From Candidatus Nomurabacteria bacterium (lineage in GTDB: Bacteria > Patescibacteriota > Minisyncoccia > Phycocordibacterales > UBA9973), in the NCBI GenBank assembly GCA_023898605.1, contig CP060230.1:241662-305661 (forward strand): 64,000 nt of DNA, written 5' to 3'. Positions 1 to 64,000 of the stretch are shown one piece after another. The notes beneath the pieces were generated by a model. That model saw nothing but the letters and a program-made list of their open reading frames with translations. It had not been told where the DNA came from and searched no databases. Numbering within the stretch: the first letter of the stretch is position 1; each line of letters starts with the position of its first letter. A program made the position numbers and the translations under genes.

Positions 1-859
1 AGTCAAAGAACTAGAAGCACGAGGTATAGGTAGACCGTCTACATACGCATCTATTATGAAAACTCTAGAAGATAGAGGTTATGTAACAAAAGAAGGTAGA
101 ACGCTATTCCCTACAGATACTGGAGATGTCGTTTCTACATTTCTAGAAAACAACTTTACAGAATACATATCTGACACATTTACAGCAGAAATGGAAGACG
201 AATTAGACGAAATCGCAGACGGAAAAAGAGAGTACGAAAAAACCCTAGCAGACTTCTATGGTCCATTTACAAAAGAAATAAAAGAAAAAGACAAACTAGA
301 AAAAATCACAAACCTTGGTGACGCTCCAAAAGAGTTTCCTTGTCCAGAATGTAACGCTCCGATGATCATAAAACTCGGAAAAAATGGAAGATTCATGTCA
401 TGTTCCAGATTCCCTGACTGTGCCGGGGCCAGAACAATAGAAGGAAAAATAATGGAAGGACCAAAAGAGATAGGAGAACCTTGTCCGGAATGTGGAGAAA
501 AACATGGAGGAAAACTTGTAATAAGAGAAGGTAGATTCGGAATGTTTATTTCTTGTTCAAGATATCCAAAATGTAAATTCATAAAAGAAGACGAGGAAGA
601 AAAGAAAAAGAAAATGACAGGTGTAGAGTGTCCGGTTTGTAAAAAGGGTGAAATGATGGAACGACGCGGAAGATTTGGAGTATTTTATTCTTGTAGCAAT
701 TATCCAGATTGTAAAAACGCTATCAAGGCAAAGCCAACTGGAAACATATGTCCAATATGCAACTCGCTAATGATGCAAGGCACGAAAACGATTCCAGAAC
801 GTTGTAGTAATAACAAGTGTCCAAATCATCGTCCTGATAAATTAAACAAAGTTAATTAG
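1..859 (+). CDS. topA: DNA topoisomerase I, C-terminal part (5'-partial; gene begins upstream of window)
   Basis: Frame is open from position 2. Translation contains the GIGRPSTYASI TopA motif, followed by several Cys4 zinc-ribbon repeats (CPECNAPM...CSRFPDC, CPECGEKH...CSRYPKC, CPVCKKG...CSNYPDC, CPICNS). Confidence 0.85.
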   Translation, partial: VKELEARGIGRPSTYASIMKTLEDRGYVTKEGRTLFPTDTGDVVSTFLENNFTEYISDTFTAEMEDELDEIADGKREYEKTLADFYGPFTKEIKEKDKLEKITNLGDAPKEFPCPECNAPMIIKLGKNGRFMSCSRFPDCAGARTIEGKIMEGPKEIGEPCPECGEKHGGKLVIREGRFGMFISCSRYPKCKFIKEDEEEKKKKMTGVECPVCKKGEMMERRGRFGVFYSCSNYPDCKNAIKAKPTGNICPICNSLMMQGTKTIPERCSNNKCPNHRPDKLNKVN

Positions 860-903
860 TGCCGAAGTCCCGTATCAAATTGAATTATATTTAATATTCA
901 ATT

Positions 904-990
904 TTGGTACCGGGAGAAGGCACAAAGACTATTCCAGAAAGATGTAGCAACAAAGCATGCCCGATGCACAATCCTCACAAAATGAAAAAG
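904..990 (+). pseudogene. Diverged duplicate of the last ~25 codons of topA (GTKTIPERCSNKACPMHNPHK vs GTKTIPERCSNNKCPNHRPDK)
   Basis: About 70% nucleotide identity with 771-859. It lies directly 3' of the topA stop codon and ends in the terminator hairpin. Confidence 0.4.
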
Positions 991-1013
991 CCCGCAATGC
1001 GGCGGGCTTTTGG
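987..1013. terminator. Rho-independent terminator shared by convergent genes (gcccgc-aatgcg-gcgggc followed by a T-run)
   Basis: Perfect 6-bp GC stem plus U tract between topA (+) and the minus-strand ORF that ends at 1014. Confidence 0.6.
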
Positions 1014-1793
1014 TCAATCAATTTCGTACTCAACACCGAAAGTAAAACTTTCGCGATTGATTTTTCTTGAATATCTACCAAAAACAATATTTACGCATAG
1101 ATACTGTATATTATCGGTCGATACGTAAAGGTTGGTGCATGGCAAATCTCCAATGATGGTTATTATAACGACTTCCCCAATCCCGCGGATAGAAAGTGAT
1201 ATTTTGTCTATATCAGAAAGATCAGCAATCTTTTTCTCCATTGGTCTTTCTTTTATCTTAAACACATTGATAGCTTGCCTAACAATCCTTCCAGATGAAT
1301 CCAAGACTTCTACGTGTATATCTTCCTCAGGATGTAAAATTTTTAGAAACGATCGAAATCCTGGTCGATACAATAGATCTTTTGATTGATCATTTCCGTA
1401 AATCTTAATTATCTCTTTCAAAGATCTTTCATAGACAACAATGTGTCTATGAATATCGAGATTGTATGGCGGCCTGATTTCTTTTGACAAAAGATTCATT
1501 TCTATACCATCTCCATCTACAAAGGGTTCGTACACCAAAAAATCTGATTCTTTGACGAAGCCGTTTCTTGGAAATCCGTCTGGATTCTTGCCATAACACG
1601 GAAAGCAAACAAAACTTCCCCCTCTTTCTATACCATTCCCAAATTCAAAATAGGGGAAAAAAATATCAAAATTAGGAGCAGTACTCCAGTGCTCTATACA
1701 CCCCCCAACTTGTCTTACAAGAATCGAGGCCAAGCCATTTCTTATTTCCATGGTGCAATTTATTTTTCTTAAAATTACCACCAGACGTAACAA
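1014..1793 (-). CDS. hypothetical protein (possible true start at internal Met, MEIRNG, ~1752)
   Basis: Long ORF with no recognisable motif. Convergent with topA and sharing its terminator. Confidence 0.45.
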   Translation of the reverse strand: MLRLVVILRKINCTMEIRNGLASILVRQVGGCIEHWSTAPNFDIFFPYFEFGNGIERGGSFVCFPCYGKNPDGFPRNGFVKESDFLVYEPFVDGDGIEMNLLSKEIRPPYNLDIHRHIVVYERSLKEIIKIYGNDQSKDLLYRPGFRSFLKILHPEEDIHVEVLDSSGRIVRQAINVFKIKERPMEKKIADLSDIDKISLSIRGIGEVVIITIIGDLPCTNLYVSTDNIQYLCVNIVFGRYSRKINRESFTFGVEYEID

Positions 1794-1833
1794 AAATCAA
1801 CAAAAATCGTTTGTTTACTAAAAAACTCTTTTA

Positions 1834-3333
1834 GTGCATACTTTAGTTGTGAAAGAAAATTTCAATCCGCAGGTTGGTGATATATACAACCTGATGAAAG
1901 AAAAACCAAAAGGAGAAGAAAAAACCTTGATCAAAAAGGCTTTTGATTTCGCCGAAAGTGCTCACGAGGGACAGTTCAGGTCTTCTGGTGATCCTTATTT
2001 TGTACACGTTTTTGAAACTGCAAAAAACCTCGCACGATATGAAATGGACGCTACAACAATAGCAGCAGGACTACTCCACGACGTCATGGAAGATACAGAA
2101 ATATCGGCAAAAGAAATAGAAAAAGAGTTTGGAAAAGAAATTCTAGGACTACTAGAAGGCGTAACAAAACTTGGAAAAATAAAATACCGCGGAGAAGAAA
2201 GACACGTAGAGAGTTTAAGAAAGTTTTTCGTAGCTGTCGCCAAGGACTTCCGAGTTCTGGTTATAAAACTTGCAGACAGACTACACAATCTAAAAACACT
2301 AGAATATGTAAAACCAGAAAAACAACAACGCATAGCCCTAGAGTCACTGGAAGTCTATGCCCCGCTTGCCAACCGCTTTGGTATCGGAAAACTAAAAGGA
2401 GAGATAGAGGACGCAGCATTTCCTTTTGCATATCCAGAAGAATACAAAAAAACAGTAAAAATATTTGAAGAAAAATCTGCAACAAGCGAAAAGAGACTCA
2501 AAAAAATAGACCGTGATATCAAAAAGCTTCTTTCCGAAAACGATATCAAGTACCTCAAAATAGATTACAGAGTAAAACACAAATATTCTCTTTGGAAGAA
2601 AATAAAAAGATACAAGGGTGATGTAGAAAGAATTTACGACATCATGGCGCTCAGAGTCATTGTAGACAGCATAGAAGACTGTTATAGAGTCTTGGGCCTA
2701 GTTCATAGCAAGTGGACACCACTACCTGGAAGAATCAAGGATTATATTGCTCTCCCTAAACCAAACGGTTACCAGTCGCTACACACAACTATTTTTACAG
2801 GAGATGGAGAAATAGCCGAAATACAAATACGAACTCTAGAAATGCACGGTAGAGCAGAATACGGTATCGCATCACACTTCGCATACAAAGAAAGACAAAA
2901 TCTAAAAAAGAAGAGTCGGGAAAACAAATTCAATTGGGTCAAAGAAGTTGCAGAAAAAGACGAAGAAACAAAAAGTCACAAAGACTTCCTTTCTACAATC
3001 AAGATGGATGCTTTCAATGATAGAATATTCGTCTTTACTCCAAAAGGCTCTGTCATAGATCTGCCAGAAGGATCTTGTTCTATAGACTTTGCGTACGCTG
3101 TGCACTCAGACATAGGAGACAAAACTTCTAGCGCAAAAGTAAACGGAAAAATGATTTCTATATACGAACCTCTAAAATCTGGAGACATAGTAGAAATAAT
3201 CACAAACAAAAAATCTCACCCTACAAGTAAGTGGCTAGATCATGCAAAAACAACAATGGCAAAAAAGCACATAAACGCCTACCTCAAAGACAACTCTTTG
3301 CTACAAAAATTCCTAAGTTTTGGGAGAAAATAA
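1834..3333 (+). CDS. rel: bifunctional (p)ppGpp synthetase/hydrolase, short Rel/SpoT homolog (HD + RelA_SpoT + TGS; no ACT domain)
   Basis: HD motif (HEGQFRSSGDPYFVHV...LLHDVMEDT), synthetase region (YDIMALRVIV...YQSLHTTIF...IQIRTLEMH), TGS (RIFVFTPKGSVIDLPEGS). GTG start. Confidence 0.85.
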   Translation: MHTLVVKENFNPQVGDIYNLMKEKPKGEEKTLIKKAFDFAESAHEGQFRSSGDPYFVHVFETAKNLARYEMDATTIAAGLLHDVMEDTEISAKEIEKEFGKEILGLLEGVTKLGKIKYRGEERHVESLRKFFVAVAKDFRVLVIKLADRLHNLKTLEYVKPEKQQRIALESLEVYAPLANRFGIGKLKGEIEDAAFPFAYPEEYKKTVKIFEEKSATSEKRLKKIDRDIKKLLSENDIKYLKIDYRVKHKYSLWKKIKRYKGDVERIYDIMALRVIVDSIEDCYRVLGLVHSKWTPLPGRIKDYIALPKPNGYQSLHTTIFTGDGEIAEIQIRTLEMHGRAEYGIASHFAYKERQNLKKKSRENKFNWVKEVAEKDEETKSHKDFLSTIKMDAFNDRIFVFTPKGSVIDLPEGSCSIDFAYAVHSDIGDKTSSAKVNGKMISIYEPLKSGDIVEIITNKKSHPTSKWLDHAKTTMAKKHINAYLKDNSLLQKFLSFGRK

Positions 3334-3334
3334 A

Positions 3335-4390
3335 CTAAAGTGAAAAATTAGAAAGATCATAAAGATCTTGATCGTCTTCTTTTTTCTTTTCTTCTTCGGA
3401 TCGATCATCCATTTGCTCTATAGTTTCATCTTGTGTATTTTCGGAAACTTCTTCTTTTGGCTCATCTGTAACTTCCATCTTTTCTTCAAACTTTTTGAGC
3501 ATTTCATAAGGATCTTTTTTGTCTTTGGTCGAAAGCATTTCTAGAATCATAGACAAGTCTTCGTTGGTGAAGAAATCTATTTCTATCTTGCCACCATTGG
3601 CTCTTTTTTCTATATGAACTCTTGTGCCTAGAGCGTCTTGGAACTTTTGTTCCATTTCACCTATCTCCGGATCGATTATGTATTCTTTCTTTCTAACCTT
3701 GTCGTTGGCAACGCTTCTGGCAATTTTTTCAGCTTCTCTAACAGTTATCTTTTTGTAAATTATTTCTTTGAACAAAACAGTTTGCTCCTCTGGTCTATCA
3801 GAAAGCATAAGAAGGGGTCTTGTGTGACCTTCGGAGATCTTACCCTCAGAAAGCGCATCCAAGATTTCTTGTGGCATAGATAGAAGTCTGAGTGTATTGG
3901 AAACATAAACTCTACTTTTTCCAACCTTCTTCCCTATCTCTGCGTGAGTAAACTTGAACTCGTCTTGTAGTCGCAAAAACGCTCTCGCTCTATCTACTGG
4001 ATTTAGATCTTCTCTTTGTAAGTTCTCGATTATAGCCAGTTCGAGCTTCATCATACTGTCGTCTCCAACTCTTATGATTACTGGAACTTCTTGTAGTCCT
4101 GCTTTTTTAGAAGCTCTCAGTCTTCTTTCACCAGCAATTAGTTCATACTCTGTAACTAGTCCACCTTCTATCGTTTCCTTTTCTATTCTAGAAACAACAA
4201 GTGGCTGAAGCACACCGTATTGTCTTATAGAGTCTGCCAAATCTTCCAGAGCTTTTTCATCAAATTCTCTTCTTGGCTGATAAGGGTTAGGATAGATTTT
4301 GTTTACATCTATAAAAAATATTGAGTTCTCGTATTTTCCTTGCATAATTTTTTCTTGATAATACTGATTGTAGCAGAAAATGGCTCTCAA
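3335..4390 (-). CDS. parB: ParB/Spo0J-like partition protein with long acidic C-terminal tail
   Basis: ParB N-terminal domain (NPYQPR...GVLQPLVV...GERRLRA). True start may be the MQGKYEN Met (~4345). Confidence 0.8.
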   Translation of the reverse strand: MRAIFCYNQYYQEKIMQGKYENSIFFIDVNKIYPNPYQPRREFDEKALEDLADSIRQYGVLQPLVVSRIEKETIEGGLVTEYELIAGERRLRASKKAGLQEVPVIIRVGDDSMMKLELAIIENLQREDLNPVDRARAFLRLQDEFKFTHAEIGKKVGKSRVYVSNTLRLLSMPQEILDALSEGKISEGHTRPLLMLSDRPEEQTVLFKEIIYKKITVREAEKIARSVANDKVRKKEYIIDPEIGEMEQKFQDALGTRVHIEKRANGGKIEIDFFTNEDLSMILEMLSTKDKKDPYEMLKKFEEKMEVTDEPKEEVSENTQDETIEQMDDRSEEEKKKEDDQDLYDLSNFSL

Positions 4391-4439
4391 AAAAACTTTA
4401 ATTATTAACTAAATTGTGATATAAAAGTCATACCAAACG

Positions 4440-4510
4440 CCCGGGTGGCGGAACTTGCCCCGCCTGAAATAGGCGGGGTTAAGTAGACCGAAGAGACTCC
4501 CGCCCACCTT
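4440..4510 (+). pseudogene. tRNA-Leu-like 5' fragment (gcccgggtggcggaa) carrying a 21-nt hairpin insertion (ccccgcc-tgaaata-ggcgggg); not a foldable tRNA
   Basis: First 15 nt match the acceptor/D-arm start of the adjacent tRNA-Leu(CAA). The rest lacks anticodon and T arms. Confidence 0.4.
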
Positions 4511-4568
4511 GACTTTGTTGGTTATAAATATCAAATACATACAAGAAGTATTAAAATTAATTTGTGTT

Positions 4569-4650
4569 TGCCGCGGTGGCGGAATTGGTAGACGCGCACG
4601 ACTCAAAATCGTGTGAGGCAACTCATGAGGGTTCGATTCCCTCCCGCGGC
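4569..4650 (+). tRNA. tRNA-Leu(CAA)
   Basis: Acceptor gccgcgg/ccgcggc, D-arm GCGGAAUUGGUAGAC, anticodon loop cuCAAaa, long variable arm, T-arm gagggTTCGATTccctc. Confidence 0.85.
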
Positions 4651-4684
4651 ACAAATATAAAACAGTCAAGACAAAGTCGGGCAG

Positions 4685-4732
4685 GCAAAATCGTGTGAGG
4701 CAACTCATGAGGGTTCGATTCCCTCCCCGGGC
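4685..4732 (+). repeat. Direct duplicate of the 3' half of tRNA-Leu(CAA) (anticodon loop to acceptor end), with the acceptor changed to ccccgggc
   Basis: About 45 nt identical to 4607-4650, lying 35 nt downstream of the intact tRNA. Confidence 0.7.
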
Positions 4733-4738
4733 ACAAAA

Positions 4739-4762
4739 AAACAGCGCTTTTTAAGCGCTGCT
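4739..4762. terminator. Bidirectional terminator hairpin (cagcgc-tttttaa-gcgctg)
   Basis: Palindrome plus A/T tracts between the tRNA cluster (+) and the minus-strand ORF ending at 4751. Confidence 0.5.
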
Positions 4763-4990
4763 GTCATTTCCTTGTTTTTCACGATAACCATTCATCTCTT
4801 GTTCAAAGATGAGATCTATATCGGCCATACCAGAAACATTTGTCGCGAGTCTTTTCGCTAAACGAAAAGCAAGTTCTATTGCTTCAATTTCTTTTTCTCT
4901 GCCGGGTATCTGCGGAACACTGGCGACTCTGTGCTCTTTTATGGGATCAAGAAACGTATCAACTCGGAACTTATTGCCCTGATCAACCAT
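4751..4990 (-). CDS. hypothetical small protein (79 aa)
   Basis: ORF with clean flanks. No recognised motif. Confidence 0.4.
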   Translation of the reverse strand: MVDQGNKFRVDTFLDPIKEHRVASVPQIPGREKEIEAIELAFRLAKRLATNVSGMADIDLIFEQEMNGYREKQGNDSSA

Positions 4991-5075
4991 GTTTTTCGTT
5001 TTTTACGATACTACCTCAAAAATAGAATTTTAGCAAAACATAGAAAAAGATTTCTAGATATGCTTTACTACCCAT

Positions 5076-5909
5076 ATGAAAAAACCATTTGTTATATCAA
5101 TAGTTGGACCAACTTCTTCTGGAAAGACTGGTTTTTCTATAGAACTAGCAAAAAAACTAAAAAAGATAGGCATAAACTCCGAGATAGTTTCTGCTGACTC
5201 AAGACAAGTATACAAGGGTCTTGATTTACTTTCTGGTAAAGTCACAAAGAAAGAAATGTCTGGGGTCCCTCATCACATGCTAGATGTAGCAAATCCAAAA
5301 AAAACTTATTCTGTTTCGCTTTACAAAAAAGATGCTGAAAGAAAAATAAACGAAATTCTTTCAAGAGGAAACTTACCTATAATAGTAGGAGGAACAGGAT
5401 TTTATATAGACGCAATAACAAAAGGCGTGGTGCTACCTCAAGTAGCGCCAGACAAAAACTTGCGAGATAAGCTTTCTAATAAAACTGAAAAAGAGCTATT
5501 CTCTATGCTCAAAAAATTGGACAAAAACAGGGCAGAGACAATCGATTTCAAAAACAAAGTTAGACTAATAAGAGCCATAGAAATAGCAAACTCTATAGGC
5601 AAAGTTCCCAAGACAAAATCTAATCCGAGATACGAAGTAGAAACTATATATTTAGATTTAGAAGATGGTGTTTTGAAAGAAAAAATAAAACAAAGGATTA
5701 TTTCTAGAATAAAATCAGGAATGATAAAAGAAGCAGAAAACTTACACAAAAAAGGCCTTTCTTGGAAAAGGATGGAAGGGCTTGGTCTTGAGTGTAGGTT
5801 TGTTTCTCAATATCTACAAGGAAAAATATCAAAACAAGAAATGATAGAGTCCCTAGAAAAAGCTACTTGGCAATACGTCAAACGTCAAAGAACTTGGTTT
5901 AAGAGATAA
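5076..5909 (+). CDS. miaA: tRNA dimethylallyltransferase
   Basis: P-loop GPTSSGKT. SADSRQVYKGLDLLSGKVT motif typical of MiaA. Confidence 0.85.
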   Translation: MKKPFVISIVGPTSSGKTGFSIELAKKLKKIGINSEIVSADSRQVYKGLDLLSGKVTKKEMSGVPHHMLDVANPKKTYSVSLYKKDAERKINEILSRGNLPIIVGGTGFYIDAITKGVVLPQVAPDKNLRDKLSNKTEKELFSMLKKLDKNRAETIDFKNKVRLIRAIEIANSIGKVPKTKSNPRYEVETIYLDLEDGVLKEKIKQRIISRIKSGMIKEAENLHKKGLSWKRMEGLGLECRFVSQYLQGKISKQEMIESLEKATWQYVKRQRTWFKR

Positions 5910-5911
5910 AA

Positions 5912-6325
5912 TTATTTTGTGCAAAAATAAGATCCATATTCATGTATACACTCTTTAAATTTTTTCAAAGTGGAGTCTATTTCCTCCTTAGAATAATATG
6001 TATTTGAAACTTCATTAACTTTATCAATATATCTTTTATAACCATCACCTCTATTATAAGCATAATCAACGACTATAAAAACTGCAATCGCAGTAAGTGC
6101 TATAGCAATACCGGTCGTTAAATTAAGCATCTTATTACTATAGCCGTCCATTCTATTTTCAAAATTATTGTATCGCCTTTCAAGGTTATTATATTCATAT
6201 TCTAAGTTACTAAATTTTTCATTTAGTTCTTTGTTTGTATAATTAGCTTTCTTTATAACTACTTTATTAGACGATTGATTACTTAAATCATTTTTTATTT
6301 CTATTGTCATTTTATGATTTTTCAA
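5912..6325 (-). CDS. hypothetical coiled-coil protein with C-proximal transmembrane helix
   Basis: Asn/Glu-rich heptads and the TM segment GIAIALTAIAVFIVV. Confidence 0.45.
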   Translation of the reverse strand: MKNHKMTIEIKNDLSNQSSNKVVIKKANYTNKELNEKFSNLEYEYNNLERRYNNFENRMDGYSNKMLNLTTGIAIALTAIAVFIVVDYAYNRGDGYKRYIDKVNEVSNTYYSKEEIDSTLKKFKECIHEYGSYFCTK

Positions 6326-6692
6326 CTAAAGTAAGGTAGTTTTCTTCTTCCATTTGATAACCTCCAACTTTTATATTAATTTTATATTTTGTAAAATCTT
6401 CAAACTTAATATTATCAAAATAAGTTATTAGAATATTTCCGTCATCATTTTCAATAGAAATTTCAGATTTTGCTGTTCCAATAACTCTATTGTTTTTTGT
6501 GTTTTGTATCTCTATTTCTTCTATAAACTTTCCTTCTTTACTTGAGGTAATATGCGTTACAACAAAAAATGGTTTGTAGTTGATAGGAACTTCACTACTT
6601 GTTATTGTAGTAAAAATATTTATAAGACTATATTTTCCAGAATTGTCATGTATAAAGTTTTCACATACTTGTAAAGATTTTAATTTAAACAT
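6312..6692 (-). CDS. hypothetical protein
   Basis: ORF overlapping the downstream gene by 14 nt (operon-like). Confidence 0.4.
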   Translation of the reverse strand: MFKLKSLQVCENFIHDNSGKYSLINIFTTITSSEVPINYKPFFVVTHITSSKEGKFIEEIEIQNTKNNRVIGTAKSEISIENDDGNILITYFDNIKFEDFTKYKINIKVGGYQMEEENYLTLVEKS

Positions 6693-6736
6693 AAAAGTAA
6701 TATTATAAATTTTAATAAAGAAATAATTTATATTTC

Positions 6737-6809
6737 GGCGGGCGATGAAGGAATCGAACCCTCGCCAGCGGTTTTGGAGACCGCTGTTCTGCCACTAAAC
6801 TAATCGCCC
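6737..6809 (-). tRNA. tRNA-Trp(CCA)
   Basis: Reverse complement folds: acceptor gggcgau/aucgccc, anticodon loop cuCCAaa, T-arm gaggGTTCGATTcc. Confidence 0.85.
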
Positions 6810-6810
6810 T

Positions 6811-6910
6811 AAAACATTTTGTCTTACAAAATGTTCGGGCGACCTTTATTTATAAAGGTTTAGCCCGAACAATAAAGATACTATAGCAAAATAGCCCCGA
6901 TTGGGCTACT
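6811..6910 (-). promoter_or_regulatory. Three consecutive hairpins between rpmG and tRNA-Trp (aacattttg/caaaatgtt; nested gttcgggc...gcccgaac around acctttat/ataaaggt; tagccc/gggcta)
   Basis: Perfect inverted repeats read directly. Possible processing or termination signals in an rpmG-tRNA-Trp transcript. Confidence 0.3.
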
Positions 6911-6917
6911 TTTACTT

Positions 6918-7076
6918 TTATTTCTTTTGCTCTTTGTGAAGAGTGTTCTTATTACACCATTTACAGTACTTTTTCAGTTCAAGCTTATTTTGAAGTATTT
7001 TCTTGTTTTTGCTTGACCAGTAGTTTATTCTTTTGCAATCTCCGCAAGCAAGCTTAAATAATCTATCTTGTGACAT
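6918..7076 (-). CDS. rpmG: 50S ribosomal protein L33 (52 aa; absent from the ORF track because it is under 60 aa)
   Basis: Manual translation MSQDRLFKLACGDCKRINYWSSKNKKILQNKLELKKYCKWCNKNTLHKEQKK: Cys4 L33 fold (C..C...C..C) and conserved LELKKYC. Confidence 0.8.
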   Translation of the reverse strand: MSQDRLFKLACGDCKRINYWSSKNKKILQNKLELKKYCKWCNKNTLHKEQKK

Positions 7077-7116
7077 ATAGGGGCTATAATACCAGAATCT
7101 CGACCGATTGCAAGGG

Positions 7117-7656
7117 CTAATCCTTCCACTTTATATTCTTCTCTTCCCTAGCCTGGCAAACATTGTTCACAAACAAAACCCTTCCGGAACCCTCTTTGTA
7201 TAAGCCATATCTTACTGGATTTTTATCAGCATAGTTCTGGTGATAGTCTTCTGCTACATAAAAATATGCTTTTTTTAGTACCTCTGTTGCTATAGGCTTG
7301 TCGAAAAGTCTGCTTTCTTCTAACTCTTTTATAAGAGATTCTGCTATAAACTTTTCTTCGTCTCCATCATAGTATATAGCTGTTTTGTATGAGTCACCTC
7401 TATCAAAAAACTGTCCACCAGCATCTGTTGGGTCTATATGGTCTAGAAAAAACTGACATATTTTCTTGTAGGTCACTTTTTCTTCATCATATTCTACTCT
7501 TACAGCTTCTCTATACCCGTTGTGATTTTCATAAGTAGGTGAACCTTCTTTTTCTCCCGCATAACCAGGCATCACATCTATAACACCTTCTATTTTCCTG
7601 AGATCTGCCTCTGTACACCAAAAACATCCTCCTCCCAAAATTACTTCTTTCTTCAT
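7117..7656 (-). CDS. msrA: peptide methionine sulfoxide reductase A
   Basis: N-terminal GGGCFWC catalytic motif. Confidence 0.85.
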   Translation of the reverse strand: MKKEVILGGGCFWCTEADLRKIEGVIDVMPGYAGEKEGSPTYENHNGYREAVRVEYDEEKVTYKKICQFFLDHIDPTDAGGQFFDRGDSYKTAIYYDGDEEKFIAESLIKELEESRLFDKPIATEVLKKAYFYVAEDYHQNYADKNPVRYGLYKEGSGRVLFVNNVCQAREEKNIKWKD

Positions 7657-7807
7657 ATAAAGAGATTATATCAAGTATTTGATTTTTGGTGTAAAGTTGT
7701 TATACTGTCCCTACAAAATATGCGTCCCGCACCATAGGCGGGTAAAGGTGGCAGTCTGTCCTAGACAGATAAAAAGTATAAAAATACTAAAACACTTGCA
7801 TAAATAT

Positions 7808-7891
7808 GCGTCGGTGGCAGAGTGGTCAATTGCACTTGACTGTAAATCAAGCGCCCTTAGGGCTACGTAGGTTCAAATCCTACCCGGCGCA
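7808..7891 (+). tRNA. tRNA-Tyr(GUA)
   Basis: Acceptor gcgucgg/ccggcgc (one G-U), anticodon loop cuGUAaa, long variable arm, T-arm guaggTTCAAAUccuac. Confidence 0.85.
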
Positions 7892-8004
7892 CATTAAAAA
7901 AATTCCAAATTCTTTTGGGATTTTTTTAATGCACACCATAAAAGGAATATCCTACTGTGTCCGTCCGTAGTCTTCTACGGAGGAGGACCCGGCGCACAAA
8001 AACA

Positions 8005-8030
8005 AAAAATCCCCATGAGGGGATTTTTTG
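8005..8030. terminator. Bidirectional terminator (aaaaaatcccc-atga-ggggatttttt)
   Basis: Perfect hairpin flanked by A- and T-runs, between tRNA-Tyr (+) and clpB (-). Confidence 0.65.
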
Positions 8031-8031
8031 T

Positions 8032-10728
8032 TTATACTAGAACATCATCTTTTATTTTTTTCTTTGTTCTTTTTCCTCCAGTTTTTTTGTTTTCGATTAT
8101 TAGGTTTTCAGCCTTCTCATCTATCACAACTGTGTCGTTCTTTAGAAGTTCTCCTTTTATAATCATAGAAGCAACTGGTGAAAGAATTTTGTTTTGGATT
8201 ATTCTATTTAGTGGTCTTGCACCATAGTGCGGGTCATAACCCTCTTTTGCTAGATACTCTAGAGCACTGTTTGAGATCTCTACTTCTATACCTTTGTCTT
8301 TTAGTCTTTGGGTCATCTTCTCTAGTCTTATCTCTACGATTTCTCTTATCACTTCTTTTGACAAGATATCAAACACTATTGTTTCATCTACACGGTTTAG
8401 GAATTCTGGTCTAAAGAAGTCTTTTAGCGCACCATCTACTTTGTCTTTCATGTTTTTGTAATCCTGCTTTTCGGAATTGTTTGAGAATCCCATAGACTCC
8501 ATCTTGTCGATAAATTGTGATCCCAAGTTACTTGTCATGATTATGATTGTATTCTTGAAGTTTACAACTCTACCTTTTCCATCTGTTAGCCTTCCTTCAT
8601 CTAGTACCTGAAGAAGTATATTGAACACCTCTGGGTGCGCCTTCTCGATCTCATCAAACAAAACTACAGAGTATGGTCTATGTCTTACAGCTTCAGTAAA
8701 CTGTCCACTTTCATCATAACCAACATATCCAGGAGGCGAACCTACTAGTTTTGAAACACTGTGTCTTTCCATGTACTCTGACATATCTACTCTTATCAGT
8801 GCTTTTTCATCATTGAACATAAACTCTGCTAGAGTTTTAGTAAGCTCTGTTTTACCAACACCTGTTGGACCTAGGAAAATAAATGATCCTATTGGTTTGT
8901 TCGGGTCACTTATACCAGCACGAGAGCGTCTCACTACGTCTGCGATTTTCTCGATTGCCTCGTCTTGTCCAACAACACGTTTCTTCAGCTCGTCTTCCAT
9001 GCGAGAAAGCTTCTCTCTTTCTTCTTCTAGCATCTTCGACAGTGGTATCCCTGTCCAACGAGAAACAACTTCAGCTATATCTTCTTCGTTGATTTCTTCT
9101 TTCAAGATTCTTCTAGATTTCTGAAGTTTTTTTAGTCTGGTCATTTTCTGATCAAGTTCTTTTTCTAGAACTGGAATTTTTCCATATCTTATTTCTGCAG
9201 CTTTACCGAGATCGCTTCTAGCTTCAGCACTTTCTGCTTCTAGTCTTATAGACTCTAGTTCCTTCTTGATCTTTGATATAGCAGTAAGAAGTTCTTTTTC
9301 GTTCTTCCATCTGATCTCTATATCAGAAGTCTTTTCTTTCAGGTTTGCGATTTCTTTGTTGATTTCATCAATCCTTTCTTTTGTTTTTTTATTTGTTTCT
9401 CCACCAGATTTTTTCTTTGAATCTATTTCTTTCTTGAGGGCTTCTTTTTCTATCTCATATCTCATGATTTTTCTATGGGCGTCTTCTAGAACTTGGGGTT
9501 TATTCTCAAGAGCAATACGAAGTGACGAAGAAGCTTCGTCGATTAGATCGACTGCTTTGTCTGGTAGAAATCTGTTTGTTATATATCTTGTCGAAAAACT
9601 AACAGCCGCAACTATAGCGTCATCAGTTATACGAACTCCATGATAAAGCTCATACTTTTCTTTCAAACCTCTCAAGATTGCTACAGTGTCTTCTACACTT
9701 GGTTCATCTACAAACACAGGTTGAAAACGTCTAGCAAATGCTGGGTCTTTTTCTATGTGTTTTTGGTATTCTTTTAGAGTTGTTGCACCTATAGCTCTTA
9801 GTTCACCTCTAGCAAGAGCAGGTTTTAGCATGTTTGAAGCATCCATAGCTCCTTCTGCTGCACCAGCACCAACTATTGTGTGTATCTCGTCGATAAATAG
9901 GATTATAGTTCCATCTGCCTTTTCCATTTCTTTCATTACACCCTTTAGTCTTTCTTCGAACTCGCCCCTGTATTTTGTTCCAGCAAGAAGGGAACCGATG
10001 TCTAGAGAAACTATCTCTTTGTTTTTTAGAGATTCAGATACATCCCCTTTTGCTATCCTCTGGGCAAGACCTTCTACAGCAGCAGTTTTTCCTGTACCAG
10101 CTTCTCCGATAAGTATAGGATTGTTTTTTGTTCTACGAGAAAGAATCTGCATGATACGCATTATTTCTGTATCTCTTCCTATAACAGGATCTAGCTTGTC
10201 TTCACGAGCCATGTCTGTCAGGTTTCTTGTGTACTTTGAAAGAAGTCTAAATCTTTTTTCTTTTGGATTTGTATCTATCTTTCCGCTTCTTATATCTTCA
10301 AGTATTGTGAGAGCCTCGTCTTTTGATATTTTGAACTTCGCTAGAAAATCTCTTACATCATCTGAAGAATCTAGTATCGCGATAAAAAGGTGTTCTGTCG
10401 ATATAAACTCATCTTTCAAAAATCTTGCGACTTTTCCAGATTGATCGAGAACTTGTGCCAAGTCTGGTGTAACGTATATCTGAAAAGATGGAGAAAGAGT
10501 TTGTGATCTTTCTGGATCTTCTATTATGTCGATTACAGTTTCAGAAAGAAGTTCAACATCTACATTCATTTTTTCTAGTATAGAAATAACGATACTTTCT
10601 TCTTGCATCAAAAGAGCCGCCAACATGTGATATGTGTTTACATGGTTTTGACCACGCTCGACAGCTAGTTCATGAGAGCGCTTGATTGCTTCTTTTGCTT
10701 TTGTTGTGAAATTGTTGAATGGTTGCAT
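8032..10728 (-). CDS. clpB: ATP-dependent chaperone ClpB (Clp_N, two AAA+ modules, coiled-coil M domain)
   Basis: Two Walker A motifs (GEAGTGKTA, GPTGVGKTE), middle coiled coil, 898 aa. Confidence 0.9.
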   Translation of the reverse strand: MQPFNNFTTKAKEAIKRSHELAVERGQNHVNTYHMLAALLMQEESIVISILEKMNVDVELLSETVIDIIEDPERSQTLSPSFQIYVTPDLAQVLDQSGKVARFLKDEFISTEHLFIAILDSSDDVRDFLAKFKISKDEALTILEDIRSGKIDTNPKEKRFRLLSKYTRNLTDMAREDKLDPVIGRDTEIMRIMQILSRRTKNNPILIGEAGTGKTAAVEGLAQRIAKGDVSESLKNKEIVSLDIGSLLAGTKYRGEFEERLKGVMKEMEKADGTIILFIDEIHTIVGAGAAEGAMDASNMLKPALARGELRAIGATTLKEYQKHIEKDPAFARRFQPVFVDEPSVEDTVAILRGLKEKYELYHGVRITDDAIVAAVSFSTRYITNRFLPDKAVDLIDEASSSLRIALENKPQVLEDAHRKIMRYEIEKEALKKEIDSKKKSGGETNKKTKERIDEINKEIANLKEKTSDIEIRWKNEKELLTAISKIKKELESIRLEAESAEARSDLGKAAEIRYGKIPVLEKELDQKMTRLKKLQKSRRILKEEINEEDIAEVVSRWTGIPLSKMLEEEREKLSRMEDELKKRVVGQDEAIEKIADVVRRSRAGISDPNKPIGSFIFLGPTGVGKTELTKTLAEFMFNDEKALIRVDMSEYMERHSVSKLVGSPPGYVGYDESGQFTEAVRHRPYSVVLFDEIEKAHPEVFNILLQVLDEGRLTDGKGRVVNFKNTIIIMTSNLGSQFIDKMESMGFSNNSEKQDYKNMKDKVDGALKDFFRPEFLNRVDETIVFDILSKEVIREIVEIRLEKMTQRLKDKGIEVEISNSALEYLAKEGYDPHYGARPLNRIIQNKILSPVASMIIKGELLKNDTVVIDEKAENLIIENKKTGGKRTKKKIKDDVLV

Positions 10729-10772
10729 AATTCTTTTGTAACTACAACTATACCACTAATAAAGTGATTTGT

Positions 10773-11492
10773 CTATAGAGAGCTAGATCCGATGATTTTT
10801 AGAGATCCAGCGTCATCTCCTATAAATCCTACGATATTTGCCTCTAGATCGACAGCGATCGATCCTAGCCCAGAAACACTAGGTTTGCTAGACATTATGA
10901 TTTCTCTGGTGCCAGAATCTATTGTTTCTATACCAGAAACGTGTGTGCTTTCTAGAAGTAGATTTTCTGGGTTTATAAGCACGATTGTCTCCCCCGTTCT
11001 AGCATTGTCGTCTTTGGGTCCGACGTATTTGAAAGTATTGCCATCTTTTATCGAAGCGATTACTAGTCCGAAAACTTCACTTGTTTTCTCTAGTGGAGAA
11101 AAAGCATCTCCAAAGAAAACTCCGATTGCATCTCTGTCTAAACTATTTTTATAAACAAGATGTGTTTCGTCTATAGCAAAAGCATATCCAACTAGGGTTC
11201 CGTCTTTTGTTGAGATTGCGATTCTCTTATCTTTTGTTTCTTCGAAAACAGAAACCATCAGTTCACCTTCTCCGGGCTGAACAATAACTTGAGTTTTTGG
11301 TTTTGATTCTATATCTTCAGGAACCACTCTTTCTACTGTGTTTTGAACTATTTTATTTATTGTTTGCGTTGTCTGAAGTGGAGCTTCAGCCAAAAGAGAA
11401 GTTGTGATTATAGAAGTTGCGATAGCAGAAACAAAGCTGATCAAAATACAGAGAAGTATCAATTGTGTTTTTGTAAGATCCTCCATTGACAT
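10773..11492 (-). CDS. membrane-anchored trypsin-like (HtrA/S1C-like) domain protein, possibly catalytically degenerate
   Basis: N-terminal TM. The C-terminal region resembles the HtrA protease core, but the GNSGG serine motif is replaced by SGLGS. Confidence 0.4.
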   Translation of the reverse strand: MSMEDLTKTQLILLCILISFVSAIATSIITTSLLAEAPLQTTQTINKIVQNTVERVVPEDIESKPKTQVIVQPGEGELMVSVFEETKDKRIAISTKDGTLVGYAFAIDETHLVYKNSLDRDAIGVFFGDAFSPLEKTSEVFGLVIASIKDGNTFKYVGPKDDNARTGETIVLINPENLLLESTHVSGIETIDSGTREIIMSSKPSVSGLGSIAVDLEANIVGFIGDDAGSLKIIGSSSL

Positions 11493-11530
11493 AACAATAT
11501 TATATCAAAAAAATAAAAGTAAAAAAGGTT

Positions 11531-12769
11531 TTACGATATTTCGTACTTGTCCAAAATATCTAGAAAGTTTTCTACCAACACATCCACGTCTTTGTCAGTA
11601 TTTTCTCTTCCAAAAGATATGCGCACGAATCCGTCATCATGCTTTGGGTCTTTGCCTATAGCAGGAACTATTCTTGCAATCTCTTCTTCAGAAGATCTAC
11701 ACGCACTACCAGACGAAATACTTATTCCCCTCTCATCCATTTCTATAACCATAAGTTCGCTTTGTATCCCCTTTATAAAAATTCCAGAAATAGATGGCGA
11801 CCTAGAAAAGCCATCTTTTTTGCCTAGTATTTCTATTCTGTCAGAAGATTTTGTTTGTATTTCTTTCTCGAACCTGTCTCTTAGTTTAGAAATTTTTTCT
11901 ATATCACGAGTCATGTTTTTTCTTGTCTCATCTATTGCTACGGCAAAAGCGTGAACCAAGGATGGCGAAATAGTTCCAGGATACAAATCTTCTTCATCTT
12001 TGCCTCCCCAAACTATCGGGGTTATAGGTGTAGAATTTTTCACAAAAAGCATAGACGCGCCTGTTGGACCATAACACTTGGAGCTGTTTAGGATCATTCC
12101 ATCTACTCCCAAAGTTTTTGTATCCAGATCCATATAACAAGAAGCTTGGCACGCATCTACAAAAAACGCTGGGTAGTGAAAGTTTCTATCAAGTGTTTCA
12201 GAAAGTTTGCCACCTTCTTTTCTTTTCAAAGTTTCTTTTTTGAAGTTCCTGATTATTTTTGAAATTTCTTTTATATTCTGAACTGTTCCAATCTCGTTGC
12301 TTACATATGTAAAAGAAACCAATACAGTATTTTCTTTGAGAGTGTTTTTAAACTCTTCTTCGTTTATATAACCATACTCGTCACAAGACACTCTGGAAAC
12401 CTCTACTCCTTCTTTTTCAAAGGAATCGAAAATCCCACGAACAGAATCGTGTTCTATCATACTTACGATAACGTGTGGGTTTTGTATCCCACCCTTTTTT
12501 GCAGCAAGCACAACACCTCTTAGAAAAATATTTGATCCGAGTGTAGCAGAAGAAACAAAAAGTATTTCGTCAGAGTTTCCGCCTATGTTTTTGGCCATTA
12601 TGTCTTTGGCTTCTTTTATTATGTTTCTAGCCTCTATTCCGTTTTGATGAATAGAAGAAGAATTACCAAAATACCTTTCTTTCTGGACAAAGTCCTTCAA
12701 AGCCTCTTTTCTAATAGGTGTTCTAGAGGAATAGTCGAAATAAAGCCTGTTTTTTCTACTTTTGAACAT
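11531..12769 (-). CDS. cysteine desulfurase (class V aminotransferase; IscS/NifS-like)
   Basis: Start set at the MFKSRKN Met (12769) rather than the ORF-track start 13279. Motifs SSATLGSN, HK-like region and C-terminal GSACRS active-site Cys loop. Confidence 0.8.
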   Translation of the reverse strand: MFKSRKNRLYFDYSSRTPIRKEALKDFVQKERYFGNSSSIHQNGIEARNIIKEAKDIMAKNIGGNSDEILFVSSATLGSNIFLRGVVLAAKKGGIQNPHVIVSMIEHDSVRGIFDSFEKEGVEVSRVSCDEYGYINEEEFKNTLKENTVLVSFTYVSNEIGTVQNIKEISKIIRNFKKETLKRKEGGKLSETLDRNFHYPAFFVDACQASCYMDLDTKTLGVDGMILNSSKCYGPTGASMLFVKNSTPITPIVWGGKDEEDLYPGTISPSLVHAFAVAIDETRKNMTRDIEKISKLRDRFEKEIQTKSSDRIEILGKKDGFSRSPSISGIFIKGIQSELMVIEMDERGISISSGSACRSSEEEIARIVPAIGKDPKHDDGFVRISFGRENTDKDVDVLVENFLDILDKYEIS

Positions 12770-12824
12770 ACTCCGATTATATACCTTTTTTGCCTCAAAA
12801 GCATTTGGTATAATTTGGCTTATC

Positions 12825-13283
12825 ATGATGAACATAGAACTTTTTCTAGCGACACTTGGAACTCTGTTTGGGGCTTTTTCTATTTTTCTTATACTCAAAC
12901 AAAACAGAAAACTAAAGAAGTTTTTTGCTGGGAAAAATGCAGGTGATCTAGAATATGTTCTAGAAGATATAATCAAAGCACTAAAAACAGAAATACAAAA
13001 ACGAGAACACTCTGACACAAGGATAAAAGAACTCGAAGAAGAATCAGAAAAATCTTTGCGTGGACTTGGTATTGTTAGATACAACCCGTTTCCAGATGTT
13101 GGTGGCATGCAAAGCTTCTGCGTAGCTCTTCTAAACGAAAAAAGAGACGGTTTTGTCATCTCTTCTTTGTATGCAAGAGACAGAATGAGTCTTTTCTGTA
13201 AACCTATAAACAACCTATCTTCAGAGTTCGAACTTTCTACCGAAGAAAAGCAAGCCCTCGACAAAGCACTAAAAAACATATAA
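12825..13283 (+). CDS. DUF4446 family protein
   Basis: N-terminal TM plus YNPFPDVGGMQSFCVALLNEKRDGFVISSLYARD motif. TATAAT at 12810-12815 immediately upstream (leaderless-like). Confidence 0.6.
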   Translation: MMNIELFLATLGTLFGAFSIFLILKQNRKLKKFFAGKNAGDLEYVLEDIIKALKTEIQKREHSDTRIKELEEESEKSLRGLGIVRYNPFPDVGGMQSFCVALLNEKRDGFVISSLYARDRMSLFCKPINNLSSEFELSTEEKQALDKALKNI

Positions 13284-13358
13284 TATCTCTAAGTACAAGA
13301 AAACCAATGCGCCAAAAGCGTTTTTTGTCTTTTCTAACCCTAAATCCTTATTTTTACT

Positions 13359-14858
13359 ATGAAAAAAGCTGAAGAAAAAATAATAAAGAGGCCTCCGGTT
13401 GTGGTAGTTATGGGACACGTTGATCATGGAAAATCAACGCTTTTGGACTATATCAGAAGCTCAAACATAGTAGCGGGAGAAGCTGGTGGTATAACCCAGC
13501 ATCTTGGTGCATATGAAATAACTCACAAAACCTCTGAAGGAGATGAAAGAAAGATTACTTTTATCGACACACCAGGACACGAAGCTTTTTCTTCTATGAG
13601 GAGCAGAGGTGCAAATGTAGCCGATATAGGGATACTAATCATCGCAGCAGATGACGGTATAAAAAAACAAACTAAAGAAGCTTACGAGACTATCAAGACT
13701 GCTAACCTTCCATTTGTTGTAGCGATAAATAAAATAGACAAGCCAGATGCAAACGTAGACAGAATAAAAACAGAACTTATGGAAATGGGTGTTTTTCTAG
13801 AAGGATTTGGTGGAACAACACCATATGCAGAAATATCTGCAAAAACAGGTTCTGGAATAGACTCTCTCATGGATATGATAATCCTTACAGCAGATCTAGA
13901 AGACTGGAAGGGAGATCTCGGTAAAAAGGGCGAAGGAGTCGTCATAGAAACAAACCTAGATACCAAGAGGGGTATAACTGCTGTATTGGTTGTAAAAGAT
14001 GGAAAGATAGAAAAAGGTGACTATATAGTTGTAGGAGATGCTATAGCTCCTACAAGAATTTTTGAAGACACTAGCGGAAAGCAAATCAAAGAAGCTCGCT
14101 TCTCTACTCCAATAAAAATAACTGGTTTCGATAAAGAACCAGAAGCTGGAGAAATATTTGAAACATACGAAAACAAAAAAGACGCAGAAAAAGCCGCAAA
14201 AGAAAATGCAGAAAACCAAACCAAATCTGAAGGCTTTGAAGAAAAAGAAGGGCAATACGCTATCCCTATAGTTATAAAAACAGATGTTCGCGGAACATGC
14301 GAAGCTATAGAGAAAAAAATCAAAGAACTAGAGCAAGATACCGTTACTTATAAAATCGTTCATAGCGGAACAGGTTCTATAAACGAATCAGATATAAAAA
14401 GATTCCCTGCTGGAGAAGATGGCATAATCGTTGGCTTCAACTCAAAACTAGACAATGCTGCAAAAGAAGCACTCGAAGGAACAAAGATAGACGTTCAACT
14501 TTTCGATATAATCTACAAACTAACTGAATGGTTAGAGGAAGAAATGGAAAAAAGAAGACCAAGACAAGAAGTAGAGGAAATTGTCGGAAAAGTAAAAATC
14601 ATAAAAGTATTCAATCAGTCCAAAAACAAGCAAGTTGTTGGAGGAAAAGTCATAGAGGGCTATATAAAATCTAACTCAAAAATCAAAATAGATAGGAGAG
14701 AAAATATCTTGGGAATAGGAGAAATAGACAAACTAGAAGCGGCCAGAGCAAAAGTAGGCGAAGTCAAAGAAGGTACAGAGTGCGGTATGATGATCGACTC
14801 AAGAGTCGAGATTGCACCAGGAGACGTACTTGTAGTTACAGAAAGAAAAACTATATAA
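13359..14858 (+). CDS. infB: translation initiation factor IF-2 (short form lacking the N-terminal domains)
   Basis: G-domain motifs GHVDHGKST, DTPGH, NKID. Followed by rbfA. Confidence 0.9.
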   Translation: MKKAEEKIIKRPPVVVVMGHVDHGKSTLLDYIRSSNIVAGEAGGITQHLGAYEITHKTSEGDERKITFIDTPGHEAFSSMRSRGANVADIGILIIAADDGIKKQTKEAYETIKTANLPFVVAINKIDKPDANVDRIKTELMEMGVFLEGFGGTTPYAEISAKTGSGIDSLMDMIILTADLEDWKGDLGKKGEGVVIETNLDTKRGITAVLVVKDGKIEKGDYIVVGDAIAPTRIFEDTSGKQIKEARFSTPIKITGFDKEPEAGEIFETYENKKDAEKAAKENAENQTKSEGFEEKEGQYAIPIVIKTDVRGTCEAIEKKIKELEQDTVTYKIVHSGTGSINESDIKRFPAGEDGIIVGFNSKLDNAAKEALEGTKIDVQLFDIIYKLTEWLEEEMEKRRPRQEVEEIVGKVKIIKVFNQSKNKQVVGGKVIEGYIKSNSKIKIDRRENILGIGEIDKLEAARAKVGEVKEGTECGMMIDSRVEIAPGDVLVVTERKTI

Positions 14859-14862
14859 AACT

Positions 14863-15189
14863 ATGCAAGACAAAAAAGGCTACGAAGAAATAATAAGAGA
14901 GGTTGTTGCAAAATGGATCTCAAAAGAAGCGAGCAGTGCTTCGCTTATTACTGTGACTGGAGTATCTTATGAGAAAAAAGGAAACAAATGTTTCGTCCAT
15001 ATAACAGTAATGCCAGAAGAAAAAGAAAAAGCTGTTCTAGATTTTCTAAAAAGAAACGTTGTTGAACTCAGAAAGCATGTTGGTAGTGTTGTAAAAAATC
15101 ACAAAGTTCCTTTTATAGAAGTGCACTTAGACGCGGGTGAGAAAAATCGTTATCGAATAATAGAACTTCTAGAGCAAGACAAAGATTGA
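14863..15189 (+). CDS. rbfA: ribosome-binding factor A
   Basis: Size and position immediately after infB. KH-like RbfA pattern. Confidence 0.7.
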   Translation: MQDKKGYEEIIREVVAKWISKEASSASLITVTGVSYEKKGNKCFVHITVMPEEKEKAVLDFLKRNVVELRKHVGSVVKNHKVPFIEVHLDAGEKNRYRIIELLEQDKD

Positions 15190-15290
15190 GAATAAGGGTT
15201 TTATTTGCTATATTTTCTTTATTCTTCTTGTAAGATTTGGATAGAGTGGTGAAGATAAAAAAAGGATCTGCAACCCCACACAAACAAAGG

Positions 15291-15364
15291 AGGTGCAGGC
15301 CGGATTCGAACCGGCGCATAGCGGTTTTGCAGACCGCCGCGTTGACCATCTTCGCCACTGCACC
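15291..15364 (-). tRNA. tRNA-Cys(GCA)
   Basis: Reverse complement: acceptor ggugcag/cugcacc, anticodon loop cuGCAaa, T-arm ccgGTTCGAATCcgg. Confidence 0.85.
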
Positions 15365-15500
15365 ATAAAAACAATTAGGAGTTCACTATACCAAAATTGA
15401 AGTGATACTTCAAACCGTTTGTGAAGGGGCGAATCCAAGGACTCGCACCTCCCCACCTGCCCGAATAGACGACCTAGTTTAGGCGGGACTGCCCGGGTGA

Positions 15501-15534
15501 TGGAGTAGGTAGACATAGGGGACTTAAAATCCAT
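15501..15534 (+). repeat. Duplicated 5' half of tRNA-Leu(UAA) (acceptor replaced by gcccggg; D-arm and anticodon stem 5' side retained), directly abutting the intact gene
   Basis: gcccgggtgatggagtaggtagacataggggacttaaaatcca versus the gene gctgggatgatggaataggtagacataggggacttaaaatcccc. Confidence 0.7.
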
Positions 15535-15620
15535 GCTGGGATGATGGAATAGGTAGACATAGGGGACTTAAAATCCCCAGGCAATTAAATGCCGTGCGGG
15601 TTCGATTCCCGCTCCCAGCA
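15535..15620 (+). tRNA. tRNA-Leu(UAA)
   Basis: Acceptor gcuggga/ucccagc, anticodon loop cuUAAaa, long variable arm, T-arm gcgggTTCGATTcccgc. Confidence 0.85.
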
Positions 15621-15687
15621 CAAGATTTTTAGATTTGCGAGTTCCCTGTGTGCCGACATAAAACGCGTGCTTTTAAATTCTAACCTA

Positions 15688-16416
15688 ATGAAAATAATTA
15701 AAAACAAAAAGTGTTTGATATCAATAATAACCTTATTTATATTGGGGTCTATATTTTTTGCTATTGATCAATATAAGTCATACAAAAACACAAAAAGAAA
15801 CGTTGAGAAATCAGAAAGAGAATTTAATATAGAAAACAACAAGATAAATAATACTGACCCGGATGAGTCAAGTAACTCTATTGATACCAAAGAAAGTTCT
15901 GAACCCAAAAAATCAGTAGAAGACTTTGTGTTTGATACCAATTTTTTAGATGGAGACTGGAATATACAAGAAAATGATGGATCTCAGGAATACAAAGAAA
16001 TGACAAAAGTATATGAATCAAACTCTCATAATTACATAAACGACATAAAAGGAACTCTTTGGTTTACCCAAAAAGAAAACCTTGATTATCAAAAATCTAT
16101 TTCATATGAAAAAGAACTTTCCGAATATTATGATTTGTATTTAAAAGAATACGGCTGGGAAAAATACATATCAATCCCAGAGCAAAACTTGGAACTAGTG
16201 CCGTATTTATACGATTCGATAAATGTAACAGGTTATGGATATTTATCGATTGATAAAAATAACAATATAAGGATTTTGAATATTTCTATAGAGTCTTCTG
16301 GGATTATATCTCCTCAAGATAATTTCCCCCCAGAAATACTTCCCCCTTTCTACTTAGTAGTCAAAATCTTTATAAGCAACCCCTTGTCTATAAATGAAAT
16401 AATAAATGAAATCTAG
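15688..16416 (+). CDS. hypothetical membrane-anchored, Asn-rich secreted protein (start reset to MKIIKNKK; the ORF-track start overlaps the tRNA)
   Basis: N-terminal TM/signal anchor. Low-complexity ectodomain. Confidence 0.5.
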   Translation: MKIIKNKKCLISIITLFILGSIFFAIDQYKSYKNTKRNVEKSEREFNIENNKINNTDPDESSNSIDTKESSEPKKSVEDFVFDTNFLDGDWNIQENDGSQEYKEMTKVYESNSHNYINDIKGTLWFTQKENLDYQKSISYEKELSEYYDLYLKEYGWEKYISIPEQNLELVPYLYDSINVTGYGYLSIDKNNNIRILNISIESSGIISPQDNFPPEILPPFYLVVKIFISNPLSINEIINEI

Positions 16417-16446
16417 ATTGGGATAAAGAAACTTTATTTTATTAAT

Positions 16447-16474
16447 TTGACACCAAAAGTCTTTTTGCTATAAT
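16447..16474 (+). promoter_or_regulatory. Near-consensus sigma70-type promoter (TTGACA, 16-nt spacer, TATAAT)
   Basis: Read directly. A terminator at 16504-16536 follows only ~35 nt downstream. Confidence 0.4.
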
Positions 16475-16503
16475 TAAAGTACACAGTGGCTTAGGCCTCC
16501 GAG

Positions 16504-16536
16504 AAAGCCCCGCATTAGCGGGGCTTTCGATTTTCA
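16504..16536. terminator. Rho-independent terminator (agccccgc-atta-gcggggct plus T-run)
   Basis: Perfect 8-bp GC stem. The same stem sequence recurs at 45005-45033. Confidence 0.6.
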
Positions 16537-16559
16537 TAAAATTTCCTTAAATTTTAATC

Positions 16560-16915
16560 TCATTGGTTCAAATTCATCATTTGAGACCGTGCCTATTTTA
16601 CGAAGTAACCTCTTTGAGTCCAAAACTCTAGTTTGATCCAAAAGAGCAAAACCCTGAATATTATTATGGGTTATTTTAGATTGAAATTTTTCTAACTTTT
16701 TTTTTGGTAGATAAAGGTAGACAAATAAACGTATCTTGACTTAACTTTTTAAGAATTATTATTGGTCTTTCAAAATTATCACCTCTTCCGTCCTGTTCTC
16801 TTCCTATGTTTATACCAAAACACGCCCACCAAATTTCACGACGATGAAAAAGTTTTTTAGTGCCATTATTATTTATATTCTTTTTTTCCTTGATCCAAGA
16901 ATCAAAATTTTTCAT
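16560..16915 (-). pseudogene. mazF: MazF/PemK-family toxin gene interrupted by a frameshift in an A9/T9 homopolymer (16697-16705)
   Basis: N-terminal 79 aa (RREIWWACFGINIGREQDGRGDNFERPIIIL) is MazF-like. The C-terminal continuation (ITHNNIQGFALLDQTRVLDSKRLLRKIGTVSNDEFEP) is in another frame downstream of the poly-A tract. Confidence 0.6.
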
Positions 16916-17084
16916 TATTACTTATAATACCACTTTTATTTTATTTAGATATAAATTTAATATGATTTCGTAAATACATTTACATAACAAGTTGCTTGCA
17001 GTAATTCCCGCCCTGGGCACACAATAGATAACAAAAAGACCCATACGGGTCTTTTTGTTATGTGCTCGTACTGAGCTTATCGAA

Positions 17085-17104
17085 GTGCGCGGGAGAGGAC
17101 TTGG
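17085..17104 (-). repeat. Copy of the 3' end (T-arm 3' side plus acceptor 3' strand) of tRNA-Leu(UAG), ~160 nt downstream of the gene
   Basis: gtgcgcgggagaggacttgg is identical to 17262-17281. Confidence 0.6.
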
Positions 17105-17262
17105 TCAGGAGTTCCTTCGAAAAATCTCAGGACTCACGACCCTGGCTCGGTCACATCACTCACTTTGTTCGTGATGGCTTCGCAACCTCCGCCTTTCAAG
17201 TCCCCTCTCGTGGTAAAAAATAAATCACCCAATGCTTTCGCATTGGGTTCATTATTATTTTG

Positions 17263-17344
17263 TGCGCGGGAGAGGACTTGAACCTCCACGGATTGCTCCA
17301 CTAGTTCCTAAGACTAGCGCGTCTACCAATTTCGCCACCCGCGC
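17263..17344 (-). tRNA. tRNA-Leu(UAG)
   Basis: Reverse complement: acceptor gcgcggg/cccgcgc, anticodon loop cuUAGga, long variable arm, T-arm ggaggTTCAAGTccucu. Confidence 0.8.
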
Positions 17345-17522
17345 ATGTTTATTAAAAAATTTTAATTATTTTTGCATTTAATTTATACCACAAAACAAAT
17401 ATATTTGTGCGCCCATTCGTAGCTTTACCTTGTTCTTCGTAGCCTTGGCAAAGAAGAAGCGAAGGAGGGCCACCCGCGCATATAAAGTTTTCAAAACTTT
17501 ATTGGATTATACAAATCCAATG

Positions 17523-17596
17523 TCCGCCCACTTGGACTCGAACCAAGGACCAATCGCTTAAGAGGCGAGTGCTCTACCAGCTGAGCTATGGGCGGT
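17523..17596 (-). tRNA. tRNA-Lys(CUU)
   Basis: Reverse complement: acceptor ccgccca/ugggcgg, D-arm AGCUCAGCUGGUAGAGC, anticodon loop cuCUUaa (C-U mismatch at the top of the stem), T-arm cuuggTTCGAGTccaag. Confidence 0.75.
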
Positions 17597-17607
17597 AATT
17601 TCAAAAC

Positions 17608-17755
17608 CCATAGCGAAGCCAAAAGCTGCCTGTCCACCGTAGCCCGTCAGGGCGAAGGTGGAAGCTATGGGCGGATTTGTATCGTTCCATAGCGAAGCCA
17701 AAAGCTGCCTGTCCACCGTAGCCCGTCAGGGCGAAGGTGGAAGCTATGGGCGGAT
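17608..17755. repeat. Two tandem copies (period 79 nt) of a 68-nt hairpin unit whose end equals the first 12 nt of tRNA-Lys (ccgcccatagct)
   Basis: Units 17608-17675 and 17687-17755 are essentially identical. Each holds a nested hairpin (ccacc-gtagcccgtcagggcgaa-ggtgg) between ccatagc...gctatgg arms. Confidence 0.75.
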
Positions 17756-17893
17756 AGGTCCATATACTCGAAAAGTATCTGACGATAATAACCTTTTTTA
17801 TAAAAAAATTCAAGAGTATTAATATATAAAAATATAAAATACTTGACCTTTTATTATTTTATGTTAAAATACAAAAGAATAATAAAAGAAAAA

Positions 17894-18133
17894 ATGAAAA
17901 GACTGACCTTTGTATTACTGGTAAGTATTTTAATCTGTTCTTGTGGATCAACCATAACAGCTGTTGGAAACGGTGGTTTACCCAAGAACAAAAAGCGAGC
18001 TGCGCGAAAACAAATCAAATGCCCTCGTGTAGAGATGATCGACGCCATGAAATGGCGGACGGCGAGATACCTGCCGAAGCAGGATTTCGATCTCTTCGCA
18101 GAGGTGCCTTACGATTACGAATGGTATTACTAA
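17894..18133 (+). CDS. hypothetical lipoprotein
   Basis: Signal peptide with lipobox-like LICSCG. Terminator at 18154-18183. Confidence 0.5.
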   Translation: MKRLTFVLLVSILICSCGSTITAVGNGGLPKNKKRAARKQIKCPRVEMIDAMKWRTARYLPKQDFDLFAEVPYDYEWYY

Positions 18134-18248
18134 CCAGAACAACAAACCTAATAAAAGCCCTTGAAATCAGGGGCTTTTTTCTTTTCCCCCACCCTTGACT
18201 AATGACCATATTTCGTGTATAATATATAACGAAACAATTGAAAATTAA

Positions 18249-19709
18249 ATGAAACAGGAAATTGATTTTATAGGGATTTTTGCTTCCATTGAGGAGTACT
18301 TCCCTGTATTCATTCTAGTCCTTGCTGTTGCACTAATTATCGTTTTTCTGGTCAGAAAAAACTTCTTGAAAAGAAGTCCTGGTAACAGAAACCGGCAGCA
18401 AAGAAAAAAACTAAACTGGAAGAAAATTTTCTCCAGTATTTCAAAACCATTCCGGTATCTTTTACAAAAAGCCACGAGTGCAAAAAACACGGTCGGCAAA
18501 AAGCTCAAAAACTTTCGAATGAAGGTTAGAGAGTATTTCAAAAAGATACAGGAAAAAAAGAAAAAAAGGAGAAAAGAAATGAAAGAAAGATTTTCACAAG
18601 CTTACCAAAACCGTATGAGGTTTTGGTGGCAACTGGGAACATTGGCCTTTCTTTTGGCCATGGTTTTTCTGACTTACCTCTTCAATGCAAAAGAGGTCAT
18701 GTCCTACTTTGATCTTGGTCAATACCAGGATTGGTTTTTCACCGCCCTTTGTGCAATTGAAGTTGCAGTTCTTGCTGTATCTTTCAAACACGTAGGGGCT
18801 GAAGAAATCGGGGCGATATATTTCTTTGGAAAAGCTCTTGTTGAGCTTGATCGTGGCTACGGACTTGTTTTAGTAGTCCCGACATTCCAGTTATTAAAAG
18901 ACCCCGGAGGAATAATCCAACTTCAACTCCCTGGAGAGCCGGAAAATGTCTTCAAAGGAAGTGATGATGAACCATTACCTTCCGGTCTTGCTCCAAATGG
19001 AAAAGAGTGGGTTAGACCGATCAGAATCACAACAGCATCTCCTAAAACATCCGAAGGAGCAGATGACTCATACAAAAATGAAGATTTGCACCAACAGATG
19101 ACCATGCTTGCAAATGGTATTGTAAAATTCCGAATCAAAACCGGAAAATACCTATTCTTTAAGCAAAACATGGGCTCCATCGAAAAAGTCTCAAGACTTA
19201 TCAGAGATGATGCCGAGGCTGTTTGGTCAATCGAATTTGCAAAAATGACACCGGCCATGATTCTGAAAAAAAGAAAAGAAATCGATCAGAAACTCAAAAC
19301 CAAACTGGAGGAAACATTTTCCGTTCAGCCTGGTGAAGAGGACGATACTGACTCAGGGGTAGATATCCTTGAGTGTGTACTGCTCGAGCCAACGTTTCCA
19401 AAAAGAGTCTCCGAAGCACTTGCTAACAAAACACAAGCGACCATTGATAAACAAACAACGGTCACAAAGTCTGAAGGAGAAAGAGACGCCAGGAAAAACC
19501 AAGCAAAAGGTGACGCCGAATACGAAAGAAAAGTTGGTGAAGCCAAGAATGAGGTTTTAGAAAAGCAACTGGACATCGAAACCGGTGGAGACAAAACCAA
19601 AGCGGCAGAAGTAACTAAGGCAAAAGCTATCAGAGATTCTGATATCACAACCTTTGCCCCAGGTGGCGATGGTGGTGCAAGCATTTTAGTTGATAACCGT
19701 GGTAAATAA
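18249..19709 (+). CDS. SPFH/Band 7 domain membrane protein (flotillin/HflC-like) with charged coiled-coil tail
   Basis: N-terminal TM helices, then an SPFH-like core and an EA/K-rich C-terminus (EGERDARKNQAKGDAEYERKVGEAK). Confidence 0.6.
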   Translation: MKQEIDFIGIFASIEEYFPVFILVLAVALIIVFLVRKNFLKRSPGNRNRQQRKKLNWKKIFSSISKPFRYLLQKATSAKNTVGKKLKNFRMKVREYFKKIQEKKKKRRKEMKERFSQAYQNRMRFWWQLGTLAFLLAMVFLTYLFNAKEVMSYFDLGQYQDWFFTALCAIEVAVLAVSFKHVGAEEIGAIYFFGKALVELDRGYGLVLVVPTFQLLKDPGGIIQLQLPGEPENVFKGSDDEPLPSGLAPNGKEWVRPIRITTASPKTSEGADDSYKNEDLHQQMTMLANGIVKFRIKTGKYLFFKQNMGSIEKVSRLIRDDAEAVWSIEFAKMTPAMILKKRKEIDQKLKTKLEETFSVQPGEEDDTDSGVDILECVLLEPTFPKRVSEALANKTQATIDKQTTVTKSEGERDARKNQAKGDAEYERKVGEAKNEVLEKQLDIETGGDKTKAAEVTKAKAIRDSDITTFAPGGDGGASILVDNRGK

Positions 19710-19719
19710 GGAGGACTAA

Positions 19720-20247
19720 ATGGAAAATGTAATCAAGTTCATTCTGTTTTTCGTGGTTTTCTGGGTTGTCTACAGACGGCTCGTCAAAAAACCAATCTTC
19801 CCCTGGAAGATTGGTTCTGGATCGAGGTATTCAAGACCGAAGTTCAAGATTCCTGACATAACTGGAGGTATTATCATAGTGTTTGTCATCTTCTTTATCC
19901 TGTATGCTTTTATAAGCAGAGGACTCTCCACTATTGATAACGCAGTGAGCGTGAAAAGATCGGCCATAACTGAAATCAAGAAGCCAAAACCACCTTCTGT
20001 GGTGCCAGTAACGCTTAGTCCGAACACAAACCCGGTAGAAATCGAAATCGATGGAAATGGGTGGGAGTGTGATGGACATGGAAAGAGTTACGAAGTCTCA
20101 ACAGACGGTAGTGATTGGGTATCCCTACCAAAAGAAAGGTACCACGACTTCCCGAGAAAGGTTGAAAAAGTAAGGCTAATGCTGCCCGAAGGTGCAACAG
20201 AAACCATAACGGTTGATGTTACTATCTATGACGGGCCAAAGCCCTGA
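19720..20247 (+). CDS. small membrane protein downstream of the SPFH gene (NfeD-like partner?)
   Basis: Two TM helices then a beta-rich C-terminus. One of the few genes with a clear AAGGAGG SD. Confidence 0.45.
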   Translation: MENVIKFILFFVVFWVVYRRLVKKPIFPWKIGSGSRYSRPKFKIPDITGGIIIVFVIFFILYAFISRGLSTIDNAVSVKRSAITEIKKPKPPSVVPVTLSPNTNPVEIEIDGNGWECDGHGKSYEVSTDGSDWVSLPKERYHDFPRKVEKVRLMLPEGATETITVDVTIYDGPKP

Positions 20248-20337
20248 AAAAACCACAAAGGCGGTGCAAATGCACCGCCTTTTTTAATACTTGACTTCTT
20301 AGATAAAGTATGATATTATATAAAGAAATCGAAAGCT

Positions 20338-20715
20338 ATGAAAAATCTGATCTTTTTATTCACAATCTCTATTTTGGTGATTGTAGGAACGGGTTGTAAT
20401 GATTGCAATACCTGTAATCTTCCTCCCAAAAACGGGGATGGACAATATGGTGATCCAACCATTGGAATGGACCAAGTCCTCTACGGAAGACTATTTGCAG
20501 ATCCAGTGAGTCAAAGTTCCATATCGTTCACAGACCAATACAACAGGGTCTCAGTAGCGGAACACAACTCATACAATACATACCAAGATCTTCTGACCAG
20601 TTGCTACTACAACGGTTGGGAGAACGTGTCTATAACTGCAAGTCTGGTTGTACAAAGAGATCTGGACGGATTTGTAACAGACTACTATTACACTCTATCC
20701 GGAATATCACCGTAA
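20338..20715 (+). CDS. hypothetical lipoprotein
   Basis: Signal peptide ending in the VGTGC lipobox. Terminator at 20737-20771. Confidence 0.5.
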   Translation: MKNLIFLFTISILVIVGTGCNDCNTCNLPPKNGDGQYGDPTIGMDQVLYGRLFADPVSQSSISFTDQYNRVSVAEHNSYNTYQDLLTSCYYNGWENVSITASLVVQRDLDGFVTDYYYTLSGISP

Positions 20716-20819
20716 GATTGTGAATGCAAAATTTTGAAAGCCGAGCTCACAATTATTGAGTTCGGCTTTTTACATTGACATATACTATACTATATGATAT
20801 AATATAGAAAAACAACAAG

Positions 20820-21182
20820 ATGAAAAAAGTTCTTTTAGCAATCATTGCCCTTTTGTCATCAACAGTGATATTTGCCCAAAAAGCAGATTCTCTGTATCTT
20901 GGCGAAACAATCATCGGCTTTATAGATGCTGAAATCCTCACAAATAATAATATGAAAATTCCAATTTTCGTTGGGATAAGTGATGGAAGTATCAAAACAG
21001 TGCTCGCTCAAACGAGCATTGAGGGCCGAGATAAAATAAAAGAAAGAAGTAAAAATCTCGGATACGGAGAATATCTGGAGATCAGAGCTACGTGGAGTCA
21101 CGGATATCATTCATGGCTAACGGAAACCTGGATACCAGGAAAATATACGATATCAGTCGTAAAGCTCAAAAAAATTACTTGA
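20820..21182 (+). CDS. hypothetical secreted protein
   Basis: Cleavable signal peptide MKKVLLAIIALLSSTVIFAQ. Terminator at 21184-21214. Confidence 0.5.
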   Translation: MKKVLLAIIALLSSTVIFAQKADSLYLGETIIGFIDAEILTNNNMKIPIFVGISDGSIKTVLAQTSIEGRDKIKERSKNLGYGEYLEIRATWSHGYHSWLTETWIPGKYTISVVKLKKIT

Positions 21183-21221
21183 AAAAAGGCCGGAATAATC
21201 CGGCCTTTTCTTTTTTATTTC

Positions 21222-21521
21222 TTAGGGAATCTGAACGTCACTTCCAACTGTATTAGCTATTATACGAAGTATGGTGAATACAGAAACCATAATAAACATT
21301 CCTATTATTCCCCAAAGCATATGATTCTTACCGTTTTTTCTGGCTTGATCTGTCTTGATCGCTATAAACTCTATAACTCCATACAGGAAAACTATAAGAG
21401 CAACAGCAAACATAAGTATGATAAGCGGGTTTATGATATACGCGTTTATCTTGCCCACTATCTCTTTGACAACTGCGGGTGGTTCACCTGCAGCATATGC
21501 TTTTGGGATAAAATTAATCAT
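21222..21521 (-). CDS. T4SS-pilin-like (TrbC/VirB2-type) small membrane protein, paralog 1 of 5
   Basis: Two hydrophobic helices around a short basic loop (LYGVIEFIAIKTDQARKNGKNHMLWGIIGMFIM...ANTVG). Tandem with four similar genes. Confidence 0.55.
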   Translation of the reverse strand: MINFIPKAYAAGEPPAVVKEIVGKINAYIINPLIILMFAVALIVFLYGVIEFIAIKTDQARKNGKNHMLWGIIGMFIMVSVFTILRIIANTVGSDVQIP

Positions 21522-21531
21522 TCTTTAGAGA

Positions 21532-21891
21532 TTAAAGAGTTGGAATTTCTACTCCTGGGATATCACCTTCTATAATTGTTCCTCCTTGATCTATCTCAAA
21601 AGTATTTGAGATAACTCTTATAAGACCAAACACTGCAAGAATTACAAACAATCCGATGATACCAGAAATCATAACGTTTCTTCCCTTTTCTTTTGTACCG
21701 TCGTCTTTTGCGATAACGAACTGGATAACTCCCCAGATAAACACGATTATCGCTATTGTGATAAGAAACGGAATTATAGCACCAACAATTTCAGCTATAG
21801 TGTTAAATATATCTCCAGCGTCTGTTCCACCTGTTTGAGCAAAAGCCAAAAACGGTGTCAAAGCTATAGAGATTGGTAATATTTTTTTCAT
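21532..21891 (-). CDS. T4SS-pilin-like small membrane protein, paralog 2
   Basis: Signal peptide. FIWGVIQFVIAKDDGTKEKGRNVMISGIIGLFVILAVFGLIRVISNTF. Confidence 0.55.
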   Translation of the reverse strand: MKKILPISIALTPFLAFAQTGGTDAGDIFNTIAEIVGAIIPFLITIAIIVFIWGVIQFVIAKDDGTKEKGRNVMISGIIGLFVILAVFGLIRVISNTFEIDQGGTIIEGDIPGVEIPTL

Positions 21892-21976
21892 AATAATTTA
21901 TAAATTAAGAATTCTTATAAATAAACGAGTCTTATGAAAACTCTTGTTTACAAAGTGTATTATACCACAGTATGGG

Positions 21977-22447
21977 CTAGTATGTACCAGGGTCAGCTAC
22001 AGGGAGTTGTGGAATAGCGTTTTGCTGACCAAATGTGTTTGAGAGCACTGCTACAAGCCCCCACACAGAAAGCATGACGAAGAGTGCAAATATTCCCCAT
22101 AGTATATACTGAGCGCCCTCTTTTCTTTTTGAAGCGTTATCAGCATTTCTCATATACATAACAACTCCCCAGATAAACAATACTAGTGCAATAGCAAAAG
22201 CTAGAGGTACAAGAGCTTGAGTTATAAAACATATAACCCATATAACCAAACTTTTTAGATCTGTTAGTTCACTAGGACAAAAAGCGCTAGAAGAAGATTC
22301 TGAACCACTGGCTTCGAAAACAATATCTCCGGAGTCGCCAGATATGAAGATATCTGGACCAGGACCAGCAGCTAGAGCAAACGTCCCTACAAAAATTATG
22401 CTTAGCACCGCTATCGATATTAAGTTTTTATATATATTTCTTTTCAT
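21977..22447 (-). CDS. T4SS-pilin-like small membrane protein, paralog 3
   Basis: FIWGVVMYMRNADNASKRKEGAQYILWGIFALFVMLSVWGLVAVLSNTF. Confidence 0.55.
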   Translation of the reverse strand: MKRNIYKNLISIAVLSIIFVGTFALAAGPGPDIFISGDSGDIVFEASGSESSSSAFCPSELTDLKSLVIWVICFITQALVPLAFAIALVLFIWGVVMYMRNADNASKRKEGAQYILWGIFALFVMLSVWGLVAVLSNTFGQQNAIPQLPVADPGTY

Positions 22448-22450
22448 ATT

Positions 22451-22888
22451 TTAACAAGTTACACCGGGTTTTAGACAATCTATAGTTCCTCCCAGAACCT
22501 CAGCAAGTGTCCATGCGCCGAGTATTATAGCCGCACCGATAAGAGTCCACATAAGCGCTTTCTTCGCCTTTTCAAGCTCAGCAGGCTTTCCTCTGGCTAC
22601 CACAAACATAAATCCTGTGTAGATAACCATGAGTGTTATTATCGGAACCATTATAAATATAACAATATCCAGTATCTTGGATATAAGTACGGGTATAGAG
22701 TTTATCTCGTCTGAAAGTGGGTTGTTGAGTTGGAAATCTAGAGTTGCTGACTCTCCTGCACCAGAGGATCCTCCGTCTGGTCCACCACCAGACCCTCCAT
22801 CTTGTGCAAAAGAAACTCCAGACAAAATCAAAAACCATGTCATTGATATTAGAACTATTTTTTTCAAAGATTTTTTGTTCACATTCAT
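22451..22888 (-). CDS. T4SS-pilin-like small membrane protein, paralog 4 (Gly/Ser-rich N-terminal region)
   Basis: Same TM-loop-TM architecture (GFMFVVARGKPAELEKAKKALMWTLIGAAIILGAW). Confidence 0.5.
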   Translation of the reverse strand: MNVNKKSLKKIVLISMTWFLILSGVSFAQDGGSGGGPDGGSSGAGESATLDFQLNNPLSDEINSIPVLISKILDIVIFIMVPIITLMVIYTGFMFVVARGKPAELEKAKKALMWTLIGAAIILGAWTLAEVLGGTIDCLKPGVTC

Positions 22889-22897
22889 ATTATAGTA

Positions 22898-23320
22898 TTA
22901 CCCTTCTAGATAAATCAATTCTGGATCAACACCTAGCATAGTCATGAGCGTATATATAGCTAGCCAAGCAGCAAGAGCTATAACAAGTCCCCACAATACA
23001 TTCCAGAAAATCTTCTTGGCCTTCGAGACATTTCCAGGGTTTGACCCTGCTGTAAGGTATAGAAATCCGGCATACATAAACGCCAGCGCAGCAAGAGGCA
23101 TAGCAATAGTAAATAGAAGAAAATCTATAACATTCTCCATTGTTCCTATAACAAATTCAAAGTTGCACGGATATTCTGGATTGCCATCAGCTCCATAACC
23201 ACCGCAATGGACCAAGCCAACAGGCTCTGTTGTGTATGTTGTTTCTGCGTGAGCAAAACTACCAAAGAAAACGGTAGATATAACTGCCAACATTATAGAA
23301 AATAAAATTACTTTTTTCAT
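22898..23320 (-). CDS. T4SS-pilin-like small membrane protein, paralog 5
   Basis: Signal peptide. AGFLYLTAGSNPGNVSKAKKIFWNVLWGLVIALAAW. Confidence 0.5.
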   Translation of the reverse strand: MKKVILFSIMLAVISTVFFGSFAHAETTYTTEPVGLVHCGGYGADGNPEYPCNFEFVIGTMENVIDFLLFTIAMPLAALAFMYAGFLYLTAGSNPGNVSKAKKIFWNVLWGLVIALAAWLAIYTLMTMLGVDPELIYLEG

Positions 23321-23329
23321 ACTTATATT

Positions 23330-24643
23330 TTATCTCAAAAGATTATCCAGGGCATCATTTGCTCTCTTGAGTGCACCTTCTGGTGAATAAAATCCTGTTG
23401 TTACGTCTTTGATCATGTTTTGGAATATTCCACTTGTAGATGTCGGATTTGGATCATACCAACTTCTCGCCAAAAGCGCTGATTGATAGAAAGAGTTTAT
23501 ATACGGATCTGCTGGAAGCGATGAAAGTAGATCTCTTCTAACTGGTATTGTTTTCAAAAAACTAGACAAAAGTGCAACCGAGTCAGAAGAAGACAGGTCT
23601 TGTGCTATGTAGAAAGCAGCGGTTCTTTGTGCTGTGTTTCTTGTTGTTGTGATTCCATATACACGCCCAAAAGTAAGATCATTAGAAGAAGACTCTAGTT
23701 GTGGTATACGAGTTACATCAAAGTTTAGGTTTGGGTTCTTGGCTCTTATGTCATAAACTTCGCTCGCGTATCCTATATACATAGCCAAGTTCCCTGCTAT
23801 AAAATAATCTTTTGAATCAGGAAGAGATTTGCTCCAAGAAAAGTAATCGCTAGAAGGGTTAGAGAAGTCTGTATAGAACCTTATGATACTCGCTCCAGGA
23901 GATTCTCCGCCAGAAGTTGTAGCAGAAAGAGTACTGTAGTAACTACCGTCTGAATCACGAGTTACTATCTTGTTTCCTGTTTGTATAAAGAACATAGAAA
24001 GTATGTCCTTGGCATGAGTCACGTTGTCGTATTCTCCTAGAGATATAGCGCTTTTAGAAAGTATGCCTTGAGAAGTTTTTTCTGAAAGAGTTGGTACGAT
24101 CTTGTAAAGATCTCCCCAAGTAGCCGGCGGAGAAACAATACCCGCAGAATTGAACATGTCTCTATTCCAATAAAGAACCAACGGGTCGATAGTAAGCGGG
24201 AATGCCATAACACCGTCATTTCCTAGAAATAGTTCTGCGCCTTCTACAAACGTATTTCTATAAGTTCTAAGTGGGTATGTATCAAAAGATGTTGTAAACG
24301 ATTTGTTCAAATCTCGGAGAAGTGTATCGCTTGTAACCATAAACATATCTGGACCATTTCCCGAAGCAAGTGCCTCAGATAGATCTGCTCCAAATGTTGC
24401 GTAGTTTTTCTCTACATAAGAGATTGTCAGATTCTCGTACTTGGATTGTATAGGAGATATAACTTCCCTCATTGTAGAGCTTGGGAAAAATCCCCATATA
24501 ACAACTTTTCCAGAAAGTGTATCGGCTTGGTTTTTACTACCCAAGTTTATAGCACCAGAAAAAATCATCACAGCGATTATGATTATAAAACCAAACGCTA
24601 CAAGTAAAATTATTTGAAATGGTGATATTTTATTTGCTCCCAT
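23330..24643 (-). CDS. membrane-anchored extracellular solute-binding protein (ABC-transporter SBP family 1-like)
   Basis: N-terminal TM anchor and SBP-like fold. Immediately downstream (same strand) of the pilin-like array. Confidence 0.5.
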   Translation of the reverse strand: MGANKISPFQIILLVAFGFIIIIAVMIFSGAINLGSKNQADTLSGKVVIWGFFPSSTMREVISPIQSKYENLTISYVEKNYATFGADLSEALASGNGPDMFMVTSDTLLRDLNKSFTTSFDTYPLRTYRNTFVEGAELFLGNDGVMAFPLTIDPLVLYWNRDMFNSAGIVSPPATWGDLYKIVPTLSEKTSQGILSKSAISLGEYDNVTHAKDILSMFFIQTGNKIVTRDSDGSYYSTLSATTSGGESPGASIIRFYTDFSNPSSDYFSWSKSLPDSKDYFIAGNLAMYIGYASEVYDIRAKNPNLNFDVTRIPQLESSSNDLTFGRVYGITTTRNTAQRTAAFYIAQDLSSSDSVALLSSFLKTIPVRRDLLSSLPADPYINSFYQSALLARSWYDPNPTSTSGIFQNMIKDVTTGFYSPEGALKRANDALDNLLR

Positions 24644-24645
24644 AA

Positions 24646-25179
24646 TTATTGGCTTTTCAATATTATCCCATAGTGATGAGCACCTGCGTCAAACTCCTTT
24701 TCCACATTCATGCCAAATTTCATAAATAAATCTTTTGCATCTGTCTTTGTGAAAAGGTGATCCTTGTGTGGACCGATACCACCCCAAGAGTCTGTCCAAT
24801 CTATAACAACTATTCTTCCGCCCTTTTTTAGTGTTCTAGTAGCTTCTTTTATTGCACCAAACTTATCTTCTACAAGAAACAATGTGTTTGCAAAAAAAAC
24901 AAAATCTAGAAATCCATCGTTTATTTTTGTACCGTTTTTCTTCTCGATATCACCCCAGATAACTGTAGTGTTTTCGTATACACCTTCTTTGACTTCTTTC
25001 TCTAGCCTGTCACAAATACTTTTCTGCACATCGACAGCAAAAACTCTACCAGTAGTACCAACTATTGGTCCAAGAACTTTTGTAAAACCACCTGTCCCAC
25101 ATCCAAAGTCACCCACTTTGTGACCCTCGTGAACTTTTATTTCTTTCAACGCTTTTTTAGGATCTAGGAAATCTTGCAT
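24646..25179 (-). CDS. class I SAM-dependent methyltransferase
   Basis: DFGCGTG SAM-binding motif. Confidence 0.7.
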   Translation of the reverse strand: MQDFLDPKKALKEIKVHEGHKVGDFGCGTGGFTKVLGPIVGTTGRVFAVDVQKSICDRLEKEVKEGVYENTTVIWGDIEKKNGTKINDGFLDFVFFANTLFLVEDKFGAIKEATRTLKKGGRIVVIDWTDSWGGIGPHKDHLFTKTDAKDLFMKFGMNVEKEFDAGAHHYGIILKSQ

Positions 25180-25184
25180 AGTCT

Positions 25185-27665
25185 TTATATTGTAGTGACA
25201 GAAGCGATAGCGTCTCCTGCTCTTAGTTTCATAATAGAAACTCCTTGAGTTTGTCTACCTAGGCTAGGTACTGATTCTAGTTTTACTCTGATCACTTGAC
25301 CCTTTTTGCTCATAGCGATCATTTCTTCTTCATCTCTTACAACTCTACCTACAATTATCGGACCTGTTTTTTCTGTAACTTTTGCAGTTTTTACTCCTCC
25401 ACCTCCACGCTTTTGTGCTTTGTATTCTGTGATCTTTGTTTTCTTTCCAAGACCGTTTTTACTCATAACTAGAAGCTCTGCATCTTTTTCGTTCTTTTCA
25501 ACTACCACCGCACCGACAATCTCGTCTCCTTTCTTTAGACTCATGCCTTTTACTCCACCAGCTGCTCTACCCATTTCACGCAAATCTGTAGAACGGAATC
25601 TGATAGACATACCCTCGTGTGATACAAGTACGACGTCTTTGTCCTTGTCGACAGCTCTAACTGCAACTAGTTCATCGTCTTTTGCGAGTTTGATAGATAT
25701 GATTCCGCTTCTTCTTACATCTTTGAAACTTTCTGCGCTAACCTTTTTACCGACTCCATTTTTTGTAATCATAACGAGTTCTGTTATGGCATCCTTCTTT
25801 CCTTTTTCTATTGGAAGAATAGAAGTGACTCTTTCTTCTCCATCGAGTGACAAGAAGTTCATTATAGATTTACCTTTTGTTGCACGCTTTCCTTCTGGCA
25901 AATCATACATCTTGATCTGGTAAGCCTTACCTCTGTTGGTGAAGAATAGTAGATCACTGTGCGTACTTGCCTGAACAAGCATAGTTACGAAATCTTCCTC
26001 TTTTGTTTCGAGATCTATAACTCCAACGCCACCTCTTTTCTGTGAGCGGTATTCACTAGGATCAGTTCTTTTTACATAACCACCTTGTGTAAATACCAAA
26101 ACAGAATCTTTTTCTGGGATAAGATCTTCATCACTTATAGATTTGACTCCACCTTTTACAAGTTTTGTTCTTCTTTCGTCACCGTACTTTTCTTTTATTT
26201 CTACAAGTTCGTCTTCGATAGTTTTCAGAATCTTTTTTGGACTAGCCAAAAGCGCTTCGAGTTCTGCAATAAGTTTTTGTTTTTCTTTTAGTTCTTCTTC
26301 GACTTGCTTTCTTTCTAGACCTGCAAGCTTCTGAAGTCTCATATCTAAAATCGCGTCTGTTTGCAAATCTGAGAATTTGAATTCTTTCATCAACTTTACT
26401 TTTGCTTCAGATGCGTCTTTTGATCCTCGTATGATACTTATTATCTTGTCGATATGATCAAGAGCCTTCTTTAGTCCGAGAAGTATATGTTCTCTATCTT
26501 TTGCTTTCCTTAGATCAAACTCTGTTCTTCTTCTTACAACTTCTTTTCTGTGCTCTATGAAATTTTCAAGAAGTCCCTTTAGAGATAGAAGTTCTGGAGT
26601 ACCTTTGACAAGAGCAAGCATATTGAAGTTGAAGTTTTGTTCTAGCTGAGTGTGCTTGTATAGATAATTCAAAACTTTCTGTGGGTGTGCGCCGCTCTTG
26701 AGGTCTATCACCACCTTTATATCTTTTGTAGACAGGTCACGTATGTCTTTGATACCTTCTATCTTCTTTTGCTGAACCAAATCAGCAATAGAGGTTATAA
26801 GGTTTGATTTCTTAACCTGAAAAGGTATAGAAGTTATAACGATTTGGAATTGTCCGGTTTTTACTTCTACAACTTCTGCCACACCACGAGTCACAATACC
26901 GCCTCTTCCTGTTCTGTATGCCTGCTCTATCTCTTTCTTGCCATAGATTATTCCACCAACTGGAAAATCTGGACCCTGTATAAACTCACATAGATCCTCT
27001 ACGTTTGCATCTTTGTTATTTATGAGGTGAACTGTTGCATCTATAACTTCACTTAGATTGTGTGGTGGTATAGCAGTTGCCATACCCACAGCAATACCCA
27101 TAGTTCCGTTTAGAAGAAGTGCTGGAACAGCCGCTGGTAAAACAGCCGGTTCTTTTCTAGATGCGTCATAGTTTGGTCTCCAGTCTACGGTATCTTTATC
27201 GAGATCTTTGAGCATCAAAGTAGCGATCTTTGTCATTCTTGCTTCTGTATAACGCATAGCAGCTGCTCCGTCTCCGTCGATAGAACCGAAGTTACCTTGT
27301 CCAAGAACAAGCGGATATCTATAAGAAAAATCTTGTGCCATGTTCACCATCGAATCATAAACAGCAGTATCTCCATGAGGGTGATACTTTCCGAGAACGT
27401 CTCCAACTACTGCTGCAGACTTCTTGGGTTTAGATGTAGGAGAAAGACTCATCTCGTTCATAGCATATAGAATTCTTCTATGAACGGGCTTCAAACCATC
27501 TCTTACGTCTGGAAGAGCACGAGAAGTTATAACGCTCATAGCATAAGAAATATAAGACTCCTGCATCTCTTCTACTATAGACTTTGGCACTACTGAAGAA
27601 GCGAGAACTAGTCCCCCTTCATCTTTCTTGTTATCGTCGTTTTTCTCTACTTTTTTCTTTGGCAT
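25185..27665 (-). CDS. gyrA: DNA gyrase subunit A
   Basis: Active-site region [28 protein letters not shown]. GyrA box and C-terminal beta-pinwheel repeats. Confidence 0.9.
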
Positions 27666-27690
27666 ATATACTTACTCTTATTATATCAAA

Positions 27691-28077
27691 TTATTGTCCT
27701 CCTTCTGTATTGAGAGATCTCTGCTCTACAAAATCGTACTGACTAACTGTTCCTGTTTGTGTTGTGTCAGAAGCACTATCTATAGAGTTTGAACCTAGTG
27801 CGTCATAAACACTTTGCGAATCATCTTGCCCAGAAAGTGGTGTGCTCTTCAATATGTTTCCAACAACAGAACTTATCATCTTGAGTGGACCACTGCCTTC
27901 CTTTTCTGTTTTTGCAGTATAAGTCGATTCTTGCTTTTCTTTTGCATAAGTTCCAAAAGAAAGATCCAAAACCCAGCCCATAAACAGTAGTACGAAACAA
28001 ACTCCCATAACTATATAAGTTATACGCTGTTTTACGTGATCAGGTTTTGATCTAAGTTTTTGAACAAGCGATTTCAT
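27691..28077 (-). CDS. hypothetical membrane protein
   Basis: Single N-proximal TM helix. Confidence 0.4.
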   Translation of the reverse strand: MKSLVQKLRSKPDHVKQRITYIVMGVCFVLLFMGWVLDLSFGTYAKEKQESTYTAKTEKEGSGPLKMISSVVGNILKSTPLSGQDDSQSVYDALGSNSIDSASDTTQTGTVSQYDFVEQRSLNTEGGQ

Positions 28078-28081
28078 TTCT

Positions 28082-28705
28082 CTAAGACTTCTTTATAACT
28101 ATAATATCTCCCTTGCTTGCGTAGACATCCTTTTTCTTGATAGTTAGTTTGTCTACTGTCTCTTTTGGAGCTCCGATTTTTTTGACGAACTTTTCCAAAT
28201 CTTCTGGAGAATAATCTACCGGTACAACAATCGGTGGTTCTACTTGAAAATATATTTTTTCTGCTTCGTCTACACCATAACCATCTCCTCCAGAAAGTGG
28301 CAAGAATAATATATCGACTCCACCTAGAACTTCTCTAACTTTTGAAGTAAAAGATTCTTTGTCTATTGGTCCTAAAACTCCTAGATTTATATCTTCTACA
28401 ACAAATCTAAAGCAAGTATTCTTGTATCTTTTCTTGTCTATGTTAGTTATCGTGTGGGCTCCAACTATTTCTGTGCCGCCTATCTCGTATTCTCCAGCCG
28501 ATCTTATAACAAAAGGTTCTTTGTCCCCGTATACAGCTTCTTCTATACCATTGTAGTCTGGGTGTGGAGTTGTGCTTATAACTATATCTGAACCAAATTT
28601 TGAGCCAGAATTCTTGTCTCCTTTCTTGGAAACAGGGTCAACACAAATGACCAAATCACCATACTGAACCTTGAGGTTTTGCTTCCCAAAATAGCTTATT
28701 ATCAT
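28082..28705 (-). CDS. MBL-fold metal-dependent hydrolase (UPF0173-like)
   Basis: Length and pattern (DLVICVDP...HPDY...) resemble the small beta-lactamase-fold hydrolases. Confidence 0.45.
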   Translation of the reverse strand: MIISYFGKQNLKVQYGDLVICVDPVSKKGDKNSGSKFGSDIVISTTPHPDYNGIEEAVYGDKEPFVIRSAGEYEIGGTEIVGAHTITNIDKKRYKNTCFRFVVEDINLGVLGPIDKESFTSKVREVLGGVDILFLPLSGGDGYGVDEAEKIYFQVEPPIVVPVDYSPEDLEKFVKKIGAPKETVDKLTIKKKDVYASKGDIIVIKKS

Positions 28706-28891
28706 AAGGATAATATTACCATTTTTGGCCCAAAATACCTACTTGCAAGGCCACACATCTTGTGGTAATGTTGGGACATTATTAGTGTGTTACAAAAGCC
28801 ATACGGATAACCGTTTCTGAGCGACCAAAAACAAAAAATTAGCTCAAAACACCCGTAAGGAAGTAGCCGCAATAGCGGTATTTTTAATTTC

Positions 28892-29965
28892 ATGACAACA
28901 ATCGCAGAAGAAAAGACAATTTTTGTAGAAAAAGAAGCTCCATTTCCAGATGTAGATATGCTTGTTGAAGGACCAGTTATAGCTATAGAGAAAAATGCTC
29001 TTTATATAGATCTTGCTCCATTTGGAACAGGAGTTATATATGGTAGAGAGTTCAACAACGCAAAAGAGCTTATCAAGAAAGCAAACATTGGCGACAGTAT
29101 AAAAGTAAAAGTTATAGAGAAAGAAAACGAAGATGGTTACATCGAAGTTTCTCTAAAGGAAGCGAAACAAGCTCTAGTATGGAGCGAGGCAGAAAAAGCC
29201 ATAAAGAACAAAACAAAGTTCGATCTAGCTGTTACCGAAGCAAACAAAGGTGGACTTATAATCGACTGGCAAGGTATGCAAGGTTTCCTACCTGCTTCAC
29301 AACTTACTCCAGAAAATTATCCTAGAGTAGAAGATTCAGACAAAGACAAGATCTTCAAAGAATTGAAGAAGCTTGTGGGTCAGAAACTTTCTGTAAGCAT
29401 CATCTCTATCTCTCCAAAAGAAGGAAAACTTATATTCTCTGAAAAAGAAGATGGTGATGAAAAAAGAGAAGGTATGGTTTCAAAATACTCTGTTGGAGAC
29501 GAAGTAGAAACTACAGTTGCTGGAATCGTAGATTTCGGAGTATTCCTAAAACTAGAAGATAACCTAGAAGGTCTAGTACACATTTCTGAGATCGACTGGG
29601 GTCTAGTAGAAGATCCTCACCAGCTTTACAAGATTGGTGATAGCGTAAAAGCAAAAATAATCGAAATCAAAGATGGCAAAGTTTCTCTTTCTATCAAACA
29701 ACTAAAAGAAAACCCTTGGAAAGAATTTGAAGATAAGATCAAGAAAGGAGACATAATAAAGGGAGTTGTTATCAAGTTCAACAAACACGGTGCTCTTGTT
29801 TCTATAAAACCTGGAGTTGCAGGACTAGTCCACAACTCTATGTTTGGTAGCGAAGAAGCGCTAAGAGAAAAATTGGAACTTGGAAAAACATATCCATTCC
29901 AAATAACTCTGTTCGAACCAAAAGAACAAAAGATGACTCTTGCTTTCGTAGAAGACGCAAAGTAA
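28892..29965 (+). CDS. rpsA: 30S ribosomal protein S1 (four S1 domains)
   Basis: Repeated S1-domain pattern (G..V.G.V......G.FV). A hairpin plus U-tract sits immediately upstream of the start. Confidence 0.8.
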   Translation: MTTIAEEKTIFVEKEAPFPDVDMLVEGPVIAIEKNALYIDLAPFGTGVIYGREFNNAKELIKKANIGDSIKVKVIEKENEDGYIEVSLKEAKQALVWSEAEKAIKNKTKFDLAVTEANKGGLIIDWQGMQGFLPASQLTPENYPRVEDSDKDKIFKELKKLVGQKLSVSIISISPKEGKLIFSEKEDGDEKREGMVSKYSVGDEVETTVAGIVDFGVFLKLEDNLEGLVHISEIDWGLVEDPHQLYKIGDSVKAKIIEIKDGKVSLSIKQLKENPWKEFEDKIKKGDIIKGVVIKFNKHGALVSIKPGVAGLVHNSMFGSEEALREKLELGKTYPFQITLFEPKEQKMTLAFVEDAK

Positions 29966-29975
29966 TCACAAAAAT

Positions 29976-30010
29976 AAAAACCAGAGATTCAAATCTCTGG
30001 TTTTTATTTT
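29976..30010. terminator. Bidirectional terminator (aaaaaccagagattcaaatctctggtttttatttt)
   Basis: Perfect 9-bp stem between rpsA (+) and pth (-). Confidence 0.65.
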
Positions 30011-30597
30011 GCTGAGTTTAGTTCTGTAGTGGCGATCTCGGGACCTCGCTTTATAAACGTTTCTATTCCAGAAGAAATACGGTCAGTTATTTCTCCAGTT
30101 ACCTTCTTTCTACCGCCTAGAGAAAAATCTCCCAAAACGTGTCTCACTACTCTTTCTTTTCCAACAGGTTTTCTCATTTTGCCAAAGATATTTTTTGGAG
30201 AAATCCCAACTCTTATACGATAAAACTTCTGAGTTTTTATTTCGTCTTCGATAGACTTTATACCGTTGTGTCCACCACTACCTCGATCGAAAGAAAACTT
30301 AATCTCTCCAAAAGGTATGTCTAGATCGTCGTACACAACAATAAGCTTGTCGTTTTGTGGATCAAAATTTTTCGACAATGCTCTTCCAGAAGTATTCATA
30401 AACTCGTCATATATCAAAAAAGTTACATCACTGCCAGAAAAACTACCGCGGGATTCTTCGGCTTTTGTGTATTTGTTTTTTTTCCAAGAAGGAAAGTTCC
30501 ATTTTTGTCTGAGTGACTCTACAATCATGCGTCCAACATTGTGACGATTGTTTTTGTATTTCTCTCCGGTGTTACCAAGTCCAAAAATAAATATCAT
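30004..30597 (-). CDS. pth: peptidyl-tRNA hydrolase
   Basis: N-terminal GLGNTGEKYKNNRHNVG Pth signature. Confidence 0.85.
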   Translation of the reverse strand: MIFIFGLGNTGEKYKNNRHNVGRMIVESLRQKWNFPSWKKNKYTKAEESRGSFSGSDVTFLIYDEFMNTSGRALSKNFDPQNDKLIVVYDDLDIPFGEIKFSFDRGSGGHNGIKSIEDEIKTQKFYRIRVGISPKNIFGKMRKPVGKERVVRHVLGDFSLGGRKKVTGEITDRISSGIETFIKRGPEIATTELNSAK

Positions 30598-30677
30598 ACA
30601 AACAATTATATCAAAAGAGAAAATATATTCCAGATTGTGTCAATGGTCCGTGCGTGTTATTATATTACTTATAAATT

Positions 30678-31280
30678 ATGGATGAATACCAAAGAGAAGA
30701 TTTAACACCTAAAAAAAGAAAGAATCCTATTGCTTCTTTCTTTGAACTTTTTAGATATACACTTATTGCACTCGCAATAGTTTTCGTTGTGAGAACATAC
30801 ATCGCTCAACCGTTTATAGTAGATGGATCTTCTATGTACCCTACCTTCGAAGACAAGCAGTACCTTATCGTAGACGAGATAAGTTATAGATTTGAAGATC
30901 CACAAAGGGGTGATGTCATAATCTTCCGCTACCCAAAGAACCCTTCTGCTTTCTACATAAAAAGAGTTATAGGTCTTCCAGGAGAAACTGTAACAATTAT
31001 AAGTGGAAAAGTTATGATAAAGAATTCTGAATATCCAGATGGATTCTATATCGAAGAACCATACATAAACGAAATGGATCTAAACGACAACCTAACTCGT
31101 ATCTTGGAAGAAGATGAATATTTTGTTATGGGAGACAATAGAAACTTTAGTAGCGATTCAAGACATTGGGGCAATGTACCAAGAGAAAACATAGTTGGAA
31201 CACCATTATTTAGATTGTTCCCTGTCGACAGCATTTCGATAAAACCAGGAGATTATGAAGTATTAACATTAGAAAACTAA
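30678..31280 (+). CDS. lepB: signal peptidase I
   Basis: GSSMYPTF catalytic-Ser box and GDNRNFSSDSRHWG box E. Confidence 0.85.
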   Translation: MDEYQREDLTPKKRKNPIASFFELFRYTLIALAIVFVVRTYIAQPFIVDGSSMYPTFEDKQYLIVDEISYRFEDPQRGDVIIFRYPKNPSAFYIKRVIGLPGETVTIISGKVMIKNSEYPDGFYIEEPYINEMDLNDNLTRILEEDEYFVMGDNRNFSSDSRHWGNVPRENIVGTPLFRLFPVDSISIKPGDYEVLTLEN

Positions 31281-31281
31281 T

Positions 31282-32583
31282 ATGAGTCCAAAACAAAAAA
31301 CAGTCAAAGAAGCAAAATCACCAAAAGGAATGAGAGATTTGATCGGTGATGAATATTATAAGTTCCAAGGATTTTTTGAGAAAGCACAAGAAGTTGCAAT
31401 ATACTACGGCTTTTCTCCTATCGAAACTCCGATACTAGAAAACGAAGAAATATTTACAACAACAATAGGAGAAGGAACAGATATCATCGACAAAGAAATG
31501 TACACACTAAAAACAAAAGGTGGAACAAAGCTTGCGATGAGACCAGAAAAAACCGCTGGTGTCGTGCGTTCATATATAGAGAACGGCATGGGTGCAAAAC
31601 CGCAACCAGTTATGGTGTACCAATACGGGCCAAGCTTCAGACACGACAACCCACAAGCAGGAAGATGGAGACAGTTTTACCAATTTGATCTAGATGCAAT
31701 AGGAAGTGACAAAAGTATAATAGACGCTCTTATAATAAAAACTGTTTATACAATAATCAAAGAAGCTGGTGGAGAAGATATAAACATAGACATAAACTCA
31801 ATCGGTGACAAAGAATGTAGAAACCAATACGTAAAAGAGTTGACCTCTTATTATAGAAAGCATGTAAACGCTCTTCCTGCAGTAGACAGAGAAAGACTAA
31901 AGACAAATCCGCTCAGAATACTAGACTCAAAAGATCCAAAAACTATGGAGATAAACCAAAACGCTCCAGACGCAGTTTCTCACCTATGTAGCGCTTGTAA
32001 AAAACACTTCAAAGAAGTTCTAGAATATCTAGAAGAACTTGGTATTCCTTATAGAATAAACAAAAACCTAGTTAGAGGTTTGTCATACTACACAAGAACA
32101 GTTTTCGAAGTAACAGTTTCAGAAGAAAACGAACAAGGTGAAGTAACAGAGATCTCTATTGCTGGTGGTGGAAGATATGATTACCTTGCAAAAAATCTAG
32201 GTTCAAAAAAAGATGTTCCTGCTGTCGGTGCAGCAATAGGAGTAGATAGAGTTATAGCTCAACCTTGGTCCAAAGATCTTTCTCCTAGAAATGTTAAAAA
32301 ACCAAAAGTTTCATTTATCCAAATCGGAAACGATGCAAAACTAAAAGCACTAGTTGTGATAGAAATGCTAAGACAAGCAAAAGTTCCTGTTTATCAATCT
32401 ATCTCCAAAGATAGCTTGTCTACACAACTTGGTATAACAGAAAAAATGGGCATACCGTATGCTCTTATCCTCGGACAAAAAGAGGCGTTAGATGGAACAG
32501 TTATCGTAAGAAACATGGAAAACAGATCACAAGAAATAGTAAAACTAGATGATCTACCTTCACACATAAAAGCTCTAAAATAA
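31282..32583 (+). CDS. hisS: histidine--tRNA ligase
   Basis: Class II motifs (MRPEKTAGVVRSY...YQYGPSFRHDNPQAGRWRQFYQFDLDAIG) and C-terminal anticodon-binding domain. Confidence 0.85.
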   Translation: MSPKQKTVKEAKSPKGMRDLIGDEYYKFQGFFEKAQEVAIYYGFSPIETPILENEEIFTTTIGEGTDIIDKEMYTLKTKGGTKLAMRPEKTAGVVRSYIENGMGAKPQPVMVYQYGPSFRHDNPQAGRWRQFYQFDLDAIGSDKSIIDALIIKTVYTIIKEAGGEDINIDINSIGDKECRNQYVKELTSYYRKHVNALPAVDRERLKTNPLRILDSKDPKTMEINQNAPDAVSHLCSACKKHFKEVLEYLEELGIPYRINKNLVRGLSYYTRTVFEVTVSEENEQGEVTEISIAGGGRYDYLAKNLGSKKDVPAVGAAIGVDRVIAQPWSKDLSPRNVKKPKVSFIQIGNDAKLKALVVIEMLRQAKVPVYQSISKDSLSTQLGITEKMGIPYALILGQKEALDGTVIVRNMENRSQEIVKLDDLPSHIKALK

Positions 32584-32590
32584 TACTCTT

Positions 32591-33109
32591 ATGACAAAGA
32601 TAGTCCAAGAGCCACATAAAGTACTGAGAGAAAAAGCAGAAGAGGTCAAAAAAGATGAGTTCGGGAAAAAACCGCTTTTGAATCTTGTAGCAAAGATGAA
32701 AGACTCTCTGGCAGAAGAGTTTGATGGCGTCGGACTAGCAGCACCACAGATAGGCGTTTCAAAAAGGATTTTTATTGTTCCTGGATTTGCAGTCAAAGAA
32801 GACTCTGATCTAGTTTGTATCAACCCAAAAATAACAAAAAAATCCAAAGATAAAAAATGGATGGACGAGGGTTGCCTCTCTGTCAGATGGAAATATGGAA
32901 AAGTAGAAAGATACACCAAGGTAACTCTCGAAGCATATGACGAATACGGAAACAAATTCCAACGTGGTGCGAGTGGACTACTAGCCCATATATTCCAACA
33001 CGAAACAGACCACCTAAACGGAGTGTTGTTTGTAGACAAAGCAAAGGACGTAGAAGAAATGGATGAAAAACAAATAGAAGAATACAAAAAACTTCATGGA
33101 GTTAACTAA
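32591..33109 (+). CDS. def: peptide deformylase
   Basis: GVGLAAPQIG, EGCLSV and HETDHLNG motifs. Confidence 0.9.
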   Translation: MTKIVQEPHKVLREKAEEVKKDEFGKKPLLNLVAKMKDSLAEEFDGVGLAAPQIGVSKRIFIVPGFAVKEDSDLVCINPKITKKSKDKKWMDEGCLSVRWKYGKVERYTKVTLEAYDEYGNKFQRGASGLLAHIFQHETDHLNGVLFVDKAKDVEEMDEKQIEEYKKLHGVN

Positions 33110-33947
33110 AAAAATAATTTTCTGGGGTACACCAGAAATAGCAAAAAACACACTACAAAAACTAGTCGAGGAAGGATTCGACGTAGCACTTGTTATAACA
33201 GGATTAGACAAACCAGTTGGTAGAAAACAAATCATGACAGAATCTCCAGTCAAAACATATGCCCTATCCAAAAACATAAAAGTCTTGCAACCCGAAAAAA
33301 TAAATGACGCATTTCTGGAAGAGGTCCGTTCTATAGGAGAGTTTGACCTATCTATTGTCGTAGCTTACGGAAAAATAATCCCGCAATCTGCGATAGATCT
33401 ACCAAAACTCGGGACTATCAATGTTCACTATTCCCTGCTTCCACGCTGGAGAGGCGCCTCACCCGTCGAGGCTAGTATATTGGGAGGAGACGAAACGACT
33501 GGCGTCACAATACAAAAGATGGCTCTCAAGATGGACACCGGTGACATCATAAAAAAAGAAGAAGTAACTATAGGACAAAAAGAAAACAAAGTAGATCTAA
33601 AGAAAAGACTCGAAGAAATCGGTGCAGAAAAACTTGTCGAAATACTTCCTGACATATTTTCAGAAAAAATAACTCTAGAAAAACAAGATGAGGAACTCGC
33701 AACATATTGCAAAAAGATAAACAAAGAAGACGGAGATATAACACAAGAAACTAACGACGAAATAAAGTGGCGAAAATACAGAGCATTTATAGACTGGCCT
33801 AGAACATATTTCTTTGCCGAAAAAGGTGAAAGAAAAATCCGCGTTATTGTTACAAACGCGGACTTTGTAGACGGGAAATTTGTTATCAAAAATGTTTTAC
33901 CCGAAGGCAAGAAAGAAACTACTTGGGAAAACTTTTCTAAAAACTAG
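33096..33947 (+). CDS. fmt: methionyl-tRNA formyltransferase
   Basis: Overlaps the def stop codon (def-fmt operon). Formyltransferase motif INVHYSLLPRWRGASP. Confidence 0.85.
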   Translation: MELTKKIIFWGTPEIAKNTLQKLVEEGFDVALVITGLDKPVGRKQIMTESPVKTYALSKNIKVLQPEKINDAFLEEVRSIGEFDLSIVVAYGKIIPQSAIDLPKLGTINVHYSLLPRWRGASPVEASILGGDETTGVTIQKMALKMDTGDIIKKEEVTIGQKENKVDLKKRLEEIGAEKLVEILPDIFSEKITLEKQDEELATYCKKINKEDGDITQETNDEIKWRKYRAFIDWPRTYFFAEKGERKIRVIVTNADFVDGKFVIKNVLPEGKKETTWENFSKN

Positions 33948-34330
33948 TCTTCGTATTTGCTTGTCATCGGATTTCTCCTTGTAAGACCTTTCATCATTTT
34001 CTTTACACTTCTTGCTCCTCTTCGGAAAAGATTCTTGTCTCTTTCTTTTGATCTTTTTATTTCTCTTGTTAGGCTTGCTTCAGCTTCATCGATTGCAGAA
34101 TAAAGGTCTGGCTTTTCTGAAAAAGCGTAGAAACTTTTTCCAAAAACAAATGTTCTAAACTCTGCTCTAAAAACATCACCATCTTTGTGGTTATTCTTGG
34201 CAAGTTCTACAGCGACATCGATACTTTCTCCAGCGCTATATTTCTCTAGGCTGGATAGTTTTTTGTTTGTGTGATCTACAAGGTGTTCGACTAGTTCTAG
34301 ATTTGTAGCTTTGATGTTTGTATTTACCAT
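33944..34330 (-). CDS. hpf: ribosome hibernation promoting factor (RaiA/HPF family)
   Basis: Pattern MVNTNIKATNLELVEHLVDHTNKKLSSLEKY typical of HPF. Confidence 0.7.
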   Translation of the reverse strand: MVNTNIKATNLELVEHLVDHTNKKLSSLEKYSAGESIDVAVELAKNNHKDGDVFRAEFRTFVFGKSFYAFSEKPDLYSAIDEAEASLTREIKRSKERDKNLFRRGARSVKKMMKGLTRRNPMTSKYED

Positions 34331-34364
34331 AGAGAAAATATTTAGTTAGTTTTATATGACTCTA

Positions 34365-34601
34365 TTATAGCACACCTTGAATACCGTGAATTAACAGGGT
34401 TTTGCTCGTATCTTTGTGCCCTTTTACAATAATCACGTTCTTCTCCTCTACTCCATAATACTCCGAGAGTAGCTCTACAAGCCTCCTGTTGGCCCTGCCG
34501 CCCTCTCTTTTCTCCTTTATGGACACAACTAGCCTGCCGGTCTTTGTGACCTCTATAGACTCATTTTTGGAGCTAGAAATAACCTTTACTTTGACTTCCA
34601 T
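34365..34601 (-). CDS. DUF167 (YggU-like) family protein
   Basis: Pattern VKVISSSKNESIEV...GRANRRLVELLSEYYGV. Confidence 0.55.
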   Translation of the reverse strand: MEVKVKVISSSKNESIEVTKTGRLVVSIKEKREGGRANRRLVELLSEYYGVEEKNVIIVKGHKDTSKTLLIHGIQGVL

Positions 34602-34808
34602 AGAGATATTTTAGCATATTGCAAAATCTCATTTTTTTGGTACTATCTCTATACATCTATGAGAAAACACTTACCGATTGAAAGTGCATAGATTCATATT
34701 CCGCGGTACCCGCCAGAATGACTTCATGTCGGGCTGGGCTCAGCTTGCTGAGCGTACCGCGAGATAAAACATATTCCGCGGTAGCTCAGCGGTAGAGCAA
34801 CCGGCTGT

Positions 34809-35426
34809 GAAATACACTTACAAATCTTATATAATCAAAACATGGTTAAAAAAGATTTGAGGAAATATTCCGACCGTCGTGAGTACCTTATAAAGAAAGT
34901 GTCAGAAAGAAGAAAGCTTCTTTTAGACAAAACGATAGAATACAAAGGTGGCAAATGTATTGTTTGTAAACACAACAAATGCAAGCGCGCACTAGTTTTT
35001 CATCACTTGAACCCAAAAGAAAAATCTTTTGGTATTTCTTCAAAAGGTATAACGAGATCGTGGTCTAGTTTACAAAAAGAATTAGACAAATGCGTTCTCT
35101 TGTGTGCAAATTGTCACGCAGAAGTACATGACGGTATAACGCAGCTTCCTATCGAAAGATAGGTTGAAAACGAGGTGAATTCGGGGAAGCCCTTCGTGGG
35201 TAATCCCGAGCCAATCCTTCGCCTAAGGCTTCGGATTGCAAAGCAGGCCCTAAATTATTAGGAAGCATGCCTTGCCGTAGCTTTGTCGAAGGCAGGTGTA
35301 GAGACTATCCTTTATGGAGTAGCCCCAATCAAAAAAATATTTTGATCGGGTCGAAGCGCCTCGCACCCTAGTCATATTGACGGGTGATGATATAGTCCAT
35401 CCCTATTAGAAATTTTAGGATAAGTG
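34809..35426 (+). mobile_element. Group I intron (~618 nt) with an HNH homing-endonuclease ORF in its 5' part and the catalytic core in its 3' part
   Basis: 5' exon ends in U and the intron ends in G (omega-G). Conserved P7 elements: R-like gtagAGACTAtcc (35317-35329) and S-like gatgATATAGTCCatcc (35387-35403) forming GACUA/UAGUC. GC-rich paired segments in an AT-rich genome. Confidence 0.8.
34842..35162 (+). CDS. HNH homing endonuclease (intron-encoded)
   Basis: Motif CIVCKHNKCKRALVFHHLNPKEK...LLCANCHAEVHDG (Cys pairs, HH, N, terminal H). Confidence 0.8.
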   Translation: MVKKDLRKYSDRREYLIKKVSERRKLLLDKTIEYKGGKCIVCKHNKCKRALVFHHLNPKEKSFGISSKGITRSWSSLQKELDKCVLLCANCHAEVHDGITQLPIER

Positions 35427-35465
35427 TAACCGGTGGGTCGCAGGTTCGATCCCTGCCCGCGGAGC

Positions 35466-35527
35466 CCTTCCTCCCTTTGGTCGTCAGGGTCTTTGACCAT
35501 GACAAATATACTGAAGGAAGGCACTGA
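35466..35527 (+). repeat. 62-bp direct repeat, copy 1, beginning 2 nt after the tRNA-Asn 3' end
   Basis: ccttcctccctttggtcgtcagggtctttgaccatgacaaatatactgaaggaaggcactga, 61/62 identical to 36878-36939. Internal inverted repeats ccttcc/ggaagg and tggtc/gacca. Confidence 0.85.
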
Positions 35528-35577
35528 TGATACTGAGAGAGAATACATCGAAGTAGAAGAAGTGCTATGATGTAAAT

Positions 35578-35817
35578 ATGTATCATGTTTATATACTTGA
35601 ATGTAAAGATGGTTCTTTTTATGTCGGATCAACAAATAACCTAGAAAAAAGAATAAAAGAACATAATACTTCTAAAAATGGCGCCCACTATACAAAAATA
35701 CGCAGGCCAGTTATCTTAAAATATTCAGAAACATTTGAAACATTAAAAGAGGCTCGTAAAAGAGAGTCGGAAATAAAGGGCTGGAGAAGAGAAAAGAAAA
35801 TAAACTTATTTAAATAA
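35578..35817 (+). CDS. GIY-YIG nuclease domain protein (79 aa)
   Basis: YILECKDGSFYVGSTNNLEKRIKEHN matches GIY-YIG motifs (GIY..YVG, R, E, N). Confidence 0.75.
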   Translation: MYHVYILECKDGSFYVGSTNNLEKRIKEHNTSKNGAHYTKIRRPVILKYSETFETLKEARKRESEIKGWRREKKINLFK

Positions 35818-36020
35818 AAAATTGCTCTTTTTTCGCATGTTTCAGAACTTTCAAAGATTTCTTTTACTCTGCGAGCGACAGAAAGTACTGTAGCTACAGT
35901 GATTTGATACTCATAATCAGCATTTGTATGCTCTGATAATTCAATTTCCAAAAGTTGTATTTTGTCGTGATACTCTTGATGCTTTTTATTATAGATATCC
36001 TTAGTAATACACAAGTTCAT
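35688..36020 (-). CDS. hypothetical small protein; its 3' part is antisense to the GIY-YIG gene, so its extent is doubtful
   Basis: N-terminal ~65 codons (35825-36020) lie in otherwise unassigned sequence. The rest overlaps 35688-35817 on the opposite strand. Confidence 0.25.
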   Translation of the reverse strand: MNLCITKDIYNKKHQEYHDKIQLLEIELSEHTNADYEYQITVATVLSVARRVKEIFESSETCEKRAIFYLNKFIFFSLLQPFISDSLLRASFNVSNVSEYFKITGLRIFV

Positions 36021-36086
36021 CTTCGTGAGAAAAGTCTATCTTATTCATTACTTTAGTTTACATACCTATTATGATATAATCAACGT

Positions 36087-36257
36087 ATGGCTAAGAAAAC
36101 TCCACAATCACAAAAGGTTACTTTTACAGCAAAGAAGGTCGTCAAAGAGCCGACTGTGGTTTCTTTCAATACAAAACAAGGTCGAGTAAGTTTTACTGCT
36201 CGGGTAAATGTTGAGAAGCCAGTGCAAGTCAGCTTCAAGGCAAAGAATAAAAAATGA
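36087..36257 (+). CDS. small repeat-containing protein (56 aa), putative antitoxin-like partner of the PIN protein
   Basis: Manual translation MAKKTPQSQKVTFTAKKVVKEPTVVSFNTKQGRVSFTARVNVEKPVQVSFKAKNKK. Its TGA stop overlaps the ATG of the next gene (ATGA). TATAAT 8 nt upstream. Confidence 0.45.
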   Translation: MAKKTPQSQKVTFTAKKVVKEPTVVSFNTKQGRVSFTARVNVEKPVQVSFKAKNKK

Positions 36258-36808
36258 AACTCTACCTAGATACAAACGTTATTCGAGATTACCTCGAAAA
36301 TAGAAATACAAACTCTATACAGCTATTGGAGCTTGCCAGACATAAGGGGTGGGAGTGTGTTACGTCTGCCTTTACGATGATGGAAGTTGCGGACCTTGAA
36401 CAAGATAGTATCTTCTTTCAAAAAACGGTCATACGTAAAAAATGGGATGCTGATAAGTTCTTGCGAGAACGCAGACAAAAAGAACTTACAGATAGCGATT
36501 ATCAAGACCTTGAAGAATATCTGGACGTAGTACCTGTACGTCTACCTTTTTTGACTTTCTTCAACTTGAGCGAAGACGGTTGGCAAATAGCACAATATAT
36601 TGCTTCGCACTCTGTTTTATCGGCAGTTGATACCATACACCTAGCAACGGCATACTCTGCGAAAAGCGACATTGTAGTTACAAACGATAGTGGCTTCATA
36701 AAGCACGGAAATAAGATACTGGAAAAGAGTAAGCGAGCAGGACAGATAGCAATCTGTTTGCCAGAGAAGGTTGAAGAAACGGCACAAAAACTAGGCATGA
36801 CTACCTAG
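36254..36808 (+). CDS. PIN-domain protein (VapC-like nuclease fold, 184 aa)
   Basis: LYLDTNVI...D..HLA.A..........VTND acidic-residue pattern of PIN domains. Confidence 0.6.
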   Translation: MKLYLDTNVIRDYLENRNTNSIQLLELARHKGWECVTSAFTMMEVADLEQDSIFFQKTVIRKKWDADKFLRERRQKELTDSDYQDLEEYLDVVPVRLPFLTFFNLSEDGWQIAQYIASHSVLSAVDTIHLATAYSAKSDIVVTNDSGFIKHGNKILEKSKRAGQIAICLPEKVEETAQKLGMTT

Positions 36809-36877
36809 GGGTATGCCAACAAACTTGAGGCCCTGTAACATTTTGCCATTCTATAGTTCGGAATGCGTCCAGCGAGT

Positions 36878-36939
36878 CCTTCCTCCCTTTGGTCGTCAGG
36901 ATCTTTGACCATGACAAATATACTGAAGGAAGGCACTGA
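36878..36939 (+). repeat. 62-bp direct repeat, copy 2
   Basis: See copy 1. Together they delimit a ~1.35-kb cassette carrying the GIY-YIG and small-protein/PIN genes. Confidence 0.85.
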
Positions 36940-37139
36940 CATGTCTTTTGTCTCTTTTGCAAAAATTTAAATGGTACCTCGGAGCCCTTAATTTGACTTT
37001 TATACTATTTTATGTTATCATATAGGTATAGTGGTTCTTTAAGGTATTTGGTTATTTATTGCTGGTTTTGTTGAGTTTTCCCTGCTCCTTACGGGATTAG
37101 AGAGAACTCAATAATTTCTAAAAATTAAATAATCTAGAT

Positions 37140-37412
37140 ATGGGGGGAAAAAATTTTAATAAAAACCATCCTGAAAGATTGGATGATGAAGTTTTTATCA
37201 CAAACGCTACTGATAAGTTTGATTTTGAAGAACACAGATCAAGCTACGATGCTGTTGGCTGGAAAACCAAACGCAGAGGTGATGTATCCTACGACATAGA
37301 TGGTAAACCATTGGGACAAAGATGGCCTGGGTCATTCCCTGTTTTTGCGAAGATTGCTGAAATCGAAAAATCTGAAAACGGGAAAGAAATTCTGAAAAGA
37401 CTTCTTCCTTGA
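37140..37412 (+). CDS. hypothetical protein (90 aa)
   Basis: ORF followed by a terminator at 37435-37466. Confidence 0.45.
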   Translation: MGGKNFNKNHPERLDDEVFITNATDKFDFEEHRSSYDAVGWKTKRRGDVSYDIDGKPLGQRWPGSFPVFAKIAEIEKSENGKEILKRLLP

Positions 37413-37467
37413 CGAAACAATCCCGCCAGTACGGAAACCCGTCGCTGAGCGGGTTTTCTTTTTATTT

Positions 37468-37612
37468 AGTTTGAAGTGCCACTATCGGAAACACCTCAAA
37501 AATCTTAAAAACTTCCAATTCCCTTTTAATAGCATCCCAATTCAGAGTGGTGCCTGTCCGCCTCTGGCGGGAACCTGCCTTTGCCGGCATGCAGGCTTGT
37601 CTACTAGATGGA
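37468..37612 (+). repeat. Structured repeat family, copy A (~145 nt), ending in a GC-rich Y-shaped module at 37552-37595
   Basis: Aligns along its length with copies at 38149, 38936 and 39756. The Y module is gcctg-[ccgcc tct ggcgg]-aa-[cctgcc tttgcc ggcagg]-caggc. Confidence 0.8.
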
Positions 37613-37683
37613 GCTAGCTATTGACACTCAACAGAATATATTATAATGTAATACCAATTACGGTTATTTCACATTGTATTTGA

Positions 37684-38097
37684 TTGGTTTTCAGAGAAGA
37701 TTTTGTCTTTTGTGATAACCAATTAAATATAGAAGATATGAAAAGTTTAATTGATAAAATTAAAGGAACATTTATTTCGGCTCAAGAATTATTTGATACA
37801 TTCAAAGCTTTACAGCTTATGTCATCAGAAGATTTAATTGCCTTTTGGCAAACCATACAATTTACAATAGAGACCGAGGAAGCAAAATTAACATCCGATG
37901 ATAAAAAGAAAATCGGATACATTGAAAAAGTAATTGTGGAAAATATGGTAAATCTTTCCAAAGACGAACCTTCTCTTAAAGAAAAGTTTTATCAGATGGT
38001 TCTTGTAAGGGACAAGAAAAGAGACCCAATAGGAATGAGTAAATTGTTTGGAGCTAATTCAGACTACGAAAGTTCCTTAAGTGAAAAATTAAAATAA
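37684..38097 (+). CDS. hypothetical protein (possibly starting at MKSLIDK, 37738)
   Basis: ORF bounded by repeat A upstream and terminator plus repeat B downstream. Confidence 0.45.
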   Translation: MVFREDFVFCDNQLNIEDMKSLIDKIKGTFISAQELFDTFKALQLMSSEDLIAFWQTIQFTIETEEAKLTSDDKKKIGYIEKVIVENMVNLSKDEPSLKEKFYQMVLVRDKKRDPIGMSKLFGANSDYESSLSEKLK

Positions 38098-38148
38098 ATC
38101 CACTTTGTGGTAGAAACTTCTACCGCTTGGTGGATTTTTCTTTTTATT

Positions 38149-38255
38149 AGTTCTGAAGTGCCACCATCGGAAACATCTCAAAAATCTTAGAAAACTCTAA
38201 CTCTTTTTAATAGCAACCCGATTCAGGGTTCTGAACTCGTCCACTAGAGGAAGCC
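38149..38255 (+). repeat. Structured repeat family, copy B (5' two-thirds only; the GC-rich Y module is replaced by ggttctgaactcgtccactagagg)
   Basis: Over 80% identity to copy A across the first ~85 nt. Confidence 0.7.
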
Positions 38256-38354
38256 ATTAAAATCACTTTGTAAAACGAGGTGATTTTTTGATACCCAAAT
38301 AGGGTTCAGAACTTTTATAATAAAAAGAACACTTCTTGCGAAATGTTCTTATTA

Positions 38355-38900
38355 CTAATTTTTCAAATCACTACTAAGGTTGCTAGCAAAACGCCTTATG
38401 GCAGGTATTACATCGTGTCCAGTTAGATGTCGTAGTAGGTATAAAAAGTTTTGCGTATCTTTGTTGTTATCACAAAAACTTTCCAAACCATTTACAAGAG
38501 CATCTACTTTACGCGAAGTATCCCAAGCAGATAAGTTTACTTCTTTTATATCAACCGTAAGTGAAGGCATTAAAGTTTCAATACTCGCTATGTCTTCATA
38601 CTTTCTAATGAGCCTCTCAACACTGTTAAGATTTTCATCAGTGGCGGGCATTTTCAAAGATTGTAGATACATCCAACAAGTAATTTGCCAAAAAAGTTCT
38701 TTAATAAAGTTCTCAGAGTATTCGTACTCTTCGGGTGCTTCAACCGAACTTTTATAGAAAAGGTTTTCTTGTTTTCGTAATGCAAACAACCATTTTACAA
38801 ACTGTTCTGTAGATGTAACTACTGAAGTGTCTGTACCAAGTAGTAATTTTCGTATTTTTTCTCTCATAGAACAATGATTTATTAAAACATAATATATCAT
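38355..38900 (-). CDS. hypothetical protein (possible start at MREKIRK, 38867)
   Basis: ORF between repeat copies B and C. Confidence 0.45.
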   Translation of the reverse strand: MIYYVLINHCSMREKIRKLLLGTDTSVVTSTEQFVKWLFALRKQENLFYKSSVEAPEEYEYSENFIKELFWQITCWMYLQSLKMPATDENLNSVERLIRKYEDIASIETLMPSLTVDIKEVNLSAWDTSRKVDALVNGLESFCDNNKDTQNFLYLLRHLTGHDVIPAIRRFASNLSSDLKN

Positions 38901-38935
38901 AAATTATGTATTTGTAAATAGGTATATAAGTTGCG

Positions 38936-39083
38936 AGTTCTGAAGTGTTACCACCGGAACCACCTCAAAAATCTTAAAAATTCCAATTCCCTTTTAATTG
39001 CAGTCCAATTCAGAGTGGCGCCTGTCCGCCTCTGGCGGGAACCTGCCTTTGCCGGCAGGCAGGCTTGTACAACAGAGGGAGCC
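38936..39083 (+). repeat. Structured repeat family, copy C (full length; Y module at 39020-39064)
   Basis: Near-identical to copy A, including the Y module and the downstream gtacaacagagggag tail. Confidence 0.8.
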
Positions 39084-39218
39084 AAAAAAATATTCTATTT
39101 CTGCTATAATGTACTTACACAAGAATCCTTGCACAATTGTATAAGTAGGTGTATAATATGTCTATCACTATGAAAGAGACCCTTGTGTGGATTCGTCCAC
39201 ATTGGGGGCTTTTTCTTT

Positions 39219-39698
39219 TCAGGCTCTGGTAGAAAATTTATGGTACAAATCGTTTAGAAAAGTGATTTCTATATTCTTGTTTCGTATTAAAATAGAACAT
39301 TTATTTTCATCTGGAGACAAAACTCCGATGATAGCATTATTGTCTTTAAGAAATTCTACAAGACATCCAAAATCTCCGTCTCCTGTAATTAAAATACATT
39401 TATCAAAAGATTTAGTGTAGAAATCAGAGACCGTTTTCAGTACTAATTCTGCATCACAATTCCCTTTGATTTTCTCTCCTACTGACACCGTTTGTTTAAA
39501 GACCAAAATATAACCACAGCTTTGTAAATGTTCATAGAATTTAACTCTTTCTGGTACCAAGCCGATGAAAAGATAAACATTGCTAGCATTATATTTCTGT
39601 CTAAGCCATCCCCTCAATTTCTTGTAATCAAGATTAAAACCAAGTTCTTTAGCAGAGCGGTATAAATTATTACCATCTATATAAATATTGGTTTTCAT
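39219..39698 (-). CDS. NYN-domain (LabA/Zc3h12a-like PIN-fold) putative RNase
   Basis: IYIDGNNLYRSAKELG...GNCDAELVL...LITGDGDFGCLVEFL: NYN acidic-residue pattern. Confidence 0.6.
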   Translation of the reverse strand: MKTNIYIDGNNLYRSAKELGFNLDYKKLRGWLRQKYNASNVYLFIGLVPERVKFYEHLQSCGYILVFKQTVSVGEKIKGNCDAELVLKTVSDFYTKSFDKCILITGDGDFGCLVEFLKDNNAIIGVLSPDENKCSILIRNKNIEITFLNDLYHKFSTRA

Positions 39699-39755
39699 AA
39701 TTTATATAATACCACTTATATATTATTTTCTAAAACCACTTTCGAATATACTCTC

Positions 39756-39817
39756 GCGCCTGTCCGCCTCTGGCGGGAACCTGCCTTTGTCGGCAGGCAG
39801 GCTTGTCCAGTGGAAAG
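39756..39817 (+). repeat. Structured repeat family, copy D (Y module plus tail only)
   Basis: gcgcctgtccgcctctggcgggaacctgcctttgtcggcaggcaggcttgtccagtgg. Confidence 0.75.
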
Positions 39818-39980
39818 ATTTTAAAAATTAAAAATAGACAAAAAATATGCTATTATAAAAATAAGGTTGGACTTATGTACCGTAAAATAAAGCCAATAGT
39901 ACCAAGGTATCTACTGGACCCCTCAACCCGTCGCGCCGCAAGGCTACTAACGACGGGTTTTCTTCTGCTATAATACCCTC

Positions 39981-40187
39981 ATGCAAAAAATAGCCACAAA
40001 AATATTTATTTATTCATCTATCACTTTTGGTATAGTTGGCATAACTCTAGTTGCCATAGGTGGTATGGATGGTGAATCTACAGCATTTAGCGAGGTCCTG
40101 ATACGACTACTACAAGCCACTATATTTATCATCCTTCCCTCTTTTGCCCTCAGTCTCGCTGGCAAATACCTAAACGGGAAGATATAA
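39981..40187 (+). CDS. small two-helix membrane protein (68 aa)
   Basis: Two hydrophobic segments. Confidence 0.4.
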   Translation: MQKIATKIFIYSSITFGIVGITLVAIGGMDGESTAFSEVLIRLLQATIFIILPSFALSLAGKYLNGKI

Positions 40188-40282
40188 CGAGCGACAAATA
40201 GCGTTTTTATCTGTGTAGCAAAATAGATATAAATGTACTATACTAATTTAACGAAAAAAGATTAATATAATTCAAAAACAAT

Positions 40283-40408
40283 ATGGGAAAAAGACCAAAC
40301 TCACTTAGACCACACAAGAAGTCAAAAGGATCTCCAAAAACAAAAAAACGACTTGAAATAAAGAAAGAGATGCTTGCTTCTAGAAAAAAGAAAAGCGCGA
40401 AAAAATAA
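40283..40408 (+). CDS. small highly basic protein (41 aa), not in the ORF track
   Basis: Manual translation MGKRPNSLRPHKKSKGSPKTKKRLEIKKEMLASRKKKSAKK. TATAAT at 40266-40271 and a perfect terminator at 40412-40437. Confidence 0.4.
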   Translation: MGKRPNSLRPHKKSKGSPKTKKRLEIKKEMLASRKKKSAKK

Positions 40409-40477
40409 ACAAAAACCCCGCCACGGCGGGGTTTTTTCATGATATTATTAGATCAATTAGAATAATCACAAAAATTT

Positions 40478-40702
40478 ATGCAAAACAAACAAGCAGGTTT
40501 TATAAAAGTTTTTATATTTGCAATACTTGGTTTCTTACTGGTGGCACTACTAGTCAAAGACAAAGATGGCAATAATCTCATCAAGCAAGTGACAACGGGT
40601 GGCTTCTCTGCCAACAAAGACAAGGTGGACGAAAGCGTCCAAGGATACAAAGACCTCCAAGCACAAAGAGATCAACAGTTTCAAGACCTATTGGAAGAAT
40701 AA
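40478..40702 (+). CDS. small membrane protein (74 aa)
   Basis: N-terminal TM helix. Confidence 0.4.
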   Translation: MQNKQAGFIKVFIFAILGFLLVALLVKDKDGNNLIKQVTTGGFSANKDKVDESVQGYKDLQAQRDQQFQDLLEE

Positions 40703-40703
40703 A

Positions 40704-40982
40704 ATGAATATAGAAAAAAACGACATCGATATACTAAAGCATGTAGAATCTCTGACAGAAAAGATAAACGATTCTATGGAAAAACAAGGCAAGAAGGTTT
40801 TCGAAAGATATCCCGTGACCTTTGGGATACTCATACTCTCTGGAGTGATAATGGTTAGCGAGGGAGTAAAGATCATACTCGGAAACCTAGGTCTTTTCGA
40901 CAATAGCCCCTATGTTGTACTAGGTGTTGGCATACTTATACTTGTGATAACTGGAAGCTTGTATAGAAAGTTAAATAAATAA
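40704..40982 (+). CDS. small membrane protein (92 aa; start moved to MNIEKND, directly after the upstream stop)
   Basis: Two TM helices. Terminator at 40981-41008. Confidence 0.45.
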   Translation: MNIEKNDIDILKHVESLTEKINDSMEKQGKKVFERYPVTFGILILSGVIMVSEGVKIILGNLGLFDNSPYVVLGVGILILVITGSLYRKLNK

Positions 40983-41006
40983 AACAGCCCCCTAGTTGGG
41001 GGCTTT

Positions 41007-41687
41007 TTATTCGATACTTGCAGGTCCATATATACAAAAATTTCTTCCGGTATAAACTGCCCACATTCTGTCTCCATAACAATAATGCCACCATTCTCCC
41101 GGATACCAAACGAAACCTTGTGATTCCATTCTTTTGCGAAGAATTTTTCTATTTTTTCTTTGGTTTTTTGTAAGCAAACTAAAAAACAAAAAACTTTTTG
41201 GAAACATAGGGAACCTCGTCCTTTCTTCTTTTGTAGAATCTAAAGATGGATAAGGCGAACCCATGTCCAATAAATTTCCATTTTTGTCCGCTAAAGTTAC
41301 GTCTATAGCCCCACCACAGTTATGATTAGCAAGTAGATTTGGTCTTGCTATAACCATAGAAGTTTTTCTTTCTATCTCTTCGTTGCTCAATTTTGGAAAA
41401 AGTTTTTTTATATTATTGAAAGCAACTAACCAAGACTTTTGTTGATCTCCGACAGACCTATATCCCTCTATAACAACAAGCGAAAGATTATCTGGTAAAG
41501 ATTCGGAAACCTTGTATAGCTTATCTGCGATGGATTTTCTGACAAAAAACTTCTGTTCATATGATTTTTTGATAATACCCAGCTTCAGCTTTGGATTTTC
41601 TTCAAGAAGAACAAGTGTCTCACCATTTTCATATATTTTGACGCTGCTCCAAGCATCTCTAGATAAAACTTTTCTTATTTGTTTCAT
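41007..41687 (-). CDS. D-alanyl-D-alanine dipeptidase (VanX/DdpX family)
   Basis: VIEGYRS...HNCGGAIDVTL...GEWWHY zinc-dipeptidase motifs. Start moved to MKQIRKV. Confidence 0.7.
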   Translation of the reverse strand: MKQIRKVLSRDAWSSVKIYENGETLVLLEENPKLKLGIIKKSYEQKFFVRKSIADKLYKVSESLPDNLSLVVIEGYRSVGDQQKSWLVAFNNIKKLFPKLSNEEIERKTSMVIARPNLLANHNCGGAIDVTLADKNGNLLDMGSPYPSLDSTKEERTRFPMFPKSFLFFSLLTKNQRKNRKILRKRMESQGFVWYPGEWWHYCYGDRMWAVYTGRNFCIYGPASIE

Positions 41688-41791
41688 GATTTTTGTATTT
41701 TTGTTTATGTTACCAAAAAATATTATTAAATAATAGAATTTGACATTTGTCTTTTTGTGTAGTAATTTAAAATAAATTAAACAATCAAATA

Positions 41792-42127
41792 ATGTCAACG
41801 ACCAAGGAAGAAGCTCGTCTTAAAAAAGAACATGCTCGACTAAACAAACAGTATGAAAAATTCATTTTTAAACTTCGCTGGGATTTTTTTTCAAAACGAG
41901 AAAATAAAATACCTACGAGTGACAAGGTGGTAGAGATAATGACCCAGCAAGAGAGAGAGGACCTGAGAAGGTTGCAATCTGTTGCAATAAATAGATGGAA
42001 CGAGTACGTAACTCCAATAGCAGAAAAGTGGTGGAGAGACCGCGGCTGGGGAGTTATATGGCCAGATGATGACTCAAAGCCTATGCAAGCCTATAAACTT
42101 GATCCAGAAAAAGAAACAGCCCCCTAG
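41792..42127 (+). CDS. hypothetical protein
   Basis: ORF. Its terminator at 42114-42143 is identical in sequence to the one at 40981-41008. Confidence 0.4.
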   Translation: MSTTKEEARLKKEHARLNKQYEKFIFKLRWDFFSKRENKIPTSDKVVEIMTQQEREDLRRLQSVAINRWNEYVTPIAEKWWRDRGWGVIWPDDDSKPMQAYKLDPEKETAP

Positions 42128-42360
42128 TTGGGGGCTTTTTTTATGCATTCTTTTTTCTCACAGGAATAAATATTCCGAGAAACAACCAGCCGAGAATGAT
42201 GACAGCCGAACCAACAAGGGAGCAAGCTGTCAGAAAATCAAATATCTTTTGTGAATCCATGGTACTAGCTTTTTTCGCATATTAACCAAATATCTCTATA
42301 ATGTCAAAAATAAGTATTTTTCTGTTATAATCTAGTCACTTATAAACCAAGAAAAATATT

Positions 42361-42870
42361 ATGGAAATAACAGTAAAAGAACTAAAAGAAAAGATGTCTG
42401 ATCCAAACTGGAGAGAGGACAGTATACTAGTAGACGTCAGAGCTCCAGGTGAACACAAGGCAGAGAGAATCGCATCGAGTATCAATATCCCACTCGAAAA
42501 ACTAAAAGACTTCAAAGACGAGCTTTCAAAATACAAAAACGTATATCTACACTGCGAAACAGGCGGTAGAAGCACCGAGGCGTGTAGCAAACTCAAAGAA
42601 ATGAACTTGGAAAATTTCATAAACGTAGAAGGTGGAATAACCGAGTGGAAAGAAGAACACCTACCTATCCTGAAAAGTGGTGGAATGAATATACATAGAC
42701 AAGTTATGCTTACAGCTGGGATACTTGTTCTGGTTGGAGTTCTACTTTCTTTATATAGAACTGGTTTTATAGCGATAAGTATATTTGTAAGTATCGGGCT
42801 TATATTTGGAGGAGTGACAAACATATGCTTTATGGCAAGATTCTTGAGAAAAATGCCTTGGAATAGATAA
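42361..42870 (+). CDS. rhodanese-domain sulfurtransferase fused to a C-terminal membrane domain (DUF2892-like)
   Basis: Rhodanese active-site loop YLHCETGGRS, then two TM helices. Confidence 0.7.
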   Translation: MEITVKELKEKMSDPNWREDSILVDVRAPGEHKAERIASSINIPLEKLKDFKDELSKYKNVYLHCETGGRSTEACSKLKEMNLENFINVEGGITEWKEEHLPILKSGGMNIHRQVMLTAGILVLVGVLLSLYRTGFIAISIFVSIGLIFGGVTNICFMARFLRKMPWNR

Positions 42871-42903
42871 ATAAAAAAACCCGGTGTTCTGCCGGGTTTT
42901 TAG

Positions 42904-43194
42904 TTACATACCGCTGCCTTCATGGACGCTTTCCAAAGAATTGTTCCACACCCGTTCAAGAACATCGACTTTTCTGTCCCCTTCTTGAAAAGTGATTGAA
43001 CTTGCAACCTCTTTGAAGTGGCGTATCTTTGTCACCGCCTCGATCTGTTTTGCGGAAGACTTTGGACTATCCAGTATGCCTTGCATAAACTCCGGAAATT
43101 TTCCATGATCAAAGACAAACCTCAAAACATCTATGTAAGGAAGTTTTTCTTCTACGTCTAGATCCAGAGATTCGTAAGTTTTTCTAAAGTTCAT
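42904..43194 (-). CDS. hypothetical protein
   Basis: ORF only. Confidence 0.35.
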   Translation of the reverse strand: MNFRKTYESLDLDVEEKLPYIDVLRFVFDHGKFPEFMQGILDSPKSSAKQIEAVTKIRHFKEVASSITFQEGDRKVDVLERVWNNSLESVHEGSGM

Positions 43195-43286
43195 TTTTCA
43201 GGTTTTTTCTTATAGTACTTTTTATATTGACTCTAGTCAAACAAACAAAAAAGAGCGCTCATATGATACGCTCTTTTTTGGAAAAA

Positions 43287-43382
43287 TTATCTTTTCTTTG
43301 ACGCCTTTTTTGTTGCCTTTTTAGTTGCTTTTTTAGCTGCCTTCTTTGGAGCCTTTTTTGCAACTTTCTTCTTTGCTGCCAT
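43287..43382 (-). CDS. Lys/Ala-rich basic mini-protein (31 aa; histone H1-like), paralog of 55518-55658
   Basis: Manual translation MAAKKKVAKKAPKKAAKKATKKATKKASKKR, with a terminator just downstream (43240-43272). The ORF-track entry 43259-43465 is in another frame. Confidence 0.5.
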   Translation of the reverse strand: MAAKKKVAKKAPKKAAKKATKKATKKASKKR

Positions 43383-43589
43383 AAAAATATAGAATGAATT
43401 TTATATAAAAATTCGACCCGTGAAGGTCCTATATGGCTCTCATCGATTCCACTAGGTGTCATCACTCACTGAGAATTGTAGCAAGCCTATTAACTCTAGC
43501 AATATGTTTTTGAAACAAGAGGCTGTGGATTAAATCAAAATAAATTAATGATTGACAAAAGACTCGTATTGATTTAATCTCTTTGGAAA

Positions 43590-44610
43590 CCAAAACCCCT
43601 CCAGCTACCCCTCAAGCAGAACACATTGCTGTTCTTTATAGTACACACTAGGAATTCTAAAATCAATCACTTCTCTCGGTCGGTCATTGATGAAGGAAAG
43701 AATACTTTCAATTTCTTCATCAGTTACGGTACTAACGTCTCTCTTCTTGGGTACAAAACATCTAATCCATCTATTGGTATTCTCTACCAGCCCCTTCTCC
43801 CATGAATGATAGGGATGTGTGAAGTATATGTTAGTATTTAATTGCTCTTCAATCACTTTCCAGTGATTGAAAGCGATGTCATTGTCAGTGGTTATAGTTT
43901 TAAGAGATTGACCATTGAACATTTCAGAAAGCGCGTGATTGATAGTCACGTGTTTTCTGTTTGGGAGCCTCTTTATGAGAGTATGTTTAGTTAAGCGATC
44001 AGTCGCCACAAGAAGTGACCAGGTGCTTTTTTTAGAAACAATAAAATCTACCTCCCAGTGACCAACACCAACTAATACGGGCCTATTTTTAATATATTTT
44101 CTATTATCTTTAGGGTTATCATATTTATACCTCTTCCTTCCACTCTTTTTCTTGTTCCATGACCAAAACAGGTACCTTTCTAGACATCTAGAGTCAATAA
44201 ACTTATATATTGCTTTATCTGAACATGTTATTTCATGTTCTTTATCTAAATACCCACTTATTTGTTTAGGTGACCATTTTTCAATAAGTTTCTTCTCCAC
44301 AAACCCAACTAAGAATCTATCCATAGAGACTTTCAAGCACTGCCTCTTTGATCTCCATCTTTTAATATATGATCTATGTTGGGCTTTATCTGCTATATAT
44401 TCTCCATTTACTCTATTTCTGTTGACTTCACTACTTATAGTACTTGGGCTTCTACCTAATAGCATAGCTATATCTCTAATCTTTATGCTTCTACTCAATG
44501 ATTTTTCAATCACAAATCTTTCCTCAAAAGAAAGATGTTTATATTGTTTTTTCTTTTTCATATGACAATAAACTTAACTTATAAATTGTTCTGCTTCAAA
44601 GTTCGTTGGG
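43590..44610 (-). mobile_element. IS30-family insertion sequence (~1 kb), boundaries approximate
   Basis: DDE transposase ORF. Imperfect terminal inverted repeats sharing aagcagaaca near 43611-43622 and 44590-44601 (reverse complement). Confidence 0.6.
43605..44561 (-). CDS. IS30-family transposase (N-terminal HTH, DDE catalytic domain)
   Basis: HWEVDFI, TDNDIAF, PYHSWEKGLVENTN motifs typical of IS30 transposases. Confidence 0.85.
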   Translation of the reverse strand: MKKKKQYKHLSFEERFVIEKSLSRSIKIRDIAMLLGRSPSTISSEVNRNRVNGEYIADKAQHRSYIKRWRSKRQCLKVSMDRFLVGFVEKKLIEKWSPKQISGYLDKEHEITCSDKAIYKFIDSRCLERYLFWSWNKKKSGRKRYKYDNPKDNRKYIKNRPVLVGVGHWEVDFIVSKKSTWSLLVATDRLTKHTLIKRLPNRKHVTINHALSEMFNGQSLKTITTDNDIAFNHWKVIEEQLNTNIYFTHPYHSWEKGLVENTNRWIRCFVPKKRDVSTVTDEEIESILSFINDRPREVIDFRIPSVYYKEQQCVLLEG

Positions 44611-44626
44611 GGACCGTTATTTTATT

Positions 44627-45001
44627 ATGACAACAACAGCACTGCAAACAGGAGTATTCCAGAAGATTGAAATTAGTGAAATAATTCAATCACTACAGGG
44701 AGGATTTGAGGCTCAAAGAGACCGCGACCTGCCCTCAGCTATCCGATTCGGATTCAGAGAAACTCACTCTCTTTGGCCTAAAAGTAGCCCCGGTGTAAAC
44801 ATCGGCTATGGCAAAGATGGCAGCAGAGAAAAAATTCACGTTGAAAGGCCAAGCGGTTTTATGACCCTTGAGTTCCGAAACGGAAAACTGGTGACATCCG
44901 ATGGCCAGCAAGGCCATGTAAGGTATTTGGGTTCCTACAACAGAGAATCCCAAGCTGCAGAAGAATTACTTTTCCAAGTAAGAGAAGTGGCTAACACCTA
45001 A
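44627..45001 (+). CDS. hypothetical protein (start at MTTTALQ)
   Basis: ORF. Terminator at 45005-45033. Confidence 0.4.
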   Translation: MTTTALQTGVFQKIEISEIIQSLQGGFEAQRDRDLPSAIRFGFRETHSLWPKSSPGVNIGYGKDGSREKIHVERPSGFMTLEFRNGKLVTSDGQQGHVRYLGSYNRESQAAEELLFQVREVANT

Positions 45002-45031
45002 ACCAAAGCCCCGCATACCGCGGGGCTTTTT

Positions 45032-45574
45032 TTATCCATGATGCATCAGTTTATGAAAGTCTATATGTTTATCGAATCGCAAGAATCCTACAAATACTGA
45101 CGCAAGTAAAAGTGCGTTATTTATTATCGCTGGTATAGATCCTACTATTATAGAGTATATAAGCCATAGAGTTACTCCGCCCAAAGAAAACTCTCTTATC
45201 AAGTTTGATTTATCGTTCCACCTAGCATAAGTTCCAACGACTGTTCCGCAAAGTGGCAATAAACTAAACCATCCTTCCCATGCAAAAAACAAAGTTAATG
45301 CTACAAGTAGAATCATAAAGAAAAACATCCATATCTTGTGATTGGCCCAACTTTCTTTTGTCTTTTCATAAAAAACCGCGTTTCTAGCTGCAATAACCGC
45401 ACTTATCGTCGCTCCAGAAAAAGCTCCTATCAAGAAAAAGTGCACTGCAAAAAATATAGCCCCTATCCCCTGTCGAAAAAGTATTTTTGACCGATCATTG
45501 GCCTGAAAAGAAAAAAGCTGGAACAAAAGTCCGAAGAATCCTAGGCCTTGGATAAGAAGCTGATTGTCTAACAT
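45032..45574 (-). CDS. YgjV-like inner-membrane protein
   Basis: Multiple TM helices. Size and pattern resemble the YgjV family. Confidence 0.45.
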   Translation of the reverse strand: MLDNQLLIQGLGFFGLLFQLFSFQANDRSKILFRQGIGAIFFAVHFFLIGAFSGATISAVIAARNAVFYEKTKESWANHKIWMFFFMILLVALTLFFAWEGWFSLLPLCGTVVGTYARWNDKSNLIREFSLGGVTLWLIYSIIVGSIPAIINNALLLASVFVGFLRFDKHIDFHKLMHHG

Positions 45575-45686
45575 AGGCTTATAATACCACGCTTTTATGC
45601 GATTATGAAAAATCTGTGCTTCTGTTATAATAGTTGTGTCCGAAACCTTATCGGTCTTAGTAGTTCAATTAAAATCAAAGTAAATT

Positions 45687-46340
45687 ATGAAAAAGTTTTT
45701 AGCTTTTGTTGTCTTGGCTCTTGCTATAGTAGTAATCATAGTAATCTCAGACAAGAAAGACGATGTAGATACAGATGAAAATCTATCTACACAAATGCCT
45801 GCTTCACTTGTTGAAGAGGAAAATGCTGTTATCCTAGCTGATCAAAAGCCAGGTATGGCTGCAACAGTTAGCTATGCAAAGCTAGCACAACCAGGTTTCA
45901 TCATCATATACAAAACTGATACTGAAACAAATACAAAAAAAGTAGTTGGTACAAGTGCCCTACTTCCAGCTGGAGAAAACTTCAATGTTGAAGTTACTCT
46001 AACAGAAGAAACAACTTCTGGAGACTCTATCTCAGCAGAACTTACAGCTGACGACGGAGACGGAGAATACAGCGAGGAAACTGATACTCCTGTTCTAGAT
46101 GGCGAAGAAGCTGTCTCAAGCGATGGAGAAATCAGCGAAGACGCACCAGCTATAGAAGAGATAGTAGTATCTGATCTTGTAGAAGAAGAAGGATACACTC
46201 TTGTAGAAGAAACAGTAGTCGAAGAAGAGGTCATGACAGATGACGAATCTTCTGACGAAGAAGTTATGACAGAGGGAGAAACAGAAGAAGGAGAAGTCAT
46301 GACAGATGAAACTACAGACGAAGAATCAACAAATCAATAA
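45687..46340 (+). CDS. secreted, highly acidic, repeat-containing protein
   Basis: Signal anchor, then a D/E/T-rich low-complexity region with EEVMTD-like repeats. Terminator at 46364-46392. Confidence 0.45.
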   Translation: MKKFLAFVVLALAIVVIIVISDKKDDVDTDENLSTQMPASLVEEENAVILADQKPGMAATVSYAKLAQPGFIIIYKTDTETNTKKVVGTSALLPAGENFNVEVTLTEETTSGDSISAELTADDGDGEYSEETDTPVLDGEEAVSSDGEISEDAPAIEEIVVSDLVEEEGYTLVEETVVEEEVMTDDESSDEEVMTEGETEEGEVMTDETTDEESTNQ

Positions 46341-46402
46341 TTTGTTTTTCTAAATCAAAATACAAAAAACCCCGATAATCGGGGTTTTTTGTTGTTAGAA
46401 GA

Positions 46403-46723
46403 TTAGAATCTTCTATCTTGAGAATGACAGTCTCTACATTTTAGAGAATCAACTCTTGCTGGGTCTGGCTGGAACGGAAGTTCTGTTATAGCCTTACCAC
46501 AAGATGCACATGACCAGTCACCACTGAACATTTGTCTAGGACCTCTGTCTCTAGAACCTGAACCTCTTCTGTCTCCTCCCTTATTCTTTGAGAAACAATC
46601 TCTACATTTTAGAGAATCAACTCTCTCAGGATCTGGTTGGAATGGAAGCTGTGTTATAGCTCCACCGCAAGAAGAACATGACCAGTTACCACTGAACATT
46701 TGTCTGTCGCCTTGATTTTGCAT
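46403..46723 (-). CDS. tandem-duplicated zinc-ribbon protein with an Arg/Gly-rich linker
   Basis: Two copies of RQMFSG-WSC-SCG-AIT-LPFQPDP-RVDSLKCRDC joined by KNKGGDRRGSGSRDRGP. Confidence 0.55.
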   Translation of the reverse strand: MQNQGDRQMFSGNWSCSSCGGAITQLPFQPDPERVDSLKCRDCFSKNKGGDRRGSGSRDRGPRQMFSGDWSCASCGKAITELPFQPDPARVDSLKCRDCHSQDRRF

Positions 46724-46854
46724 AGCAAATTTATCTTTACAATTCTACTAATTGAGCCAAAACGTTATAGTTAATTGTATCGACAAAACTTTTACTATAC
46801 CTAAGACTCCTATATATAAGAATACACTAAAAACAAGTTCTTGTCAAAGAAAAC

Positions 46855-47256
46855 CTAACCGATAAAAACTTGGTGTAAATAAAACGTACATACAGAAACA
46901 GCCCCAGAAAGGAAGATCCCCCAAACTATATCTATGGGGACTATACCGATAGGCCAGCCCTTGATAAGAGAATAGTTTGTAAACTCATATGTCATATAGG
47001 AGAAAAACCCAAACATAGCGCCCAAGAAAAGAGCTTTTTGTGCGGAACCAGAAACTATAGCGGGTTGTATGGCAAAAATAACTAGTCCCAAAATAAATAG
47101 TAAATAAAACGCGATGGCAAAACCCCACCTTGGAGACTCAAGAAGCATGTGTCCCAAAAACTTCTGATATATAGGCTTTGCTATAACTCCAAGCCACAGA
47201 AGGTCTATGATAAAAAACACCGGCAGTGCTATAAAATATGTTGCTATGTAATTCAT
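46855..47256 (-). CDS. DUF2177-like small membrane protein
   Basis: Four hydrophobic helices with a DLLWLGVIAKPIY start. Confidence 0.45.
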   Translation of the reverse strand: MNYIATYFIALPVFFIIDLLWLGVIAKPIYQKFLGHMLLESPRWGFAIAFYLLFILGLVIFAIQPAIVSGSAQKALFLGAMFGFFSYMTYEFTNYSLIKGWPIGIVPIDIVWGIFLSGAVSVCTFYLHQVFIG

Positions 47257-47491
47257 ATATTTATATTATAAAAGTATATGAGTATAACTACAATAATTTT
47301 TATAGTACTCTTGGTCGATGCAATTTCTGCAAATATAGTTTTCTATTTTGGAAGAAATTGGTACATAAGACATTTCAGGATATTTTCTAGATTCTTCCCT
47401 CCAGAAAAAGGTTGGTCTATGTGGTATCTTGTGCTTGTTTTGTATATCGGATACTTGTCTATATAAATAAGGAAATAAAAAAGTAGCTCGA

Positions 47492-48457
47492 CTAAAGCGA
47501 GCTGCGTTGTGTTTGATTCTTTTGGACTATTTCGATTTCGGCAAAGGCCTTTTTCAAAGCTTCTTCCGAAATAACAGACGAACCTATCATGGTGGTTACA
47601 TGTAGGTGTGCTGGCACTCCTCCACTATTTCCAGAAAGAGCTATCGGTTGGCCACTTTTTACTGTGTCTCCTACTGCCACCAAGCTTTTTGATGTGTGAA
47701 GATATTTCGTACAAATACCAAGACCGTGATCTAGTATAAGCGAATTCCCTCCACCGTCTTCTAGATCGGTGTAGCTTCTTACTACCCCATCGTACTCGGC
47801 AAAAACACGAGTTCCATAAGCCGCCCTCATGTCTACACCACTATGCCTATACCAAACCAGAGTATCTCCTCTCCCGTCACACCTAGAAATATACTTTCTG
47901 TACCTTCCAAGTGGACAAGTAACATAGATACTTTTGAGTGGCGGTGAATAAGCAAAGTCAGTAAATAGAGCATCTCCAGACAGGCTTCTTATCGAGTCTT
48001 TGTAATTTCTGGCGTAGTAGATTTTTGCAGAGTCTGCGATCCGAACCCCCATGTTTCTAACCTCTTGGTTTCCACCGGGTTTTACATAAACCGGAAGCAT
48101 ATACCATTCACCATAAATTGTAGCCTTGATAAACATCTTTCCTGTGTCGGTTTCTATGTCGATAGGAACCAAGAAAAGCATAGTGTCACCAATCAAGAAA
48201 CATGGAGAAGTTTCTCCGTTTATAACGACAGACTCAGTTAGTGGCGCCGCCTTTACGACGAGCACATCTCCTTGAGCCACAGTGTCTAGTTTTTCAAAAA
48301 AAACTTTCTTTACTGGAGCTGGGTTGGAGGTAAAAGCAGAATCTGTCTTTTGGTTATCCATTTTCTTGAAACCCCAAAAAGAATAAATTTCAAGATAACC
48401 AAAGACTAAAAACAAACAAATCCAAACGAATCTGTAAAATTTGTATCTTTTTTTCAT
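47492..48457 (-). CDS. M23 family metallopeptidase (LytM-like) with N-terminal membrane anchor
   Basis: HSGVDMRAAYGT...GGGNSLILDHGLGICTKYLH...SGNSGGVPAHLH. Confidence 0.75.
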   Translation of the reverse strand: MKKRYKFYRFVWICLFLVFGYLEIYSFWGFKKMDNQKTDSAFTSNPAPVKKVFFEKLDTVAQGDVLVVKAAPLTESVVINGETSPCFLIGDTMLFLVPIDIETDTGKMFIKATIYGEWYMLPVYVKPGGNQEVRNMGVRIADSAKIYYARNYKDSIRSLSGDALFTDFAYSPPLKSIYVTCPLGRYRKYISRCDGRGDTLVWYRHSGVDMRAAYGTRVFAEYDGVVRSYTDLEDGGGNSLILDHGLGICTKYLHTSKSLVAVGDTVKSGQPIALSGNSGGVPAHLHVTTMIGSSVISEEALKKAFAEIEIVQKNQTQRSSL

Positions 48458-48622
48458 AGATCAATGGTTTCTTTTTATTTTACCCAAGGTTGAAGTAATA
48501 GTCCAAAAAATATATAATAAGACCACATGATAGAAATTAGAAAAGACATAGCTTTTCTAGCAATGATTTCGTCCTTTGTTTTGGGCGCTATTTTGGGATT
48601 TTTTGTCATATAAATTTACTAT

Positions 48623-49678
48623 ATGGATAATATACACATATCAAAAAAGGTATTTTTTCTAACACTGGCCGGGTTTCTAATACTTGGGGTAATTTTTGGT
48701 ATATGTATAAAAAACGCAAAACCAAGCAAAAACAAACAAAACAAAAATAATGTTTTCGACAAAATAACAAACCAGACAACAAACCAAAACGAAGATCAAA
48801 ACTCTGAAGATACACAAAACGACACTAACGATACAAACCAAAACAATGACAACAACAATACAGGAAACTCTGGACCAACAAAAACAAATGGTCAGTACGC
48901 CTCACAAACAATAACTTATGGAAGTACTGGTTCTAGCTCACTCAAGTTTGATTTGAATATCCCAAAAGGTTCTAGTAATCCTCCAGTTATAGTTTGGATA
49001 CATGGCGGAGCGTTTGGACCAGGTGGACTAAATGCAGCCGATGGATACATAGATGACTTTGCAAAAGAGGGTTACGCCATAGCAGAAGTTGCATATAGAA
49101 GCGTTCTAGATGGACTTTTCCCTTCTCAGATACAAGACGTAAAAGGTGCAGTGAGATATCTACGTGCCAATGCTTCATCTCTAGGGATAGACGGGGGTAA
49201 CATATTTGCACTAGGAACTTCTTCTGGTGGTATGACAGTTTCACTTCTCGGAACATCTTGTGGTGTAGCCGAACTCGAAGGAACAACTGGAGGAAACACA
49301 GGCTACTCTTCTTGTGTAGACGGTGTAGTAAACCTATTTGGATCTCTAACGGTGAGCCAGATAACAGACATAAGCGATAGCGTTCTACCAAACCTATACG
49401 GGCTATTTGGATGTGCAGTTGGATCTAGTTGTCCTGACATGGTCAAGACATCTTCTGCTTACTACCTAGATGCTGGCGACCCACCATTTCTTATAATCCA
49501 CGGTGATGCTGACCAAACTGTACCAATAGAACAAAGCCAAGAACTATATAGCCTCATGACTGCCGCTGGAATAGACGTAACTTTTATCACAGCTCCTGGT
49601 GCTGGTCACGACAAAGATACAATCATAACAAATTACTTCGACGAAATAATAAGTTTCCTAAACAATAATTACAACTAA
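48623..49678 (+). CDS. membrane-anchored alpha/beta-hydrolase (esterase/lipase-like) with N/Q-rich linker
   Basis: IVWIHGGAFGPGG oxyanion-hole motif and GTSSGG nucleophile elbow. Confidence 0.65.
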   Translation: MDNIHISKKVFFLTLAGFLILGVIFGICIKNAKPSKNKQNKNNVFDKITNQTTNQNEDQNSEDTQNDTNDTNQNNDNNNTGNSGPTKTNGQYASQTITYGSTGSSSLKFDLNIPKGSSNPPVIVWIHGGAFGPGGLNAADGYIDDFAKEGYAIAEVAYRSVLDGLFPSQIQDVKGAVRYLRANASSLGIDGGNIFALGTSSGGMTVSLLGTSCGVAELEGTTGGNTGYSSCVDGVVNLFGSLTVSQITDISDSVLPNLYGLFGCAVGSSCPDMVKTSSAYYLDAGDPPFLIIHGDADQTVPIEQSQELYSLMTAAGIDVTFITAPGAGHDKDTIITNYFDEIISFLNNNYN

Positions 49679-49679
49679 T

Positions 49680-50456
49680 ATGAACTTTTTTGATAGCGTT
49701 GTTTTGGGTGTAGTAGAAGGCTTTACAGAGTTTCTACCTGTTTCGTCTACTGCCCACCTACTTTTTGCAGAAAAACTTCTAAATATAGGAAGTAGTGAGT
49801 TTGCAAAAACTTTTGCCATAGCAGTACAGTCTGGAGCTATACTTGCTGTTGTTTTTGTTTACTACAAAAGATTCTTCAAACAAAAAGATTTGTTTCTAAA
49901 GCTAGTTGTTGGTTTTATCCCGACAATGATTGGAGGACTCCTGCTTTACAAAATAATAAAGAACGTATTTTTCGAAAGCATGCTTCTTATACTTTCGGCA
50001 CTTTTTGTTGGAGGAATAGTAATGATCCTAGTTGAACATTTCAAAAAAGAAAAACCTGACCAAGAACTAGTTTCAGTCGAAAACATAACTTACAAAAACG
50101 CTATTCTTCTCGGACTATACCAAGTTCTCGCTATGATTCCTGGGGTTTCTAGAAGTGGCGCGACAATAATAGGAGGAAGGCTTTCTGGAATACCAAAAAA
50201 GCAGATAGTGGAATTCTCATTTCTACTTGCCATACCAACAATACTTGGAGCAACTTTTGTAGAACTTCTAAAAGACGGAGTCTCTATCTCTAGCCAAGAA
50301 ATCTGGCTTCTAATCGTAGGGATAGTAGTTTCTTTTGTAACAGCAATTTTAGGTATACGATTTTTCTTAAACTTCATACAAAAAAACTCTTTCAAAATAT
50401 TTGGAGTATATAGAATACTTGTAGCAATAGTTTTGTACTTTGTTTTTATAAAATAA
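49680..50456 (+). CDS. uppP: undecaprenyl-diphosphatase
   Basis: GFTEFLPVSSTAHL and SRSGATI motifs. Confidence 0.85.
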   Translation: MNFFDSVVLGVVEGFTEFLPVSSTAHLLFAEKLLNIGSSEFAKTFAIAVQSGAILAVVFVYYKRFFKQKDLFLKLVVGFIPTMIGGLLLYKIIKNVFFESMLLILSALFVGGIVMILVEHFKKEKPDQELVSVENITYKNAILLGLYQVLAMIPGVSRSGATIIGGRLSGIPKKQIVEFSFLLAIPTILGATFVELLKDGVSISSQEIWLLIVGIVVSFVTAILGIRFFLNFIQKNSFKIFGVYRILVAIVLYFVFIK

Positions 50457-50499
50457 AAAAAGCGGACGCATGCGTCCGCTTTTTGTTTGTCTTTGCACC

Positions 50500-51018
50500 C
50501 TACTTACCGATTTTATTTCCCTTGAGGACTTTTACATCCTCTTGGTCAACTCTTTTGTAAAGGAGGTGCGAACTCTTGCCGGAAATGATCCGGAAATTCT
50601 TTCCTCCATAGGTCAGCTCTCCGCTCGGATTATCGTTGATCTCATTTTCAAGAAGCTTGAATGTATCAGACTTCTCGTCATAAATAAACGGAATAGTCCG
50701 ATCATCGTTGGGGTCAAAACTCACCTCGATAACGAGGTCAGCAGATTTTGCAATGCCGGGAGTTTTTTCCTTAATGACAATCTTTTCAGTAGTATTTACC
50801 ACCTTGCCAGATTCATCTATTTCGGCGGTCGGATCAACTTTGTCCTTCGCAGATGATCTTTCGATCACTATCTCCGAAGAAACATAAAGTTGAAGTGAAT
50901 TCGGATACTCTTCTTCCGAGATACCCTCGTTCTCCAGCTTATTTTTCATAAGCTTTTCAGGTGCGGTACATCCGGCGAATGTCGCCAGAATAACCATAAA
51001 ATATAAGACTTTTTTCAT
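50500..51018 (-). CDS. hypothetical lipoprotein
   Basis: Signal peptide with lipobox TFAGC. Confidence 0.5.
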   Translation of the reverse strand: MKKVLYFMVILATFAGCTAPEKLMKNKLENEGISEEEYPNSLQLYVSSEIVIERSSAKDKVDPTAEIDESGKVVNTTEKIVIKEKTPGIAKSADLVIEVSFDPNDDRTIPFIYDEKSDTFKLLENEINDNPSGELTYGGKNFRIISGKSSHLLYKRVDQEDVKVLKGNKIGK

Positions 51019-51116
51019 CGTGCTGCTTCTTTGATTTGGCTTGATTATATACTATTTGAGAGATATGTCAAGTAGTGTTTGACAGATTGTTTTATAAGTA
51101 ATATAATGCAAAAAAA

Positions 51117-51578
51117 TTGATAAAGATGACCAAACAGAGACCTTATTGGCAAGAAATGAGCCAATCTTTCCTGAAGAGGTACTACGAAAAAATAGAGGCC
51201 CTCGCCAAGGCCTTATCGAAGCAAAGTAAGAAAGAGAGACAATTGGAGAAATATTACAAATCTGCCTTCGAAAAGATTTACAAGGAGTTCAAAATCAAAA
51301 AAATTTTTCATATCGAAAAATATGAATTCCTCGAAAAACTCAGGAAATACGAAGAAGATGTTGTTAAAAAAGCAGTTGAAGAAACTTTGCACGTAGAACT
51401 TCTTCCAGGAGATCATCCGGATGGTGTACAGCTCAATCTACAAGGAGAAATAGAAATGCCATTTTCACAAATATCTTTCAATGAAGATAAAGAATTTAAA
51501 AATTGGCAAAAATCTGCTCCCTGGAGACAAGAATGGTTAAACGGAGAAATCGGAGGATGCTACGGATTTTATCACTGA
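51117..51578 (+). CDS. hypothetical protein
   Basis: ORF only. Confidence 0.4.
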   Translation: MIKMTKQRPYWQEMSQSFLKRYYEKIEALAKALSKQSKKERQLEKYYKSAFEKIYKEFKIKKIFHIEKYEFLEKLRKYEEDVVKKAVEETLHVELLPGDHPDGVQLNLQGEIEMPFSQISFNEDKEFKNWQKSAPWRQEWLNGEIGGCYGFYH

Positions 51579-51661
51579 AACAAATCGGACCTATAATGGG
51601 TCCGATTTTTTTACCTCTATATACAAAAGAAAAAACACGCTTATAAGCGTGGTTTTTCTTT

Positions 51662-52339
51662 TTAAGCTTCGAAAGAAATTATTCCCTTCTCAGCAGTTTC
51701 GACTTGTGTATTTTCGATAACATCCATGATTGCCATAACTTGGTACGCGTATTTCGGTACGATAGTTGGCGGGTTGTAAGCTTTCAGAATTCCTTCTGTG
51801 TCTTTACCACTATAGTGGTAAGCAGTGTTAGGATTGTTTCCACCTAGGTTTTTAGCCACGATGGCGATAGCTTCTTCCGGAGAAGAAAAGTTTATCTTAC
51901 ATGATCCCCAACCCATGAAGCTGTGTGTCGCTTTCTTACATGCATGTTTTCCTCCAGTAGATTCACGAACTGATATGGCAGCAAGTAGTCGCCAATCGAG
52001 ACCGTTCTTTTCTGCTTCTGTCACAAAGACAAGTCCGTATCCAGCTAGGGGCATCGAACGCTCACTAAAGTATGCGTCGATCTTCGCAGCCTTGATCAGA
52101 GTTTCTGTATCACTCTTTTCAAAGTCGGAATTAGTGTTAATTGTTGCTTCTTCTATGATAGAAGAAACGGGGGTATAGTCAGTCATTATTGTCCCGAGAC
52201 CTCCACCTGTAGAAACTACTGATAGAAACGGAAGCATAATGAGTGATCTAAGGTATATATGTTTTGTAATTTGCATAACTAGCAGTGTTTGCTCTGCAAA
52301 ACTCCATGGTAGTAAGGGTCCAAGGACCCACGTATCCAA
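51662..52339 (-). CDS. hypothetical secreted protein, possible glucosaminidase/muramidase-like domain
   Basis: Signal-like N-terminus. AISVRESTGGKHACKKATHSFMGWGS weakly resembles FlgJ/glucosaminidase cores. Confidence 0.3.
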   Translation of the reverse strand: MDTWVLGPLLPWSFAEQTLLVMQITKHIYLRSLIMLPFLSVVSTGGGLGTIMTDYTPVSSIIEEATINTNSDFEKSDTETLIKAAKIDAYFSERSMPLAGYGLVFVTEAEKNGLDWRLLAAISVRESTGGKHACKKATHSFMGWGSCKINFSSPEEAIAIVAKNLGGNNPNTAYHYSGKDTEGILKAYNPPTIVPKYAYQVMAIMDVIENTQVETAEKGIISFEA

Positions 52340-52481
52340 TAAAAAAACCCGTTGTTACGGGAAGGATACTTCCCTAATAGTAGCATATTCAGTCAAAAAA
52401 GTCAATAACTAGACAATAAATACTATTCTGTGTCAATAGTAAAAAGCCTTACAAAATAAGGCTTTTTTACGAAATTAACAC

Positions 52482-54953
52482 TTAATTTGCCCCGTGGCAT
52501 TTCTTGTACTTTTTGCCACTTCCACACGGACATGGGTCATTTCTACCGACTTTACTAAAATCGATGTTTGGGTCAGTAGGCTGAGGTATATTTTCTGGTT
52601 CTTTTTGCGTATTTTGACCCTGATTTACTATATTTCTAGTATCTATCTTGGAAATAAGGTCCAGAACATACTCTTTGAGCGATGCTTCCATCTGATTGTA
52701 TAATCTCAAACCTTCCCTTTTGTACTCAACAATAGGCTCTCTTTGCCCATAAGCTCTTAGATTCACAGAAGATCGAAGGTAATCCATGGTTTCTAGGTGT
52801 TCAGTCCACAAAACATCTGTCGCATACAAAATAATCCTTCTAGCCAAATCTAGGAATTTTTCTTCACCTATTTCTTGCCTTTTTTCAGTTATAACCTTTT
52901 CAGCATCGTTTCCAAGCTCCGAAGTTAGGTTTTTCAAGAACTCTTCTACGCCATTTTCGTCAGAAAGAAGCATTTCTCTTCTTCTTTTGTATACAGATGT
53001 TCTTTGGTGATTAAGAACGTTGTCATACTCTAGAACGTGCTTTCTTGCATCATAGTTTAGACCCTCTATTTTTGTTTGGGCAGTTTTTAAAGCTCGTGTA
53101 ATAAAGCTGTTCTGTATAGGCTCATCTTCCGGAACCCCAAATCTTCCCATCATGCTTTTGACTCTATCCGAACCAAATATCCTCATAAGGTCATCGTCTA
53201 GTGATACAAAAAACTGTGTTTCTCCCGGATCACCCTGTCTACCAGATCTACCTCGAAGCTGATCGTCGATACGCCTAGCTTCGTGTCTTTCTGTACCTAG
53301 AACATATAATCCTCCTAAAGATTTTATTTCTTCATATTCTTCGTGGCTAGAAAGCGCACCACCAAGTCTGATGTCGATACCACGACCCGCCATGTTTGTA
53401 GCTATAGTAACCGCGCCTTTTTTACCAGCGTCGGCAATTATTTCACCTTCTTTTTCGTGATTTTTTGCGTTTAGGATTGTATGCCTTACTCCTTCACCTT
53501 TCAAGAAGTCAGAAAGAAGTTCGCTTCTCTCGATAGATATCGTACCGATCAAAACTGGTTGGCCAGCCTTGTTTACTTCCTTGACTCTTCTTGCGATTGC
53601 TTTCCATTTACCTATCTCGTTTTGGAATATAAGATCATTGTTGTCTTTTCTCTGGATGGGTTTGTTTGTAGGGATAGAAATAACATCCATTCCATATACT
53701 TCGAAAAACTCTTCTTTTGAAGTCTTGGCGGTACCCGTCATACCAGAAAGCTTGTCGTACATCCTGAAGTAGTTTTGGTAAGTAATAGAAGCAGCAGTCT
53801 TGGACTCTTTCTTTATAGAAACACCTTCTTTGGCCTCTATGGCTTGGTGGATACCCTCTGAGTATCTTCTACCTGGCTGAAGTCTTCCTGTAAACTGATC
53901 AACTATTACAACTTCTCCGTTTCTAACTACATATTCTTTGTCTTTGTGGAACAAAGATTTTGCTCTAACCGCAATTTCAAGATGATGAACATACTTGATA
54001 CCTTTTTCTGAATATATGTCTTTTATATTGAGAGCCTTCTCTGCTTTTTCGATACCAGCGTCTGTCATATGTATGGCTCTTTGTTTTTCGTCTACAGTAT
54101 AGTCTTCTCCCTCTATCATAGAAGAAGAAATTCTTGCAAAAATCTCATATAGATTTTCAGAATCAAGGCTTGGCATAGACATAATAAGTGGAGTTCTGGA
54201 TTCGTCTATAAGTATAGAGTCCACTTCGTCTATAAGAGCAAAGTTGTGCCCTCTCTGTACAAGTATTTCTTTATCCTGAGCTACGTTGTCTCTCAGGTAA
54301 TCGAAGCCGAACTCGCTGTTTGTTCCGTATGTTATATCACAGTTGTAAGCTTCTTTTTTTGTAGCTGGTCTTAGGAAATCATAAGAGACCTTGAAAGAAC
54401 CTGTTTCGTCTCTTTCTTCATCTTTTACTTCCTCTTCTTCTTTTGAAGAAAAGTGGTTTGGGTCATATATATATGATGTGTTTTGTGAATTCAAAACACC
54501 GACAGAAAGTCCGAGGAAGTTATATACTTGTCCCATCCAACTTGCATCACGACTAGAAAGATAATCGTTGACGGTTACTACGTGTACACCTTTTCCCGTT
54601 AGTGCGTTGAGAAAAACTGGCAATGTCGCAACGAGAGTTTTTCCTTCTCCTGTTCTCATTTCTGCAATACCACTTTTGTGAAGAACTATTCCTCCAATTA
54701 ATTGAACGTCGTAGTGTCTCATGTTCAAAGTACGTTTTGAAGCTTCTCTAACAAGTGCAAAAGCTGGAGCTAGTATATCGTCCGTTTTTTCTCCATCAGA
54801 AATTCTTTGCTTTAGATTATTAGTCTCTTTTTTTAGATCTTCATCACTAAACTTTTCGTACTTACTTTCCAGACTATTTATTTCTGAAACAATCTTTCCG
54901 TATTTCTTGATTTTAGAATCTTCACTTTCTTTGAAAATCTTCCCCATCTTCAT
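52482..54953 (-). CDS. secA: preprotein translocase ATPase SecA
   Basis: DEAD motor motifs ([22 protein letters not shown]) and C-terminal zinc finger [14 protein letters not shown]. Start set at MKMGKIFKE. Confidence 0.9.
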
Positions 54954-55026
54954 AAGTAAGCATTTTAGCACAAAAAGGGCTTTTTTGATACCCAAAAATA
55001 TATTGAAAAATAAGGACTTTTAGGGG

Positions 55027-55055
55027 TTGACATATGGAGTCTAATCTGCTAAAAT
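55027..55055 (+). promoter_or_regulatory. Consensus-like promoter (TTGACA, 17-nt spacer, TAAAAT) driving a ~75-nt transcript that ends at a terminator
   Basis: Read directly. Divergent from secA. Defines a candidate small RNA of ~55062-55136. Confidence 0.4.
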
Positions 55056-55104
55056 AGGGCCGTGAGTGACAAACTCTAATAGTTATTAAAAACAATACCC
55101 TGGC

Positions 55105-55136
55105 AAAACCCCTCGAAAGAGGGGTTTTGTCTTTGT
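55105..55136 (+). terminator. Rho-independent terminator (aaaacccctc-gaaa-gaggggtttt)
   Basis: Perfect 6-bp GC stem, GAAA tetraloop, U-run. Confidence 0.6.
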
Positions 55137-55185
55137 ATAGAAAAAAACTACAGAAATTGCTATAATTGGTTTGTGCGATAATGCT

Positions 55186-55315
55186 TGCCTTTTGTAGGCC
55201 GGCGGCGCACTCACATAGGGTATTGTGTTGGAGTTCTGCCCCGCTGGCCTACAGCAGGCACGCAAAAAACACAAAATAAAAACAGTTAGATTTTTTTCTA
55301 GCTGTTTTTATTTTT
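55186..55315 (+). ncRNA. Candidate structured small RNA (GC-rich long helix tgtaggcc...ggcctaca containing AGCAG; ends with a terminator at 55281-55315); possibly SRP RNA-like, unresolved
   Basis: High GC (ggccggcggcgcac) in an AT-rich intergenic region. GCTATAAT -10 at 55170-55177. Antisense ORF 55086-55274 looks spurious. Confidence 0.25.
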
Positions 55316-55517
55316 AATAAAAATTATTTTTTTATAATAAAAAAAGTTTTTTGAAAAAAATAAAAATAAAAAATAAAAAGTTTTCCACATAAAAAATAAA
55401 AAAAATATTGTTTATACTTTTCTTTCGTAAGATAATTAATACAGAGGTGATGTAATATTTTATGTTTCATTACATGAGGTCGTGCATCACACATTATTAG
55501 TAACTAGTTACATTAAC

Positions 55518-55658
55518 ATGGCAGCAAAGAAGAAAGTGGCAAGAAAAGCTTCTAAGAAGAGAGCAGCTCCAAAGAAGAGAACTGCAAAAAAAGCTTCTAA
55601 GAAGAGAGCAGCTCCAAAGAAGAGAGCAGCTAAAAAAACTTCTAAAAGAAGAAAGTAA
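55518..55658 (+). CDS. Lys/Ala-rich basic mini-protein (46 aa; histone H1-like), paralog of 43287-43382
   Basis: Manual translation MAAKKKVARKASKKRAAPKKRTAKKASKKRAAPKKRAAKKTSKRRK. Two hairpin terminators follow (55690-55715, 55716-55747). Confidence 0.5.
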   Translation: MAAKKKVARKASKKRAAPKKRTAKKASKKRAAPKKRAAKKTSKRRK

Positions 55659-55756
55659 AGACCACAAAAAAACGAAAGCCTTCTCCTATCAAGAGGGTTT
55701 TTGTTTTGGCAAAAGAAAAACCTCTGCCATAAGCAGAGGTTTTTCATATTGATTGC

Positions 55757-56310
55757 CCATATCTATAAGCCGAATTCTGTATCCAAACCAAAACGGTTTA
55801 GGACGGCAACTATTTATCTAGCCCTTCAATTGCTATCAGGGTCAAGCGACTCAGAGTGTACACATGTGTACACAATACGGTCTTGCACAGTGGTAAGGAT
55901 TTTGCCGTTTCACTAAACTGATTTACAAAAAGTAGATCAGCCGTGCGGCCATAAAAATGGCTTAGCACCCATGTTACCATGGTATTCACCCCAAGAAGAT
56001 TACTCTTCTCAGGCTGTCTTTTGTTTTTCAACAAATAGACGTCACTGCTCGCACCTCTACCAATACCTTTCTCTAAAAGAGCCAAGGCACTGATGACGGG
56101 GGTTACCTTCACACTTTCATGTGAATTCTATTTATATAAATAGAACGCTACCATCTTCCTTTGGAATCGGGAAAGGTGCACACCTTATATATACCCCTTC
56201 TTTATAGCAGCAAAGAAGAAAGAGGCATGCACCTTTCCCAACCCAAAGGCTGTGTTCGGACTTTCCTCATCCACACAAAGGTGGACGCAGCTGCCCGATA
56301 CAGGCAAGAA
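55757..56310 (-). ncRNA. rnpB: RNase P RNA (bacterial type), approximate ends; unusually long (~550 nt)
   Basis: Minus strand carries the P4 signatures GAGGAAAGUCCGAACACAG (56257-56268 region) and ACAGAAUUCGGCUUAUAG (55764-55781), with a GGAAAGGUGCA...UGCACCUUUCC long helix. Confidence 0.7.
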
Positions 56311-56370
56311 GATATTATCACAAAATAGACTATTTGACAAATAGAAAATATGTCTTATAAACAAAGACTT

Positions 56371-56988
56371 TTAGGAAATTACAAAAAAACCAAGTCCTAC
56401 AGCCACAAGGTTCAAAATGGCATGAGACACGCTAACCAAAAAAAGATTGGGTATATATGTGTATATAACTGAAAAATAAAGTCCGGAAATAAAAGCCAGT
56501 GGAAGCATAAATAGTGGCAGTGGGTAGATAATATGAAGCACGGTAAAAAGAGCAGAGTTTATAAGTACTATGGTCATCCTCTCATGAAATACAGACGATA
56601 GCATCTTCATCATAAATCCTCTGTACAAAAACTCTTGGAAAAAAGAAATCGGTATAAATGACAAAAGTAAATACGGATTGATAGAAAAAGAAGGCACACT
56701 TCCCTTGTTAACTAAAAAACTATAGTAAACCAATCCCAGAAAACCAATTGCCGTAAAAGATGCATAATAAAAAAGTCCGCTACCGAACTTGTTTAAGTGG
56801 ATTCCCATATCTTCTAGTTTCCACTTCTCTCTTTTGATTATAAGAAACACGGAAAGGACAACTAAAACAAGTAGTGGTAAACGTTGAGTATGACTTATGA
56901 CTCCATAATAAATCAAAAGAACAGGGAGTAGAAAAATAAGCAATGTTTCGGTCGCAAACTTTTGATCGTTGTCTATATAGAGTTTCAT
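56371..56988 (-). CDS. CPBP-family intramembrane metalloprotease (CAAX protease/Abi)
   Basis: EFLYRGFMMKML and FTVLHIIYPLPL motifs in a polytopic protein. Confidence 0.7.
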   Translation of the reverse strand: MKLYIDNDQKFATETLLIFLLPVLLIYYGVISHTQRLPLLVLVVLSVFLIIKREKWKLEDMGIHLNKFGSGLFYYASFTAIGFLGLVYYSFLVNKGSVPSFSINPYLLLSFIPISFFQEFLYRGFMMKMLSSVFHERMTIVLINSALFTVLHIIYPLPLFMLPLAFISGLYFSVIYTYIPNLFLVSVSHAILNLVAVGLGFFVIS

Positions 56989-57061
56989 AAGTTAAATTAT
57001 AGCATGATAAAAATATCTAAAGACCCAAACAAAAAACCGGCCGATTGGCCGGTTTTTATTT

Positions 57062-58786
57062 TTATCCTTCGCAACTTACACAAACACTATCCCCTGCTAC
57101 GTACATTACTTTTGGTTTCTTTGAATCCATTTCTTGGAGTTTCTTTCTTCCGAACTGTTGTGCAGCATTCATACTGTGTTGGTAATAAAGAGTCTTTACT
57201 CCCTTCTCCCATGCATATAGATATAGTGAGTTTAGTTCTTTTACTGGCATGTTTGGATCTATCATTATATTTAGTGATTGAGCTTGGTCTATGTATTTTT
57301 GTCTTGTAGCTGCCTGATCTACGATAACTTTTTGGTCTATTTCACTAAATGTTCTAAATACTGTTTTCTCGTGATCTGAAAGAAAATCTAGGTGTTGAAC
57401 TGAACCATCGTTATCTCTTATGCTATCCCAGATTTCTTTTGTATTCTTTCCTTTCTTTTCTAGAAGTTTTTCTAGAATAGGATTTCTTATAGTTACCTTC
57501 ATCTTGTCTACGTCTTTTACAAAAGTATTGGACATAAGTGGCTCTATACTTTGAGAAACTTGTCCCAATATAAACGCAGAAGAAGTAGTAGGTGCAATAG
57601 CCATAAGTGTTGTGTTTCTTCTACCGTATCCTTTCAAAACTTCTGGTTCTCCATATTCTTTTGCAAGGTCTTCTGAAGCTTTGTAAGATCTTTCTTTTAT
57701 AAACTTGAATATTTCTTCGTTTAACTTAGCTGCTTCTTCACTTTCAAAAGGAATATTGTTCTCTTGTAAAAATGTGTGCCATCCAAGAACTCCTAGTCCT
57801 AGTGCTCTGTGTTCTTTTGCAAACTTGTGAGCACGCTTCATGAAATAAAATGCAGATTCTTTGTGTGAGTCTCCGCTATCTCTATAATCTTCTAGTCTGT
57901 TTATAAAATCAGTAAGAACAGAATCAAGAAAAGTAACTAGAGTCTCTACTGCATCTGTATCTTTCCATTCGTTGTAATGTCTGAGGTTCATAGAAGAAAG
58001 GCAACAAACGAAAGAAACTTCGTCGTTAGAAGGAAGACATATTTCAGAACAAAGATTGCTTCCATGTATTGTCATTTTTTTGTCTTTGTATACATCTACA
58101 GTGTTGTTGTTTACATTGTCACTAAATAGTATGTATGGGTAACCTATTTCTGTTCTTCTTTGTATTATTTTTGCCCAAACTTTTCTCTTATCTTCGTCTC
58201 CATCTACCATTTCTTTTAGCCACTTGTCGCCTACAGTAACAGCGTATGTAGATTCTTGTATAGGGTGACCTTCCTTTCCTATATTTAGATACTCTTCAAT
58301 ATCGGGGTGTTCTACTGGTAGGTATGGCGCAACGTGTCCACGTCTAACAGAACCTTGACTAACTATATTGATAAGGTTATCGAAAAGCTCCATAAAATGA
58401 ACAGAACCGGAAGAATGACCATTGCCTGATATTTCTGTACCACGAGGACGAAGACCACCAAAGAATACAGATGTACCACCACCATATTTTGTCATCATTC
58501 CCACCTCGGCATGTGTATATAGAATCCTAGACATGTCATCTTCTGTATAACTTCCGAAGCAACTTATCGGCAATCCTCTAGAAAGTCCGTAGTTTGCCCA
58601 TATCGGTGTGGCCAAAGAGTAGAAACCTCGAGACATATAATCATAAAACTTATCTGCAAACCCTGGTTTGCCGAGATACTTTTCTGCAGTCTCTGCTATA
58701 GCACGAATACGGTCTTCGGCTTCCATGCCTTTTGAGACGTATCCTTTTGATAAAAATTTTCTACTGTTTTCGTTTAGCCAATACAT
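57062..58786 (-). CDS. nrdA: ribonucleotide reductase catalytic (alpha) subunit lacking an N-terminal ATP-cone
   Basis: HGSNLCSEICLPS active-site motif. C-terminal Cys pair (CVSCEG). 574 aa. Confidence 0.75.
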   Translation of the reverse strand: MYWLNENSRKFLSKGYVSKGMEAEDRIRAIAETAEKYLGKPGFADKFYDYMSRGFYSLATPIWANYGLSRGLPISCFGSYTEDDMSRILYTHAEVGMMTKYGGGTSVFFGGLRPRGTEISGNGHSSGSVHFMELFDNLINIVSQGSVRRGHVAPYLPVEHPDIEEYLNIGKEGHPIQESTYAVTVGDKWLKEMVDGDEDKRKVWAKIIQRRTEIGYPYILFSDNVNNNTVDVYKDKKMTIHGSNLCSEICLPSNDEVSFVCCLSSMNLRHYNEWKDTDAVETLVTFLDSVLTDFINRLEDYRDSGDSHKESAFYFMKRAHKFAKEHRALGLGVLGWHTFLQENNIPFESEEAAKLNEEIFKFIKERSYKASEDLAKEYGEPEVLKGYGRRNTTLMAIAPTTSSAFILGQVSQSIEPLMSNTFVKDVDKMKVTIRNPILEKLLEKKGKNTKEIWDSIRDNDGSVQHLDFLSDHEKTVFRTFSEIDQKVIVDQAATRQKYIDQAQSLNIMIDPNMPVKELNSLYLYAWEKGVKTLYYQHSMNAAQQFGRKKLQEMDSKKPKVMYVAGDSVCVSCEG

Positions 58787-58825
58787 ATTATTTTGGTGGT
58801 TAAATTAGTTCTAATAATTGATGAT

Positions 58826-60100
58826 TTAAAATAAATCATCACTGGTAATACTTTTACTCTTTTTATTATAATTGATTGATTTCTTATTGAAAAAGTCCCC
58901 GTGTTTTGTCGCTATAACCTCATCGTAGAACCAGTCAGAATCCTTTAGGAGATTTTCGTCTGTTTCAAAGATTTTCTTTATTCCTATACTATCTAGAGAC
59001 TTGTTGAATCTATCTTTTATGAACTCTATAACAACTGCTTTTGGCAGAAAATCTAGTTCTCCTTTTTCAAATATCCACTCGACTACCTGCTTCTCTGACT
59101 CAAAGGCGTCATTACACATATCGATAACTGCGTCTTCAAATTCTTTGTCGAACCATTCTGGATGTTCTTTCTTGATTATGTTTATAAGATCGATTCCAAA
59201 AAGTCCGTGGATCTGCTCTTCTTTTGAAGTTGCCTCAACAGCGTTGGAGATTCCCTTGAAAAGATTTCTATATTTGTTAAACGACATTATCACCAAGAAC
59301 TGTGAGAAAAGTGATACGTGTTCTATAAATAGAGAGAACAAAAGTATAGACTGGCTGTATTCTTGATTATCTTCACTTCTAGAATTTGCAAGTGATCTTT
59401 CTAGATATTGAACTCTTTTTGTAAGAGCTGGTATATCATTTATTTTTTTGAAAACTTCGTTTAGTCCGAGAATTTCTAGAAGGTGTGCATAAGCGTCTGT
59501 ATGTCTAACTTCACTTTCTGCAAAAGTAGAGCCAACAGCACCAACTTCTGGCTTTGGTATCTTTTTGTATATGTCACCCCAAAAAGTTTTTACTGCAACT
59601 TCGATTTGTGCAATCGCAATCATTGCGTTTCTTATAACATTTCTTTCTTGTTCGTTGACATTGACTTTGAAATCTTGAACGTCACCAACAAAATTGAATT
59701 CTGTGTGTATCCAATATGAGTGTCTTATTGCACTAACGTATTCATAAAGTTCTGGATACTCGTAAGGTTTGAGTGAAAGTCTTTTTTTGAACAAATCTCT
59801 CTTTCTTTCTTTATTTCTTTGTTCTCTATATAGTATGTATGCTTTAGCAACTTCAAAATCACCCTTCTTTGCAATCTCTTGCTCTACAATATTTTGTATA
59901 GATTCAACATCTGGAACATGATCTTTGTCAGAAAACTGATCTTCTACACGCAAAAGGACATGATCAACCAAATAAGTAAGATTGATATCTTCAATAGGAG
60001 TATCAGTAGCTTGGTAAGCCTTCGATATAGCTGCTTCTATTCTCTTTCTATCAAAATCAACTATAGATCCATTTCTTTTTTGGACAAGCTGTATTGTCAT
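58826..60100 (-). CDS. nrdB: ribonucleotide reductase radical-generating (beta) subunit with an N-terminal ATP-cone
   Basis: N-terminal ATP-cone (VQKRNGSIVDFDRKRIEAAISKA), then ferritin-like di-iron motifs (FAESEVRHTDAYAHLLE, EEQIHGLFG). Confidence 0.75.
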   Translation of the reverse strand: MTIQLVQKRNGSIVDFDRKRIEAAISKAYQATDTPIEDINLTYLVDHVLLRVEDQFSDKDHVPDVESIQNIVEQEIAKKGDFEVAKAYILYREQRNKERKRDLFKKRLSLKPYEYPELYEYVSAIRHSYWIHTEFNFVGDVQDFKVNVNEQERNVIRNAMIAIAQIEVAVKTFWGDIYKKIPKPEVGAVGSTFAESEVRHTDAYAHLLEILGLNEVFKKINDIPALTKRVQYLERSLANSRSEDNQEYSQSILLFSLFIEHVSLFSQFLVIMSFNKYRNLFKGISNAVEATSKEEQIHGLFGIDLINIIKKEHPEWFDKEFEDAVIDMCNDAFESEKQVVEWIFEKGELDFLPKAVVIEFIKDRFNKSLDSIGIKKIFETDENLLKDSDWFYDEVIATKHGDFFNKKSINYNKKSKSITSDDLF

Positions 60101-60289
60101 AGGGGTATATATTGATGCTTAAACTATTAATGAGTGTGTAAATACATTGTACCCCACTTGGCGAAGTGCTCGCTACTGTTGAAAACCTCTAAAAAAATAT
60201 TTTTTCTAGTATGTAAAGAATATTTTTTGTCAATAAAAAATTTAGTCCTAAAAAATATACCTTATTTCAGATTCCACAAAAAAGTATTT

Positions 60290-60724
60290 CTAAAAAACCT
60301 CTAGCTTATCAGAAATAGAGCATTTGTTCAGCTCAAAGAAGCCCGAATTTGCCTCCAAAACATACTTTATCGGAACCCCAGAATAGAAAACTTTTGGAAA
60401 AGTTTCTGGAGAAACCTCTCTTTCTACTCCGACGATTTCCATGTCTTCATTTATCCAAATTATGTCTATCGGAAATAGCATGTCTTTCATCCAAAACCCT
60501 GCAATCTGTGGTCTCTCAAACATAAAAAGCATACCTTCGGACTCTCCCATGTATTCTCTGCCTGACAAACCTTGTTTTCTTTCAAGAGTACTGTCAGAAA
60601 TATCGACATAAAGGTTTCTACCACAAATATTTATCTTCGTATCGCTCCTAGAATCAACTTTGTAAATCAAAAAACCTAAACAAAAAAGAAGAGCGAAAGA
60701 AATAAATATATTTTTGTATTTCAT
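60290..60724 (-). CDS. DUF192 domain protein with signal anchor
   Basis: GMLFMFERPQIAGFWMKDMLFPIDIIW pattern of DUF192. Confidence 0.6.
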   Translation of the reverse strand: MKYKNIFISFALLFCLGFLIYKVDSRSDTKINICGRNLYVDISDSTLERKQGLSGREYMGESEGMLFMFERPQIAGFWMKDMLFPIDIIWINEDMEIVGVEREVSPETFPKVFYSGVPIKYVLEANSGFFELNKCSISDKLEVF

Positions 60725-60904
60725 GTGTGTCTATTATAACGAAAAAACTCTTCCAAAAATAGAAGAGTTTTTTCGTAGTACAGATATTCTTTCTTTTGTT
60801 CCACTCTGAAGGTCTTTCCCTATCTTGCCAAAATGTTTTTAGGTCACTCTCATTTATAGACCACTTTATAAAATAAAGTATCGACAACTGGTAAATTTTA
60901 CTTT

Positions 60905-62465
<1,561 letters not shown>

Positions 62466-62692
62466 AGAGTGGAACAAAAGAAAAAATATCTTATGTCCTG
62501 TGTTATATATTGATCTTGCACAAATAAATTCTGTACGATTTTCTGTTTTTACTGAACTAGTTTTTAGAATTATTTGTCATTAAGGCCGATAAGCTCCTTA
62601 AAACAAAACACCTCTCCTAAAACAAAGGTGCAGGAACGATTATAGTCTCTCGGGGCTTATATGTCAAGCGATATAGAAAATAAAAAAAAGCC

Positions 62693-62986
62693 TTATGGTG
62701 TAAGGCTTTTCTGAAGATCTTTACGAAGCTTTTTTCTGAAGTATCTCATATATGTTTTTGGTAGGTTTCCGGTGCCAAAAAATAAAACGAAAAACTCAAG
62801 ATTTTTGTCTTCGATCACCTCAACAATTAAGGGGTGATCTACACCGTACCAGTTTCTAAAAAGATCTATTATTCTGTTTTGTCGTTCTAGGCTATATTTG
62901 CCATTTGCGCGACAAGCAAAAACGAGACCTGGCTTCAAAACTTCTATTATGTCTTCTTTTTTTATTTCTACCGTACTTGTAGACAT
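62693..62986 (-). CDS. stand-alone KH-like domain protein resembling the C-terminal domain of GTPase Der/EngA (start at MSTSTVEI)
   Basis: ...EFFVLFFGTGNLPKTYMRYFRKKLRKDL resembles Der C-terminal ...LPDSYKRYLMNYFRKSL. Terminator hairpin 62684-62711 overlaps the stop codon. Confidence 0.35.
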   Translation of the reverse strand: MSTSTVEIKKEDIIEVLKPGLVFACRANGKYSLERQNRIIDLFRNWYGVDHPLIVEVIEDKNLEFFVLFFGTGNLPKTYMRYFRKKLRKDLQKSLTP

Positions 62987-63087
62987 ATCATTCAAGTATC
63001 TTTTGTTCAAAGTAAATACTATATGAAATAAAAATAAAATAAAGACCCATTGCCGAAAAAATACTTGTATGCTATTATCGTAGCCGT

Positions 63088-63315
63088 ATGACAAATCTCG
63101 CGGCAGTACTGCCGTACATACAGATAATTATCGCCACTCTTATGGTGATTTCCATACTCATGCAAAGATCAGCATCTGGTCTTGGTGCTTTGGGTGGTGG
63201 AGACGATGGAGTCTTCTTCAGGAAGAAGAGGGGTTTTGAAAAATTCCTTTTTAACTTCACAATAGTGTTAGCAATCCTCTTTGCATTGTCTGCTCTATTG
63301 TCTATACTATATTAG
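63088..63315 (+). CDS. secG: preprotein translocase subunit SecG
   Basis: Two TM helices around the Gly-rich SASGLGALGGGDDGVFF loop. Confidence 0.7.
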   Translation: MTNLAAVLPYIQIIIATLMVISILMQRSASGLGALGGGDDGVFFRKKRGFEKFLFNFTIVLAILFALSALLSILY

Positions 63316-63363
63316 ACGAAACATTCTGACTTTCTCGTAATTGTCTTCTTAATATTTTTATTT

Positions 63364-64000
63364 ATGCAAATAAAAAAATTATTCGGTGTAAATTGGCCGA
63401 CTAGAGATGAAATAAGACTCTTGGAAAAAAACTTGAGCGTAAAGGACAATTTGTTCCTTGTTTTTTTCTCTGTGCTTTTCATAATCGGTTTTGGAGGAAT
63501 AGCTTCTAGAGTAAACAATAACTTCTTGGTTTCTATACCACTTCACGGTGGATCACATAGCGAAGGAGTTTTGGGAAGCCCTAGAACAATAAACCCCGTG
63601 TTCGCCTCTTCTGATGCAGATAGAGATATGACACAACTTATATATACCGGACTAATGAGATTTGACGACGAGGGTAATGTACAAAAAGACCTTGCTGAAG
63701 ATTACAGCATAAGCGAAGACGGTCTTGTGTACACTTTTACACTCAAAAAAGGTCTAAAATTCCACGATGGAAAAGACTTAACAACTGAAGATGTTCTGTT
63801 CACAATAAAAACAGTTCAAAACCCTCTGGCAAAAAGTCCAAAGAGAATAAACTGGGAAGGTGTAAGTATAGAAGTAATAGATGAAAGAACTATTTCTTTC
63901 GTTCTAGAAAAACCATATGGTGCATTTATAGAAAACACTACTATAGGAATAATACCGAAACACATCTGGGAAGATATCGCTGTAGAAGATATGTCTTTGT
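63364..64000 (+). CDS. ABC-transporter substrate-binding protein, family 5 (peptide/nickel type), 3'-partial
   Basis: Manual translation MQIKKLFGVNWPTRDEIRLLEKNLSVKDNLFLVFFSVLFIIGFGG... then GLMRFDDEGNVQKDLAEDYSISEDGLVYTFTLKKGLKFHDGKDLTTEDVLFT. Runs off the window. Confidence 0.6.
   Translation, partial: MQIKKLFGVNWPTRDEIRLLEKNLSVKDNLFLVFFSVLFIIGFGGIASRVNNNFLVSIPLHGGSHSEGVLGSPRTINPVFASSDADRDMTQLIYTGLMRFDDEGNVQKDLAEDYSISEDGLVYTFTLKKGLKFHDGKDLTTEDVLFTIKTVQNPLAKSPKRINWEGVSIEVIDERTISFVLEKPYGAFIENTTIGIIPKHIWEDIAVEDMSL

Follow-up and report, generated by a model that had tools for sequence, protein, structure and literature searches.

The characterised ribonucleotide reductases (RNRs) in which an ATP-cone is borne by the radical-generating subunit, NrdB, are those of Leeuwenhoekiella blandensis (hereafter Lb; PDB 5OLK, 6SF4/6SF5; Rozman Grinberg et al. 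2018, eLife 7:e31529) and Facklamia ignava (Rozman Grinberg et al. 2018, J Biol Chem 293:15889). This kind of RNR has been known since the former report, and its architecture, structure and mechanism were published between 2018 and 2021. The RefSeq picture of 2018 comprised 93 cone-bearing NrdB sequences, 70 of them from Flavobacteriales, and the organisms carrying them were all stated to encode other RNRs as well. Beta-borne cones occur in operons with the beta-alpha gene order, and the catalytic subunit of the subclass, NrdAi, has a median length of 564 aa (PMC9669993). In Lb NrdB the metal ligands are E170, E200, H203, E263, E298 and H301, and the signature of the Lys-containing subgroup is represented by K174 in the helix-B loop, W177 and a radical-position Y207 hydrogen-bonded to T294 (PMC6754362). 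The tetramer interface of Lb NrdB involves D73, D/E76, M80, K89, I92, I93 and R95.

The window analysed here is a stretch of 64,000 nucleotides from a Candidatus Nomurabacteria bacterium, a member of the CPR (Patescibacteria), and contains an nrdB-nrdA operon. Both reading frames were found on the minus strand at exactly the positions given by an earlier sequence-only reading of this DNA. The features of the operon and its surroundings are as follows.

57032..57057, strand not assigned: 11-bp GC-rich hairpin with flanking A/T runs, from a terminator scan, 5 nt past the nrdA stop
57062..58786, minus: nrdA, predicted class Id (NrdAi) minimal catalytic subunit, 574 aa, without ATP-cone
58787..58825, minus: nrdB-nrdA spacer, 39 nt, sequence read directly
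58826..60100, minus: nrdB, predicted class Id (NrdBi) radical-generating subunit, 424 aa, consisting of ATP-cone, ferritin-like core and NrdA-binding tail (open reading frame, Pfam and full-length 5OLK match)
58829..58915, minus: NrdB C-terminal tail, residues 396-424 (ending KSITSDDLF), presumed NrdA-docking peptide
58955..59779, minus: NrdB ferritin-like dimetal core, residues 108-382 (PF00268)
59813..60085, minus: NrdB ATP-cone, residues 6-96 by Pfam, functional domain approximately 1-103 (PF03477)
60146..60151, minus: -10-like box TACAAT, probable nrdBA promoter, 45 nt upstream of the nrdB ATG
60191..60218, minus: CTTTACA box with T-tract, candidate operator or UP element 5' of nrdB, a conserved cis element specific to the clade
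60290..60724, minus: DUF192 gene, upstream neighbour (PF02643, E 1.2e-26)

Pfam searches recovered all the domains expected of such an operon, with the cone in NrdB alone. The PF03477 match covers profile positions 3-87 of 88 (E 4.6e-22; 78.8 bits against a cut-off of 25.8 bits) and is followed, over residues 108-382, by Ribonuc_red_sm (PF00268; E 4.5e-60), which bears out the proposal of a 424-aa beta subunit with an N-terminal ATP-cone joined to a ferritin-like domain. The protein is 100% identical to an NCBI entry of Candidatus Nomurabacteria bacterium that is annotated simply as RNR beta subunit. Its C-terminal tail shows 76% identity to that of Lb NrdB and a mean identity of 88% among 80 homologs, with the terminal Phe retained in 79 of them; low pLDDT values mark the tail as disordered in the AF2 model, as it is in 5OLK.

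Among known structures, the cone-bearing Lb NrdB 5OLK aligns with residues 3-424 of the window protein (E 8.6e-169, 60% identity), followed by 6SF4, 8DQ3 and 6CWO, while class Ic, Ia and Ib proteins match far more weakly. As a whole, the AF2 model of NrdB, built from a shallow alignment, is of moderate quality (mean pLDDT 69.9); a Foldseek search with it returned 5OLK first, aligned across both domains, and only class Id beta structures among the top matches, with TM values of 0.84-0.88 for the core. The six metal ligands (E167, E197, H200, E260, E295 and H298) and the residues K171, W174, Y204 and T291 are identical to those of Lb NrdB and invariant in 80/80 homologs. Phylogenetic placement against NrdBi sequences is in agreement, since a neighbour-joining tree of the core places the window NrdB and Lb NrdB within one all-cone clade of 83 tips, in a sample picked by similarity to the CPR query and containing a single flavobacterial sequence, that of L. 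blandensis. By sequence, NrdB is an NrdBi and its partner an NrdAi of a class Id RNR. As judged from ligand identity only, the cofactor would be a Mn2(IV,III) centre made with superoxide, with no tyrosyl radical.

The cone carries all five residues of the nucleotide signature, K8, R9, Y91, R95 and R99. By alignment, Y91/R95/R99 correspond to Y94/R98/R102 of Lb, of which R102 is the only one named in the Lb paper, and to Y83/R87/R91 of PcNrdD, which contact the two dATPs; K8 and R9 correspond to K7 and R8 of PcNrdD. The domain therefore appears to be of the two-nucleotide type, with a Lys-Arg roof and an aromatic-x3-Arg-x3-Arg motif in the last helix. In the AF2 model it is folded into a beta-hairpin (strands 5-7 and 13-15) and four helices (18-31, 38-55, 65-78 and 82-106), with ten-residue block means of pLDDT between 69 and 90, mostly near 80, over residues 1-90. 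Identity of the cone among the 80 homologs averages 49% and falls as low as 33%, and relative to the core the domain evolves about 2.9 times faster; K8, R9, F16, Y88, Y91, R92 and R99 are nevertheless invariant in 80/80 and R95 is present in 70/80. Invariance of the nucleotide residues in an otherwise divergent cone indicates purifying selection on nucleotide binding; the domain is predicted to bind two (d)ATP.

NrdA matches Ribonuc_red_lgC (E 1.1e-99), with a borderline match to Ribonuc_red_lgN at residues 4-70, and belongs to the NCBIfam family TIGR02510 'NrdE-prime' (797 bits, cut-off 602); its closest structures are the class Id alpha subunits 6DQX (E 4.9e-215) and 6DQW. The length of 574 aa fits the range of about 560-575 aa of the minimal NrdAi alpha. 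Of 71 homologs, 70-71 retain C76, N244, C246, E248, C261, Y534 and Y535, and 63-64 retain the C-terminal pair C569-x-x-C572. Matched to E. coli numbering by motif and not by structure alignment, these residues appear to provide the catalytic Cys/Asn/Glu triad, the redox Cys pair, the Tyr-Tyr relay and the C-terminal Cys pair.

PF03477 found no match in NrdA, and a cone HMM run against all six frames of the 64-kb window returned the NrdB cone alone (E 5.9e-41), the next best match having an E-value of 0.68. An N-terminal extension of NrdA is impossible because the 39-nt spacer contains TAG and TAA in frame 5' of the nrdA ATG, and an upstream exon or alternative start that would give NrdA a cone is likewise ruled out by these stops. 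Among related loci, the longest in-frame stretch upstream of NrdA is 74 codons and the median is 6. The absence of an ATP-cone from the 574-aa alpha subunit, as originally proposed, was thus upheld. The accompanying statement that NrdA starts directly in the catalytic barrel needs correction, as a short all-alpha N-terminal region precedes the barrel.

The operon is best interpreted as a class Id RNR operon with a dATP switch acting through the NrdB cone, of the beta4 type, to which we assign a probability of roughly 0.82. The direct evidence consists of the domain architecture, the assignment to families, the conserved residues, the fold and the synteny, from which metal identity, nucleotide binding, tetramerisation and inhibition are inferred, with the NrdB proteins of L. 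blandensis and F. ignava as the sources of analogy. The mechanism published for Lb is the most likely one for NrdB. NrdA would supply the thiyl-radical Cys, the redox Cys pair, the Tyr-Tyr relay, the CxxC shuttle and presumably the specificity site, and would have no overall-activity site. With ATP in the cone, NrdB would stay dimeric and form the active alpha2beta2 complex; with dATP (or dADP), the cones would pair through their last two helices to give beta4 tetramers, which would hold NrdA only non-productively, as alpha2beta4 or alpha4beta4, and dNTP synthesis would be switched off. The suggestion that overall activity is regulated through the small subunit is in keeping with a layout matching the 5OLK system and with the conserved nucleotide residues of the cone, the regulation itself being expected from homology.

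A functional cone sensor that acts through a different quaternary mechanism, either another oligomer or interference with NrdA docking or radical transfer, is the alternative that survives best, and is judged improbable. Compared with the Lb interface, E73, K86, I89 and R92 are conserved in the window protein, while N70 stands for Asp73, A77 for Met80 and L90 for Ile93. These positions also vary within the clade, with Asp in 50 and Asn in 30 of the 80 homologs at residue 70, and Ala in 39 and Met in 39 at residue 77. Because these interface residues differ, the oligomer geometry or the sensitivity to dATP could differ from those of Lb. The inhibitory assemblies known for ATP-cones are moreover diverse (alpha4beta4, alpha4, alpha6, beta4 and NrdD tetramers), and the F. 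ignava and Lb cones differ in ATP stoichiometry. However, these two characterised NrdBi cones, only 28% identical to each other, both make dATP-driven beta4, and the window NrdB retains the last two helices together with the hydrophobic/basic core of the interface (I89, K86, R92), which argues against such an alternative.

It is far less probable that the cone is vestigial or degenerate and plays no regulatory role. Some NrdA proteins carry inactive extra cones, and the fast evolution of the present cone relative to the core could be taken in the same sense. Against this stand the retention of K8, R9, Y91, R99 and, in most homologs, R95 despite the low identity of the domain, a Pfam score three times the gathering cut-off, and the presence of the cone in 84/84 contigs of streamlined CPR genomes. 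A fusion artefact, in which mis-assembly or a frameshift had attached a separate cone gene, such as a piece of nrdR, to nrdB, or in which a cone on NrdA had been missed, is effectively refuted by a frame that is unbroken in the window and likewise in 84 contigs assembled independently in different studies, by the stops 5' of the nrdA ATG and by the short open stretch, at most 74 codons, upstream of nrdA in related loci.

Sequences upstream of the operon were examined for the elements that may govern its expression. A conserved block, tTTtTG-TATAaT, is present in the spacers of the close clade at the position of the -10-like box. A single copy of the CTTTACA box is present in the window, where 0.18 would be expected. 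In 29/32 close loci the distance between this box and the -10 box is 66-68 nt, and related loci totalling 792 kb contain 24 copies, of which 22 are upstream of nrdB. The box does not form a hairpin, and its interpretation as the loop of a DUF192 terminator was rejected (minimum free energy -3.5 against -3.2 kcal/mol for shuffled sequences; only 2/38 loci fold at -8 or below). Also rejected was a sigma-70 promoter in which CTTTACA would be the -35 element and the T-tract its partner, for which the spacing of about 12 nt is too short. The hairpin 3' of nrdA is a probable bidirectional intrinsic terminator that would end the operon. In 36/37 loci whose NrdB is at least 75% identical, the DUF192 gene is the immediate upstream neighbour of nrdB; it is regarded as genomic context for nrdB, with no evidence for a functional link. 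A divergent RNase P RNA was also observed near the operon.

NrdR boxes are tandem 16-bp elements of the form acaCwAtATaTwGtgt in nrd promoters. With this consensus, no match with up to three mismatches was found near the operon, and two matches elsewhere were at chance level. The 64-kb window contains neither a second ATP-cone nor a Zn-ribbon NrdR-like reading frame; an NrdR-sized frame at 51117-51578 was considered and rejected, having no Pfam match. Pfam searches of approximately 50 reading frames of the window revealed no thioredoxin, glutaredoxin, NrdH, NrdI or other RNR genes.

The occurrence of the arrangement was also surveyed. The operon of cone-bearing nrdB with nrdA is present in 80/80 of the best GTDB species-genome matches, nearly all of them Patescibacteria MAGs, and the beta-then-alpha order with a cone-less NrdA was found in 84/84 independent contigs, which fits the rule in the literature that beta-borne cones occur in beta-alpha operons. 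Among N-terminally complete NrdBi-like cluster representatives, 34 of 131 carry the cone. The arrangement had been called rare in the sequence-only reading, which is correct for the RefSeq picture of 2018 and does not hold for the lineage of this bacterium, where cone-bearing NrdB is the rule. A recent import of the operon by phage was rejected, as identity reaches 83% in CPR genomes and only 59% in the best viral relative, and the local GC content of 0.355 matches that of the window.

A broader proposal, speculative and on balance doubtful, is that in Paceibacteria/Nomurabacteria the cone-bearing NrdBi/NrdAi is the standard and possibly the only RNR, that the NrdB cone is the sole overall switch of dNTP supply in a minimal cell, and that transcription is controlled through the lineage-specific CTTTACA/T-tract/A-tract element, 67 nt from the -10 box, and a factor binding to it, and not through NrdR. 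If true, the sole-RNR part would contrast with the 2018 statement on additional RNRs.

The locus itself is that of an ordinary-looking class Id member and adds no new biology. The modest news lies in its distribution, as a beta-borne cone, held to be rare and mostly a recent flavobacterial acquisition, is standard across a large part of the Patescibacteria and also common in uncultivated viruses; a literature search found no paper tying ATP-cones to CPR bacteria. An RNR predicted to depend on oxygen or superoxide, to require Mn and to be subject to tight dATP feedback bears on the dNTP supply and the oxygen relations of these ultra-small, host-dependent bacteria.

Comparison with the known systems places the window operon closest to that of L. 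blandensis, with which it shares the architecture and the gene order. The two NrdB proteins (424 and 427 aa) are 60% identical overall and 68% in the core, against only 35% in the cone, and have in common the metal ligands, the Lys/Trp/Tyr/Thr signature, the C-terminal SITSDDLF and the two-nucleotide cone motif. They differ at the KRxG position, which holds the canonical Gly in the window protein and Tyr in Lb, and in their hosts, a CPR bacterium and a flavobacterium. The F. ignava protein also bears its cone on NrdBi, has nrdA 46 nt downstream of nrdB and forms dATP-induced beta4, but carries an extra N-terminal glutaredoxin domain, whereas the window NrdB begins with the cone. The class Id RNRs of Flavobacterium johnsoniae, Aggregatibacter actinomycetemcomitans (beta) and Actinobacillus ureae (alpha), represented by PDB 6CWO-6CWQ, 8DQ3-8DQ5, 6DQW and 6DQX, belong to the same NrdAi/NrdBi subclass, with a minimal alpha and a Mn2 site; the F. 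johnsoniae and A. actinomycetemcomitans beta subunits, of about 325-345 aa, are devoid of an ATP-cone and hence of a known overall-activity switch. The cones of class Ia and class III enzymes, matched by the window cone with E-values of 2.6e-4 and 6.5e-10, share with it the KR roof and the Y-x3-R-x3-R motif, but they reside on catalytic subunits and act through other assemblies, whereas the window cone is on NrdB.

The RNR operon of the window comprises two adjacent genes:

58826-60100, reverse strand: nrdB, ORF of 424 aa
57062-58786, reverse strand: nrdA, ORF of 574 aa

The sequence-only reading, which placed an ATP-cone on NrdB and none on NrdA, is borne out by the Pfam searches. Residues 6-96 of NrdB match the ATP-cone (PF03477, E 4.6e-22, 78.8 bits against a cut-off of 25.8) and residues 108-382 the RNR small-chain family (PF00268, E 4.5e-60), so that the cone is fused N-terminally to the small-subunit core. 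NrdA matches the RNR barrel (PF02867, E 1.1e-99) and NCBIfam TIGR02510 'NrdE-prime' (797 bits against a cut-off of 602), and no ATP-cone was found in its 574 aa by Pfam. The further statement that NrdA starts directly in the barrel requires amendment, as a short all-alpha region comes first (residues 4-70, a borderline match to the all-alpha N-domain). An unrecognised N-terminal extension of NrdA is excluded, since the 39-nt nrdB-nrdA spacer carries an in-frame TAG and TAA ahead of the nrdA ATG. A cone HMM built from homologs and run in six frames over the whole 64-kb window identified the cone of NrdB as the only one (E 5.9e-41; next best 0.68).

The window RNR belongs to class Id (NrdAi/NrdBi) and carries its cone on the beta subunit, a type reported by Rozman Grinberg et al. 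2018. This assignment is based on solved structures and on the model fold. Residues 3-424 of NrdB align with 5OLK_A, the ATP-cone-NrdB of Leeuwenhoekiella blandensis (E 8.6e-169), followed by 6SF4, the L. blandensis core without its cone, and by class Id beta subunits from Aggregatibacter and Flavobacterium johnsoniae; the closest structures to NrdA are the class Id alpha subunits 6DQX (E 4.9e-215) and 6DQW (E 2.5e-180). In the AlphaFold2 model of NrdB (mean pLDDT 69.9) the cone folds as a beta-hairpin and four helices (block-mean pLDDT 69-90, mostly about 80); the top Foldseek match of the model is again 5OLK, with both domains aligned, and class Id beta cores match it at TM 0.84-0.88.

Key residues were compared with those of the characterised enzymes. 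The L. blandensis metal ligands E170, E200, H203, E263, E298 and H301 (PMC6754362) correspond to E167, E197, H200, E260, E295 and H298 of the window NrdB, and the class Id signature K174, W177, Y207 and T294 to K171, W174, Y204 and T291; all are identical to L. blandensis and invariant in 80/80 homologs. In the literature, a two-nucleotide ATP-cone is recognised by basic roof residues and, in its last helix, by two arginines and an aromatic residue (K7, R8, Y83, R87 and R91 in P. copri NrdD), and the gamma-phosphates are contacted by R102 in L. blandensis. The window NrdB carries K8, R9, Y91, R95 and R99 at these sites. K8, R9, F16, Y88, Y91, R92 and R99 are invariant in the 80 homologs and R95 is kept in 70 of them, although mean identity is 49% in the cone (range 33-75%) against 78% in the core. 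Distances in the two domains are correlated (Spearman 0.80), with a rate about 2.9 times higher in the cone. Conserved nucleotide-site residues within such a fast-evolving domain indicate selection on nucleotide binding, the remainder of the cone being free to drift. Of 71 NrdA homologs, 70-71 retain C76, N244/C246/E248, C261 and Y534/Y535, and 63-64 retain the C-terminal C569-x-x-C572 pair.

A GTDB scan, with one genome per species, identified at least 544 relatives. The best 80 of these, at 60-83% identity, all span residues 1-424 and derive nearly all from Patescibacteria MAGs (Paceibacterota, Nomurabacteria, Kaiserbacteria, Gracilibacteria, Peregrinibacteria and others), with two from MAGs labelled archaea. 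A single cone is fused to the NrdB core in each of the 80 loci, as it is in four contigs that are identical to the window; in every case nrdA lies 7-441 nt downstream (median about 41) and its match begins at residue 1-4. For the window NrdB, NCBI has an exact match (100% identity) labelled RNR beta subunit of 'Candidatus Nomurabacteria bacterium', and the order DUF192-nrdB-nrdA-Rce1 recurs on independent ENA contigs. This beta-then-alpha order agrees with Burnim et al. 2022, where cones on the beta subunit were nearly confined to operons of this kind. Among 1.84 billion cluster representatives, searched exhaustively, 248 proteins reached E<=1e-30; the best 150 comprise 34 with cone and core, 97 core-only proteins and 19 fragments. 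On an NJ core tree, cone presence must change state at least 10 times, compared with about 38 times under shuffled labels, and one all-cone clade of 83 tips unites the window NrdB, L. blandensis NrdB and 80 homologs from related loci. The cone-nrdB/nrdA pair also occurs on uncultivated viral contigs (275 relatives; cone in 60 of the best 80; top identity 59%). The published set of 93 RefSeq sequences, 70 of them from Flavobacteriales, and its wording of 'a few additional' fusions and a 'relatively recent acquisition' understate the spread of cone-NrdB. No paper combining ATP-cones with CPR or Patescibacteria was found.

Several related sequences show features of their own. Two archaea-binned contigs, L054 (Woesearchaeota MAG) and L056 (Methanosarcinales MAG), carry the same operon at 64-65% identity, either by gene transfer between CPR and DPANN or other archaea or by binning contamination. 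Five loci from 'uncultured bacterium' MAGs (L061, L062, L066, L067, L068), whose NrdB groups with that of L. blandensis on the NJ core tree, have in-frame TGA within nrdB; the codons fall at aligned positions 11 and/or 80, on or beside G11 and G80 of the window NrdB, a pattern that fits genetic code 25 (UGA=Gly). Many NrdBi-like cluster representatives are 550-820 aa long with the core in two or three matched stretches (P0122, P0124, P0131, P0143, P0155, P0156, P0163 and others), which suggests inteins or other insertions. The whole 424-aa NrdB is matched by the N-terminal part of P0135, whose length of 1019 aa could accommodate an NrdB-NrdA fusion or a read-through call.

The operon is bounded by the following elements:

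60191-60218, reverse strand: CTTTACA, then a T-tract, then an A-tract
60146-60151, reverse strand: -10-like box TACAAT (clade form tTTtTG-TATAaT)
57032-57057: GC-rich hairpin at the operon end

The CTTTACA element is invariant in the close-clade nrdB upstream spacers (L001-L037, L055). Upstream of the -10 box, it is spaced by 66-68 nt in 29/32 loci and by 60 nt in the window, whereas anything from 3 to 54 nt separates the -10 box from the nrdB ATG. A single copy of the composite motif is present in the window (0.18 expected), and 22 of the 24 copies in 792 kb of related loci lie upstream of nrdB. The element, a candidate operator or UP element specific to nrdB, may serve as the operator of some regulator; a terminator hairpin was rejected, no such fold being present. 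No NrdR box was found near the operon and no nrdR-like gene in the 64-kb window. Some ten close homologs have a -10-like box whose end is only 8-12 nt from the ATG (L007, L010, L012, L014, L015, L019, L022, L023, L025, L028, L036; 45 nt in the window), a spacing that would imply leaderless or near-leaderless nrdB mRNAs.

Other genes and RNAs predicted in the window include:

60915-62464, reverse strand: complete 16S rRNA gene (1352 bits)
60290-60724, reverse strand: DUF192 gene, predicted N-terminal hydrophobic segment
55761-56302, reverse strand: divergent RNase P RNA (full class-B model, positions 1-365, E 8.8e-14)
55518-55658, forward strand: 46-aa Lys/Ala-rich repeat ORF (MAAKKKVARKASKKRAAPKKRTAKKASKKRAAPKKRAAKKTSKRRK)
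55100-55290, reverse strand: GC-rich stretch of about 190 nt, long imperfect hairpin and intrinsic terminator
21977-23320, reverse strand: tandem array of three paralogous ORFs, each about 140-156 aa, matching T4SS pilin / TrbC-VirB2 pilin families

In 36/37 loci with NrdB at least 75% identical, the gene directly upstream of nrdB on the same strand is DUF192, despite an identity of only 32-49% for DUF192 itself (L001-L041), a synteny conserved without obvious functional link. No 23S, 5S or tRNA gene lies downstream of the 16S rRNA gene, DUF192 and nrdBA being there instead, in what looks like an unlinked rRNA arrangement. The RNase P RNA scores 55 bits against a gathering score of 97, and was missed at the default Rfam threshold; its 542-nt span implies about 180 nt of insertions. 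The stretch at 55100-55290 (MFE -73.6; shuffles -43.5 +/- 3.9; z -7.6) is a small-RNA candidate, possibly SRP- or 6S-like; Rfam gave no family-consistent match there at E<=1, to SRP, 6S or anything else, the only overlaps being sub-threshold matches to unrelated sRNA/miRNA families. The 46-aa ORF resembles histone-H1-like basic DNA-binding proteins, and a 46-aa gene without Pfam match is called at the equivalent position of the independent contig L081.

The arrangement noticed initially is real and rightly interpreted, of a kind already known and structurally characterised, and the window RNR is a further uncharacterised member of that kind, from a CPR bacterium. Its interest is modest and lies in the broader than expected spread of cone-NrdB across Patescibacteria and viruses, and in whether genomes as minimal as these encode any other RNR. 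The data above establish architecture, class membership, residue conservation and fold; for nucleotide binding, tetramerisation, inhibition and metal identity, the published mechanism is, by analogy, the best supported. With ATP in the cones NrdB would remain a dimer and form active alpha2beta2, whereas with dATP or dADP the cones would pair via helices 3 and 4 into beta4 tetramers that would bind NrdA solely in a non-productive fashion; the cofactor would be a superoxide-made Mn2(IV,III) centre. Overall identity between the window NrdB and that of L. blandensis is 60%, the cone standing at 35%, the core at 68% and the C-terminal tail at 76%. The L. blandensis interface residues Asp73, Met80 and Ile93 are replaced by Asn70, Ala77 and Leu90, positions that are polymorphic in the clade, and the oligomer may thus differ in detail from that of L. 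blandensis.
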